Source: Oikopleura dioica
Lineage: Eukaryota > Animalia > Chordata
Direction: 5' to 3'
Assembly: GCA_907165135.1 (NCBI GenBank)
Contig: OU015566.1
Location: 806,001-870,000, forward strand
Length of the DNA stretch: 64,000 nucleotides
A program made the position numbers and the translations under genes. This document shows, piece by piece, positions 1-64,000 of this stretch. The stretch's first letter is position 1. The number at the start of each line of letters is the position of its first letter. The notes under the pieces are model-generated. The model had not been told where the DNA came from. It made no database searches and saw only the letters and a program-made list of their open reading frames with translations.

Positions 1-3000
1 TTCAGTGTTGCCTTTGACAACAATGAAGCTGAACTCAATTTCGAAGCACCGAATAAGTCTATTTCTACGTCTGTCGTTCGAAGCTCTCTAAAAGAAGACA
101 TATCGACATGGGAAAGAGTAGGACCCATCGTGGGAAAGCTTGACAAGAGTTACACTGAGCTCTGCGTTCCATTATCAGGAAAAATCTTAAATCGAATCAA
201 TTGCATGCAAAAAAACTAACGCGGGTTAACAAAGGGGTATCTAAAGTGTAATATTCCGGTGAATCGTAATGAAATGTATGGCATAGTAACAAATAGTTGG
301 ATAGCTTAGTGGTAAAGCACTCGACTCATGAGTAGGAGGTCCCAGGTTCGATCCCTGGTCCCAGATGATTTTCGAAAAATTTTTTCAGGCCAAAAAATCA
401 CTTTTTAACTGTTAGTGCCATCTTCACCGCCGTCTCAAACCGAGTCGAACGGTACAGTCGGAGTCCAAAATAAGGGACACCAAGATAAGGGACTTTTTGG
501 CTCAAAATGCCGAAAATCAGCGGCAGAAAAAAATCCAATTTAAGGGACTTTCTGAGATTAGTAAGCTTTTTCGGTTAGCTGAGAGCCAAAAATGGTATCA
601 ATTACCTTGATTTCAACCAGTTTTGCCGCAAACTGAAGTAATTTCCATTTCATTATATGGTTCCCTCTTTCAAAAATGTCATAAAAGCCACAAAAACAAT
701 GACTTCAGCTTATTTTGCCCCAAAAAATATACTTTGAAAAAATTTGGCAGCGACATATTTTTTGCTTTGATGACCCAATTTAAGGGACTTTTTTCGAAAA
801 TTTTGGAACAAAAAAAGTCCCTTATTTTGGACTCCGACTGTATATGTTTCCCTTGAAAATTCTAGAGTTTTGGGTACTTCCGGTCAAATTTACGAAATTC
901 TAGTTTTCCACTGCACATTAGGTTTTCCGCCCCCAAGTCGCAAACCTAACAAAAGAATCACACGGCTGATTTAACATATTGACCAGTCAGAGCGTGAAGG
1001 AAATACTTATGAATCAGCCCAGTCGTTATTGAACGACCCTCTTGTACAGATTATCTCGAGTCTTGGGTCTCCGGACCTGGAGAATTCTCATCAAGAAGCG
1101 TTATTCTGCCCTCTGATTGGTCAATTATGAAAATCAGCCCGGTCGTTGTTAAAAGAAACCCTTGAAGAATGACCTTTGGTTTTTGGGATCAATACCAGCT
1201 ACAGTCGGAAAATTATAAATGAAATGATAAAGAGTTAAAGATTCCTCTGAGCTTGCTCATTATTTCATCATGAGATACTAAATCTCAAAGAAGACATTGA
1301 AAGTGAAAGCGGAAAAAATCTCTTTTCTCTGGATAATATTCTCCGAATTTTCATTTTGATTTGCTGTCCGAAGTTTTTGGGCGGTCTTGGACACCGCGGA
1401 AACGAAACAAGCTCTATGCTGGACATCGAGAGCATTCTAGAGCGGTTTACAAGAAAAACTCATCTTTTGGAAGAAGGTTGGCGAATTATTGCAAAGCAGC
1501 TCTTGCCACACAAAATTCAAGCTGATTACGAAGTTGATTTTGGTTCCGTTGACCTGACTTCATTGGTTGTTTCTGAAGCTCATTTTCCCGTATCAGTAAC
1601 CGGAATGTACTATTCTGAAGATGGAATAAATACGCACCAGCTAATACTTCAACAAATCGAAGAAGGGTATTTTGTTCTTACTCTTCGAGCTGATCAAGAT
1701 CCGAAAAAGGGTTCAATTCGGATTCCGGTTCAGAACAGATTCTTTTTGAACTCCGAGGACGAGCTTGAAGACTATCCAAATCAAAATATTGATGCATTTT
1801 ATGGTGATCCTAGCGGGATAGAGCAAGAAACTTGGTACATTTTCCCAACCGCTTATTTCTTGAAAATCGATAAAATTAACAGAAAGCCGATTGAAGAAAA
1901 AATACGAAAATTCAATGACGCTTCAATTGACATGCTTTCTCGAGTTTATACCAAGCGATTTTCTGATTATACTGACGATGCGATGCCGTACTTGCTCAAT
2001 TGTCTTGAAAGAACTGAAGCATTCGACTGGAAATTTGTCAAATTCGAACGAAACTCTGATATCATGCAAGTCACGATGCCCGATGACACGAAAAAAAAAC
2101 TCAAACTCACCCCAATCATGAAAGAAATCATCAAAGATCTTGAACAGAAAAATCATCCAAAGCTTTATGGACCACCCTTGAGTCGAGAGGATTTGAAACG
2201 AGTCCAGTCGTTCTTTTTGATCGAAACTGTTGAAGATGTCGTCGAAATAGAAATGCAGAATCAGAAATGGGAAACAGCCTATATTTTCGAGCGGAACAAA
2301 ACTCTTTATCTCAAGATTCGTGGCAGAGAGAGTACGAGAGAATTTCCTCTTTCAAAAGAACAGGCCCTCGTTTTCACAGACTACAAAGAAGAATTCCAAG
2401 GAGAAGCGATCATCAGCAAGACTTTGATTGATCGAGGAGGAGAGGGTCTCGTGATGGAAATGGAAGTTGATGGAGTAACTTACGCTGCAAAAGCTCATCT
2501 CTTTGATCTTTCGATTCTAAGCCATGGGAAGAAAGTCACGGACTATATAATTGACACTGATATTTGTAAGTTCGAAATTAACGAAAAAAACATTTTTTTT
2601 GAGAAATTATTTCAAAATTTTTTAGTTGATGATCCTCGAAACGACCTTGTCCAACACAGAAACATCATCAAGCATGTTGCCAATTCACGAATTTTCCACA
2701 AAGACGACATCGAGCGAACTGACTGTTTGGGCTGGATAACATTTATGCCCAAAATGAAGCAGAATTTGTGGAGAGCGCTCGAAAATGCAGAACTTGGACC
2801 TGACGAGAGAAAGCGTATTGCCCGATCGATTTTTGAAGGAAAGCGATTTTTGCTGGAAGAGTATCGCATCGTTCAAACTGACTTGAAAGCGTCAAATATG
2901 TTTGTGACTTATGATGATTCAGCAATTAAAATTGGAGATTTCGGCCTTGTTATCGGTCAAGGCGACCAAGTTCATGGCAGTTATCAGATAAGATGTCACA

Positions 3001-5527
3001 AGAAAGAGAGTATTTGGACAAGAAAACTCGGATATCGGTAAGGATCAAAAACATAATTTCTCAAATATCCATTTGACCACCACTCGATCAAATTACCAGA
3101 CACTACGGGGCGGGGGGTGGTGTCTGGAATCGACGTAAATTTCTACGTGGACGGTGGTATGCGGTCCCCTGGGTTTTCAAACCCAGAGTCGCAAAATGCC
3201 CAGCCTGGGTTAACCAGTCCCAGATTGTCAAATTCATCAGCCTGGGTTTTTCAAAACCCAGGCTCGCCACTTCTGAGAGTCTAGATTTGGCAAACCATGC
3301 ATGGATGAAAACAGATTTTAATATGTCTACAAACAGAAATTCTGCCTATACTCTGCGATTTTGGCCCGAGGAACATTCAGCACTAAAGCTTATTGGTACT
3401 GGCAACACCGTTAATGGCCTTCTTAGTGAAGGCGCGAAAGGAGAAACAATTGACTAGCTTAAGATTGAATTTTCCTATCGAATCAGGCGCGGAGCGCACT
3501 CCAGTCGTATTTTTTTGCCTTCTCACATTTTTCTGGACTATATTTTGAGCTGACAGTACAAATTAGTACCGGTAGTTTAGTCAGGCTAAGGTAAGCTAAG
3601 GCCACATAAAACCAGATGATCAGGATTCACACAAATCTGAACATTTTCTGAACAAAACCCAGGCTCAACGATTTTGTGTCCTGGGATTAGAAAACCCAGG
3701 CTAGACACTTTTGCGACTCTGGGTTTGAAAACCCAGGTGACCGCCTACAACCTACGTGGACGGCTCCTCAGCAGCTGATTGACAGATAAGCTGAATCCGG
3801 GCTTCTGATTGGTTAAAAACTTTCCCGCAAAATTTGTCGAGATTTTTTTTCGGTTCAATACACCCGTGGGGCACCATTTTGTCAGCCCTGTTTCACTGTT
3901 AAATTCTTCTTTAGACGACCCCATGAAAAATTTCTCAACGAAGAAAGGCTTCTTTCTGGTACCCCTGGATTTACCTACAGCAAGGCATTGAACAATCAGC
4001 CAGTCGCTGTCTCTCCCTTTAGGAGGCTTCTGATCTTCCTTACCTGTGAATGGTTCACTGCTTGGAACATCAATTTTTTCACATCAATCCCTCTTGAAAC
4101 GATCAAATTCAACTTTCAACAATGTGGACTTGATTTCGAAGTTTTCCTTGCCCCGCTACGCCTTCATGAGAAAGATGCCAAAATCGACATTCTGCAAATG
4201 AAATTCGGCCAAGCGACGGATCCACACCGCTCAAGAATGCGAATGATTCACGAAGTCATGAAAATGAACCGAGTGGTTCAAATAAGCCTCGACTCTTTTG
4301 GACAACAAATTGAAATTTCCAACAGAACCGCGAAATCGGTCGAGATGCTGAAATGGAAAGAAGATCTTTCAAGACACAATTCTTATGATTTCCAAAATGT
4401 TACAAAGCATGCAATCGATCAGAAAAGTTCTGAATTGTCAGTTTCCATTTGTAAGCTTTTTCTCCTTGATTATGATTCATATGATATTTTAAGCTGTGAC
4501 GAATTTACTACGATATGCAATCAAGGAAAGACTTCGTGAAATTAACCCGAATACTGTTGATGATCAAATGAAGCCGTACACCTTCGATTTTCTTTTGAAA
4601 ACATTGATATTTCACATTTATCCGCGAAATTTTGATGGAATGGACCTGAACCCATCCCCTAGAAGAAAGTACAAAGGTGCCCCCCTTAATTTGGGATGGT
4701 GTCTGGAACCGACAAAAAATTCGACAAATTTTGCGTAGGCGGCTACTCGGCTGCTAATTGGCCGGTTTGCCAAATCCAGGATTCTGATTGGTTGAAAATT
4801 TCCACGCAAAATTTGTCGAATTTTTTTGTCGGTTCAAGACACGTCCCCCTTAATTTTTGCCAACCCTTATCCCATTATTTAGCCCAACAAAATATGAGTG
4901 TCGACAAATTGCTCCGTCGACTTGAAGAGAAAAATTTCATGTTTTGCATTCCCGTAAGGAATCAAGAAACAAATGAAATTGAATACCCGTTTTTCGAAGG
5001 ATGGAAACAGCTTCTTTTGTTGATAAAAGAGCAGGACTTCATCGCTACCTCAAAGTTCTTTTTTAACTCAGGTATCTTTATTTGAATTGCAGAAAGATTT
5101 TTTACTTATATGTTTAGTTGAATTGAATGAGAATTTCGTTTTCGACCGACCTCTGACTGTTTCTTGCTGTTACATAACACAAGATGAAAATCGAGTTCTC
5201 CACGAAAACTGGCATCAGCTTCTTCTTGATCGCGTCGACACCGTTAACAGACAGTACATTCTACAAAGCTCCCTTGTTGATGAGTCATTCCCTGAAATGA
5301 CTGCTTGTGTGAAAATCCCAATGGAGCGACCGTATTATATGCATAACGACTTTTTTGTGCGAAATCAATTTGTCCAACAAAATAATTACCAATACTTTGA
5401 CCCAGCAGCTAATGTTTTCATGAAGCTCGTCAATGTTGAAGTTGACTGTGGCATCAAGACAAATATGTGGTATCTTTTCCCAACTGCTTATTCTATTCAA
5501 ATCATTGATAAAGAATTATATGTGTAA
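1..5527 (+). CDS. Tandem papain-like / protein kinase / papain-like fusion protein, 5'-partial. Exons approx <1-178, 1252-3037, 3915-4450, 4494-~4675, ~4880-5071, 5116-5527
   Basis: Kinase motifs in ORF 1356-3041: RGGEG, AAK, QTDLKASN, DFG. Phase-2 splice 3037/3915 (cg|gtaag...ttag|a) joins RKLGYR to RPHEKF..SGTPGF..LIFLTCEWFTAW, matching GSPGF..FLFCDWKTAW in the 17570 paralogue. Papain-like blocks ELCVPLS / FPVSV / THQLIL and DQKSSELS / RPLTV / WHQLLL. The 178/1252 join needs a GA donor. Confidence 0.75.
295..366 (+). pseudogene. tRNA-Met(CAT)-like pseudogene or tRNA-derived SINE head
   Basis: A box TAGCTTAGTGGTAAAGC and B box GGTTCGATCCC. D stem (GCTT/AAGC) and T stem (CCAGG/CCTGG) pair perfectly; anticodon loop is CTCATGA. 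Anticodon and acceptor stems are largely mismatched. Confidence 0.7.
455..840. mobile_element. Tc1/mariner-type MITE
   Basis: 24-bp TIR CAGTCGGAGTCCAAAATAAGGGAC, flanked by TA at 453-454 and 841-842. Confidence 0.85.
3154..3751. mobile_element. MULE-like MITE nested in a family-A MITE
   Basis: ~58-bp imperfect TIRs (GTGGTATGCGGTCCCCTGGGTTTTCAAACCCAGAG...). 11-bp direct repeat CTACGTGGACG at 3143-3153 and 3752-3762. The flanks rejoin into a family-A copy (~3114-3866). Confidence 0.8.
4693..4847. mobile_element. 155-bp MULE-type MITE (family A, paired CCAAT boxes)
   Basis: GGG...CCC ends, long TIR (GGTGTC..GGAACCGACAAAAAATTCGACAAATTTTGCG), 9-bp TSD CCTTAATTT. Related copies at ~3114, 24873, 28797, 41003, 52808, 53615, 61710. 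Confidence 0.85.
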
Positions 5528-6042
5528 ATAAACTCAATGCATGTCGAAAATTCAACTTGCTTCGGAGACTTTTTAGGAAAATATTCTGAAAATTAATAAA
5601 AAAAAAATAAAAAAAAAGCTAGTAAAATGAAGGACAAATCAGTTTTGGAGACAAAAGCGGTCATGACGTTCTAGATCTTCTTTGGGCACTGCGTGTAGTT
5701 TTTGATTGGTCAATGGGAGCGTCCAATATTTGCGGAGAAGTGTTTCTTTGTTCCGCCCTGGGGCAGAGTGACCAGCAAAAGATTTTGATTTTTTTTTGTT
5801 TTCGGGCGATTTCGGCAATGCCCGCAGGCGCGTGAAAGAATTTTTTGCAAGAGAAAACTGAAAAAGAAAAGGAAAAGAGAAAAATTTTCATGAAGAAAGA
5901 ATAAATATTTGGAAAAATGATGACAGGAATGAGTTTAAAGAAAGCGAAAAACTGATATCAAAAATTTTACTTTGAGCTCTAGAAAATTTTTCCTGAAAAA
6001 AATTCTCTCAACTCAAAACAGATCGGACTCCAATAAAATCCC

Positions 6043-8325
6043 ATGCAGCTTTTTCAATTCACTACGAGGTAAAGTCCTTCCCGACTATTTTCTTCCTCGT
6101 TGCCAAGATCATTTAAAATTAATTCTTCGAGAGAAGAAGTCAGAATTTCTAATGAGCGTCATTTTCAGTCATCGTCAGAGAGCAGCAGCGATGGATTTCG
6201 CCTCAATTCCGCGTCAAGTTCCGAAACTATTCGGGTAAGAAAAGAGCTCTTCCGCTTGCCCTTCATTTTTCCCTCAGCCTTCCACAGCTGGTTCCTCGAC
6301 AGAAACCCTGAAGCCAGAAAACGAAGAATCTTCGATGACCCCTTCGCGTCAGGAAATTCTGCTCTCAGGGTCCGACTGGTCGCAAGACAGACATTCTGAC
6401 TTTTCAACAGGCACTTCGGGTTGGTCCTCAATCGATGGAGATTACGATTGTGATCGAAAAGGAACTGGTTCTTTTTGAAAATAAGCGGTTTTAACGACTC
6501 TTTTGAACCAGGGAAAAGCTGCGTTGACGGTGACAAAATGCTTGGTTACGATAGATAAATTATTGTTCGGAGAAGAAATCAACAACGAAGAGCAGCAGTT
6601 TGTTTCTGAAGAAGTCAAGGAAGAATGCAAATTATGGAGAGAGAATTTTACGTATTTACGGCTCTCTGGAAACAGGTAGGCTTTTTCTATTTTTCAATCT
6701 CGCAAAATCATTTAAGAATCTGCCCCTCTCGATCGACTGACGGGCTCGAATACTTCCCCCGATCAGGAGCAGCCGTAGAAGACGACCCTGATGAAGAAAT
6801 CGATCTTCCTCCAGTCGAAATTCAGCCAACAAAATCTGCCGAATTCGATCAATCGTCTTTTCAAAAGCCGGACATGTCCTTGAATCTCGAAGGAAAACGA
6901 ATGATTCCAAAGGTGCCAGCTGCTAACGCGACTTATGCCGAAGAAGTTATCGAAAGTCATGGAATTGTGGAAGAATTGATAGCGTCGGATAGAAATCAAA
7001 TTGCAGTGAAAGTGAAGAAACGACCGAAAAGGTACTTTCATCTGTTCCGCCAATAATTCTAATTTTCACTCAAGCTCCAGCGGAAAAATCGAATACTACC
7101 CGATCAAATACCCCGACCCACTAACGCCCGAAGGTGTTCCGAATACTCGGGTGATTTACGAGCGGCCAAATCCTCCCGCTCGAGCAGCAACAGTCCTCTC
7201 AAATGCGCCAAGTACTTCGAGACCATTTCAGTCGACGAGAAATGCTTCTAGAGCTAGTGGTGACTATCGAGGCCAGTTCAAACAGGTAATGAAAAGAGAC
7301 ATTTTTCGAACCAAAACGCTCTTTCAGAATCAAGAGAAAGAAATCCAGCTGCAAGAAATGATGCAAAAAGGAATCAGCTCACTGAAAGTCAAGGGCTCAT
7401 CTCACTCCCTAGACTCAAGACTGAATATCAATCGAGAAGCAACAGATGTTTTTCCTTCGTAATACCCTCACTTTTTCGACTCTCCATAACGAATTCTAGA
7501 TTGAAAATGAAGGAATCATTCCTGAACCGCCCAGCAACGACACAATCTCGACAAAGAGAAGGCTCTAGAAATCAATCGAGACCGAATAATCGAGTTCCTT
7601 TGAAAAAGCATCGTCTTGAACCGCTCGCTCCGAAAAGGTACCCCCCTTGCATTCGCATTCGAAAGCTAAAACTCTCCTCAGTCGACTCCAATCACGCCAA
7701 AATTACGATAGCAGAGGCCTTGACCAGCTCATGGGCCATTCTATCAGCCAAAAAGAACTGTCAAAAAGGTCAGAGTTTCCTCATTATTTTCTCTTATCAT
7801 TTTTTCAGCTATTCGTCGATTGAGAGCCGCGTTTCTCCAACAAACAACACCTCTTCCTCGCGTCTCTTTTCCCGACCTTCGGATACTCTCGTGCGCATTC
7901 CCGAATCCCGACCGGATACCCTTAACGATTATCCAATCAAGCACAGTGTTTCTTCGCGACTATACGACCACTCTTCAGAACGAGCAAACTTTTCCCAGGC
8001 GAGTCGGAGACAACCCCTGACGATAGCAAATCAAGTTTCAAAGGTAAAAGGTTTACATTTGCTAGTGAAACCCTTAATTTTCCCTTTAGATGAATATCAT
8101 CCAAGGAATCGAAGGAAAACCGCCACCAAAGCAGAAGTACCACTACCACCACCGCCATCATCACATGTGACAATCGAAAACCGAAAACCTCCTTTTTTCT
8201 ATTTATTTCCAACTGTCTTCAAACAGCAGACAGTTTTTTCTCAAACAAACCTCAACCATCAGCTCATTTCTACCTTTTTTCTATTTTCCGCGCACCACTT
8301 CTGCTTTCACAAAAAATATTTGTAA
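6043..8325 (+). CDS. FAM149: FAM149-like (DUF3719) protein, multi-exon; 3' end uncertain
   Basis: Spliced reading gives a Ser-rich region then TIDKLLFGEE..VKEECKLWRENFTYLRLSG and EEVIESHGIVEELIASD, resembling FAM149A/B conserved blocks (IDELLYE..EECQQW..FPHLRILG; EGIIEEYLAFD) recalled from memory. Confidence 0.6.
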
Positions 8326-8896
8326 AATATGTTTTTATATTTTTCTCTTAATTTTTGACAAATATCGATGATCTCTCCTCTTTTTTATATTTTTGTACAC
8401 GACGAAATAAATTTTTGCAAAACAAAAAATATCCATGAAGAACTTTTGTCTCTTTTAACGGGTCTTTTTTCCATTAAAAGAGACGTTTTCTTATCACTTC
8501 AAGCCCCAAATCTTGTCCTCCCGCAGCAGGGTATTAGAGAGACGATTGCAGGAAATGTTGTGTAGCCAGGCATTGATTTCATTTATCGGTGCGTGTCCGG
8601 CAAGAGCGATAACAGGCGCGCTCACCTTTTCCGCGGCGAATTTGATTTATTTCCCTTTCTTTCTTTCCGTGCTGGCCGAATCGAAAATCACCGAGCACGA
8701 GCACCGCAAAAACGCCCCAGGGCTACTAGTACAAACAGTTGTGAGATAGATAAAAACTGCGATAGAAGAAAAGAGAAACAAGATATTGAAGAGATTATAT
8801 AAAAACCTTTTTAAGAGAGACAAAACTTCTGTCGAAAAAGTCTCTTTTCTATCAAGTGATAAGAGACAATCAGAGAGAAGAAAAAAATAAAGAGTA

Positions 8897-11223
8897 ATGA
8901 AAACCCTGGCAATAGCTGCTCTACTAAACTCTCAATCTGAAGGTATGAAGCATTCTTTTTTATTCGAAGAAATAACAAAGGGACACCCTTAATTTCCTCC
9001 ACTCATCATTTTTTCTTAGCGGTTCTGGCAGATAACAACTGGACCGAATGGGAAGCCATAACCGATTGCACCGCCGATTGCATCACCCAAAACGTCGGAA
9101 CATTAATCTACCAGCGCTCCCGGCTCAACTACCTGGTCGACGATCTGAACAACTCGACGATTCCGGAAATTCAGAATAAGACAGAAATCTGCACCGCGGA
9201 TTCTTTCTGCCCGAAATGGTCAAAATGGGAGAACGCGCCAACTCCTTGCTCAGCAACTTGCGGTGGGGGCACTCGAAGTCAGATTCGAAAGTGCATCAAT
9301 GGGCAAATTGGCCAGGTTGGATGCCAAGGGCCTGTGCAACAGCTCGTCGCTTGTAATGAAGATCCATGTCGTAAGTAAAAGAAAGAATTCAAAATAAGCA
9401 AACCGATCTATCTTCAGCCTCGTGGAGCTCGTGGTCAATCGATTACGACGGCGGTCAAACCTGCGGTCCATTCTGCAAAATGACAAAAACACGCTCGTGC
9501 AAGAGTGGCGAGAAAATTCTTGTTGAAATTCCAGCGCCGTGTCCTGGTCCAGCCCGGCTTGACACTGGTTGTTCTCCCTGTGGAAGTTGGAGTGATTGGA
9601 GCGAAGGGGAGTGCTCGGAGACGTGTGGGGAGGGAAAGATTTTGGCTGAGAGAGAGTGCTTGACGGAAGAGGGCATTTTTGCTGACGATTGCCCGGGGCA
9701 ATCCGTGAAGGTTGACAGTTGCAAAATCGCGGATTGTCCAACAACAGTCCCTCGAAATCTCGAGTCGGCATCAAACACAACAACAACGACAGTATCAACA
9801 CCTACATCAACACCTCTCTCAACAAAACCAGCACTCAATTCAACAACAATTCAAAGCACCAGACCTCGATTCGTCCCTTCCACTGTTTCCTTGTTGTCTC
9901 CAACCCCACCTCAAAATATTGAAACACTCCTGGCCGAAGGTACCACCCAGTCTTCCCCGACAGGAATGGTTTATTTTTTATAACCGAAAACAACTCTGGA
10001 AGCAATTAACCGAGAAGCATCTTTTTTACAATTTTTTTTCATTTCTACTACCTATCAGTTGAACTCAATTGATCACGGAAAAAGCAAATTTTTATGAATG
10101 AGGATGATGATTCATTTTTTTCGAAAAAGATTTCCACTGCGAAGAAAATTGGGAAAAACTTCGGTTTTGGGATGGATGGAAATGCGTGATATTCTTTCAA
10201 AACCCCCGACCCTGGGCTTATGCCAACCGCGATTGCAAAGGAGAAGACGCTCATCTTCCGATTCCGCACAGTAGCTTCGATCAGTATCAACTCTACGAGC
10301 TCGTTCGAAAAGCAAAGTTGCCCCTTCGAGCGACTTGGTTGGGTTTGAAGCGGAATTGGGACCTGACTTGGGTCGAGGATCACTCGACAGTCAACATCGT
10401 CGACTTCAGTTACGACAACTGGCACATTGGCTATCCAGATCCGACAGACTTCTACGCTGCAATGCGGCAAAGCGATGGACTTTGGTCGACTGGAATCGGA
10501 AAAGCGTCCTTGAGATTTTTTTGTTTTAAAAATGCGTCTGAGATTCAACTGATAGGTAGACTCCTCCCTCGATTTTTTTCCTTTCCGAATGATTTTGTAA
10601 ACCAATTTTAAAGACCTGGATGCGCCGATGATAACGGCGGATGCGTTGTTGACAGTTTTGGATAATATGCTCGAGTCGAACCCGGAAGAGATTGATCTTG
10701 AAGAAATTGTTGTTCAAGCAGCATCAGAAGCAACAGACACTCCAAAGCTCAATTCAACCGTTTCGACAACAAGAACTTCTTCAACAACATCTCCCCAAAT
10801 AACAAGACCTTTACAGCAGACAAGTCAAATTGTCCAAAAATCACTGACGTCAACAAGGAGTACAACAACTGTAAGCTAAAACTTACCGTCGAAGTCAATT
10901 TTCTTCAATTTTTTCAGATTCTTACGACGACAGCGACAAAACCTCTTGAAACAAATCCAATTATTGAATCCCTACCACCAGCATCGCCCAACATTCCCGA
11001 AACAACAGCAGCTTCTGACATGGTTTTTGACACCCCTTTTATGTCGCCAGAAATCCAAACAACAGATGTCCAAGAAGAACTTCCAGACTTTCTGCAGCCG
11101 GCAGAGGAAGCAAGTACTGTCTCTCAAACAGTTCGAACGAGGGAGAGCAAATCGTCTACCGGAAGCGATGCAAGGATTCTTAGGGCTTCAGTGTTGGTTC
11201 TTACGGTTCTTTTGTCTTTGTAA
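8897..11223 (+). CDS. Secreted/GPI-anchored protein: TSP1 repeats - Thr/Ser stalk - C-type-lectin-like domain - mucin stalk
   Basis: Signal peptide MKTLAIAALL...; WSxW..CSxTCGxG repeats (9020-9740); PWAYANRDC..TWLGLKR..YDNW..GYP (10200-10500); hydrophobic C-terminus SVLVLTVLLSL*. Confidence 0.8.
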
Positions 11224-11464
11224 AGTTTTTGATTCCTGTAAATAAAAGTTGGAATTCTTACGTGTATATATATTACCAATAAGATTGCTGTATTCGGCCA
11301 GCCGGCCAATCAAAGCCCTGATCAACCTTGCCGAGCCGAAATTTAATCTGTGGTTCGATTGGTAGTTCGATCTAAGCCGAACCAATTTTTCTCCCTGATC
11401 TAATGAGTCGATAAAGGCCAGATTGCTCCTCATTCGCTGAATCGAGAAAAAATTATCGTTCAAA

Positions 11465-13502
11465 ATGACGAAAAAGAGAAAATCGTACACTCGTATAATT
11501 TGCAAAATTTGTGGCAAAGAATTAGCTAATCAATCTTCTTTGAACAGACACGAACGGGTTCATACCGGAGAAAAACCTTTCAAGGTAATTTTTTTTCCTT
11601 ATCTTTTTATTACTTTAAGGGGGAGGTCGTCAATATCGGGGTTGCTCTTGACCAAAAAAGCGGGAAAAGCTGATTGGAAAGAAAAAAATCAAAAAGATAG
11701 GGGGAAAGAAAAGGGTTGTAAAAATCGACCGGCGCAAACGAGAAAAAAAGTTGGCCAGAAAAAATCGGTCAAAAATGCCGCCAAAGTAAGGCCATTTCGC
11801 GAAAATTCACCAAAATTGGTCATTTTTTTCACAAATTTATCGATTTAACCCCCAAAAACTTATTTTTTACTAATAATTTTAGGCGCAACAGACTCGTCAG
11901 GATCTGTAGATTCCAAAAATATATAATTCATATGCGCACTTTATGTACAAGTGGGATCTTGATCACCCCTGAAAATCCATATTGACGACCCCCCCTTTAA
12001 GGACCCCCTCCCCCGTCAGCTTTTTTCGAAAAATCAAATTTCGGAATTTTAAAATTTTGACCTCGGAAATGGATTCTACGGGTAAAAAAAACAAACATTT
12101 TTTGGGGGTCTATCTCGACTCTTTCACCTCCAAAATCGCATTTGAAAATTGGACTTTTCGCCGCAAATTGACGAATTTGCCCTAATTTCGGCAAAAATAT
12201 TGATATTTCTTGGTCGAAAAATCCTCTCATTAAGTTTTAACCTGGGGACGCGTTATGAACCAAAAATATGGCGTTTTTAAAAATTTCAACTTTTCGAAAG
12301 AAAAAGCTGACGGGGGGGGGGTCCTTAACCCCTTTACGGGAGGTGTACAATTTTTGTCGATTTCGGGATATAATCGCCAGCCAAATGGAACTGGTGAATC
12401 GAAATGACCTGAAAACTCTAACGAGTATTTGCACACGCGAGCACTGCACAAGTACCGTTTTTCTCACCTAAACCCGCGCGCTCCGAGGAAAGAAAAAATG
12501 ACTGCATCTTTTGGAAGTCTCTGAGGTCTCGTTTATAGTTTATTTATCGGTTTTTAGGTATGTAGAATTCAAAAATCGTACTTTTAGAGTGATATCATGA
12601 ATATTTAACAAAAAAATGGCAGAATAAATAGATGAAAAAAACAGATTCTAGCGCTAAATCTTTCGTTTTCGAAAAATCTAAAAGTGCAGTTTAAAAGAAA
12701 ATATTCGTTTATGTATAACCTTCAATTTTCAGAAGATTATCTCAAGAGAAAGGCCAAATCGACAAAAATTGTACAGTTCCCGTAAGGGGGTTTTTTAGGC
12801 GCGCTCCCGTATAGGGGTTAATAAACCGTTTAGTGCGATCTATGCGAATACCGAAGCAGTTCATCTTGGAACCTTGCAGAACATCGAAGAAAAGGTCGTC
12901 ATCAAGAAAGAGAGCCAGAAATTCCGAAACAAGATCCTTCAAACCTTTTTTGCGAAACTTGTGGAAAACATTTTTCTACCAAATCTTCTTTGAACAGACA
13001 CGAACGGGTTCATACTGGAGAAAAACCTTTCAAGTGCGATGTCTGTGAATACCAAAGCAGTTCACCCTGGAACCTTAAAACTCATCGAAGATTTCGTCAT
13101 CGAGAAAGAGAGATTGAAATTCCTGAACCGGTTCGTTCAATTTGCAAAACTTGTGGGAAAACATTTCACAACAGCTCGAACTTACGAAGACATCAGCGCA
13201 TTCATACTGGAGAAAAGCCTTACAAGGTATTTTTCTATTGTTTTTTGAAGTTCGATTTATTTCAGTGCGAATTATGCGATTTCCAAAGCAGACATTCTTG
13301 GCACGTCAGAAAGCATCAGAAAGCTCGACACAAAAAAGCCTTAGAGGCGCTGAATCAAAAACAACTGAAACTCCGTGCGAGAAAAATAATCAATCAAGTG
13401 GTGCATTATCGAATTGACGAAGAGACTTGGGTGCCGATTTTCGACGTAGAAGATTTTGAAGACGTCGTGGAATTTGAAAAATTCATGAGTGGAGAAGTTT
13501 AA
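11465..13502 (+). CDS. C2H2 zinc-finger protein with 6 fingers, ~249 aa. Exons 11465-11584, 12834-13226, 13266-13502
   Basis: CxxC..HxxxH fingers with TGEKPF/Y linkers; in-frame GT-AG junctions. Confidence 0.9.
11619..11996. mobile_element. TTAA-flanked MITE, Kolobok-like (purine termini)
   Basis: TIR (purine)8-TCGTCAATAT; TTAA at 11615-11618 and 11997-12000. Confidence 0.75.
12001..12324. mobile_element. TTAA-flanked Kolobok-like MITE
   Basis: TIR GGACCCCC..CCCGTCAGCTTTTT; TTAA both sides; sister copy at 63010-63345. Confidence 0.85.
12329..12817. mobile_element. piggyBac-like MITE
   Basis: CCCC...GGGG ends, TIR CCCCT(T/A)TACGGGAG, TTAA at 12325-12328 and 12818-12821. Confidence 0.8.
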
Positions 13503-13612
13503 AATCATATTTTTGTCAATCTGCGACTAAAAAAATCGACTCTTTCAAAAAAAAGTTTGTCAGTGATTTGATTATTGCAAAAAAGCAGTACATGTAAAAG
13601 AAAAATAGCAGA

Positions 13613-14690
13613 TTAGCCGTAGAAGTCAGAAATGAGGCCACTTTCTTTATGAAACTCGTAGTTTTTCGTGCCGATTCCGCAGGGATTTTCAGATCCAATA
13701 GCAAGCAAATATCCAGCCATTGACAGGAAGAAGACGGCGAAGCAGATTGTTGAGACCCATTGAAGAGTTTTTTCGTAGGGAAGCTTTTCAAAGTTTTTCA
13801 GGGTTACGATTCCAATAACCAGGCCTAAATTTTCATGTTATGGTTTTTCATTCCAAAAATCAAGTCAATTTTTCACCTGAAATCGCGCCACCAAGATGAG
13901 CCGCCCAAGAGACTTGATATCCCGACGCATGGAGCTCCATGTAAACGGTGTACCCAACATCAAAAACCATAAAGATCGAAATTGGCAAAAAATGAAGCAG
14001 CTTTACGAGTAAGTCCATTACGTCCATGTTCATGATTCCATTCGCGATGAAAGAGGCCATTAGCGCGTAGCATCCGCCGGAAGCGCCGACTAGGGATTGG
14101 CAGGGGGTGACGCAGAGCGCTAGAATTCCGCCGGTGATGACGCCAGTCGTGTAGATGATGGCGATTCTGACGGGGCCGTGGATCAGCTCTAGAATCAAGC
14201 CCAGGATGAGAAGAACAACGCAGTTTCTGAAGAGAAAAATGAGGGAAAGAAACGCTTGTTTTTCCTTTTACCCAATGATGTGTTCCAGCCCCGAATGCAA
14301 AAACTGATATGTCCAGAGTCGCCAAAGCTCGGCCGAGTTGTAGATTTTTGGCTTCAGAATCAGCGGCGAATTGATCATCGCTCGATAATTGAACTGGTTT
14401 AACTCGCATCCGTTCGCGGGGCAGCGATCACCGGTAAAGTAGTAAATGTGCACCGAAATTATGATCAGCACTTAACGAAAAATTATAGCCAAAATGGACT
14501 TATCGAAATTTTCCGCCTGATTTTTGGGAGCCTGACTTACAATTGATAATTGTGAAAAAGGGAATGTAAAGATACGGGCCAAGGTAGATTCCACAGTAGC
14601 TTCGCGAACGATTTCCTTTGTGCACCAGCTGAGGAGCTGTTCTTTCTCCTTTTGGGATTCCATCGACTTCTGCACCATCTTGAACTGAAA
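13613..14690 (-). CDS. Rhomboid intramembrane serine protease (RHBDL-type); first exon(s) not resolved
   Basis: WRLWTYQFLHSGLEH, GASGG (catalytic Ser), AHLGGAISG (catalytic His); stop at 13613-13615. Confidence 0.9.
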
Positions 14691-15747
14691 AGAGACGTTT
14701 TTAAGGGGAATGTTGAAGAAAAACAAACTCAATTTAGCAATATAATTTGATTGGTAGCAACAGAAATACATTTCCCAAGGACTTCCGTTTTCAAGATTTT
14801 TTATGTATTTCCGAAAGAAATTCTAGAGATTCTTTCTTTTTGACCCGGAAATCTCGGGTTTTTGCGTGTATGTTTCCTTTTTGCACTCTTGCTGCTTATA
14901 TACCCCCGAAAATTCATGAAGCGTAAATGCAAGATTTTTATCTTTTCAGCTGAAAAAACTCATGGACGAGGCGAAAAATGGGACTTTTTGGCAACGAACG
15001 GGTAAGAGGGAAAATGTGCGAAGGGTTTCAAATTACTCTTGACGAGGTTTCTTTTCGGACACTTTTCCTTTCAAGAGCTAGCGGAAGTAAGCGAAAGAAA
15101 CTCAAAATTCTCGCTTTTTTAACAACATCACGATGAATTCCGTTGTTAAACCTGAATTGAAATCAAGGGTTTTTGCCCAAAAATGAATTTGAAACCATCA
15201 AAATCCCAAAAATATAAAAAAAAATTTTCTGAAAATTTTCATTTTACCCTTTTTCGATCCCCGTCTTTCGATCTTACCTATTCTTCCTTCCAGAAACCCG
15301 TCTTTCTCTCTTCTCAAAATGTATCTGCTTCTTGGATGACCAAATCTCAACAAATTTCTCGAAAAGCGCTCCATTCTGTTTTCCTCGCTTTCAGGAACCA
15401 GTCTCGTCATGTTTCTTCTTTTATTCTCTCAACTCCGGCGACAAAAGGAACAAAGGAAAAAAGCGCCGGATATTTTTCCCTGACAATCTTTCAAATAAGT
15501 CGTTTCCAGTACGCGTGTAAATTGATGATTGAGCTGTTTTTGAGAGAGAAGTTTTATTGAGCTGAAAAATGAATGCGCGTTTACGCATGGGTGAGCCGAA
15601 GGGCGAATCTAGTGGCTAGTGAGTCAGAACGAGTCAAGGACTTCTAGTGCCAGTGGATCGATTTTATTCGTTCTCTATTGAAATGAATCTTTTGATATTG
15701 CAAAAATCAAGTGTCAAAATAAAAATTTTATGTAAAAAAAAAATTAT

Positions 15748-16412
15748 TCAAAGTGTTTTATTGATAATTTGCAGCTCAAGATCTGGCAATTTGACGAAGA
15801 ATTCGGTAAGAGTAATCTTCCCATTCCGATCCGTATCGACTTTGTTGAAGAATCGCTTGACTTCAGAAAGCAAATCTAAAGAAGATATTAAAAGATTGAA
15901 AAATCAGTTTATTATTACCATTTTTGGTCAGTTGATGCTTAATTTTCCGCTCGAGAAGATATTGGCAGCACTCGGAAATGCTGATAAACCCGTCTGAAAA
16001 CCATGATTCTTTTTCCTTAAACCGGACGAGAAAGTTACCTCCATTTTTGTCGATTTTGTCGAACAGAGCGTAAAGATCCGCCCAAAACTTGACGAATTCA
16101 TCTTCGCTCAGCTCTCCTGGTTTTTCTTTTCCGTAGTTGAGTTTGTTCAGATACCGGGTCATGGAAGCATTGAAGTCAGAAATCGAGTCGTCGGAGTTTT
16201 TGATGAAACCTTTTTTCGCAAGGAACTTTGACATTTCGTCTTTTTTGACTTCAGAGAAATGATCGAGCTAAATTCAAATCTTTCTGAAATCGATTTCCTA
16301 CTGAAGCAAAGCCACTTTGATCAACATCCAGCTTTTTGAACGAGTTTCGCAGTTGAGGACCGTATTTGATTCTAGCCTCATTTCTGAGACGATTGCCTTC
16401 TAGAGTCGACAT
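15748..16412 (-). CDS. Four-EF-hand calcium-binding protein (~170 aa)
   Basis: Loops DVDQSGFAS, DKNGDGFISISE, DTDRNGKITLTE across 4 exons; ATG 16412, TGA 15748. Confidence 0.8.
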
Positions 16413-17569
16413 ATTCTCTTTTTGATCTTTCTTTTCTGAGTTTGATTTCAAAATGAAATATTTGCCTGCGGAAAGACTTTAACAATTGACTTTCGTGCTC
16501 ATTATAAAGCAAGATAAAACGACGAAGACAAAGGTCTCTTTGCTTAACTTTTATATTTAATTAGAAAGTAGAATCGTAGAATCTGTAAAATCCGTTCAGA
16601 TACCGATCACCGATGCCCTTTCAGTAAAATGTGTGTAAGCAGTTTCGGCAACCATTAACTTCTCTATACACGGGCGCGCGACTAAGCGCTCAAAACACGG
16701 GGTCGGGAAAACCGACCACCAAGCATTATTCAGCCCCGCGCGGCGCGCCAAATCCGGACTGTGAAAAACAGCGCCGACTATTTGGACCTCTTATTGATGT
16801 TTCCGTCGAGGTCATAAGTTCAAAATTATACTCTTAGAAAGCTTGAACACTCAGCTATTCACTCATGCTATTTTAAAGGTAAAAAATGTTCCAATTTTTC
16901 TATAATGAGCGCGAAAGACATCTGTTGTAAAGCGCCATCCCTCTTGAGAAATTTCACGAAATTTCGCAGAGTGGTTCGATTTGTTCATATGAGTGCACAT
17001 TGCAAAAATTAGGTCGAATGGATTACCACATTCGAAGTAATTGAGGTCCAAACTCGCCGTGGTCGGTTTTACCGACCACGTGTATTGAGAAGTTAAGAGC
17101 TCTTGCGCGCAAATTCTGGTAGGGAACTCATTTCTGAAGGTGGCCAACTTTCTCTACTCTCGCGCCTCCTTTGATAAAAGTCGTTTTTCTTATATACAGA
17201 ACTATTCTGCATGCAGAATTATTTCGTCGGAAAACAGCCCTTTTTCCGACGAAACTATTCTGCATTTTGCAGAACTATTCTGCATGCAGAATAGTTTCGA
17301 AGGTTTCCCATTAAGAGCGCGTTTAAGCGCGTTGTTAAAAGTAAAAAAATGCGTGAACTTTCAAAAACTATTGGGTGGATTTTGTTGCCAATTATTCCAT
17401 TTACCGATTCCGTCATAATCGTCTTCGTTCTCATAAAAAGAGCAGAATAAAGAAGAAAAGTAAATTTATCCGGAGCAGCAATGTTTCAGAGAGCATAAGC
17501 TGATTTAAAAGGATTTCGAAACAGCCAGAAAAAACTCTGCTTTAGACTAAGCAAGTTCAAACCGAGAAT

Positions 17570-20151
17570 ATGGATTCAAGTTCAATTGATAGTTCAAGTC
17601 TTTCTGAGAAAAATTTCACGGAAACGACTCAATATCCTTCTGAGCTGGAGGAAGAAAAAGTTGAGACTTGGCTGGAAAAATGTCTTCCGAAATTGAAGAG
17701 AACGACTTCTCGGACTCAAAAATGTCGACTTTTGGAATCTGTTGAGAGAGCTTATTTTGAAGATGATGACAATGCTTTTTGGTGGCAATTCGTAGAATTT
17801 AGTCACGACGATTTCAGAATTATAGATAAGGAAAGAAACGTTCTAGAAAGTATCAAGACGACCAAATTTCAAAAAATGATCCTCGAAACTGAAAAATCAC
17901 TCGTCGGCGAGAGAATCGAAAGATGGGACATCAAGGAAGAATCTGGGGGATGGAAATTGACTGATGATCTAGAAGCAAGATTGATTTCAAAAGGAGGAGA
18001 AGCACTTCTTCTCAAAGAGCATTACGATTGTTTCGAAGCTGTTGTGAGGATTCAAGTTTTTGACCCTTTTCTTTTTACAGAAAGTTTTGAAGATAAAGAC
18101 GTTTTATTTGAAATTCACGTCTCAAAAAGTATTAATTTGTTAAACTTCCGTGTTCTTATATTTTCAAAGATTTTAAGAGAGCGACTGAAGTAAAATCTTC
18201 AAACAACGATCAAATTCCGATGCATAAGAACGTTATCTCGAATTTTGTGAATATTGAAATATTTCACTCAAAGGACAAGAAAAAAGAAGATTGCTTAGGA
18301 TGGATAACAATTATGGAGAAATGCGATGCAAATTTGAGAACGTTACTGAAGGAAGAAAAGCTTGATCTTAAAGAGAGAAAGAAAATCGCCAATGAAATTT
18401 TGGATGGATTTATTTATCTGTGGCAGAAATGCGGAATCGCGCATAAAGATCGAAAGCTGGAAAACTTTGTCTTTGCTGATGGAGTCGCAAAGATAATTGA
18501 CTTTGGGCTAGTAGAGGCAAAGATTGGAAGAAATGGGTACAGAAAAATGGGATACACAAGAAGAGGGTCCAAATACAAAGATTTTAATTCTCTTGGTAAG
18601 GACTATTTCGTTATTTTTGGAAAAAAACTATTTATCTTAAATTGAAAGCTGCTGGATCACCAGGATTTACGGAACACTTTCAAATTGCAAATGGAGAAGG
18701 TTATGATGCTGATAATCATTTTTTCTTTCTATTCTGCGACTGGAAAACTGCCTGGGCCCTTTTATATCGACCAATAAATGATGATGAGACAAAAGAGATT
18801 GATCAATTAATCGAGGTATAGATATTTTGTCAAAATTATTAAATCGATCTTTGGATGAGAGGCAATTTAATGAGGCAAAACCTGTAATCTTAAAGGCTTT
18901 AAAAGCTAAGATCTTTTCATACTTGAGGAGTATTTGAATTTTAAGAACTGTGGTGCATCGGAAATGAAACACTTGGACACTCAAAGTAATGATTCTCTTC
19001 GAAATTTCTTCAACAAAGTCGAAAAACTTATCTCGATTGAAAACACCTCGTCATTTTTCTGCCTCGATGATGAAAATTTGACTGAGTCGTGCAGAATGTC
19101 AAGTTTGAGGCAAAACGCTACTAAATGCGTCCAGCAAGAAATGCAAAATTTAACTATAAATGTATTCGATCAAAAAAGCAGTCAGCTTTGTGTTCCCATT
19201 TCCGTGACGACGCTTCTTCGACACGCGATGAAGAATGACCTTCGCTACGAAGATCAGTTTAATGACTTTACTTTTGAAGCGATTCTTTCGACTTTGACAA
19301 TGATTATTTTCCCTCGAAGCATGGCTGGGCTCAATTTAAATCCGAACGAGAAAGAAAAAGAGTTTCAGAAAAATGAAGTCGAGATTCTTCTTCAACGACT
19401 TTGCCAGAACACTTATCTTATGACCTCTGGTTGGAATATTATCAGTCAAATGAGCCCAAAAGACAAAAGACCCATCAGTTCATCCTGCCATTACAATTCA
19501 GGTAAACAAATATCACAAACTTAGATATATTTGATTTTTAACCCATTGAAGTAAATCTCAACGAAAAATTCATTTTCACTCGACCATTAACTGTAACCGG
19601 CGCTTACTTATATCCTTCCGGTGAAATTCTCTTCCACCAAATGACCCTAGACAGAATTGAAAACGACGAGTACATGCTTCAGAACAACGATTTCAAGGAA
19701 CACTCTCCAGGTTAATATTTTTTTCTTCAATCTGATCAAATATTTTAAAGTTCTTCGAATTCCCCTCAAGAACCCATATTATGCCGCTTATGAGTATTTC
19801 TGTGATATCTATTTCAAAACCCAATGCAATTTATACGAAGACGATGAAATCAAGCTACAAATCGTGAATGATGAATACGGAAACATGGATGAGAATACTT
19901 GGTATCTTCTTCCTGAAGCATACACCCTCGAACTCATCCCAACTTTTCCCATTGAGGATGTTATTAAAGTCAAAAGCAATGCAAAAGATCTCGCCGATAA
20001 TTTGAAAGCGGTAAGAAATTGGATAAGAAAATATTTTCATCAAGAATCACAAACAAAGTTTCATGTACTTAGATGGGATTCGAAAATCAAGCAATTTGTG
20101 ATGCGGTCTCCTGTTGCAAGGGGGATATTGTCAACGCAGTCGACTTGCTGA
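17570..20151 (+). CDS. Protein kinase - papain-like cysteine protease fusion, multi-exon
   Basis: Kinase KGGEA, HKDRKLEN, DFG, GSPGF. Protease Q(19171)-x5-C(19189), RPLTV, H(19635)-x15-N(19683). Paralogous to the gene at 1-5527. Confidence 0.8.
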
Positions 20152-20301
20152 TGGCAGCCACGATAAATGGCGAAAATAAGAATTCGATTTTGTAAAACTT
20201 AAAAAATTCGTATCAGTTTATGCTCCTTATATGCTTGTCTCGACACCAAAAAAATCACTAATTGGAAATAACACTCAAATTTTTAATGGGCGAAAAAGTT
20301 G

Positions 20302-21257
20302 TCACTGTTCAATTTCAGAAATTAGGTTGTCAAGGCCGGTTCTCCACGAATCATCTTTTTCTTCTTCCGATTCGAACTTTTTTGATTTGGCAAAGTCAAT
20401 AAGCTTGAGCCTCAGGGTTTGAGAATCAGCAATGAAAAGTAAGCTGCAACCAATAAGCTAAAAATTCCAGTCAAAATTTTAAATTCTATATTCTTTTTCA
20501 CCTGGTGATTTTTGAGATATGAAGAATCTGTAACTGCTTGTCTCAAATTTTTGAGCTTTTCAAGAACCTCGCTTTTTTCCAGCTTGTTTCCATCGACGAA
20601 TTTTCCAAAATTTTCAAGCGCCGAATCTTTCGACATTCGCTGAAGCTCAATTTTCTCCGGTTTCTGAAAGGTTGATTCGACGTCTTTTGAAAAAGAAATT
20701 CCCTCGATTCTGAAGCCGTACATCGATGTTGTTGACAGATCATCGCGGAATTGAAGGTAGCGGGATTTTGTCACAGTGCCTGAGGAGAGCTCTTCGGGAG
20801 TGAGGGAGGTAGGGTCGAGTTTTTGCATTTTGGAAAAGAGATCTGCTCGCTCGGCGTTGTTTTTTGGATCATGGATGAAGGTCTTCTTCCCGAGCTAAAA
20901 AAATGATGACTTCATTTCAATCAGGGTCATCAAATACAGTAAAAAATTATTCTTTTGATCTACCTTAATGTCCATTACAGAAGGAGATTGGCAATCCTCC
21001 GTGAGATTTTCTAGCTCCAGATACTTCGATCCCGAAATTTCCCTTATTCCGTAAAACTCCGCTGTGTAAGGTCGAAGAGGATCATCTGACGGCAAATTTG
21101 ACAAAAACTCTGGCTCGTTTGAGTTTTCTTCGTGAAAGATCTGAATTGTCAAGAATTCGTTTCGATCAAACTTTACCTTCAAAAGATGGCCATTTTTTGC
21201 TTTCAAAATTCCTCCAGAGTGACCAGCAGCTCCGGCAAAGCTTTCAAGATCGCTCAT
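20302..21257 (-). CDS. ITPK: Inositol-trisphosphate 3-kinase family, catalytic domain only
   Basis: AGHSGG..LK, PSVMDIKLG, DP..TPEE..VTKSRYLQFRD..STTSMYGFRIEG, GCSLL, IDFA. Confidence 0.85.
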
Positions 21258-21997
21258 CCTTAATTTTTAATTGAATTTTATACCTTTTTTTTTTCTCGTT
21301 ACTTGAAAAATAATCCTCTCTTTTTCGCTTTCTTTGAGTCTACTAATGAAAAACAAGCAATAAATGGCTCGAAATTTACGAGTTCTTTTTATTAGGTCTT
21401 TTTTCTTGACTCCGAATGTCGTTAATGACCTTTCGTCGTTTTTTTCTTTAATTAATTTTTGCTGAAAATCACCTGGTTCTGATTTTTCGCTTTTTAAAAA
21501 TCGTTTCTTTCGCCCCGTCAATTTTTATTTTCCTCTTTCGATAGGTCGACGAGTCCTGTCTCATATCTTTCAGCTTTGTCTTATCAGATGCTCCTTTCAT
21601 TCTCAAGAAAAGGATGCAGAAAGAAAAGATAGAAAATTGCTTGTCTTGTGCAAAATTTGCTGTACGTACTAGATAGGGAACGTGACTGTTTGCAGAGGGA
21701 CCTCATAATATCCGTTGCCGTCACAAATGTCTAATAAAATGCCGCACTGACGTTTTATTCACTTCGGTAACTTTTCAGTCATAAAAACATGCAAAAACGC
21801 TCGATCATCAAGCGCTCCTTATTTTCGAAAAAAAAGAAACATTTTTAAGATGAAAAATACTTACGAGTTGGCTTTGATCTTCGTTTTTTTTCTCTCTTTT
21901 GACGTAAAAAAATCTCTGATTCCCAATTATCGATTAATAAAAAAATGATGCGTTGATACTCAAATCAAAAGCGAAAAAGCGGGAGAGCACGCCTGGG

Positions 21998-22908
21998 CAG
22001 GGCTCTTAATTTGAGGCAAAAATCAAAAGTCCGGTCTGTCCAGGTCCGGGCACTTGGCCGAAATTTACAAGTCTGGTCTGTCCAGGTACGAATTGGAAAA
22101 CCCGGACTTTAAGTCTGGTCTAGTCTGGGAAAAGTCCGAAAAAGTCTGGTCCGAGAAAAAAGACGAAAAATCCGGTCTGGTCTGGTCTAGTCCGAAAAAA
22201 TCCGAAAATTTTTCGTATAAAATACAACAAAAACTCGATTTTTTCTTCGAAAATTTTTCGAATTGAAAAACTTAGGTATTATTTTCGAAATAAATTCGAA
22301 TTAGAAAAATCGTAACTTACTCATCAGCAGAGTTGCAAATTTTCGATAGTTTTTTCTAAGCTGAGCTAGCTGAGCTGAGGTCGAAATTGAGCTGAGCTGA
22401 GCTGAATTTTTTCAAAAAAATTGCTGAGCTGAGAAAGCTGAATTTTATTTAGTGGTTCGATCTTGGTCAGCTCAGTAGACTGAGCTGAGCTGGCTCTTTT
22501 CGAAAAACTATTGAGCTGAGCTGAGCTGAGCCGACCCTAACCTCAAAATTGCTGAGCTAGCTCACAAAATTTGCAACTCTGCTCATCAGAAATTTAACAA
22601 CGAAGATTCAAGATTTGGTTCTAGAGAAAAATGAGTTTTTCTTAGAAAAATGAAGACTTTTCGGACTTTTTCGTACTTAACTGGTCTGAAAATAAGTCTC
22701 TAAGTAGTCTGGAAGTGGTTTAGTCTTCTCGGACTTTCTCGGACTTCTCGGACTTTTTCGGACTAAGTCCGGGGACAAAGCCAAGTCTGGTCCGGTCTAG
22801 TCCGAAAATTTTCTCAGCCAAAAATCAGAAGTCTGGTCCGTCCGGCCGGACTAGACCGGACGGACTTCGGACTAAGTCCGAGCCCGGACTAGTCCATTTA
22901 GGGCCCTG
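21998..22908. mobile_element. hAT-type MITE with CGGACT/AGTCCG repeats
   Basis: CAGGG...CCCTG ends; 8-bp TSD CGCCTGGG (21990-21997, 22909-22916). Confidence 0.85.
22328..22581. mobile_element. hAT-type MITE rich in (GAGCT)n, nested in the previous element
   Basis: TIR CAGAGTTGCAAATTT; 8-bp TSD CTCATCAG; related GAGCT-rich tract at ~46360-46610. Confidence 0.85.
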
Positions 22909-23323
22909 CGCCTGGGAAAAGGCGATGACTCATCCCTTGAATATCGACCAGGCAAAGTAATTGTTCAACTTGAACTTGGGCCTTGACTTTTTAACTTACC
23001 GATTTTTTTTTCGGCTTTTTTCGCTTTTTTTCTTTCTCTCTTTTTTTTTTCGCTGAAAGTTGAGCGCAAAAAAGTGCACTGGTCAAACACTTAAAAATTA
23101 ACGAAGATTAAGGCTCAGCGGTTAATAATAGCGGCCGTCTTGAGATCCCGCTTCAGGCGAGCTTTAGTGTCTGTCTTTTATCATGATCTTGGCAGCTTTG
23201 ACAACAACGAGGAAAGATCGTTTCAGCCGGCACAGAAAGTTGAGATTTGCAAGTTTGAATCGCAAATTCTCTAAAAATGATAGTTGTTGTTAGTAAAATT
23301 ACTCGAAAGAAAATTAGTTCAAA

Positions 23324-24838
23324 ATGTCTTATTTTAATAATACCGATGGATCGAGCAACGATCCTTGGGGGTCATACGGAAATGACACCTCTTATTCATT
23401 CGGAGATCAATCGACTCCAGCTTATCCGACTCAAGATAATACCGCACCATCATTTACCCCAGCACCTGCTCCGACTTTTTCTGCAATGAATTCGACTCCA
23501 CAGAGTACTGATACTCAATTTGCTTCTTCTTTTGCTCAAGCAGCGCCAATGGCACAAAACACAGGTAAAGATGATTACAGTTTTTTTCCTCTTTTATGCA
23601 CCCCAATTTTGTGGACATTTTCTTTATTTTAAGGGTTTTTAAGGGACACTTTTGTATGGATAATATTCCACTTTTGTGGACATTTATCCAGCCGAGTAAA
23701 TTTAAGAGGAAGAGAAACTGTGTAAATTGACCAAAAATGGTAAAACAGGCAAAAAAAAAGTCGTTTCGATGATAAAATTTGCCATTTTTCGAAGAAAAAA
23801 TTAGCGTAAAAAATTTTAAGGCCCTACGGCGTGACATTTTTTGAAGACTCTTGCCCACTTTTGTGGACATTTTTATGAAAATTTGGGACAAAAAATGTCC
23901 ACAAAAAAGGAAAATAACTGTATTCTTTTATTGTCGTGGGTAATTAAAGCTTCATTCTAGCTATGCCAGCCCAAGCTCTGCCGATGGAAGCCCCGAATCA
24001 CAATATTCGCGGATTGGGAGATGGAAAGAACAACGACAATCGATGGAAAATATACCTAACTCTTTGCAATCTCGTTATCTTAGTGTTCTTTATCTTGCCG
24101 ACTGTGATAATGGATGGAAAGAATCACCAAGAAACGACCACATCTGGAACAACAACTACTTCAACTCCGAATGCCGGAATTGTTTTTTGCGGCTCGAGTC
24201 CTAGATTGGGTTTGGAAGATGATTTTCGTTTTAATTTTCATAGAGCTCAATTTTCGGTCCTCCAAAAAGTCAGTCCTGCGCCAATATCATTGCTCCTACA
24301 ACAACCTCTTTTGCGACTACTTTTTCAAATCGCGGTTCAATCGATGGCTCGTACGCAAATTTTGACGATTACGACGCCGATGCAAAAGAATATTCGGTTT
24401 CTTCCTCGGGCAACGCTATGTTAGTAGACTAAATTTTTATCGAGCAAATTAATATGTTTTCAGATCTTTGTATTATGGAATCAGTGGCTACGGAACTGGT
24501 GGCTACGCTCCGAACACCGAGAAGAGCAATCGGTTTACTTCGACTTCTGATGGAATCACATTCGACTTTGCCTTCTTTCAAGTCGATACTGGCGGCGACT
24601 TCTTGGTCTTCCGAACACAAGATGGCCAAAAGTATTTTTTCACAGGCGACTTGACGGTAAATCAGGACCTTTTTCTAGAGAGAAAAAATTTTGAATTCAG
24701 GGAACTCGATTTTCGTTTTCTTCATCATACGTCGATGTTCATTTCACGACCGATGGAAACGATCAAGAGGTTGGATTTGATGTTCAAATCATTAATGGAT
24801 ATCAAGCGAATAACGACATATCAAATCTTCAAGTTTAA
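23324..24838 (+). CDS. Type II membrane protein with C-terminal CUB-like domain
   Basis: Low-complexity N-terminus, TM segment IYLTLCNLVILVFFILPTVI, then FQVDTGGDFLVF..FTG..VHFTTDG..GFDVQI. Confidence 0.65.
23578..23920. mobile_element. Tc1/mariner-type MITE in intron
   Basis: TA|CAGTT...AACTG|TA; removing it leaves a 51-nt intron. Confidence 0.7.
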
Positions 24839-24872
24839 AAATGCAAGAATACTTTTTCTGATCAAGAAAATG

Positions 24873-25027
24873 GGGAGGTGTATGGAACCGACAAAAATTT
24901 CGACAAATTTCGCGTGGTAATTTTCAACCAATCAGAAACCTGGATTCGGCTCATCGGCTAATCAGCAGCCGAGAAGCCGCCCACGCAAAATTTGTCGAAA
25001 TTTTTTGTCGCTCCCAGACACCATCCC
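24873..25027. mobile_element. Family-A 155-bp MULE-type MITE
   Basis: 9-bp TSD AAGAAAATG; same length and TIR as 4693-4847. Confidence 0.85.
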
Positions 25028-25078
25028 AAGAAAATGAGTCATATGTACAAATAGTATAATTATCAAGCTGAAAGAAAT

Positions 25079-28000
25079 TTACAATAAAAATAAGGCAGTG
25101 ATAAAAACCACAATTGTGGAAAAAAAATTTCTTGCAGAATTGAAGCCGATTTCAATCAGCATTTCTTCGAATCGCTCATTCGATTTCGGCACAGCGAGAT
25201 TGCAGATTTCCCCCTCGCAGCATTCTTTGCAGGTCTGAAAAAAGGAGCTTTGAGTTTTGGAATTTATCTGTTCTGTCAAAGGCCCGTCAAGTGTGGAGCA
25301 GGTGAACGTGTCAGCCGGGGCAGTGAGCGATTAGGTTGAGAAATTTGAGCGCGCACTTTGGAACACTTGTTTCTTTGAAAGTTGATACCTTTTTACATGA
25401 TTACCGACTTGTTTGCGACTTGATGGATGGTGATTTGGGCAAATGGGGAGCAAGAAAGATTGACAGAGCAGAAAATAAATGAAGATTGTCAACAAAAAAA
25501 TATTATAATTTTTTGATTAATTATTCAATAAATTATTAAGATTTTTAAGTTTATATTGAATAAATTATTTTAAAATAAAATATATAATCACCATTAAATA
25601 TTTTTTGTTTCTTAAAATTACGAATCTCTTATTCTTAAAATTTTAATAAATTTATATATTAAAAAAATATTGAGCCGTTCCGTTGACCACTTCTTATTAT
25701 TAGGATTTATTAAAAAAATGTGAATAATTAAAACTCACAGCTCTATTTTTTTATCTTATCCTCGAATTTTCGAAATTTCCTCTTTTTTTTTTTAATTGGT
25801 AGCCTAAATTGACAGGGTGCTCGCGTTTAGCCGCTGCTTCTGACAGCTCCACCTGGCTTGTTGAAAATTTTGACAAATTTGGACAGGCGCACTTTTCGAG
25901 AGGAAAAAAATTTTCCCGAAACATCCGAGCTGATCACTCAAGTACTCAACGAAAAAAATCAGAGCTCAATTGGATCATTTTCGTCTTGTTTCGCCGCGAA
26001 ATCGGAGCCGCGGCCCGGTGGCCAGATAGTTTTGGAAATTCCCTTATTATAGTGTCGAGTTTCACAAAAGCGCGTTTTTGAAAGCGAAAAGTACCGGAAA
26101 AAATACGACTGAAGATTAAAAAAATTTTAGCGATTGTTGGCGAGGGTCCAAATTGTAGTTTTGTAGTAGGAAATGTGTATTGAAATGTCAAGGTCTTTAT
26201 ACCCCCGATGAGCGAAAGCAGTAAATATTTAGCAGCTCGGAGATTTTAATGACCAAAAAGGGGATCAAACGGAGAACGTTTTAAGGGTCATTTGAAATCG
26301 TCAAAGAAAGGGGGGGATTTTAAATGTTGATTTTCGGGGGAAAAACGAGAAAAAGAGGTGATTTTCTGGATCAGGGTTTTGATTGGTCGGTAGGCCAAAT
26401 ACAGCAATCTTATTGGTAATTCAAAAATTCACTTCATTTTCCCCGAAATAGGGCACAAACCAAGAAAAAAGAAGCATTTTTGACAGACCAATAAGATTGC
26501 TGTATTTGGCCTACCGACCAATCAAATTCCAGATCCAGAAAATCATTTTATTTTTTTCGATTCTGCCCCGAAGAAAGGGGGGATTTCATGTTGTTGATTT
26601 TCGAGGCGAAAATCTGTTTTTTTTGTACTTACAGTGAGTCCAGTGATGGGATCAGTGTGGCATCCTAGCTGCTCCTGGTGGCACTTGTTTCGTGTCATGC
26701 AGCTCTTGCGGACTCTAATCGAATCTGTTTCTCCCGAAAAGACATGTTCGGTAAAGCAGAACTCCGTCTCTGAATTTTGACATTGAAATTCGAAAAGAAA
26801 GAAAAGAGCCTGTTTATAGCGAAAACGAAAATGGACACCCAGCTGATGAGCACAAGCAATGAAAAGTGGCAATTTCCATTTTCTCACGCCGCAAAGAGAA
26901 AACTGCCCCGGCGCGTTTATTTTCAGAATTTTGTTTTGGGAGTCAATATCAGTTTTTTTGTGAATTATACGGAGCTCGGCGCCAGTAGAAAACCTGAGTC
27001 AGGGTTCTAAGTTTACCTGAGTCAGGGTTCCGAGTAAAAACCTGAGTCAGGGTTTTGGGTCGAAAACCTGAGTCAGGGTTTAAGTCGAAAACCTGAGTCA
27101 GGGTTCTGATTGAAAACCTGAGTTAGGGTTTTAGGTCGAAAACCTGAGTCAGGGTTCGAAAAAGCCGAATTTTCCGATTTTCGAACCCTGACTCAGGTTT
27201 TCCACATTCCGATACAATTAAAAAGCCCATTTTTTCACCCCCTAAGAATGACTCGAAAAGCCGATAATGGGAAAATCTCGGTGGCACTCGAGCTGACTCA
27301 AGGATTTTTCAGATGAATGACGGCCGCTTCCGAGAGCGCTCAATCAAAAATTCTCTAATTTTTGAATGAAATTTGATCGAGTGAGCATTACCTGCTGGAC
27401 AAAAGATGTCAGGAGCGTGATTGTTGCATTCGTAGTTGTCCACTGCGTTTTCACAGGTGAAACATCTGAAGGCGTCGGCGTATGGGAGGACTAAAATGGA
27501 GAGTTAAGGGGGTAACCAATGATATTCTTCGATGGTTACTTCCAATTGTTTCTTAGGGTCTATCTCCTTAAAATTTTCAATAAAAACATTTCTTGAATTT
27601 CCGGTCAAATAAAAAAAATTGACAAAACAGATCAATCCCCAGCTGAATTGGACGGAATCTCTCACGTGATTCGAGCCCTAATCCACAAATATGGCCGACG
27701 GCCGCAGCGGGTACCCAAATTTTATGACCTCTAATAGCAAATATGATGAGCGCGAATTTTTGACACTCGATCGGAAGTCGACCAATTTGGGTTAGATTTT
27801 TGGATGTTTCCGGAATTCAGATTTTTTAAAGAAAAAAAAAATTCTCATTTGTCAAATTTCCGCTGATTCGACAAAAAAGTGGGCAGGTGTCGCCCAGACT
27901 TGGACAAAGCAGGAACGCTTCCGGAACTCCACTCGGCTTTGATCTATCTGCCCACGTGACACATTGTTTGCTGGATCAAATCAGAAAAAGAAAAGAAGAT

Positions 28001-28407
28001 GAAACTTGCAAATCTGACAGGTAAGCCTTCCTGGGCCATTTGTTGACGATTAACACAAATAAACAATTCGAAAAGTAAAATGATGGTTCTGTTTAGGATT
28101 TCCGGATTTTTGAATGAATTTATTTTGCGCATAAATAATGAGAAAATATTTTTCATTCCAAATTGAAAACTCAGGGCTTCAAGAAAGCTCGAAAACCTGA
28201 GTCAGGGTCCTATGCTCTTAATTCATGATCACTCAGGACCCTGACTCAGGTTTTCCACACAGGTTTCCGCTCTTTTAAGCTGTGGACTAAAGTTGTGACA
28301 CCCTTAAAATTAAAGATTTTCTTACCTCTCTTGTAAATATGAACAATATCAGCTTCAGTAAAATCTCTAGAAAACACGATTCCCAATAAAACAGCAATAA
28401 TCTTCAT
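25079..28407 (-). CDS. LYPD6: LYPD6-like Ly6/uPAR three-finger GPI protein (4 exons)
   Basis: Signal peptide; [25 protein letters not shown] / [15 protein letters not shown] / [11 protein letters not shown]; hydrophobic tail. Closely parallels LYPD6 FKCFTCE..DNYECN..APDIYCP. Confidence 0.8.
26359..26545. mobile_element. Palindromic MITE with ~60-bp TIRs
   Basis: TGATTTTCTGGATC..GATTGGTCGGTAGGCCAAATACAGCAATCTTATTGGT mirrored; partial relative at ~11276-11335. Confidence 0.6.
26985..27205. repeat. ~25-bp tandem array of AACCTGAGTCAGGGTT (family E)
   Basis: Six exact TGAGTCA units, one variant, and an inverted unit at ~27189. Confidence 0.8.
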
Positions 28408-30156
28408 TTTCCCGAAATCTCTTCAAACAAAAACTCAAGTCAGCAATTTTTCTCTTGTTGATTTTAACTCAGAAACTGTGAAAAAATATGTAAATTTTGA
28501 GAATAAGGTGCGATCCTCGCTCTTTTTGATTTATTTCGCGGCGGAGGAGCGCGCGCCGCGAAATTCGCGCTCCAGAGCGCCACGATCATTTTTTGGTGCT
28601 TTGGGATCATCAATCAATTGATTTTCGTGTGGTTTTGAGGGGAAATGAGAAATTGAAGATTGTTAATTTTAAAATGAAATCAATAATCAGTTCCGGATGG
28701 GAATTGTTTATTGCGCATCAGGAATTTCTTCATCTTTCTTGAGAATTTTTGCTTAGGGCTCTTAGCATAGGGTAAGGATTGTCGGGGCGAAAATAAGGGG
28801 TGGTGTAAGGAACCGACATAAAAATTTCGACAAATTTTGCTTAGGTTTTTTCTCAGCTCCGTACTGGCCGGTTCGCCGAATCTTTGCTTCTGATTGGTTG
28901 AAAATTTCCAGGAAAATTTATCGAAAAATAGGGGTTTCAGCTCAACTTTTCGTTTTTTCTTCCAAAAATTCGGATTTTTGAACAAAACTTGAATCAAAAA
29001 AATCAAAAATCTGTGAAAAAGGCCATGAAAATTGTTTGACGAATTTGTTAAAATAGGGATTCCCTATTAGTAGGGTCCGCACGCAAAAAAGGGTCGGATC
29101 AGTGCGCTCAATTTTTTCAAAAAACGGCTTGGATAGTATGAAAGAGCAACTCAAACTGAATATTTTTCATATTGAAAGTTTTTCACCGCCACTGACTTTT
29201 CTGCCGGAAATGGTCAGGTTTAACACCGGAAATCGGTACTTTTTCACGTTTCTGGCCGGCTCACCTTGATCTCATCGTGATAAGATATTGATAAGGGGCT
29301 CAAAAGAAAGCTCGTCGTCTGAGCTTTCTATTGGTACCAAAAAAAAGTAGTCACTTAGTTCAAATTTTTGGCGCTAGAAGCGATTGAAGGTGCTCAGGGT
29401 GCTCAAAAATTGCTTAAAATCACCGGAACTAGCCGGTTTCGGTCAAAAACCTCATGTAACCCCTTACATATGAATATCTTTCGATAGGACTCTTTTCTCT
29501 TGACAAAATATTGACCGGTTAAGAGCTCAACCAACCGGTTCTCAGGCCAAAACCAGCCGGTTTCTCTCCAAAACCACGTGTTTTCTATTACATATGGATA
29601 TCTATCGAAAGGTTTTTCTTTTTTGAGTACAAATTGACCGGTTCAAAGCCGGCTAAAAGGTCAACTTTGGTCAAGTTCGGCCGGAGGACCTCCCTGGTGG
29701 AAGACCATCCGCTGGAAGACCAGTATTTAAAATTTTTAATATATGGCTATGCTCGGTCAATATATGGCCACGTATGGTAAACGTTGGTCAAGTTTGGCCG
29801 GAGGACCCTCGGAGGACCTTTCTGGTGGGAGAACATCAGCTGGAAGACCAAAATTAAAAAATGAAATAAAATGCCTTGGTGGGCTAAGAATAAACACTTT
29901 CGGCAAACTTTGGTCACTTTTTGCCGGTAGACCCCCGGAGGACCCCTTCTAACGGAGAACAATCAACTGGAAGATCATTAAATAAAAAATTAAAATCAAT
30001 CACAGTCGACTTAGTGATTATAGGGGCATCGCCGACCAAAAGCTATGTGGCCACATAATTCAGTGAGTGACAAAGAAAAGCCGTCAAAAAGAGAAGGCAA
30101 CGCCCGTTTATTCGAACCGAGATAAGGCCAAGCCTGTTTATCCTTTTGAATAAGAG

Positions 30157-31502
30157 TAAGGGCGAAGCCGACCCGAAGGGAGGCCACGCCCGTTCATTCT
30201 TTTCAATCAGAATCAGGGCGAAGCCGACCCGAAGGGGAGGCGACGCCCGATCATTCTTTTCAATCAGGGTCAGGGCGAAGCCGACCCGAAGGGGAGGCGA
30301 CGCCCGTTCATTCTATTCAATCAGAGTCAGGGTGAAGCCGACCCGAAGGGGAGGCAACGCTCGCTCATTCTATTCAATCAGAGTCAGCGCGAAGCCGACC
30401 CGAAGGGGAGGCCACGCCCGTTCATTCTTTTCAATCAGAGCTAGGGCGAAGCCGACCCGAAGGGGAGGCCACGCCCGTTCATTCTTTTCAATCAGAGCTA
30501 GGGCGAAGCCGACCCGAAGGGAGGCCACGCCCGTTCATTCTTTCAATCAGAGCTAGGGCGAAGCCGACCCGAAGGGGAGGCAACGACCGTTCATCCTTTC
30601 AATCAGAGTTAGGGCGGAGCCGACGCGAAAGGAGGCCACGTCCGTTCATTCTATTCAATCAGGGTCAGGGCGAAGCCGACCCGAAGGGGGGCCACGCCCG
30701 TTCATTCTTTTTAATCAGAGTCAGGGCGAAGCCGACCCGAAGTGGAGGCCACGCCCGTTCATTCTTTCAATCAGTGTAAGGGCGAAGCCGATCCGAAGAG
30801 GAACCACGCATGTTCATTCTTTTCAATCAGGGTCAAGGCGGAGCCGACCCGAAGGGGAGGCCACGCTTGTTCATTCTTTTCAATCAGGGTCAGGGCGGAG
30901 CGGACCCGAAAGGGAGGCCACGCGCGTTCATTCTTTTCAATCAGAGCTAGGGCGAAGCCGACCCGAAGGGGAGGCAACGACCGTTCATCCTTTTCAATCA
31001 GAGTTAGGGCGGAGCCGACGCGAAAGGGAGGCCACGTCCGTTCATTCTATTCAATCAGGGTCAGGGCGAAGCCGACCCGAAGGGGGGCCACGCCCGTTCA
31101 TTCTTTTTAATCAGAGTCAGGGCGAAGCCGACCCGAAGTGGAGGCCACGCCCGTTCATTCTTTTCAATCAGTGTAAGGGCGAAGCCGATCCGAAGAGGAA
31201 CCACGCATGTTCATTCTTTTCAATCAGGGTCAAGGCGGAGCCGACCCGAAGGGGAGGCCACGCTTGTTCATTCTTTTCAATCAGGGTCAGGGCGGAGCGG
31301 ACCCGAAAGGGAGGCCACGCGCGTTCATTCTATTCAATCAGAGTCAGGGCGAAGCCGACCCGAAGGGGAACCACGCCCGTTCGTTCTTTTCAATCAGAGC
31401 TAGGGCGAAGCCGACCCGAAGGGGAGGCAACGACCGTTCATTCTTTTCAATCAGGGTAAGAGCGAAGCCGACCCGAAGGGGAGGCCACGCCTGTTCATTC
31501 CA
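30157..31502 (+). repeat. 57-bp tandem array (~23 units), left arm
   Basis: Unit AGGGCGAAGCCGACCCGAAGGGGAGGCCACGCCCGTTCATTCTTTTCAATCAGAGTC. Confidence 0.95.
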
Positions 31503-31726
31503 TTCAATCAGAAGCAGGGCCTTGTATCAAATTTGTGGACATTTTTCAGATAACGAGGGGACAAAAAATATCCACAGAATCCGTCAACAACTGTTTTAAG
31601 AGAACCCTAGCCCTTATTTTGACTTTATTTAATGAACGAAAATGCAACCTCTTACAGATTAAGTTTTAACGACGGTTTTTTCGAGATATAAAAGTTTTCG
31701 ATTTTACTCTGATTGTGAAGAATGAT

Positions 31727-33527
31727 TTGGCGTGGCCTCCCCTTCGGGTCGGCTTCGCCCTGACACTGATTGAAAAGAATGAACGGGCGTGGCCTCCTTC
31801 GGGTCGGCTTCGCCCTGACTCTGATTGAAAAGAATGAAGGGGCGTGGCCCCTCCTTCGGGTCGGTTCCGCCCTGACCCTGATTGAATAGGATAAATGCGC
31901 GTGGCCTCCCCTTCAGGTCGGCTTCGCGCTGACTCTGATTGATTAGAATAAGCGAGCGTTGCCTCCCCTTTGGGTCGGCTTCGCCCTGACCCTGATTGAA
32001 TAGAATGAACGGGCGTTGCCTTCCCTTCGGGTCGGCTTCGCCCTGACTCTGATTGAATAGAATGAATGGGCGTGGCCTCCCCTTCGGGTCAGCTTTGCCT
32101 TGCTTTTGATTGAAAAGAATGAGCGAGCGTGGCCTCCCCTTCGGGTCAGCTTCGCCCTGACTCTGATTGAAAAGAATGAACGGGCGTGGCCCCCCCTTCG
32201 GGTCGGCTTCGCCCTGGCACTGATTGAAAAGAATGAACGGGCGTGGCCTCCCCTTCGGGTCGGCTTCGCGCTGACTCTGATTGAATAGAATGAGCGAGCG
32301 TTGCCTCCCCTTCGGGTCGGCTTCACCCTGACTCTGATTGAAAAGAATGATCGGGCGTCGCCTCCCCTTCGGGTCGGCTTCGCCCTGACCCTGATTGAAT
32401 AGAATGAACGGGCGTGGCCTTCCCTTCGGGTCGGCTTCGCTTGACTCTGATTGAATAAAATGAATCGGTGTGGCCTCCCCTTCGGGTCAGCTTCGCCCTG
32501 ACTCTGATTGAAAAGAATGAACGGGATCGGCCTCCCCTTCGGGTCAGCTTCGCCCTGGCACTGATTGAATAGAATGAACGGACGTGGCCTCCCTTTCGGG
32601 TCGGCTCCGCCCTAACCCTGATTGAAAAGGATGAACGGTCGTTGCCTCCCCTTCGGGTCGGCTTCGCCCTAGCTCTGATTGAAAAGAATGAACGGGCGTG
32701 GCCTCCCTTCGGGTCGGCTTCGCCCTAGCTCTGATTGAAGAGAATGAACGGGCTTGGCCTCCCCTTCGGGTCGGCTTCGCGCTGACTCTGATTGAATAGA
32801 ATGAGCGAGCGTTGCCTCCCCTTCGGGTCGGCTTCACCCTGACTCTGATTGAATAGAATGAACGGGCGTCGCCTCCCCTTCGGGTCGGCTTCGCCCTGAC
32901 CCTGATTGAAAAGAATGATCGGGCGTCGCCTCCCCTTCGGGTCGGCTTCGCCCTGATTCTGATTGAATAGAATGAACGGGCGTCGCCTCCCCTTCGGGTC
33001 GGCTTCGCCCTGACCCTGATTGAATAGAATGAACGGACGTGGCCTCCCTTTCGCGTCGGCTCCGCCCTAACTCTGATTGAAAAGGATGAACGGTCGTTGC
33101 CTCCCCTTCGGGTCGGCTTCGCCCTAGCTCTGATTGAAAAGAATGAACGGGCGTGGCCTCCCCTTCGGGTCGGCTTCGCCCTAGCTCTGATTGAAAAGAA
33201 TGAACGGGCGTGGCCTCCCCTTCGGGTCGGCTTCGCCCTAGCTCTGATTGAAAAGAATGAACGGGCGTGGCCTCCCCTTCGGGTCGGCTTCGCGCTGACT
33301 CTGATTGAATAGAATGAGCGAGCGTTGCCTCCCCTTCGGGTCGGCTTCACCCTGACTCTGATTGAATAGAATGAACGGGCGTCGCCTCCCCTTCGGGTCG
33401 GCTTCGCCCTGACCCTGATTGAAAAGAATGATCGGGCGTCGCCTCCCCTTCGGGTCGGCTTCGCCCTGATTCTGATTGAAAAGAATGAACGGGCGTGGCC
33501 TCCCCTTCGGGTCGGCTTCGCCCTTAC
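31727..33527 (-). repeat. 57-bp tandem array (~31 units), right arm, inverted
   Basis: Reverse complement of the left-array unit. Confidence 0.95.
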
Positions 33528-36002
33528 TCTTATTCAAAAGGATAAACAGGCTTGGCCTTATCTCGGTTCGAATAAACGGGCGTTGCCTTCTCTTTTTGAC
33601 GGCTTTTCTTTGTCACTCACTGAATTATGTGGCCACATAGCTTTTGGTCGGCGATGCCCCTATAATCACTAAGTCGACTGTGATTGATTTTAATTTTTTA
33701 TTTAATGATCTTCCAGTTGATTGTTCTCCGTTAGAAGGGGTCCTCCGGGGGTCTACCGGCAAAAAGTGACCAAAGTTTGCCGAAAGTGTTTATTCTTAGC
33801 CCACCAAGGCATTTTATTTCATTTTTTAATTTTGGTCTTCCAGCTGATGTTCTCCCACCAGAAAGGTCCTCCGAGGGTCCTCCGGCCAAACTTGACCAAC
33901 GTTTACCATACGTGGCCATATATTGACCGAGCATAGCCATATATTAAAAATTTTAAATACTGGTCTTCCAGCGGATGGTCTTCCACCAGGGAGGTCCTCC
34001 GGCCGAACTTGACCAAAGTTGACCTTTTAGCCGGCTTTGAACCGGTCAATTTGTACTCAAAAAAGAAAAACCTTTCGATAGATATCCATATGTAATAGAA
34101 AACACGTGGTTTTGGAGAGAAACCGGCTGGTTTTGGCCTGAGAACCGGTTGGTTGAGCTCTTAACCGGTCAATATTTTGTCAAGAGAAAAGAGTCCTATC
34201 GAAAGATATTCATATGTAAGGGGTTACATGAGGTTTTTGACCGAAACCGGCTAGTTCCGGTGATTTTAAGCAATTTTTGAGCACCCTGAGCACCTTCAAT
34301 CGCTTCTAGCGCCAAAAATTTGAACTAAGTGACTACTTTTTTTTGGTACCAATAGAAAGCTCAGACGACGAGCTTTCTTTTGAGCCCCTTATCAATATCT
34401 TATCACGATGAGATCAAGGTGAGCCGGCCAGAAACGTGAAAAAGTACCGATTTCCGGTGTTAAACCTGACCATTTCCGGCAGAAAAGTCAGTGGCGGTGA
34501 AAAACTTTCAATATGAAAAATATTCAGTTTGAGTTGCTCTTTCATACTATCCAAGCCGTTTTTTGAAAATCAAGAGATTTCAGGTGGTCGATTTTTGCGT
34601 GCGGACCCTACCTATTAGGGAACCCCTAAAGAAAGGTTTAAAAATTCGATTTGCAAGAAAAAAAGCAACAGCAAAATCAAAAAAAGTAAAAAGCTCTCCT
34701 TTTTCCCAGCAATTACAAAGATAATGAGTAAAAATTATAAGCCCGTTTTTGAGCGATAATTTATCACTCCTCCTGTTTTTGACAATTCAAAAGTGCAACT
34801 CATAATTGCCCCGCTTTGAAAACAGAAGCTTATCTCGTGTACTTAGGCCAAAATCACCTTTTTGTCCAAGAGGATTTCCGAGAAACAAGATCTGCTCGAA
34901 GTGAATCACGTGATTTTCGCCCGAGATAATTTTCTTGAGAACGAAAATTTGTAAGTTTTATTTGCATTTTGATTTTTGTTCGAGTGGGGTTCCGTTTGAA
35001 TGGGCAGGAAGATAGGGATATTCAAAGATGAGAAGAGCGGGAAGAAGGGAGAGAGATTCATTTTGAGTGGGTCACGTGAGCCAACTTGAGCCGCTTCAAA
35101 AAGCAACGCCGCCGCCTATCACTTACGAGAGCAAATATACACGGACTCAGCGCATTTGGGCGAGAATTGCTTGATTTTGGGTGCTTTCTAGTTGTTCAAA
35201 AACAAATAAAATAAAAATCGAAATCGATAAATATATCAAAATATTTTCGAAAAAAAGAGCCTTTGAGACAAAATTTCAACCAATCAGAATCGAGTTTCGC
35301 GTCTCATAGCCAATCAAAGACCATCATTTTGGCTTCAAAGTCCACTTTTTTGATATTTTTCTTCAGCCAATCATAAACCTATTTTTTGTAATTTTCACAC
35401 TCTTTTCAGGAAAAAACCGTGTTGGTCCTTAAAATTCAGAAGTTGTTTAGGCGGCGTCACCTGATCAGAGTCGATATTCACGATAGGGCGCGGATTATTC
35501 ATTTTGAAAACTTTTCAACTCGCGTCGTATCAGTTGTGTGTGTATAAATTCTCTTATCAGTGCTTTATCGAGGGTGAGCTTTCCCAGCAGGAGATCTTAT
35601 GTGAGCCGCCGTTTTTTCCGAAGAAATGATCTCTTTATTTCTTCACGAAGATTTTTACAGAAGAAAATGACGCTAACGGCAAGAGCTCTAAAATTTTCAA
35701 TGAAAAAAGAAAGAATTTTAAGGGCGTCGACCTGATAATCGTCCAAAAGCGAATTTCCAGGAGAATATTATCAGGACGATTTCAATTAGTCTTTTTGTTG
35801 GTTTTGTTAATTTTTTCCACATTTTCAATAATTAAGGGTGTCAACGACGATTTCGTCAAAGTTATGAGACCCTTAATGATCAAAAACCATTTTCTAGGGA
35901 TCATCATCATAATCGTATATTTGATAGTTTTCTCTTGATCTTGGAGTTTCTCAAACATGGTCCGCAGAATCTTCATCTTGCTCTTCATCTCTTCGCCATT
36001 AT

Positions 36003-36873
36003 CTAAAGACTCACTATTGCAGTTCTTCTGAAAACAGTACCTCCAAAATCATCGTCCTTCGACCTCAAATAATTGATCGAATATCCGCCGAAAAAACCAA
36101 CAAGAAAAGAAGCAATAATCGAAAACACCGCCTAAATCATATTTTCAACCCCTTTACCACCCCCTTCATTTTTACCCAAATAATTGCAGCTTGCAAGCAC
36201 CCTCTTGATTTTTCATTAACAGCATTGATAGCCAGCGGCCCAATAATGATCCCCGGCGAAATTGCGGCTATCCCAAGAATCGCAAGAAGAAAGAGGGAGA
36301 ATCTGTAGCAGCAGATGTTTCTACCGAAGCACTTTTGAAATTTGATGAGAGCATGGTCGACTGGGCCGTAGTAATCTTCTTCTGGGATCGGCAACCTGTG
36401 TAGAGAACCTGAGTCAGCCTTTGAAGAGCAAAAATGAAAAGCCGCGTAGCGGCTTTTTTAAAAACGAAGCCGCGAAGCGGCTTCGCCAATATTTCAAGAT
36501 AGATAAGAGTAATTGCGTTTCGAAGCCGCTAAGCGGCTTCTTTTTTAAAAAAGCCGCGGCACGGCTTTTCATTATAGTTCTTCAAAGGCTGACTCAGGTT
36601 CTCTACACAGGTTGCGGAGCCCAGGTCTTCCTCTGATACGGAAAGGCGGTCGTTGAGTAGGAGAAGGATTCCGATGTAGATGATGGCGAGGGGGAGGAGA
36701 AAAAGGCAAGAAATCAACAAGGAGTACCGGGCAAATTGTTCGATTGTAGCTGTGTCGCTTAAAATTTCTTCAGCTGTTTCGTTGAAACCTGAAAAAAATC
36801 CTTCTTTTAAGAAAAAAAAAAGTGAATCAGATAAACCGTTTTGATGAAGAAAGCTTTCGAGATTCTCGACCAT
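36003..36873 (-). CDS. Small multi-pass membrane protein, unknown function; ends uncertain
   Basis: Three to four hydrophobic segments across spliced ORFs 36529-36873, 36137-36394 and ~36003-36130. Confidence 0.5.
36382..36624. mobile_element. Family-E MITE occupying an intron
   Basis: 36-bp perfect TIR core GCAACCTGTGTAGAGAACCTGAGTCAGCCTTTGAAG, degenerate extension to CTGGG ends; internal AAGCCGC-NNN-GCGGCTT hairpins; 6/8 flanking direct repeat. Confidence 0.8.
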
Positions 36874-37244
36874 TAAATTTTATGTCTCTTTGTAAATTTG
36901 TGGTTTGGGCTGGTCCAATTTGCAAAAAGTGACGATTACAGTTTATTTAACTTTCATCAGCGCTTAAAAAATGATGTGCGAACAAGCTGCGCGGAAACGC
37001 CTGGGCTTGATTGCGTGCTGCAGTTGTCCCAAAATAGACACTGTAGCTGCTTGTCCCTTGTTTTAACCTAAATCCTTTAAAATATATTTTCCTCCAACTA
37101 GAAGCGTAGGAATAGCGGAACTCAGGTCGCATTATCCTTTCAAAAAAGCAAATAAGATCGAGAATGCTCATTGTTACGAATTAATTGTCTCTGGATTAAA
37201 GTTCCAAAAGTTTTTCCTTTGGTCGCAGAGATAGGAAATCAGAG

Positions 37245-38690
37245 ATGCGAGCGTTTACTCTGGAATGGCTTTTTGAGAAAATAATTTATATTTGAATTTT
37301 TGATAAAGGCCACTAAAAGACTTTCTTCATTACGAGTGCATTTGCGAAATGCACTCTTTGGCCAGGAGACAATCGAGATGATTTATTTTTGTCTCCATAC
37401 GATCAATTTGATAAAATAGGAAGGGATTGCTTTGGCTTTGAACAAGATACGACGATTTTGGGGGACATCGCAAGATTGTTTGATGTTATTTACGGCCGGG
37501 GCTACTACAGGTTTCTTCGTATCGTAAATATGTTAGATCCAATTTTTTTTTCAGGTCTTGGTCTGGTCTGGGAAGATTTTATAGCGCTCTTGACACAGAA
37601 GAATTATTCGAACGAACGATCGAGACAGATGTAGGCTTTCCTGAGCATTTAACAAAATACGCAAATTTTCTAGTTCGTTCTTGCTGGATATTACTTGCTG
37701 GACGAGTCGACTACATCTTCGATCTTGAACGGATCAGAGGTCGGCTTCGTCTCTTCGCCAATATCATCTGTCGTCAATCTTTTCGATTGGCTCTCTTATG
37801 GAATTGTTGCCTTCGAAGCATTTGAGCTAAACTATTATAACGACGAGAAAAATCTTCCTTTGGAAGAACTGGTCACCTCCATGCGCGACTGGTTCATGGG
37901 AATCGTCGATTTTCTCAATAGATATTACATCGATCAGATTTCTACGATATCGGCCATTTTTCTAAGCAATTCTTCACCGGACGTTATCGCTTTGAAAATT
38001 CTCTTCTTTGAATTGGACTATTTCTTCAACTGGCTTCCATCTATTCTCCTCTACGATTTCACGAGGGTTCAAACTGCTTATTTTGAGCTAGCGAATGAAA
38101 TCGCTTATCCTCCCCATTCAAACTCCACTTATTTTCATGAAGAATATTGGCCACAATATATCAACAAGATAACAACATTATCTCACAAGCTTTTCAGGTA
38201 AATCTTATCATTAATAATTTTAAAGAGATTTTCTATTCAGAGAATTTTTCATGCTGATTCATGAGCCATTCTTACGTTACCATACTTGCCCTGAAACTGA
38301 TGAAAAATGCTCTTTTATAAGGTAAATTAAAATTATAAATTTAGATTTTTTTTATAAATTTTAGATACTTGGAAGAAAATCTGCAGGGAAATATATTGTA
38401 CTTATATTTGGATTTTATGGCAAGTTTTGAAGACGGGCTTATCTATGGTATGCATTTCTTGGTATTATTTCTTCATCCTTAAAATTTCAGTTGATAATAT
38501 TTTCGTCGCTCTTTCAACAATAACATGGCTGGGAAGTTTTGCCGAACGATTTTTCCTCTCGATCGGAGACATCGTTGAAATCATCCTCGAAATCGACGAT
38601 ATTGTCGTCGAGCTGGCTCTAGAATTTGCACGAGCCTTTGGTCAGCTTCTTTCTGATCTGCTTGCTTCGATTCTCTCTTCTGCGGTTTAG
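37245..38690 (+). CDS. Putative secreted protein, unknown function, multi-exon
   Basis: Spliced signal peptide MRAFTL|TFFITSAFA; in-frame exons within ORFs 37389, 37695, 38427. Confidence 0.5.
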
Positions 38691-38842
38691 ACCTTCCTCT
38701 CAACGCAAATAAATTTCTTTATCTCTTTTCTTCTGACTTTCTCCTCTTTTGGAATCTCGCCAGGGTTCTAGGTCATCAAGGTTTATGTACTTTTCTGATA
38801 AGTGAAAGCTTCGCTCACATTTCGATTTTGGGGTAGAGAAAA

Positions 38843-40333
38843 ATGAAGATACTTATTTTCTACTGTCTGTTTCAGTCAATTTTTTCGAGAAAACATAAAC
38901 GAAAAAGAGACAAAAACTTTGATATAGCATCATGGGCCGGAAAACAAATGTCAAATACAGGTTTTATCAAACAAAACTTTGTTTTCAACCGTATCCCCGA
39001 AATATTCATTCAAAAAGAAACCTTCGGAAAAGCCTCAAAAACGCGGACGATCTGTACATCGAAGAACTTGCCTTCTCCAAATCCAACACCATTATCGACA
39101 TCTACGAGAGACTCGACAATCTAACCCTCACCTTCGAAAGAGTCTTCACCACAATCGAAGCCGTCGACCAGAAAATCGAAGCCCTAGAAGTAAAAATGGA
39201 AAACATGGTCTTCCAGCCAAAGCCAACCCCTCCACCAATCAACTATGCTTATTCTCGAATGCTTGTTATGTCCGCGGATGAGCCGAATTCGAGCTCGGAC
39301 ATGATCAATTTAAAAACGCTGTCAAATGTGAATTTTCAAATTTCGTTCCCGAAATTGCAGTGGCATTGCTTGGAGAACTACTATGGAAACGTCTATTCTA
39401 TTGGCGGCCGACACACGGAATATGAAATTTACGAGTTAGATGGAAGCTGCCGATTTCAACGAATGGATATTACGCTTCCGAAGGTATTCTTCCTTGATTC
39501 CAATTGAATGATTTTCAGGGCTTCATAAATCACCAATGCGCGCTGCATGATAATGTGATGTACGCGTGTCCTGATTGGTCGCGTGGGGACTCTTGCATTG
39601 GGATCAAAAGGGATTCTAGTGCTCTAACGGTAATAATTGTATTCAAGCGGTTTTGAACCTGATCAGATTTCTGGCGATTTTCGACTCAAAAAGCCTCGAT
39701 TTCATGCAGCAGTTGTGAGCAGCTACCGCGGTTTGATGGTCATTGGTGGTAAAAGCTCTTCAACTGAAATTTTAGTGTAAGTTGATTTCAATTTTCTTCC
39801 TTCAAAAGCTTTAGAAACGGGAATTTTATCGAGGGCCCAAGGTTGCCGATCCCAATTGGCGATGCTGGAGTCGTTCAAATTCATAAGAATGTTTATGTTC
39901 TGGGAGGATTCAATTATTACACAAATCAGGAGCTTTCAAGACAGAGTTTTTTATCGTTTGCCTATCTTTAGATGTTTTTCCACTCGAAAAACTCAAGAAA
40001 GCATGCTCATTCTATCGGAAGGCGCACAGTACTGGGCAAAAATTGGAGATATGCCTTCAAGAGCGAAGAATTTTCAAGGTCGGATTTTCAAGACAGAGAT
40101 CTTCAACATCTTTTTTAGTCATCAGTGCGGTGAAAAACGAAGCCTGGCTAGTTGGAGTGGAAGAAACAAAAATCCTGGCCTTCAGTGGAAATCGAACGGA
40201 AATGGACACTGTTGCCAATATCGGTAAAAAGAGCTATGTTTCTTTCGGAAAGATGACTTTTCAGGTCGAAAATCTGGCGTCCAGGTCGCGTTGGTCCACG
40301 ATGCCATCTGCAAGAATCTCCTCTGAATTTTGA
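38843..40333 (+). CDS. Secreted coiled-coil + kelch-like beta-propeller protein
   Basis: Signal peptide; heptad IYERLDNLTLTFERVFTTIEAVDQKIEALEVKM; YSIGGR..YEL and MVIGGK motifs. Confidence 0.55.
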
Positions 40334-40481
40334 AATAAATCTTATGTCCTCAGAAACTCGACTCATTCCTCAAACAAAAACCATGCCAAATTATTCATCC
40401 CTTTTCTGATGAATCAATTCAAGAACTTCAAAGTAAACAATTCTTGACAAAGCGCGTCAAACCCTTTTTTTCTCGTTGAAA

Positions 40482-42857
40482 ATGAGTGAGACCCTAAAAA
40501 CGCGACTAATCCCAAGAAATTTTCGAAAAAAGAGAAAACGATCGTCCAAAGACGATGTAAACGACGACTCAGTTTTTTGCCTCCGAAAAAGCCTCAAGAA
40601 TTCCGAATGGGGAAAAATTCTTTCAAAAATCGAAGTCGATGAAGTGAGACTAGCAGATATTTCGAAGCACTGTACTCTGATGCCGCCAAAGTATTATCAA
40701 ACGATTCTGGATCGAATGATTCGACCGAAATCGGGACATGATGACTTTGAGTCGGAAGATTTTACGATCGAGTTTAATTTTGATTTCTTCGGGCAATCTC
40801 AAAACTCAGAAAGCGCTCAATTCTCGACTCCAGAAAAGGGTTTTTATTTAAAAAATTCTTCTGAGGAATCTATGAAAAAACCTAGAAAAAGAATGTTTTC
40901 CTCTTTGGCTTTTATCCCAATCGAAGGCTCACGAAGAAATCATCAGTCATCCAGGAAGGGTCTTCATTTCTTATCATCGAAATTACAAATTTTAGCAAAA
41001 AAGGGGGTGGTGTCCAGAAACGACAAAAAATCGACAAATTTTCATCCAATCAGAAGCCTTGATTTCGCTTAAGTAGCCAAGTAGCCGCCCACGCAAAATT
41101 TGTCGAAATTTTTTGTCGGTTTCTGACCGAATCCCAAAAAATGACCCAAAATTAGCAATTGGCGTTTTTCTTCAAATAAAATGGAATCGAATTCGATACT
41201 TTTACTTCACCGACATTCTTTTTCAACTTGTTCTCGCTGTTTCTTGGCTTTACTTCACGAATTTCACGATCGCCAATTTTTCCGACGATCAGCCCTGGCA
41301 AAACTTCATCCCCCTCGCTCTCTCGATCTATATTTTTCTGAGAGAAATGCTGGACATGGGAATTTTCGGGCTGAAAAGTTATTTTCTCTCGGTGGAAAAT
41401 TGGCTTTCTCTGTCTCTGGCGGGGATGGGGATGATTATTTTTTGCGCGAAAAATGGTTTTCTTGAAAATTCGCTGCCAAAAGAGAGGCAGATTTTGATTC
41501 TTTCTTCTGGAAATATTCTCGCGTTTTTGGTGGTGATGCTCCACTGCAACAGGCATCCGCTCTTGTCGGTTTACACAACCAGGTTTCTTGAGCTCCCCGC
41601 TCTAGAATATAATCGCTTTTCAAGGACTTTTGCGGTGATAGCGGCAAAATATTTCACCGTCCTTCTGTTTTACTTCCCAATTTTTCTGGCTTTTGCGGTC
41701 AATTTTCGCGTCCTACTGACTCTTCCAGATGCGTCACTAGAATCTCGAGAGTTTTGGAATTCCTCAATTATTTCAATTTTTCGGACATTCACGATGCTCA
41801 CCGATCCTGACCCAGGTTACCTATTCGGTGACAACCCGCACTAAAATATTCTTTAGGAGATGTCTTCCCGGAATTCTTGGAAATCAGCTCTTTTTCCATC
41901 AGAACTTATGGTTTTCTGATCTACATGACGTTCTATTTCTTCATTTCCGTCGTTTTCATCAATCTTCTCAATGCCTATGCTGTCGCAAATGTCACAAAAA
42001 TCGAAGGTTGTTCCCCTCCTAAAAGCTCTAGAAAAATTATTCTTCAGCAAAAGCCGAAAATTGGAAACGCGTCTCGAAAATAGAAACCGTCTTGTTTTTC
42101 GAGGTCCTTTGGCCAATTTTTCTTTCATAAAATCTTTTAAGCGATGCACCCAAACCGTCCTAAAAGCCTTCGGAAAATTCGGCGAGCGACTTTGGCAGAA
42201 ATCCTTCGTCTGCTCCAAGCAATCTGATAATACTCGCCAATGCAAGCCAAACAGCTACAGAAAATTTCAAAACGCAAAGATTAAATCGCAGTCATCCGTT
42301 CTTCAACTCTTGACCTGGTGTGAGAAGAAAACTCCAGGTTTGGGTTTCCAGGGAGTTGAATGGTAAATGGCTTCAGAAACGACGGCGATTTGTGATTTGC
42401 AGACGATGCAAGATGCTAAGGAGCGCCTTATTCGGGAAAATTTCAAGTCGGAATTGACGAATATCAAAAGAATCAAGACGATTTACGACAAACCAACTGG
42501 TAAGTCTTCAAAATAAAGAGGAATATTTGGTCAGATTTCTATAGGAATTTTTTGGCCAAAAGTTATTTTCGGAATCCATTGGATTAATTGGTCGGATGTT
42601 CTTAAGGAGTCGGTTTCAAGTTTTTCAAAATATATATATAAAAATTAAGAAAGAAACACAGATATGGTGATTATTTCTGTCTTCTAGAAATATAGTCAAA
42701 ATAAATTTTTTAAGTGGTAATCGAAGGAAAAAACGCTGAAAAGTCCGAAATACCAGCTGGAGTTATCAACGCGAATAGAACCTTCGATAAACGACTGCGG
42801 CTGCTTGAAGCCAAACTCGACCATCTTTCCCGACAAATCGGCCGACTGTCAAAATGA
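40482..42857 (+). CDS. TRPA-like cation channel lacking ankyrin repeats
   Basis: ILDRMI..FTIEFNFDFF, FLQIKW..YF..DILF, six hydrophobic segments, SIFRTFTML pore helix, FINLLNAYAVANVTKI (cf. TRPA1 MNLLIGLAVGDI), C-terminal coiled coil. Confidence 0.65.
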
Positions 42858-43041
42858 AGCTTCTTTTAAATTCGTTATATAAGAAATCAAATTAGTAGGC
42901 CACGCCTTTACACTTTGCCTGCATTTATATTTACTCTGACCGTGGCAAAATGCAAACAATCTCTATTACATTATTCAAATAAAAGTTCGCTCTTTTTTGC
43001 GTTCCGGTACTGCTCGAAGGTTCCAAAAATCGAAAAAAAAG

Positions 43042-44548
43042 ATGCTGAGAAAATCGCTGGTTTCTTCAATTCGAGCCGGTTCTAGAGCTTTTCGTCAGGA
43101 ACCCTGGCAGGCGGAGAAATTGACGGATATTGGGACAAGAGGGATTTTTAATGAAGATCATGATATGTTCAGAGAATCTGTTAGAAAATGGTTTCAGGTA
43201 AAAAAGAGATCTTTTAATGATTGGCTTATTAATTCAAAAGGATAATGTTCCCCGAGATCTCGAAGAAAAATGGGAAAAGCAAGGCCATGTCGACCGGGAT
43301 GCCTGGCTCAAAGCCGGTGAAATGGGCCTCCTCGGCGTTGATGCACCAGAAGAAGTCGGCGGCATTGGAGGCGATTTCCTTTCCGCCATGATTGTCAACG
43401 AAGAACAAGCTTATCACAACTGCTCTGGCCTTGGCTTTTCTGTGCACAGCGACATCTGCCTTCCTTACATCTACAAATACGGAACTGCCGAGCAGCGAGA
43501 GCTGATTCCGTCCTTCGTCAGCGGCGAAAAAATTCTGTGCATCGGGATGACCGAGCCGGGGACTGGATCTGATCTTCAGGGGCTCAAGACAACGGCGATC
43601 GCGGACGGAGACGATTACGTAATCAACGGATCGAAGGTCTTTATCAGCAACGGTATCATGGCGGACTACTGTATCTTGGCGGTGGTGACTGATCCAAATG
43701 CGAGCAACAAGGCCGGAGCAATGAGCCTCTTTTTGGTCGACACATCGCTTCCAGGAACGCTCAAAAAATGCTCATGATAACTCATGATATCTATTTAAAT
43801 ATGCGCATATTACATCTTTTTGAGAAATTTTGAGCTTGAAAAAGGCTTCAACCGAGGGAAGAACCTGAAAAAGGTCGGAGTCAAAGCCAATGACACCGCA
43901 GAACTTTTCTTTGACAACTTGAGAGTTCCCAAATCTGCCGTTCTCGGCGGCCCAGACTGCGTCAACCAGGGTTTTGGATTTCTGATGAACGAGCTTGCAC
44001 GGTAAAAGATGATTTTTGACTCTTCTTGAAAACATTCAGTGAGCGACTTATGATCGGAGTCCAATGTACTGCTGGCCTTGAGAGCATGTTTGAGCAGACC
44101 AGAGCCTATGTGAAGGAGCGAAAGGCTTTTGGAAAAGGTATGTGGGCTTTAAAATGATGGTCACATTGTGTTTTGAAATTTAGAACTGATCAAGCTCCAG
44201 ACCATCCAACACAGACTTGCCGAAGTCAAAACTGAAGCTGCTTTTTGCCGATCTTTTGTCGATAAGGTCAGTTTTTCCGACTAAGATTTTGAGATTTAGT
44301 CAATTTTTTAGGCGATGGAATTGCAGGTCAACGAGGAACTGGACTACACAACTGCTTCTATGGCGAAATACATGTGCTCTGAAAAAGCTCACGTGAACAT
44401 TTCCAAAATGCTTCAACTCTTCGGCGGCTGGGGATACATGTGGGAGTACCCGATCGCCAGAGCGTATGCGGACTCTAGAGTCGCGATGGTCTACGGAGGA
44501 GCGAATGAAATCATGAAAGAGCTCATTGCCCGACCCATTCGATCATGA
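43042..44548 (+). CDS. ACADL: Long-chain acyl-CoA dehydrogenase, mitochondrial
   Basis: GIFNEDHDMFRESVRK, MTEPGTGSDLQG, DTAELFF, ERL (catalytic Glu), GGWGYMWEYPIARAY, YGGANEIMKELIAR. Confidence 0.93.
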
Positions 44549-44803
44549 TGATTTATTGTGACATTATTTATTGAAATAAAAGATTTCCAAAACATATTTT
44601 TCCTTCATCGGCCGGCAGGAAAAACGCAAGTTGGTACAATTCTAGTAGTCTATTTGGTTTTCACAGGTTTCCCAAGGAAGGTCAAAATTCATTGCTCCTG
44701 CCAGAAAATGACTCTAACTGTGACATGGGAATGGTGCGCCCGGGCGGCTTTTTAGAATCTCAGCAGATCATTTTCTCGATTTCACAAGAGAAAAAATCAG
44801 ATA

Positions 44804-47170
44804 ATGGAAAGTATCAAATTGAAGGATGAAGAGGAAGTGACGTGCATCGTCTGCAAATCTCAAGGTTTTTATAAAAAATTGTCTTCTTTATAAGGAGATC
44901 AGTAAAAAAGTTTTATTTTAGGATATCTACGGCAGATCAAAAAAGCTTGTTTTCTTGTTCCAAATGATATCGGCGGGCTCTCAAGCTACGACTATCAAGC
45001 AAAAAAGGGTCAACCAAAAAATGGGTTTACAACAAATAGAGTTACTGCTAAGTACCTCGTCACAGGAACTATATTTTGGGTCGCGGTTATGGTAGCGGCA
45101 AATTATATCACAAGTGCCATGAATCGATTTGTCCCCGGACACGGATCATTTTGCATCAAAGGTTTTAAACGATGCTCTGTTGAGGAAAACTTCGACTGGT
45201 GCGCGAGCCAGCTTTATTATTGCTTTTATGAAGATTTTGGCAATACAACTTTCCAGTTTCAAGAGGCTCCTACGATTCACCAAGAAAAAGTTTCTAGAAA
45301 TATTGATCGAAGAAATTTTACTGAAAATGAACAAGTCGCCAACAAGGATCAGTGCTTGTATTATTCCAGCATTGAAGTGAAAATGTGCGAGACCCTGTGT
45401 GACAGCGAAATTGCCAAGGTTTATGATTGTTATGGCATTTGCATGGCCCTTGGAGCTTCTGTCAAAAAGGAATACTGTCCGTTTGAGAAAAATTGTCCTC
45501 ATGGTTGCCCCTGCCCATATTATCAATGCGAGGTGAAGAAAAAAAGAGCGCATTTAGAAACGATTCATTTAGACCGGGCTTGCAATAACAGAGCCAATTT
45601 TTGTGGAAGAATCAGAATATTATTATGATGATCAATTAGGATATTGGAACTCTCGAAAATTTTATACTTTTCTTCTTGCGTTTCTTGACAGCAACAAAAC
45701 TTTATCAACAAAGCCGTATCCTCTTAACTTTACGGAACCGGGGTCTGCTTCTTTTTGTTCGGAAACTTACAAATCGCAACATTACATTTTCCACGGATAT
45801 TCGAAAATTCATTTTGATGAAAACTATACTTTTCTTGGGGAGACCAATCATCTGGAGATTATTCAAATCGACGAAGAAAGAGGTTTTCGAGTTCAAAAAG
45901 AATTATTTTTCTGAAATAACGAAAATTAGGTGTTGTTCGCAAAGAGATCGAAGACATGAAAGACAGATTTGAATTCGGAAAGGAAAGACCATCAGTTTGC
46001 GGTTCAGGATTTTTCGCAAGACGAGATGGGAAAGATGAAGATCGAATATTTTTATGCGCGCCGGCTACTGATCAAGCATCGTGTTATTTCTTTACTCCAG
46101 AAGATTTTACACTTCAGAAGCTTCGAGAACTAAAGCCGTTTCCATATTTTACAGTTTGGTGGCAAGCAGACCCATATTTTACTTATCGAAAAGATGGCTA
46201 TTTTACGATTTTTTCGTGCAATGTTGACAGTCAAAGGTTTTCTGTTATTTATTCTGACAAAATTCAATTATTCGAATAATAGATGCAAAACAGACTCTTT
46301 CATGGGTCATCGCCATGGTTGGAAATCAGAGTTTTTCTCAACAAAAGGTTTATCCCTCGCTAAGCTTAGCTCAGCTCCGTGATTTTTGAAAATGATCTGA
46401 TCTGCTCAGCTCAGCTCAGTTCAGACAACTTTCACTCAGCTCAGCTTAGCTCAGCTCAATGACTTTAACACAATTTTACTACTAAAACACAGTAATAAAC
46501 AGCTGAGCTCAGCTCAGCTATAATTAGGGTCCGCGCACCTCAGCTCAGCTCAGTAACCTCCGAAATAGGCCAGCTCAGCTCAAAGAAATTTTTACTCAGC
46601 TCAGCTCAGCAAAAATAAAGCAAGATTTGCCATTCTGATTTTAACGAATTTTAGACTCTGGTAAATTAAATTATGAAGGGGCAATGGTGGTCAAAGCTTT
46701 CGAAGATAAACACGGAACTAACTTGATCGTCAGAAAGACAGGTTTATCTGGTTGATTGTGTTTAATAATTTATCTTGAAATTAAGCTACCGTGAGCAAAA
46801 GTTTTTCGTTCTTCAGGCTCTATGAAGGACACTGGATTGAGCTTGTTGATGACCGAGAATTCAACTGCTACGAAAAGAACTTCTTTTTTGACATGGATTC
46901 TCATGAACAAATAGATCCGATTCTTATCTCGGGGAAACTTTTCATTCTTACTCCGTATTCGTTCACTCCTATGGGCGGAGGAGCACATTATTTTTAGCTG
47001 AAGTTGATCTTAAGGATGTGTCCTCTGGAAAGACTACTAACGGCACTTGCCTTGAGATCGAATTCCCCAAGCGTAATGAGTTTTCTTACTTGAATATTTA
47101 TGTTTAGAATTTTTATTTGAAAACTGTTTAAATTTTCATTTTCTCTAATAGTTGTTTCGTTGGATTTCAA
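44804..47170 (+). CDS. Type II membrane protein with Cys-rich domain (CPFEKNCPHGCPCPYYQC) and long C-terminal region; 3' end uncertain
   Basis: ATG 44804, TM segment YLVTGTIFWVAVMVAA, ORF 45089-45628 and downstream in-frame exons. Confidence 0.5.
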
Positions 47171-47239
47171 AAAATAAAAATAAAAGCCAGAAATCATGGC
47201 GTTTGTTTATTTAAATTTATTAAACAAAAAGCAAAGAAA

Positions 47240-50200
47240 TCAGAGTTTCTCATCAATTTCCGAAAAGTCATCGTCATTTTCAATATGAGACAAAATTTCC
47301 AGCGTCGCATCAAAAAGCGTCGAAAGATGATCTTCATCTTGATTTTCTTCCTCTTGTCGTTTTACTGCCCTTCTGTTCTTTCTGGCGAGAGTAAAGCTTG
47401 CCGATTGATCTTCATCTTCTGAATTGGAGTCGTAGTAAACCGAGTTGATCTTGCCGCGATTGGTGGAGGAAAATCGGTGGAGAAGGGCAGCGACTTTGCC
47501 GGTTTTGATGATTCCGTCGGTTTCTGCTGCGGGTCTTCCTTGGCGACTGAAAATCCATTGATAAGAAAAGTCATAGAGGAGAGAGATTTACCTTGGTCTC
47601 CTATTTGATGAATCAAACGACAACCGCGGAGTCGCCGGAACTGAAACTGTCACGAAATCTGTCTTTGTCGTCGAGTGAACTTGTTTCGGCGTTGTTGGTA
47701 CTGAGGCGCTCAGAATATTCCCCGGCGCTGATTGAGTACTGCTTCTCGCCGACTCGGATTCCTTGATTTTCTTCCCATTTTCTGTCTTTTCGGAAGTCCT
47801 CCTTGCTGTCAGCGGCGCGGAATCATCATCGGAAAGGATTCTCAAGTCCTCTTCTTCTATCACTTCCTCGAGAGAGCTTGTTGAGCCGCTTGAGAGGCGA
47901 GAGAGGGAAGAAATGGGGGAGCAAATTGGAATTGAAGGAGAAAGAATCGGAGTTGGAGGGGGAGGAGGGCTGAAAGGAGAGATGACTGGAGTTGGAATCG
48001 TCGGAATTGTTGGCGGCTTGGAATTCAGTGGAGAACAATCGACGCTGGAACCAGATGTTGAACGGATTATCTGAGAAGGATTTCGATGATTGGTAAAAAT
48101 GGAAAAATGCTGAGGATGTTGTCATGTTTTCAATCAAAAGACCCTTTCCTGGCTTGAAAAGCGCCTTGGCGCAATCGGCGTCCTCGCTCTCGAAAGATCA
48201 TCCAAAGACTTGTCTTTTCGATCTTTTATTCGATCATTTATTTTGTCATTCTGTTTTTCGGGAGTCGCCAGTTGTCTCGAGTCACAGCTGATTGATGCCG
48301 ATTTGATGTGAAAACTCGAGGAGCGTTTGGGAAGGCCAAAGATCGGGACGCGAGGCGACTCGCAAGGAATGGTCTTCATATTGGTCAAATTGTGGCTCGG
48401 GCGAGGGAGCGAGTTAACTTGACGAGCCGGTGATTGGGCGACGCGGCTGCGATCTGGAAATAGAAAGTGTTAAGAATCCAGATGAGTTGGAGCAACTCTA
48501 TGAGTTGTTCTCTTCGTTGATTTCGATGGTCGAAACTGACCTTTTTTCGATTTTCGTTTTCGCTCCCGATCCAAAATTGGCAATGATGACATTCTCGTGA
48601 GTCGGTTGTTTCGTGAATTTCGCATTGCATCACCTAAAATCATTCATTTATTTCTGAAACAAAAATGTTCAAAAAATTTTTAGTCAAAAATATCGATTTT
48701 CCAATAATTCCTCTGGTCATTGAAGTCTATGAAGAATCCTGAGTCAGGGTTCTTTTTCAATTTTCAGGACCCTGACTCAGGGTTATTCAGAGAGTTAAAA
48801 TAGGTGAAGAAACGAAAAATAAGTCAGAAATGTTCTCATAACAATCAGCGTATTTTGATCACCTCCGCTGTAAAAAAAATCGTGTGTTATCATCTAGCTC
48901 GGCTGGGTGCCAAAATAATAATGTTCAAATCATGTGCTGAAAATAATTCTAGAGCAAAGTGCGTCTGATTGCGATCTTGTCTGATCGCCCTTTGAAAATT
49001 TGAGACGGGCCGTATCACTCTGTTTGGGTTGGAGCAGGGCCAGAATTTCAAGTGTTTGATTTTTAAATTTCGCGTTATCAGTTGAATTGTTCAGCTGGAG
49101 TACTTTTTTGAACATTCTGAAATCCTCGAAAATTGGGTTTTTTAATTTGGATTTTTTCCAAAGAACATAATTTCGGCTGATTTGTCTTCTTGAAAATTCC
49201 AATTGTTAATTTTAACTGTTTATCTAGCAAATTTCTTGGCCGTGCGCTTTGTTTATTTAGTTTCTATTTTCAGAAGCTTCATTTTTTCTGAGCTGCGGTT
49301 CGGCCTTTTGGGCACACGCCAACTCGCGGACCTCGCCCGGAATAGACCGGATATTTGAATTTCGCCTTCGTTTTTACCATAAACTCGGTGATAGAAAAGT
49401 TCAAAATAAGCGACTTATCGTTTTTTGTCGAAGTTATGAATTTTTGAAGGAATCGTGTGAATAAAACCAATTTGCACTTCCGGGTCAATCAAAGGGTCGG
49501 CCAACTCGTCTGTGGTCAGAAAAAATGGCTCAGATCCAAATTGTGAGTGGGGAAAAAGGTCAAATCATATTTGACCAGTTCAAAAGAGTGTTTTTTTAGT
49601 ATAATTTATTGAAAAAAATTTGTTGAAAAAAATTTTGAAAAAAAATTTGGGAAAAAAATTTGGGAAAAAAATTTTTGGAAAAAATTTAGGAAAAAAATTT
49701 CGGGAAAAAATTTTAGGAAAAAATTTTGGGAAATAATTTGACGAAAAAATTTAAAGATAATTTTTTTAAATCACAGATTTTCCCTGCTTTTATGAACTAA
49801 GCCGGCGGAAAATTCAACCCCAAGGGAGGTTATCTCCTTATTATGCAGCCGGGCAGAGATTGCAATAAGGTCAGCTTTCAACTAAAATTTCGAGCACTGA
49901 AATCTTGGCCCCAGTCCAAATTTTGCTTTTTCGCGAGAGAGATTTTCACGCATGTTTAGTTTCGTCAGATTTGAATTTCAAGAAAAAGGACTTACAGTTG
50001 AGAATTTTGTCTTTTGCATCGTTTGGTACTGGAGCTGGATGATTCTCCATCATCAGTCGTTTCAAATGGTGGCAGAAGAAGGACTTGTCTTCCAGGGTTA
50101 TCGCGGTCAGAATAATCTAAAGAATGATTGATTGGAGCTTGGGGAAATCCTTCTTGTACCTTGCTTTTAATATCATCAAATGGCATGACGGAAAAAGTAC

Positions 50201-53200
50201 ATTCTTCATCTTTTCGATCCTGGACGACCAAGTTTTGAGTTGGAATCTGGACTTTGACTTCAAATCTGTCGTGATGTTTCTTAACCGGAAGTTAGGGGTG
50301 AAATGGGAAAGGGGAATGTTACCTTTAGGAGAATAAATAATTTGTGGAAGAGAAGGACATGTCGTTGCTGGCGACCTTGATAGACAGGCGCGTCTATCAC
50401 CAGCTCGCCTAGGCAGGAAAGATCTGGGCCAGAGTAGTTGAGCAACTGAGACTGTAGTTCTAGAAACAAGGGTCAGGCAATGAATGAACCAATGAACCCT
50501 CAAGTGAACCCGCGATTTTCGACTCAACTCTCTTCTCCTTTTTTTGGGGTCTGTTTATCGGACGCGGCCACAGCCGTAGCCAGTGTTTTCAGAAACAGAT
50601 GTGTCGAGTGTACAAACCTTGAAGTTTAAGTTGGTCTTCGTGTTGCCGCTTGACCTCGTTGATGTGGCTAGCCACGGTCGACATCGATGCGAGGGCTTGT
50701 TCGACCAAGGGCTCGTTCGGGGACATCTTCTTACATAGCTTCTTGAATTTTGATAAGAATAAAGTAAAGAAAGGTTGAAATATATAACTGAAGGGGTAGA
50801 ACCATTGTCTCGAAGACCTGTGTTGGAAACCTGAGTCAGGGTCCTGAGTTGCCATAGCGACTTTTCAGAAACCTGACTCAGGTTATCAACACAGGTTTTC
50901 TGAACCCACGTGACGTCTCTTTTGGCTGAAAAGAGACGATTAAAAATGGTGGATTTCTTTGAGTGCCGACAATTAGATGGAAATTGGAAACGCGTTGGTT
51001 TATAACCTGCCGGAAATCTCGCGTATTTACATGCAAGTGGAGATTTACGGCTGGCGCGGGGCCACACTTCCGACGCCCATCTCAACTTTATGTCGCCAGA
51101 TCAAGGTCACCGCCTTCTTTCGCATCCCTTTTACTTTCGACACGCCCTAGTCCTCCTACCTGCAAGATGTCGGGATATTTGCAGACTCTCTGGAAGGGTT
51201 TGAGCAAATAAGTCGACAGTGGCAGCGGGTGTCCGAGCTTTTTCTGCAGCTCGGCGAGAGCGGATCTGACGCGCTCGCGCTCTAGAATGTCGACGAGCAT
51301 TCCGTTCGAATGCGGGAGGTTTGTACAGTAGTAGGTGTAGATTTTGAACTCTTCGGACTGAAATTGAATCGATTATGGATCATTTTTCTTGTTGAAAATG
51401 TCGCTTACATTTTGAATAAAGACATTTGCGATGCTGGCAAGATTTTCGTGACTTCGAAACAGCTTTTCATAGATTTTTCTGAAAAATTTTTAGGGTTTAC
51501 TGAATTTTTTTTGGATTTTTTTGAAATATTTTTTGAGATATTTTTTGAAATATTTTTAGAAATTTTTTTTTGAATATTTTTGACTTTTTTTTTGAAATTA
51601 TTTTTTTTTTTGAAATTTATTATTGAAATTTTTTTTAATTCCTTTTCAATAATCCTTGAACTTTTTCAGCGGCGCTAAAAAAATCGCCCTTGAAATTCAA
51701 TCCTCTCGAAAGAATCAAATCCGTGTTAACAAGCATGTTAAACCTTTATTTTGCTTTTTGTTTCTGTCATAAATCTAATCACCCGTGAATCGCCCAGGTG
51801 GTGATCAGCGATCGCCTTTCTCATCCCTCTTGACATATAAAATCGCGAAAAACGAGACACCCTTAATTTCAAAAAACCCACTTTTCCCGCCAAGAAAATT
51901 TTCATTTTTCAAGTGCGAGTAGCGTAAAAACTTCCGAAACTCGTCAAAAGCCAATTTTCTAAGGTCATTTTTAAGGTCGGATAATCTTCCGCCAATTTCC
52001 TGGAAGTTGCTTGCTTCCTGGCAAAGAAATGGGAAATTTGGAATAATGACCGTTTTCTCTCGATAACGAGCTTTTTCTGAGTTTTCATGAAAAACAAACG
52101 GCTTTATGAAGATCAGAGCCGCAAAACTTTCATAAAGCCGCTTTCATAAAGCCGCTAGATTGATTTTCATGAAAACTCAGGAGAAGCTCGTCATTAAGAA
52201 AAAACGGTCAAAATTCCAAATTTTCCTTCAATAACGAGCTTTTCCTGAGTTTTCATGAAAAAAAATCAAGCGGCTTTATAAAGAAAAAAGCCGCAAAGCG
52301 GCTTTGCCAGACATCAAAATTTTATTTTACTTTTTTCAAAATCTCGAAAGACTCTTCCTTGGGTTCTGTGAGCCCCACAATAATGACTTGGTAATAGTGG
52401 CCTTCAAATTGATAATGATCGTTTTTTGTGTACTTACAAGTGAAAAGCGGCAATTTCCTCGAGATTGAGAAAGATCACGTCGATCTCGGCCATTGTTAGC
52501 GGAAGGGCGTTTTTGGTGACTTCGAGGCGCAGTGGCGTCAGGTAGCCGGTGATCACTTCTTGTAGCGAGTTCAAATATGCAAACTCGGTTTCGATCAGCT
52601 CGTTGATTACTTGTTCTACTGCCACGGGTAGGGGACGGTGTTCCTCTTCGATCAGGGCTCCTAGACGGAGGGAGTCGGATAGGTAGGAGCCGCGGGAGGA
52701 GGCAGAGGAGACAGAACTAGAAATCGATAAGAGTCGAGCTATACAGCCTTCTTATTGGTCAGTTGTGCCAATTAAGCCTTTTGATTTGTCGGTATATGAA
52801 ATTTTCTGGGGAGAAGTCTGAAATCGACAAAAAATTCGAAAAATTTTGCGTGAAAATTTACAACCAATAAGAAGGTTGGATTCGGCTAACCGACCAATCA
52901 GCAGCTGTAAAGCCGCCAACTCAAAATTTGTCGAAAATTTTGTCGGTTCCTGAAGCAACCCCATTTTTTCCCAAAAATTTTTTGCATTATTTGATTCTTT
53001 TTTTGGAAAATTTTTATTTTGAAACCACAATTTTCACACTTTTTAAAATTGATTTGCGACGAGAATAGACAAGAGAAAAGCACTTGAGGGGGAATAAACA
53101 AGTCTTTGATCTATTTTCGCAGATGCGCAAAAAAAACTCAGGGTGAGGCCCTTATGCCACCCCTAAATAAAGATTTGCGCTTCTCATCTCAAGTGCACGA

Positions 53201-53546
53201 ACAAATGAAAACTGAAAAAAAAATATTGCGATTCAATTTCTGAAAATTTTCAAGACAAAAATTGGCGCAAATCCGAGGCGGGCGCACTTGATATTTTTGA
53301 AAAAATAGAAAAGCGGAAGTGGAAATAATCGGATTTTGAAAATGAAGTGGCTTTTCGAGGAATTTCAAAATTTGTCAAATTTGAATTTTACCTGTAGGAG
53401 GTGGGGCGCGTCGGCTTGCCAGTCCAGCTGGGCGGCTTTCCAGAGTCGGTCGAGCCCGTGTCGAAGTCATAGGTGTGCGAGGCCGTCCACGTGACACCCG
53501 GGTCGACTTTTTGACGCGCGTCCGGCGGACGGTTCCGGGTGATCAT
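47240..53546 (-). CDS. DH-PH RhoGEF, PLEKHG1/2/3-like
   Basis: EQVINELIETEFAYLNSL, LPLSTYLLKPFQRVCKY, ASHINEVKRQHE, LGELV..RHVLLFHKLFILLK; S/P-rich tail. Linkage of the 47240-49500 exons to this gene is inferred. Confidence 0.8.
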
Positions 53547-54229
53547 TGCCTGACTGAAAAGAAATTTGTTCATTTTTGCAGAAAAATAAGGGAAGGTTGA
53601 GGGTAATCTCAAGAATATCGGGAAACCGGAAAAAATCGACAAAAAATTTCGACAAATTTTGCATGAAAATTTTAAACCAATCAGAAGCCTGGATTTGACT
53701 AACCGGTGATTCAGCAGCAGAAAAGCCGCCCACGCAAAATTTTTCGAAATTTTTTGTCGACTACTGACGCCACCCTAGAATATCGACGTCAACCCTTAGA
53801 AATAAGTGACCACTGGATAAAAAAAATCTAATTAGCAAAATGTCCACATTCCTCGTCTGTCTCGTTCAAATCTTCTCTTATCGTATGAAAGAGGTTTGCT
53901 TTGCTGTGAGCCAATAACAACTAAATAACGTCTTATCATTCTCAACACACCGGGGTGGTCCAAGATCCGCGCCGCTATCAACCACCCGGTGACGTCCTAC
54001 AGACGCATGAGCTCAACTAGCGCTTTCAAACTTGCGAAAACAGGCGGTTTTAGGTTAATTTATTGAAAAATGGTTGTTGTACGAATGAAAATATGAGTTG
54101 TTAAAAAAAGCTCAAAGGTCAGGGAAATAAAAGTGGCGGCACCAGTATGGCGATTTCGTGTAAACGAGTCGGCTTTTATTTATAATACTTTTTGGGTCAA
54201 TCAAGTTAATTTCTATGCTGATTTATTCG

Positions 54230-54380
54230 ACCAGATTTAACGAAGTGACACCCTTAAATAACCTTTCAGAAAAAGGGTTAGGATAAGGTTTGGGTTACTT
54301 ATTCCTTTACCTTAACATAACCTTAACCACAACCTATTTTCCGAGAGAAAAATTAAGGGTGTCACTTCGATAAATCTGGT
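54230..54380. mobile_element. Short MITE
   Basis: ~28-bp TIR ACCAGATTTA(A/T)CGAAGTGACACCCTTAA. Confidence 0.65.
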
Positions 54381-55170
54381 CCAACAATTAAAAAAACATA
54401 AGTTTACATTATTTCTTAAAAAAACCGGACTGTTACCTGAATCAGGCTCCTTAAAAGCGCTTGAAAGGTTTGAAAATTTTCTCGATCAAAAAATAAGGGT
54501 GTCACAATTTTATCATACAAGAAAAGATTGCAAAAAGTCTTGGCATTGAGCCTCTTTCTCGACCCCCGGAATTTGTCAATTTGTAATCCGCCCAAAAAGT
54601 GCTTGACACAGTAGAAATTTCCGAAAATTGTTCCCCACTTGACTGTGCACGTGACCATAAAGGCAAAGCTCGCGCGGAAGGGGGGTGATCACTCATTTAT
54701 AGTGTTTATCCTCGCGTTGGTGCCTTTTTGCGTGTGAAAAGCTCGCTCGTAAAACACTTTTTTCGTGAAAACGTGCGGTAAGCGAAATTGCAGGAAATGC
54801 AATTTTAACCTCGAGCACGTTCGCATCAACTTGTGAGGTATTTGCGGTTTTTGAGAGGTTGAGCCAAGTTTAAATGATTTTCTGATTATTGCTTACATAA
54901 ATCTAGAGCACTTGCACCCCATAAACTCATCCTAATCAATCTTCTCTTTATTGAAAAAAATATTTTTCAAGTTTTTTCCGATGAGAAATTCAGCTACTAT
55001 AGAAAACTCAGCCATTTGATTCATTTTGAATGAAGCAGATTCAGTCATACAAAAAGCAGTAAAAATCTGCTCTCGAAAAATCAGTGACTGTCTCCAAAAC
55101 AGTGGATAAATATGTTTCCAAAGCAAAGGGGGGGAAGATACTTTTTGGCTTCAAAGAATAAAACTTTTAA

Positions 55171-55374
55171 GGGTGTCGCGTCCCTAAATTTTCCATTTAA
55201 AAATAACGGTAAGGGTGACCTTAAGGGTACCCGAATTTCAGAAAGTGAAAACTTATCGACAACCTTATCGCTTTTTCAAATTCGGGTACCCTTATTAAGG
55301 GTCCCTTAATTTGAGGGTCTTAAGGTCACCCTTAACGTTATTTTTAAAATGCACAATTTAAGGACGGGACCCCC
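55171..55374. mobile_element. TTAA-flanked Kolobok-like palindromic MITE
   Basis: TTAA|GGG...CCCC|TTAA; internal mirrored TAAGGGTGACCTTAAG and GGGTACCCGAATTT. Confidence 0.65.
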
Positions 55375-56330
55375 TTAAAAATTCAATTCTTTGAAAACTA
55401 AAGGTAAGAAAAACAAGTGAATGAGGGGACACCCTTATTATTGAAATAAAAAATTTTTATCAATTTTTTTGTGAAAAAGTGGCAAGAAAAAAATCGCGAC
55501 CTTTGGTTCTCAAGTTCTTTTCAAGAAGCAGACAATAAAGAACTTTTTGGCAGAGGAATAATATAATACCGCTTTTGCACTGGAATGGCGCCAATATGAA
55601 CTGATTTTCAATCAGAAATTCTCCGCATCGCTAATCCGCGAGTTTTTTGTTTCCGCAAAAATACAAAAAAATGGAGAGCGGCGGCACCAAAATCCGCTTC
55701 TCTGAAATTCGTTGGGTTCAGTTAAAAATCAACTAACAAAGAGACACCCTTATTTTCTATTAAATGAAAATAAAATAAATAAGGGTGTCACCATCAAATT
55801 CATTTTCTTCGTTTTTATATCTTAAGGATATCAAAAACGATTTTGGTAAAGAAAAACCCGAGGTCAATCGTTGTTGACACCCTTAAAGGGGTTCTAACAT
55901 CTTTGATTTAAAATAAGGGTGTCATCTTGTTAATTTTGACCGTGAGAAAAACCAACTTTCTCGCGTGCTCTAAAAAAGAAGCAACCGGATCAGGTTTGAC
56001 CGGTGTTCGATCATCGAGAAACAAAATGATCAAAGGGGAGAAGCGGCCTTGTCCAGATTGAGAAAGAAAGGATTATCTCCTCAATTAAAAGCGCGAGAGC
56101 GCAGTGATAACAGCATCCACTTTTTCCCTCATTATTTTCTTAGAAAAAGCCAAATAAGGCGATCATAAGATGTTTTTGCCCTCTTTTTGACAGAAAAAAA
56201 ATTGCAAAATTTTGGCGAAATTTCGTCGAAAGGTTAACTTTTCGAAGAAAAAATTAGAAAATCGAGGGAAAGCAAAAATCATGACAGGATATTTATGAGT
56301 CATAAATTATGACGATTTAACTGTTTGATC

Positions 56331-57116
56331 CAGAGTTGGTAAAAAATTATACTTCCCCTCGCCCTTCAAAAATCTGCAGGGCGCCCTTCATTCTTGAAGG
56401 GCGGTGAAGTGTACTTCACGCGCCCTTCAAAGCCCTGAAGTATACTTCAGCTATCGGTTCATCCAGAGTTGGTAAAAAAGTATACTTCACTCGCCCTTCA
56501 GAATGAAGTATACTTCATGAAGTATACTTCAGGGCGTTGCAGGGCGTTGAAGGGCGTGAAGTGTACTTCCGCCCTTCCCTCTACTTCAACCGCCCTTCCG
56601 CCCTTCACTCTACTTCAACTTGGTTCTGTCGGCCATCAGAATCCATCCGCCAGAATTTTTTCAAATTTTGCGCTTATTGGCTCTCAGGCGCCATGATTTA
56701 AATCACGCTGATTGTGGCAGATGAACCGATAGCTGAAGTATACTTCAGGGCTTTGAAGGGCGCGTGAAGTACACTTCACCGCCCTTCAAGAATGAAGGGC
56801 GCCCTGCAGATTTTTGAAGGGCGAGGGGAAGTATACTTTTTTACCAACTCTGGGTTCATCTGCCACAATCAGCGTGATTTAAATCATGGCGCCTGAGAGC
56901 CAATAAGCGCAAAATTTGAAAAAATTCTGGCGGATGGATTCTGATGGCCGACAGAACCAAGTTGAAGTAGAGTGAAGGGCGGAAGGGCGGTTGAAGTAGA
57001 GGGAAGGGCGGAAGTACACTTCACGCCCTTCAACGCCCTGCAACGCCCTGAAGTATACTTCATGAAGTATACTTCATTCTGAAGGGCGAGTGAAGTATAC
57101 TTTTTTACCAACTCTG
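56331..57116. mobile_element. 389-bp hAT MITE interrupted by an inverted copy of itself (56464-56852)
   Basis: CAGAGTTGGTAAAAAA TIRs; outer TSD GTTTGATC, inner TSD GGTTCATC. Confidence 0.92.
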
Positions 57117-57569
57117 GTTTGATCCCTTGACATTTTCGCCATGTTGACTTTTCCACGCAAATTTTGACTTACGTCATGACATGTGCAAAGAGACTACCTG
57201 CCTCTACCGGGTTAAGGGTCTCAAAGTCCTTAGCTCTGATTTTTTCCATATTGTTTTCGGCAAATTTCGCGCCGCTGATTTCAAAAAAAAAGGCGCTCGA
57301 TAATTTTCTCGCCATTGATCAATTAAAATTAGCAAACAAGAAAATCTGACAAAAACGACCTTCTGTTGCATATTCCTCCCCTCGCGCGTTTGGGATTGAA
57401 TTTTGACGATCAAGGAGATTTTCAATCAAGCTTAATTGATCTTTTTTTCCTAATTGATCCCTTGTGATTTTTTGTTTCGAGGCAGGAGATGATGCTAAGT
57501 GGCAAACAAACAAAAAGATACTGCAAAAAGGATTAAAAAGGATAATATCTGTTGGATGACTCCTTCTGG

Positions 57570-57875
57570 AAATAAATTAAGGGTGTCAAGTTGATATTTT
57601 TCCGGAATAAAATAAGGGTGTCACTTTGATATTTTTTTAGAAAAGAATAAGAGTATCATTTCGTTTTTTTTTTAGAAATAAAATAAGGAGGTCACGATGA
57701 TATTCTTTCAGAGTTTCAATAATGGTGTCACTTTAATATTTTTTCAGAAAAAAATAAGGGTGTCACTTCGTTTTTTCCGGAATAAAATAAGGGTGTCACT
57801 TTGATATTTTTTTAAGGAATAAAATAAGGGTGTCACTGTAATATATTTTAGTTTTTCAATAAGGGTGTCGCTATG
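57570..57875 (+). repeat. Degenerate ~40-bp tandem array with AATAAGGGTGTCACT core
   Basis: About 8 units separated by A/T tracts. Confidence 0.8.
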
Positions 57876-59784
57876 ATATTTTTAAAAGAAAAAAAACTGG
57901 TTTTAATTTTGACTTTCCTGGCAAAAGAACCCATTTTTTACTCTTTTTTTCAATTTTTCTCTTATTTATTTCAATAATTTCAATAATTTTCCGTGATTTT
58001 TGAAAAGTGTCATTTGCATTAAACAACGCTAGATCGTTTACTCTTTTGATTCAATATTCACTCACTCAGAGCGCGCGGCCTGTGTGTGCCCAAAGCTTCT
58101 GCCTGTTTACCCGGCCGCGCAGGAAAATCGCAAGTCCACTGTTTCAGAAAGACTCGGCAAGGACAAAAATCAAAAAAGCAAAAAAGAAAGAGCAAAGTCC
58201 AAGTTTGAGGTCGAGGAGATTAATTGCCATGGGAAGAGAGAGGAAAATTTTAATGGGCTGCAAACAATACTAGCTCTTGATTGAAGCAGTCCTTATCAGC
58301 TGATTGTGAAGGACCCGGGAATCGAAAGATCAGTGAAGTGGATTATTTTAAAATTTAAAAATAAAATTCATCTAAAATTGAAAATATAGATATTCTTTGA
58401 ATTATTTTTTAAGGCTATTTTCAAGTTAATTTATAATTAATAATAAAATTATATTAATTCTGATTTTAATAAAATTAAAATAAATTTTAATAAACCAATA
58501 AATAATTTATAATAAAGCCGTCTCAGCATTGTAAAATTAAAAAGTACACTCATCGGCCCTATTTCATGGGAACCTCGTCACTCTCGATAGTCAAAAATAA
58601 GCCAAGGTTATGAAAACACGATTCTTGCGCAACCAAGCCTTATTTATAAATAAACTTTCATTCATTTTCAATAAGAAATCTCCCGAAATGAATATTCGTT
58701 CTTTTCTTTATTTAAAATATTATATTTTGAAAAGTTTCCTAAAAAGAGGTGCTGCTAAAAACTAAATTCAGGTGTCGTAACAAAAGCACACCCGCCGGGT
58801 AGGGGCTTTTGTTTGCGATCATCGTTTATGTCGGTGATTACTTTTTTATTCTTTTTGAACTTTTTAGGTGAAAGGGTATGAAAGCTCAAATTTTTAAAAA
58901 TTTAAGGACTTACTTTTCATAAGATTCCAGCGTCGCCGCTTTCTTCAATTCTTCCAAAATCGTAATTTTCTTTTCTTCTTTATCTCTTTTTTCTTCAAAA
59001 TAAATCTCTATTATCGCTTAACCAAAAAACACTTAGTGTGATTTTTAACTCTTGAAAGGAAATAGTTGCAAACCAGCTTCAAGAAGACGAGATAAAAAAA
59101 CGCGCAAGGCGGTAGCGCAGCGGGGATTTTCGCGTTTCAGATGCGGAGCGCCGTCTAGCCGCGAATAGCGCTGGCCCGATCCGACCCGGCCCAAGTTCGA
59201 GCAGAATCGAGCGACACAAGAGCCGCTTGATCTTCTTCAACAGCTTCCGGTCAAGGGGCGAAGTCAAGAATTATTGGCAAGGGCGACTTAGGGAGCTCTT
59301 TTTCGAAGGCGTGTTTTTTCGAGTCGAGAATTTCTGGCCTCCTGCTTTAAAAAAAATTTAAATTTAAATTTAATAAGGGTGTCACTTAGTTAACTCAAAT
59401 TTTTTGATTATTGAAATAAACAGTAACTGCCCCTTTGAAAAAAAAATTCGACCCAAAAACACCTGCTGCCGGATCAACCCTTTTTTCAATCAAGGCCATC
59501 ACGTCACGGATATTTAGGTGATAATCGCTTGCTCAAGATCAGCTGTTTATGAGAATCATCTTTCTCAAACTCAAAAATAATTAGAAGAAATTTGACTTGA
59601 ACAAGTTCAAGCTCGTTTCTTTCTAGAAGAAACCGTGGATGACTCTTTCCGGGTTTTCGTTCAATCGGGAAGTGCGGCCGCATGAAATCACAAATTTGCC
59701 ACGAGCTGGAGCGATGCCAGCGGCGGCACATGTACCTCGGCTTATGAAATAATGCAAGTGTGAATAAGCTGACCCTGTCTTTTT

Positions 59785-60625
59785 GGCTACTCCCGCATTT
59801 CCCAAAATCCTGGATTTCCCAAATCCTGGATTTCTCAAAATCCTGAATTTCTCAAATCGCCAAATCAGGATTCTGCCGATTCTGGATTTTGGGAAATGCA
59901 GGATTGGGAAAAGCAGGATTTTGAGAAATTAAGGATTTAGCTTAAATTGGTCTCCGTTTGCCCGAAAAGAAGCCGATTCTGGCTTCTTTAACCCCAATCC
60001 TGGCTTCACCAACTTCAATCATGTCTTCTCCAATATCATTGATATTTTATCAATCATGGGTTCTCCATCGTCAATTCTGGTACATCGTCAATCCTAGCTT
60101 CACCGACTTAAATCATGGCTTCTCCAATGTCAATCCCGGCTTCATCGACGTCAATCCCGACTTCTTCAATGTCATCATTTTCAATCACGGCTTTTCCAAC
60201 AATAATCTAATCTTGGATAAGCCATGATCGACATTCAAGAAGCAATAATAGAGAACTGAGAAGCCGGGACTGACATCTGAAAAGCTAGGATTGAAAAAAG
60301 TGACGACCGGATCGGATTTAAAGAAGCCGGGATAGACGCTGGAGATGCCAAGATTGACGTATGTAAAGCTAGGATCGAAATTGTTGAAGCCAGGATTGAA
60401 GTTGGTGAAGTCGGGATAGACTGTGGAGAAGCCAAGAAATAAAAGTTATATGATCAATCAATTCAAATTTGGTAAAGCAAGAAAACTGACTCAAAAGAAA
60501 AAATAATCCCGCATTTCCCAAAATCCTGAATCGGCAGAATCCTGATTTGGCGATTTGAGAAATTCAGGATTTTGAGAAATCCAGGATTTGGGAAATCCAG
60601 GATTTTGAGAAATGCGGGAGCAGCC
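59785..60625. mobile_element. MULE-like foldback element with internal inverted 21-bp repeats
   Basis: GGCT(A/G)CTCCCGCATTTC TIR extending >100 bp; 9-bp TSD TGTCTTTTT. Confidence 0.8.
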
Positions 60626-60641
60626 TGTCTTTTTGGGCTAC

Positions 60642-60975
60642 GCAACCTGTGCAGAAAACCTGACTCAGAGACCCTGACACAGGGACCTTGACTAAGAAAC
60701 CCTGACTCAGGGTCTTAAAGACCTTAAATTAAAAGCCGCAAAGCAGCTTTTTTTAATAACGATTTCGCTATGCGGCTTTTGATTCAAGGTCATTAAGAAC
60801 CTGAGTCAGGTTCCTGAGTCAAGATTCCTGAGTGAGGGTCCCTGAATCAGGTTTTTAAAGATTTGAAATCCAAAGCCGCGTTGCGGCTTTTTAGAAAATG
60901 AAGCCGCTACGCGGCTTTTGATTTACAGTCTTTAAGACCCTGACTCAGGTACCCCAGGTTCTTTACACAGATTGC
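60642..60975. mobile_element. Family-E MITE
   Basis: GCAACCTGTG..AACCTGA ends, multiple CCTGA(C/G)TCAG and AAGCCGC-NNN-GCGGCTT; related short copies at ~28190-28265, 48735-48785, 50817-50900. Confidence 0.7.
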
Positions 60976-61880
60976 CCAGAATTCTTTTCGATTCGGCAAA
61001 AATAACGCGGTTTAATTTCTGTTTTCTCAGAAATCGTGAGAATTTCCCCGAAAATCAAAAATCACCGAACTGAAAAAAGAGGATAATAAAAGGGCAAGCG
61101 CGCGAAAATCGTAAATAACGAGAATTGAGTGAGGTTGATCATTTCTATTTGCGATCATCTTAAAAGGAGAAGCTTCACTTTCCCAGCTCAAGGGGCGATC
61201 CATCAGAGTGTTGAGTGAGAAAAGGCAAAAAGACTTATTTGAACACTTCAAACGAAAAAGGGAAAATCAATCATAAACTCATCTCTCATTACAAACTCGG
61301 ACACTTCTTTTGAAAAAGTGACCATATGCAAGATCGAGTTTGGGACTCATCATGGCCGTCTCTTTTGACGGTGAATTTTTAATTGAGCATAATTGCGAGT
61401 ATTTTAAAAAGCTCGAACTTTGCAGAAAAAAATGATAAAATTATGAAAGTGAAAAAAGTGAAGAAAACGAAAGTTGTTCCGTTTCAAAAGTGCTCAACTC
61501 CAGTCGAAAATGATATTCGAGCCGGAAATTTGGAAAAATCAACGATTTCAAGTGCCTCGAGAATTTCTAGCTTTCCTTCATGGAGCTCATTTTCTTCCAG
61601 GTGAGCTTTTTTGGGTTAGCGTTAGGTTTAAAGTTAGGGTTAGGGTTAGGGTTGTCCCAAAAAAATTGAGGGAGGTATCTGAGATACGGTATCTCAGATA
61701 CTGTATCTCAAACCGACAAAAAATTTCGAAAAATTTTGCATAGAAATCTTCAACCAATCAGAAGCCTGGATTCGCCTTATCGGCCAATCAGCAGCCAAAT
61801 AATCGCCCACGCAAAATTAATCAAAATTTTTTGTCAGTCCCTAACGCCACCCCGAAAACTGGCCAATGGCCATCTCTTAA

Positions 61881-62508
61881 GGAGGTAGTCCTCGCTTTTT
61901 GCGATTTCGGCGCTTTTTGAACAGCGCTCACACAAAGTTGGGCTTATAAAGGAGGATGAAAACTTCTGTTTTAGAAACGTCTATCCTAGGTCTAGAGTTG
62001 CCAATCCACAAAAGAAAATTATATTTATCTAGCTAGAGAGCAATTTATTAAGATATCTCTGCCGAAATCGTCATTTTGACCAATTTTTGAACACGCGTAG
62101 AACCATCAAAATACAATCGCAAATTCGAGCCCTATTTATTTTTAGAAAGTTTATACGCTGGTCTAAAGTTGCCATATAATAAAATTAAGAAATTCAAAAA
62201 AATTTTTATGTAATACGATCGATCAAACCATGAGTCTCGAAAACTTGAAAAAAATGAGTTTTTGAAAAAAGGTTTATCTTATATTACCTTCACACCAGAG
62301 AGATTATTTATCATTTTCATACTCTTGAGAATTTCTCGTTTTTAAAATTTTTCATCAAAATCTCACTTTTCATTTGCGATTTTGGGGGCTTTTCTCTGAC
62401 ATTTGAAAAAACTGACCAACACAAAAATTGTAACTTTTCTTACGAGCATTCAGAATCTGGAAAGAAAATTTGAAAATTCCGATTTTCTCAAAAGCGAGGA
62501 CTACCCCC
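61881..62508. mobile_element. TTAA-flanked Kolobok-like MITE
   Basis: TIR GG(A/G)GGTAGTCCTCGCTTTT; TTAA at 61877-61880 and 62509-62512. Confidence 0.85.
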
Positions 62509-63009
62509 TTAAAGGGTTAGGGTTAAAATTAGGTTATGAATCATAACTTATGATAAAGATTTCAGTGTTGGCAACTCCTCTTTAAAATTTCTCAGCAGCA
62601 TCAGAAAATACTTGGACGAAAAATACGCCCCTGGAAGTTGACCGAAAAATGCATCACCTGTTTTCCTTCGCGCTTTTATCTGAGTAATAAATAACAAAGT
62701 TGAGATTTATGCTCCCTAATGCGTGTCATCAGGCTCTGTAAATCCTGATTAACGCCAATAGCATCCGCGTTACAAAAAAGTTCCTTCTTCAAAAGAGAGG
62801 ATGAATTCTACTGAAGCAAATGCGTTTTTTCACGGTTTCGAGAGGGATTTATGCTATTGTTCTGGAGACTCAAACATAGAAAATGATCAAGAATATTCAA
62901 AATTGTCTTTTTTATGCTTTTATTTATCATTGAACAAGACATTCCCGCTGGATACAAAATTGTGCTCGTCGAAATTGGGCGCCAATTTCTATAGAATAAG
63001 AGTGTTTAA

Positions 63010-63345
63010 GGACCCCCCGTCAACAATTTTCGAAAAATCTATTTTCGGAATTTCAGAATTTTGACCCCGGAAATGGATTTTTCAGGTCAAAAAACGATTT
63101 TGAGGCTTCATTTTTTGGGGGTCTATCTTGACTCTAACACCTTCAAAATCGCGTTTGAAAATCGGACTTTTTGACGAAAAATGACGAAAAAGACCCAATT
63201 TTGCTATAATATGATATTTTTATTGGTTAAAAAAGTTCTCCGAACAAGTTTTTATGATAAATTGAACTTCCAGGAACACTAAGAAGCCAAAATATGGCTT
63301 TTTTGAAATTTTCGATTTTTGAGGAAAATTGTTGACGGGGGGTCC
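63010..63345. mobile_element. TTAA-flanked Kolobok-like MITE (sister of 12001-12324)
   Basis: TIR GGACCCCCCGTCAACAATTTT; TTAA both sides; internal similarity to the 12001 copy. Confidence 0.85.
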
Positions 63346-64000
63346 TTAAATTTGAAAAATCAGAAGCATCCGAAAATTTCTATCATTATTTTCTTCAAGC
63401 TTGTTGGTTTTCCTTGCCATCGCCGGAGTCTTTTACATGCTGCATCCTTATACAACTCCTGAAAACTGCAATGCCTGCAAGACGATGATGATTTACAGAA
63501 TGACCGGTAAACGACCTCAAGTGAAGCAAAATATTCTTCAACGAAGGAAATCAAATTTTGAAATTTAAAAAATTCATTCTGAACTTCTGAAATAAAACGA
63601 AATAGCAAAATTTGATCGTTTTTTCTATTGAAACTTCCCATATTATATGCCAAGGAGATAAATATAGATATTTCATCAGCATTTCAATCATCGATTTGTT
63701 TCGCCCTGGGCCAGGGAAATTGTGGGAGGAGACAGCCGGGTAAGCTCTGATCAAAAGTCCATTGCCAAAGTGTCAAAATTTTCTGCTCAGAAAAAAAAAA
63801 CAGAGAGAAAAATGAAAAATTGAAGATGACGGAAAACATGGATTTCATGCTGCTTTCAATGTAAAAAATGAATCAATTCGTTGAATCCGCGAAACTTTTG
63901 TTTTCAGGCTTTTAAAATGCAAGAAAATTGGAAACAAGGAAGAATTAAAGAAAAAATTTAACGAAAGTAAAGCGAAAATTGAAATTGCGCAAACAAAGCG

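What the first reader, a model, noticed from the sequence alone, without database searches (positions are those of the whole stretch)
17570..20151. Kinase fused to a papain-like protease with an intact catalytic set
Seen: downstream of the kinase, DQKSSQLCVPIS places Gln and Cys as Q-x5-C; RPLTV follows; FHQMTL...YMLQN gives H-x15-N. Established: papain (C1A) has Q19-x5-C25, a QPVSV strand and H159-N175 at the same 16-residue spacing; the paralogue even reads FPVSV. The kinase has Arg where the VAIK Lys is expected (AVVRIQ) and HKDRK for HRDLK, so it may be a pseudokinase. Inference: a cytosolic (no signal peptide) kinase-protease signalling or defence family. I do not recognise this architecture from characterised animal proteins.
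Basis: partly seen in the sequence, partly recalled or inferred. Interest (0 to 1): 0.8.

Follow-up and report, generated by a model that had tools for sequence, protein, structure and literature searches.

The report
Kinase, papain-fold protease, UBA fusion gene
This is an apparently intact seven-exon gene of an Oikopleura-type tunicate that joins an unusual protein kinase, a very divergent papain-fold cysteine protease with all four catalytic residues, and a ubiquitin-binding-type (UBA) tail in one cytosolic protein; it belongs to a large, unstudied gene family whose function nobody has tested.

Summary
The gene has seven exons with six GT..AG introns and 749 codons (17570-20195, + strand). 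The true last exon is UBA-like.

Exon 2 matches Pfam Pkinase (1.2e-11). The strand-3 lysine is Arg in 8 of 9 relatives, while the catalytic-loop Asp and Asn and the DFG Asp are kept.

The C-terminal domain matches no Pfam peptidase family and no PDB sequence. A confident AlphaFold model of a 59-62% identical relative (pLDDT 86.6) matches only papain-clan cysteine peptidases among its top 50 structures, with best Z 10.3. Across relatives, Gln is kept in 49/50, Cys in 49/50, His in 39/43 and Asn in 34/41.

So the papain-like fold is supported, but membership of papain family C1A is not. This is a new family in that clan.

All named relatives are uncharacterised Oikopleura dioica proteins. The rest are unlabelled marine contigs. 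I found no paper on the family.

No RNA run listed covers this copy. Cys-His distance could not be measured.

The scan has noted this family many times elsewhere in this genome.

The parts
17570..18128 (+). Exon 1: start codon, hydrophilic N-terminus, conserved alpha/beta N-terminal region, kinase glycine-rich loop (GGEALL 17993-18010) and strand 3 (AVVRIQ 18038-18055)
   Evidence: Open frame and GT donor at 18129. 40-47% identical to the N-termini of P0004, P0082, P0097 and P0098. The equivalent part of P0097 is modelled at pLDDT 80-90.
18047..18049 (+). Arg codon at the kinase strand-3 (VAIK) lysine position
   Evidence: Column count in alignment A6: Arg in 8 of 9 sequences, Lys only in the window's unit B.
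18170..18595 (+). Exon 2: kinase helix C to activation segment, with catalytic loop HKDRKLEN (18442-18465) and DFG (18499-18507)
   Evidence: Pfam Pkinase E 1.2e-11, 45 bits against a cutoff of 31.7. PDB sequence hits are CDK9, TTK, KSR and JNK. Catalytic-loop Asp 11/11, Asn 14/14 and DFG Asp 13/13.
18649..18815 (+). Exon 3: kinase P+1 loop (GSPGF) and helix F-like FCDWKTAW motif
   Evidence: Colinear with homologues in alignments A5 and A6. Short reads from related transcripts match here.
18946..19501 (+). Exon 4: conserved linker (FCLDDENLT) and the helical lobe of the protease, with Gln 19171-19173, Cys 19189-19191, FPRSMAGLNLNP 19309-19344 and SGW 19426-19434
   Evidence: The phmmer search of 1.84 billion representatives gave 67 relatives. 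The acceptor at 18946 was chosen by colinearity with homologues; 18928 is an in-frame alternative. In the model of relative P0085 the Cys is the first residue of a long helix.
19552..19710 (+). Exon 5: beta-sheet lobe with RPLTVTG (19581-19601), His 19635-19637 and Asn 19683-19685
   Evidence: 51-73% identical to the homologues matched. In the P0085 model His lies in strand 161-171 and Asn follows strand 174-178.
19751..20010 (+). Exon 6: rest of the beta-sheet lobe (WYLLPEAY 19900-19923) and a tail (AKDLADNLKA 19981-20010) that reads like UBA helix 1
   Evidence: 25-59% identical to homologues. The strong donor gcg|GTAAGA is at 20011.
20073..20195 (+). Exon 7: UBA-like domain (MGF loop 20073-20081, last helix IVNAVDLLM 20127-20153) and TAA stop at 20193-20195
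   Evidence: Pfam UBA E 0.0025, 18.0 bits, below the 22.4 cutoff, covering profile positions 12-37 of 37. In the protein-atlas feature search 16 of 20 named hits are UBA clusters at 0.90-0.93, sharing 180-201 features. No family member retrieved has this exon.

Best explanation
The locus is one real seven-exon gene (17570-20195, + strand, 749 codons). It encodes a cytosolic four-part protein: a conserved N-terminal alpha/beta region; a divergent eukaryotic protein-kinase domain; a cysteine peptidase domain of the papain fold (clan CA) that forms its own sequence family; and, in this copy, a C-terminal UBA domain. Shown: the kinase keeps its catalytic-loop Asp and Asn and its DFG Asp, but has Arg for the ATP-anchoring strand-3 Lys. 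The peptidase domain keeps the oxyanion-hole Gln, the nucleophile Cys at a helix N-terminus, the His on a beta strand, and the orienting Asn. Inferred: the protease domain is an active thiol (iso)peptidase. The kinase-like domain acts as a nucleotide-binding regulator or scaffold with weak or no phosphotransfer (a KSR-type signature, from memory). The UBA tail directs this copy to ubiquitinated proteins or ubiquitin chains. The gene is one intact member of a large, fast-evolving family seen so far only in Oikopleura dioica and in unlabelled marine contigs.
For: Gene model: six GT..AG introns of 40-130 nt, phases consistent, no in-frame stop, and every junction colinear with homologues. Kinase: Pfam Pkinase 1.2e-11. 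A model of relative P0097 residues 1-450 matches only protein kinases, with Foldseek E down to 1e-7 and probability 1.0. Protease: the AlphaFold model of relative P0085 (59%, 62% and 42% identical to exons 4, 5 and 6) has pLDDT 86.6 and pTM 0.83. All 50 listed structural matches are clan-CA-type cysteine peptidases or close papain-fold relatives. The best are xylellain (Z 10.3, 160 residues aligned), Der f 1 (10.1), cathepsin B (9.8) and the PCAT1 C39 domain (9.3). Foldseek against the PDB and the ESM Atlas search point to the same clan. Catalytic columns: Gln 49/50, Cys 49/50, His 39/43, Asn 34/41. UBA. Fusion conserved: a divergent subfamily also sits directly after a Pkinase ORF on contigs L001, L002 and L004. 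Family: 67 representatives at 50% identity and 89 clusters at 90% identity, with every named one an O. dioica protein.
Against: None of the four RNA runs laid covers this copy; only short conserved stretches from related transcripts matched, so expression and the introns are unconfirmed. The fold was predicted for a paralogue, not for this protein, because the exons were not joined. No coordinates are returned, so Cys-His proximity is inferred only from secondary-structure positions. Foldseek E-values against the PDB are weak (0.024 or worse), and the tool's own note says Z under 8 can be a common arrangement; the top 23 rows exceed 8. The UBA hit is below Pfam's cutoff, and no retrieved relative has this exon. 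Lys-to-Arg at strand 3 usually abolishes kinase activity, so the kinase's role is open. Function is wholly untested.
Confidence: 0.6

Rival explanations
1. The protease domain is a true but extremely diverged descendant of the animal cathepsin/papain family C1A that was recruited into the cytosol, rather than a separate family of the clan.
For: C1 structures top the structural list (xylellain, Der f 1, calotropain, Der p 1, cathepsin B; Z 9.8-10.3). The Q-x5-C and His-to-Asn spacings equal papain's (established papain numbering Q19, C25, H159, N175). The divergent subfamily reads PHAVTLY..QNEFVIKNSYF..KEIRI, which resembles the C1 motifs HAV...IKNSWG...GYIRI as I recall them.
Against: No Peptidase_C1 or inhibitor I29 hit in this gene or in 73 relatives at E up to 10. 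Profiles A3 and A4 find no C1 chain in the PDB at E up to 10. C39 domains score nearly as high (Z 8.9-9.3). There is no signal peptide or pro-region. Sequence identity to C1 structures is 8-15%.
Confidence: 0.25
2. This copy is an unexpressed or decaying paralogue, or the protease domain is a non-catalytic scaffold, so the intact catalytic set has no present function.
For: None of the four RNA runs covers it. The family contains degenerate copies. In this same window unit A has Lys for the Gln and Leu for the Asn, and unit B has Ser for the Cys and Ser for the Asn. P0004 has Ser for Cys and P0071 has Phe for His.
Against: 749 codons run without a stop across seven exons with canonical splice sites. 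All four catalytic residues and the family's other near-invariant positions (PRS, R101, GW) are kept. The RNA runs may come from a diverged strain: most of the few reads that matched were only 90-95% alike and matched only in part.
Confidence: 0.15
3. The papain-fold domain is not a peptidase but another thiol enzyme of the same fold, such as an acyltransferase, a transglutaminase-like enzyme or a lyase.
For: The papain fold hosts such activities. The match list includes a lyase (22oc, Z 8.4), a pseudomurein endoisopeptidase (8z4h, Z 8.7) and a CDI toxin (8ssm, Z 7.7).
Against: The Gln-Cys-His-Asn order and spacing are those of peptidases, and nearly all the 50 listed matches are peptidases.
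Confidence: 0.1

Closest known systems
Papain family C1 cysteine peptidases (papain, cathepsin B, Der f 1, xylellain)
   Same: Same two-lobe fold. Cys sits at the N-terminus of the central helix, with His and Asn on a beta hairpin. The Q-x5-C and His-to-Asn spacings are identical. These are the best structural matches (Z 9.8-10.3, 150-160 residues aligned).
   Different: No detectable sequence-family membership (no PF00112 hit; 8-15% identity). No signal peptide or pro-region. The protein is cytosolic, fused after a kinase, and carries its own motifs (YPRSxAGLNLNP, SGWxII, WYLLPxAY).
C39 double-glycine peptidase domains of ABC exporters (PCAT1, ComA)
   Same: Compact papain-fold domain with Gln/Cys/His/Asn-or-Asp. 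Z 8.9-9.3 at the lowest rmsd in the list (3.0-3.1 Å). Most ESM Atlas matches are C39-like.
   Different: C39 domains are bacterial, about 130-150 residues, and attached to transporters. This domain is about 230-330 residues in an animal cytosolic protein. There is no Pfam C39 hit.
Papain-fold deubiquitinases and ubiquitin-like proteases (UfSP, ATG4, ZUFSP, coronavirus PLpro)
   Same: Cytosolic papain-fold thiol proteases. Some carry ubiquitin-binding modules, as this gene carries a UBA-like tail.
   Different: Structural scores are lower (Z 6.0-7.8). There is no sequence match, and activity on ubiquitin is untested.
KSR-type pseudokinases (from memory: Arg replaces the strand-3 Lys and the catalytic loop reads HKD)
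   Same: Arg sits at the VAIK lysine position and the loop reads HKDxK, with DFG kept. KSR1 and KSR2 are among the PDB sequence hits of exon 2 (E 5e-6 to 4e-5).
   Different: CDK9 and TTK score as well or better, so no orthology is implied. The C-lobe after helix F is poorly modelled (pLDDT under 50). No Raf/MEK context is known.

Membership tests
Peptidase family C1 (papain, subfamily C1A) | Significant match to the family profile (Pfam PF00112 Peptidase_C1) | tested here: not met
   No hit for exons 4-6 at E up to 1, for 8 full relatives, or for 73 relatives scanned singly at E up to 10. Profiles A3 and A4 find no C1 chain in the PDB.
Peptidase family C1 (papain, subfamily C1A) | Catalytic Gln, Cys, His and Asn in that order, with Q-x5-C and His-Asn 16 residues apart | tested here: met
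   Coordinates are given. Conservation is 49/50, 49/50, 39/43 and 34/41.
Peptidase family C1 (papain, subfamily C1A) | Secretory or lysosomal zymogen: signal peptide and I29-type pro-region | tested here: not met
   The N-terminus is hydrophilic and the protease follows a kinase. There is no I29 hit. No dedicated signal-peptide predictor was available.
Clan CA (papain-fold cysteine peptidases) | Two-lobe fold with Cys at the N-terminus of a helix, followed in sequence by His and Asn/Asp on beta strands | tested here: met
   In the model of relative P0085 (pLDDT 86.6), Cys32 begins helix 32-48, His163 lies in strand 161-171 and Asn179 follows strand 174-178. The top 50 structural matches are all of this clan type. 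This was tested on a paralogue, not on this protein.
Clan CA (papain-fold cysteine peptidases) | Cys and His side chains within bonding distance in three dimensions | not testable with these tools
   The structure tool returns no coordinates, and the search tools give no residue-level alignments.
Eukaryotic protein kinase (ePK) | Match to the Pkinase profile and a kinase fold | tested here: met
   Pfam PF00069 E 1.2e-11 on exon 2. The model of relative P0097 matches only kinases.
Eukaryotic protein kinase (ePK) | Full catalytic set: strand-3 Lys, catalytic-loop Asp and Asn, DFG Asp | tested here: not met
   The Lys is replaced by Arg, here and in 8 of 9 relatives. The Asp, Asn and DFG Asp are present.
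UBA domain (PF00627) | Profile match above the gathering score | tested here: inconclusive
   Exon 7 alone scores 18.0 bits against a cutoff of 22.4, E 0.0025, covering profile positions 12-37. Positions 1-11 would lie in exon 6, which was not joined. Atlas feature search: 16 of 20 named hits are UBA clusters at 0.90-0.93. No PDB sequence hit.

The most novel reading that the evidence does not exclude
The family is an appendicularian invention: a single-chain switch in which a nucleotide-sensing kinase-like domain gates a papain-fold (iso)peptidase. In this UBA-bearing copy the switch would be aimed at ubiquitin conjugates. It could serve as a fast-evolving innate-immune, cell-death or genetic-conflict module in an animal lineage. 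The tandem in-frame units elsewhere in the window raise the further possibility that the protease cuts its own polyprotein.
Probability: 0.15. Interest if true: 0.8.

Novelty: new variant of a known kind. Interest (0 to 1): 0.6.

Why it matters
Kinase, papain-fold peptidase and UBA are each familiar. I found no described protein, Pfam family or paper that joins them, and the peptidase domain has no sequence family of its own yet. The family is large, chordate-encoded, apparently lineage-restricted, and mixes intact with degenerate copies. That pattern is typical of conflict or immune genes. It offers a compact system for asking how a kinase-like domain can control a protease, and it would add a new family to clan CA. 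This copy is a good candidate for expression because all catalytic residues are intact and it alone among the retrieved members carries a UBA-like tail.

Tried and rejected
- Sequence searches of the protease part found nothing usable. These were Pfam, NCBIfam, PDB by phmmer and by two family profiles, and atlas features for exon 4 (best 0.82, below the usable level).
- Foldseek against the PDB gave only weak rows (E 0.024 or worse). The non-Foldseek structural search was needed.
- RNA evidence failed. No run holds the stretch. Laying four RNA runs gave only partial matches at conserved motifs, from related transcripts. One of these reads NQKWSN before LCVPIS, so a relative with the Cys is expressed.
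- The one joint reported (18566 to 18720, GT..AT, 3-4 reads, short side 22 nt) comes from partly matching reads, and I reject it as an intron of this gene.
- The 18928 acceptor for exon 4 is rejected in favour of 18946, on colinearity with homologues.
- P0043 (1397 aa, 14 stretches) is a low-complexity repeat protein and a spurious hit.
- The hhalign comparison of A3 with A4 is partly circular, because A3 already contains four subfamily-2 members. I use it only to show that the catalytic columns align.
- I checked whether the gene sits inside a transposon. No repeats flank it; small inverted-repeat elements lie only upstream.
- Three literature searches found no paper on this family or architecture.

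Full report
**Observation.**
Reading 17000-20700 and translating all frames shows an open reading frame that starts at 17570. It continues through seven segments that switch frame at short GT..AG introns.

- The exons are 17570-18128, 18170-18595, 18649-18815, 18946-19501, 19552-19710, 19751-20010 and 20073-20195.
- The introns are 41, 53, 130, 50, 40 and 62 nt. The total is 2247 coding bases, or 749 codons, ending in TAA.
- Every junction gives a protein colinear with homologues. That comparison is also why I prefer the 18946 acceptor over the in-frame 18928 for exon 4.
Splicing at gcg|GTAAGA (20011) to TTAG|atg (20073) gives a 40-residue last exon instead.

**Kinase.**
- Exon 2 matches Pfam Pkinase at E 1.2e-11. 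Its PDB sequence hits are ordinary kinases: CDK9, TTK, KSR and JNK.
- An AlphaFold model of relative P0097 residues 1-450 has mean pLDDT 71.8, about 80-90 up to the DFG region and under 50 after about residue 400.
- That model matches only protein kinases in the PDB, with Foldseek E down to 1e-7.
- In the family alignment the strand-3 lysine position is Arg in 8 of 9 sequences. The only Lys is in the window's own unit B.
- The catalytic-loop Asp (11/11), Asn (14/14) and DFG Asp (13/13) are invariant.
- As I recall, this is the signature of KSR-type pseudokinases, which still bind ATP. I therefore treat the domain as a probable regulator rather than a proven dead kinase.
- A divergent subfamily on a marine contig (L001) has a more canonical catalytic loop (HLDIKPAN) and the same family-specific FCDW.TAW motif.

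**Protease domain.**
- Exons 4-6 hit no Pfam, NCBIfam or PDB sequence.
- A phmmer search of 1.84 billion representatives with exon 4 gave 67 relatives. A profile word search gave 89 clusters.
- Every named relative is an uncharacterised Oikopleura dioica protein, for example CBY13560.1, CBY31701.1, CBY31442.1 and CAG5107870.1. The rest are unlabelled ENA or JGI contigs.
- I folded P0085, a 253-residue relative that is 59%, 62% and 42% identical to exons 4, 5 and 6, using a 60-sequence alignment. The model has pLDDT 86.6 and pTM 0.83.
- Foldseek against the PDB gave only weak rows, though many were papain-clan proteins.
- The exhaustive structural search gave 64 chains at Z 5 or more and 23 at Z 8 or more. 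The top 50 are all papain-fold thiol enzymes.
  - C1: xylellain 10.3, Der f 1 10.1, cathepsin B 9.8.
  - C39: PCAT1 9.3.
  - Further down: staphopain, UfSP, ATG4, ZUFSP, streptopain and coronavirus PLpro.
- The ESM Atlas search agrees, with C1, C39 and C70 clusters at TM 0.44-0.49.
- In the model the Cys is the first residue of helix 32-48, the His lies in strand 161-171, and the Asn follows the next strand (174-178). This is the papain layout.
- Column counts are Gln 49/50, Cys 49/50, His 39/43 and Asn 34/41. PRS, Arg101 and Gly-Trp112/113 are also near-invariant.
- The fold claim is therefore supported. The Cys is conserved across paralogues, with a few Ser exceptions.
- Membership of family C1A fails on sequence. 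No Peptidase_C1 hit appears in this gene or in 73 relatives, even at E up to 10, and C39 scores nearly as well structurally.
- The divergent subfamily (alignment A4) reads PHAVTLY..QNEFVIKNSYF, which recalls C1 motifs. Descent from C1 therefore stays open as a rival.

**UBA tail.**
- Exon 7 alone hits Pfam UBA at E 0.0025 (18.0 bits, cutoff 22.4), over profile positions 12-37 of 37.
- The missing first helix would be the exon-6 tail AKDLADNLKA.
- The protein-atlas feature search puts exon 7 in UBA clusters: 16 of 20 named hits at 0.90-0.93, sharing 180-201 features, with recognition 2828.
- None of the retrieved relatives has this exon, so it is a peculiarity of this copy or of a few copies.
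I did not test that note.

**Fusion and family context.**
- The kinase and protease parts occur together in single predicted proteins (P0084, P0077, P0004).
- On metagenome contigs a Pkinase ORF lies directly upstream of the protease ORF (L001, L002, L004).
- One 449-residue ORF (P0059/P0068) runs from a kinase C-lobe through a protease into the N-terminal region of a next unit. Units A and B at 1-5530 of this window do the same.
- Those two units are degenerate. Unit A has Lys for the Gln and Leu for the Asn. Unit B has Ser for the Cys and Ser for the Asn but keeps the kinase Lys.
- The gene studied here keeps all four protease residues.

**Expression.**
No listed run holds this stretch. Four RNA runs of the same species label gave only partial matches at conserved motifs, so transcription and splicing of this copy are unconfirmed. 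One related transcript reads NQKWSN-LCVPIS, which shows that a relative with the Cys is expressed.

- So the fold and the full UBA score were not obtained for this protein itself.
- No coordinates are returned by the structure tool, so Cys-His distance was not measured.

**Verdict.**
- The papain-like reading is right at the level of fold and catalytic set, but not at the level of family C1A.
- The architecture (kinase-like domain, new clan-CA peptidase family, UBA) is undescribed as far as three literature searches and the family libraries show.
- The scan has already met this family many times in this genome. Those notes agree with mine, but they are not independent evidence.

Noticed in passing
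window 1-5530 (+): Two further kinase-protease units lie in tandem, apparently in one reading frame. Unit A's protease end (WYIFPTAY, about 1833) runs straight into unit B's N-terminal region. Unit A has Lys for the catalytic Gln and Leu for the Asn. Unit B has Ser for the Cys (DQKSSELSVSI, about 4417) and Ser for the Asn, but keeps the kinase strand-3 Lys (TYAAKAH). A long interruption (about 170-1330) splits unit A's protease. An environmental ORF (P0059/P0068) shows the same unit-to-unit read-through.
   Followed up: partly
L001 333-1872; L002; L004 156-1827: A divergent subfamily (P0066, P0086, P0127, P0142) occurs on unlabelled marine contigs. Its kinase loop is more canonical (HLDIKPAN) and its protease reads PHAVTLY..QNEFVIKNSYF, closer to papain-family motifs. 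The whole protease domain is a single ORF there. The source organism is unknown.
   Followed up: partly
window 16689-17089 and 17197-17299: Small inverted-repeat elements lie just upstream of the gene: a 31-nt terminal inverted repeat pair 339 nt apart, and a palindromic CAGAACTATTCTGCATGCAGAAT repeat pair. They look like MITEs. They do not flank the gene.
   Followed up: no
window 18289-18323, 18714-18746, 19186-19210: RNA reads from three bulk runs match only these roughly 30-nt conserved motif stretches (GWITIMEKC, FLFCDWKTAW, LCVPISV) and then diverge. Related family members are therefore transcribed even though this copy was not seen.
   Followed up: partly
window 20412-21257 (-): Two minus-strand ORFs (138 and 120 aa) lie close behind the gene's stop and look like exons of a convergent neighbouring gene. 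They were not identified.
   Followed up: no
P0097 model residues 310-450, equivalent to window exon 3 end to exon 4 start (about 18760-19165): After the helix-F-like FCDW.TAW motif, the region where kinase helices G-I would lie is modelled with low confidence (pLDDT under 50). Yet it carries a strongly conserved FCLDDPNLTKS.QMS.LKQ stretch. It may be a reduced C-lobe, a linker, or a regulatory or cleavage segment.
   Followed up: no
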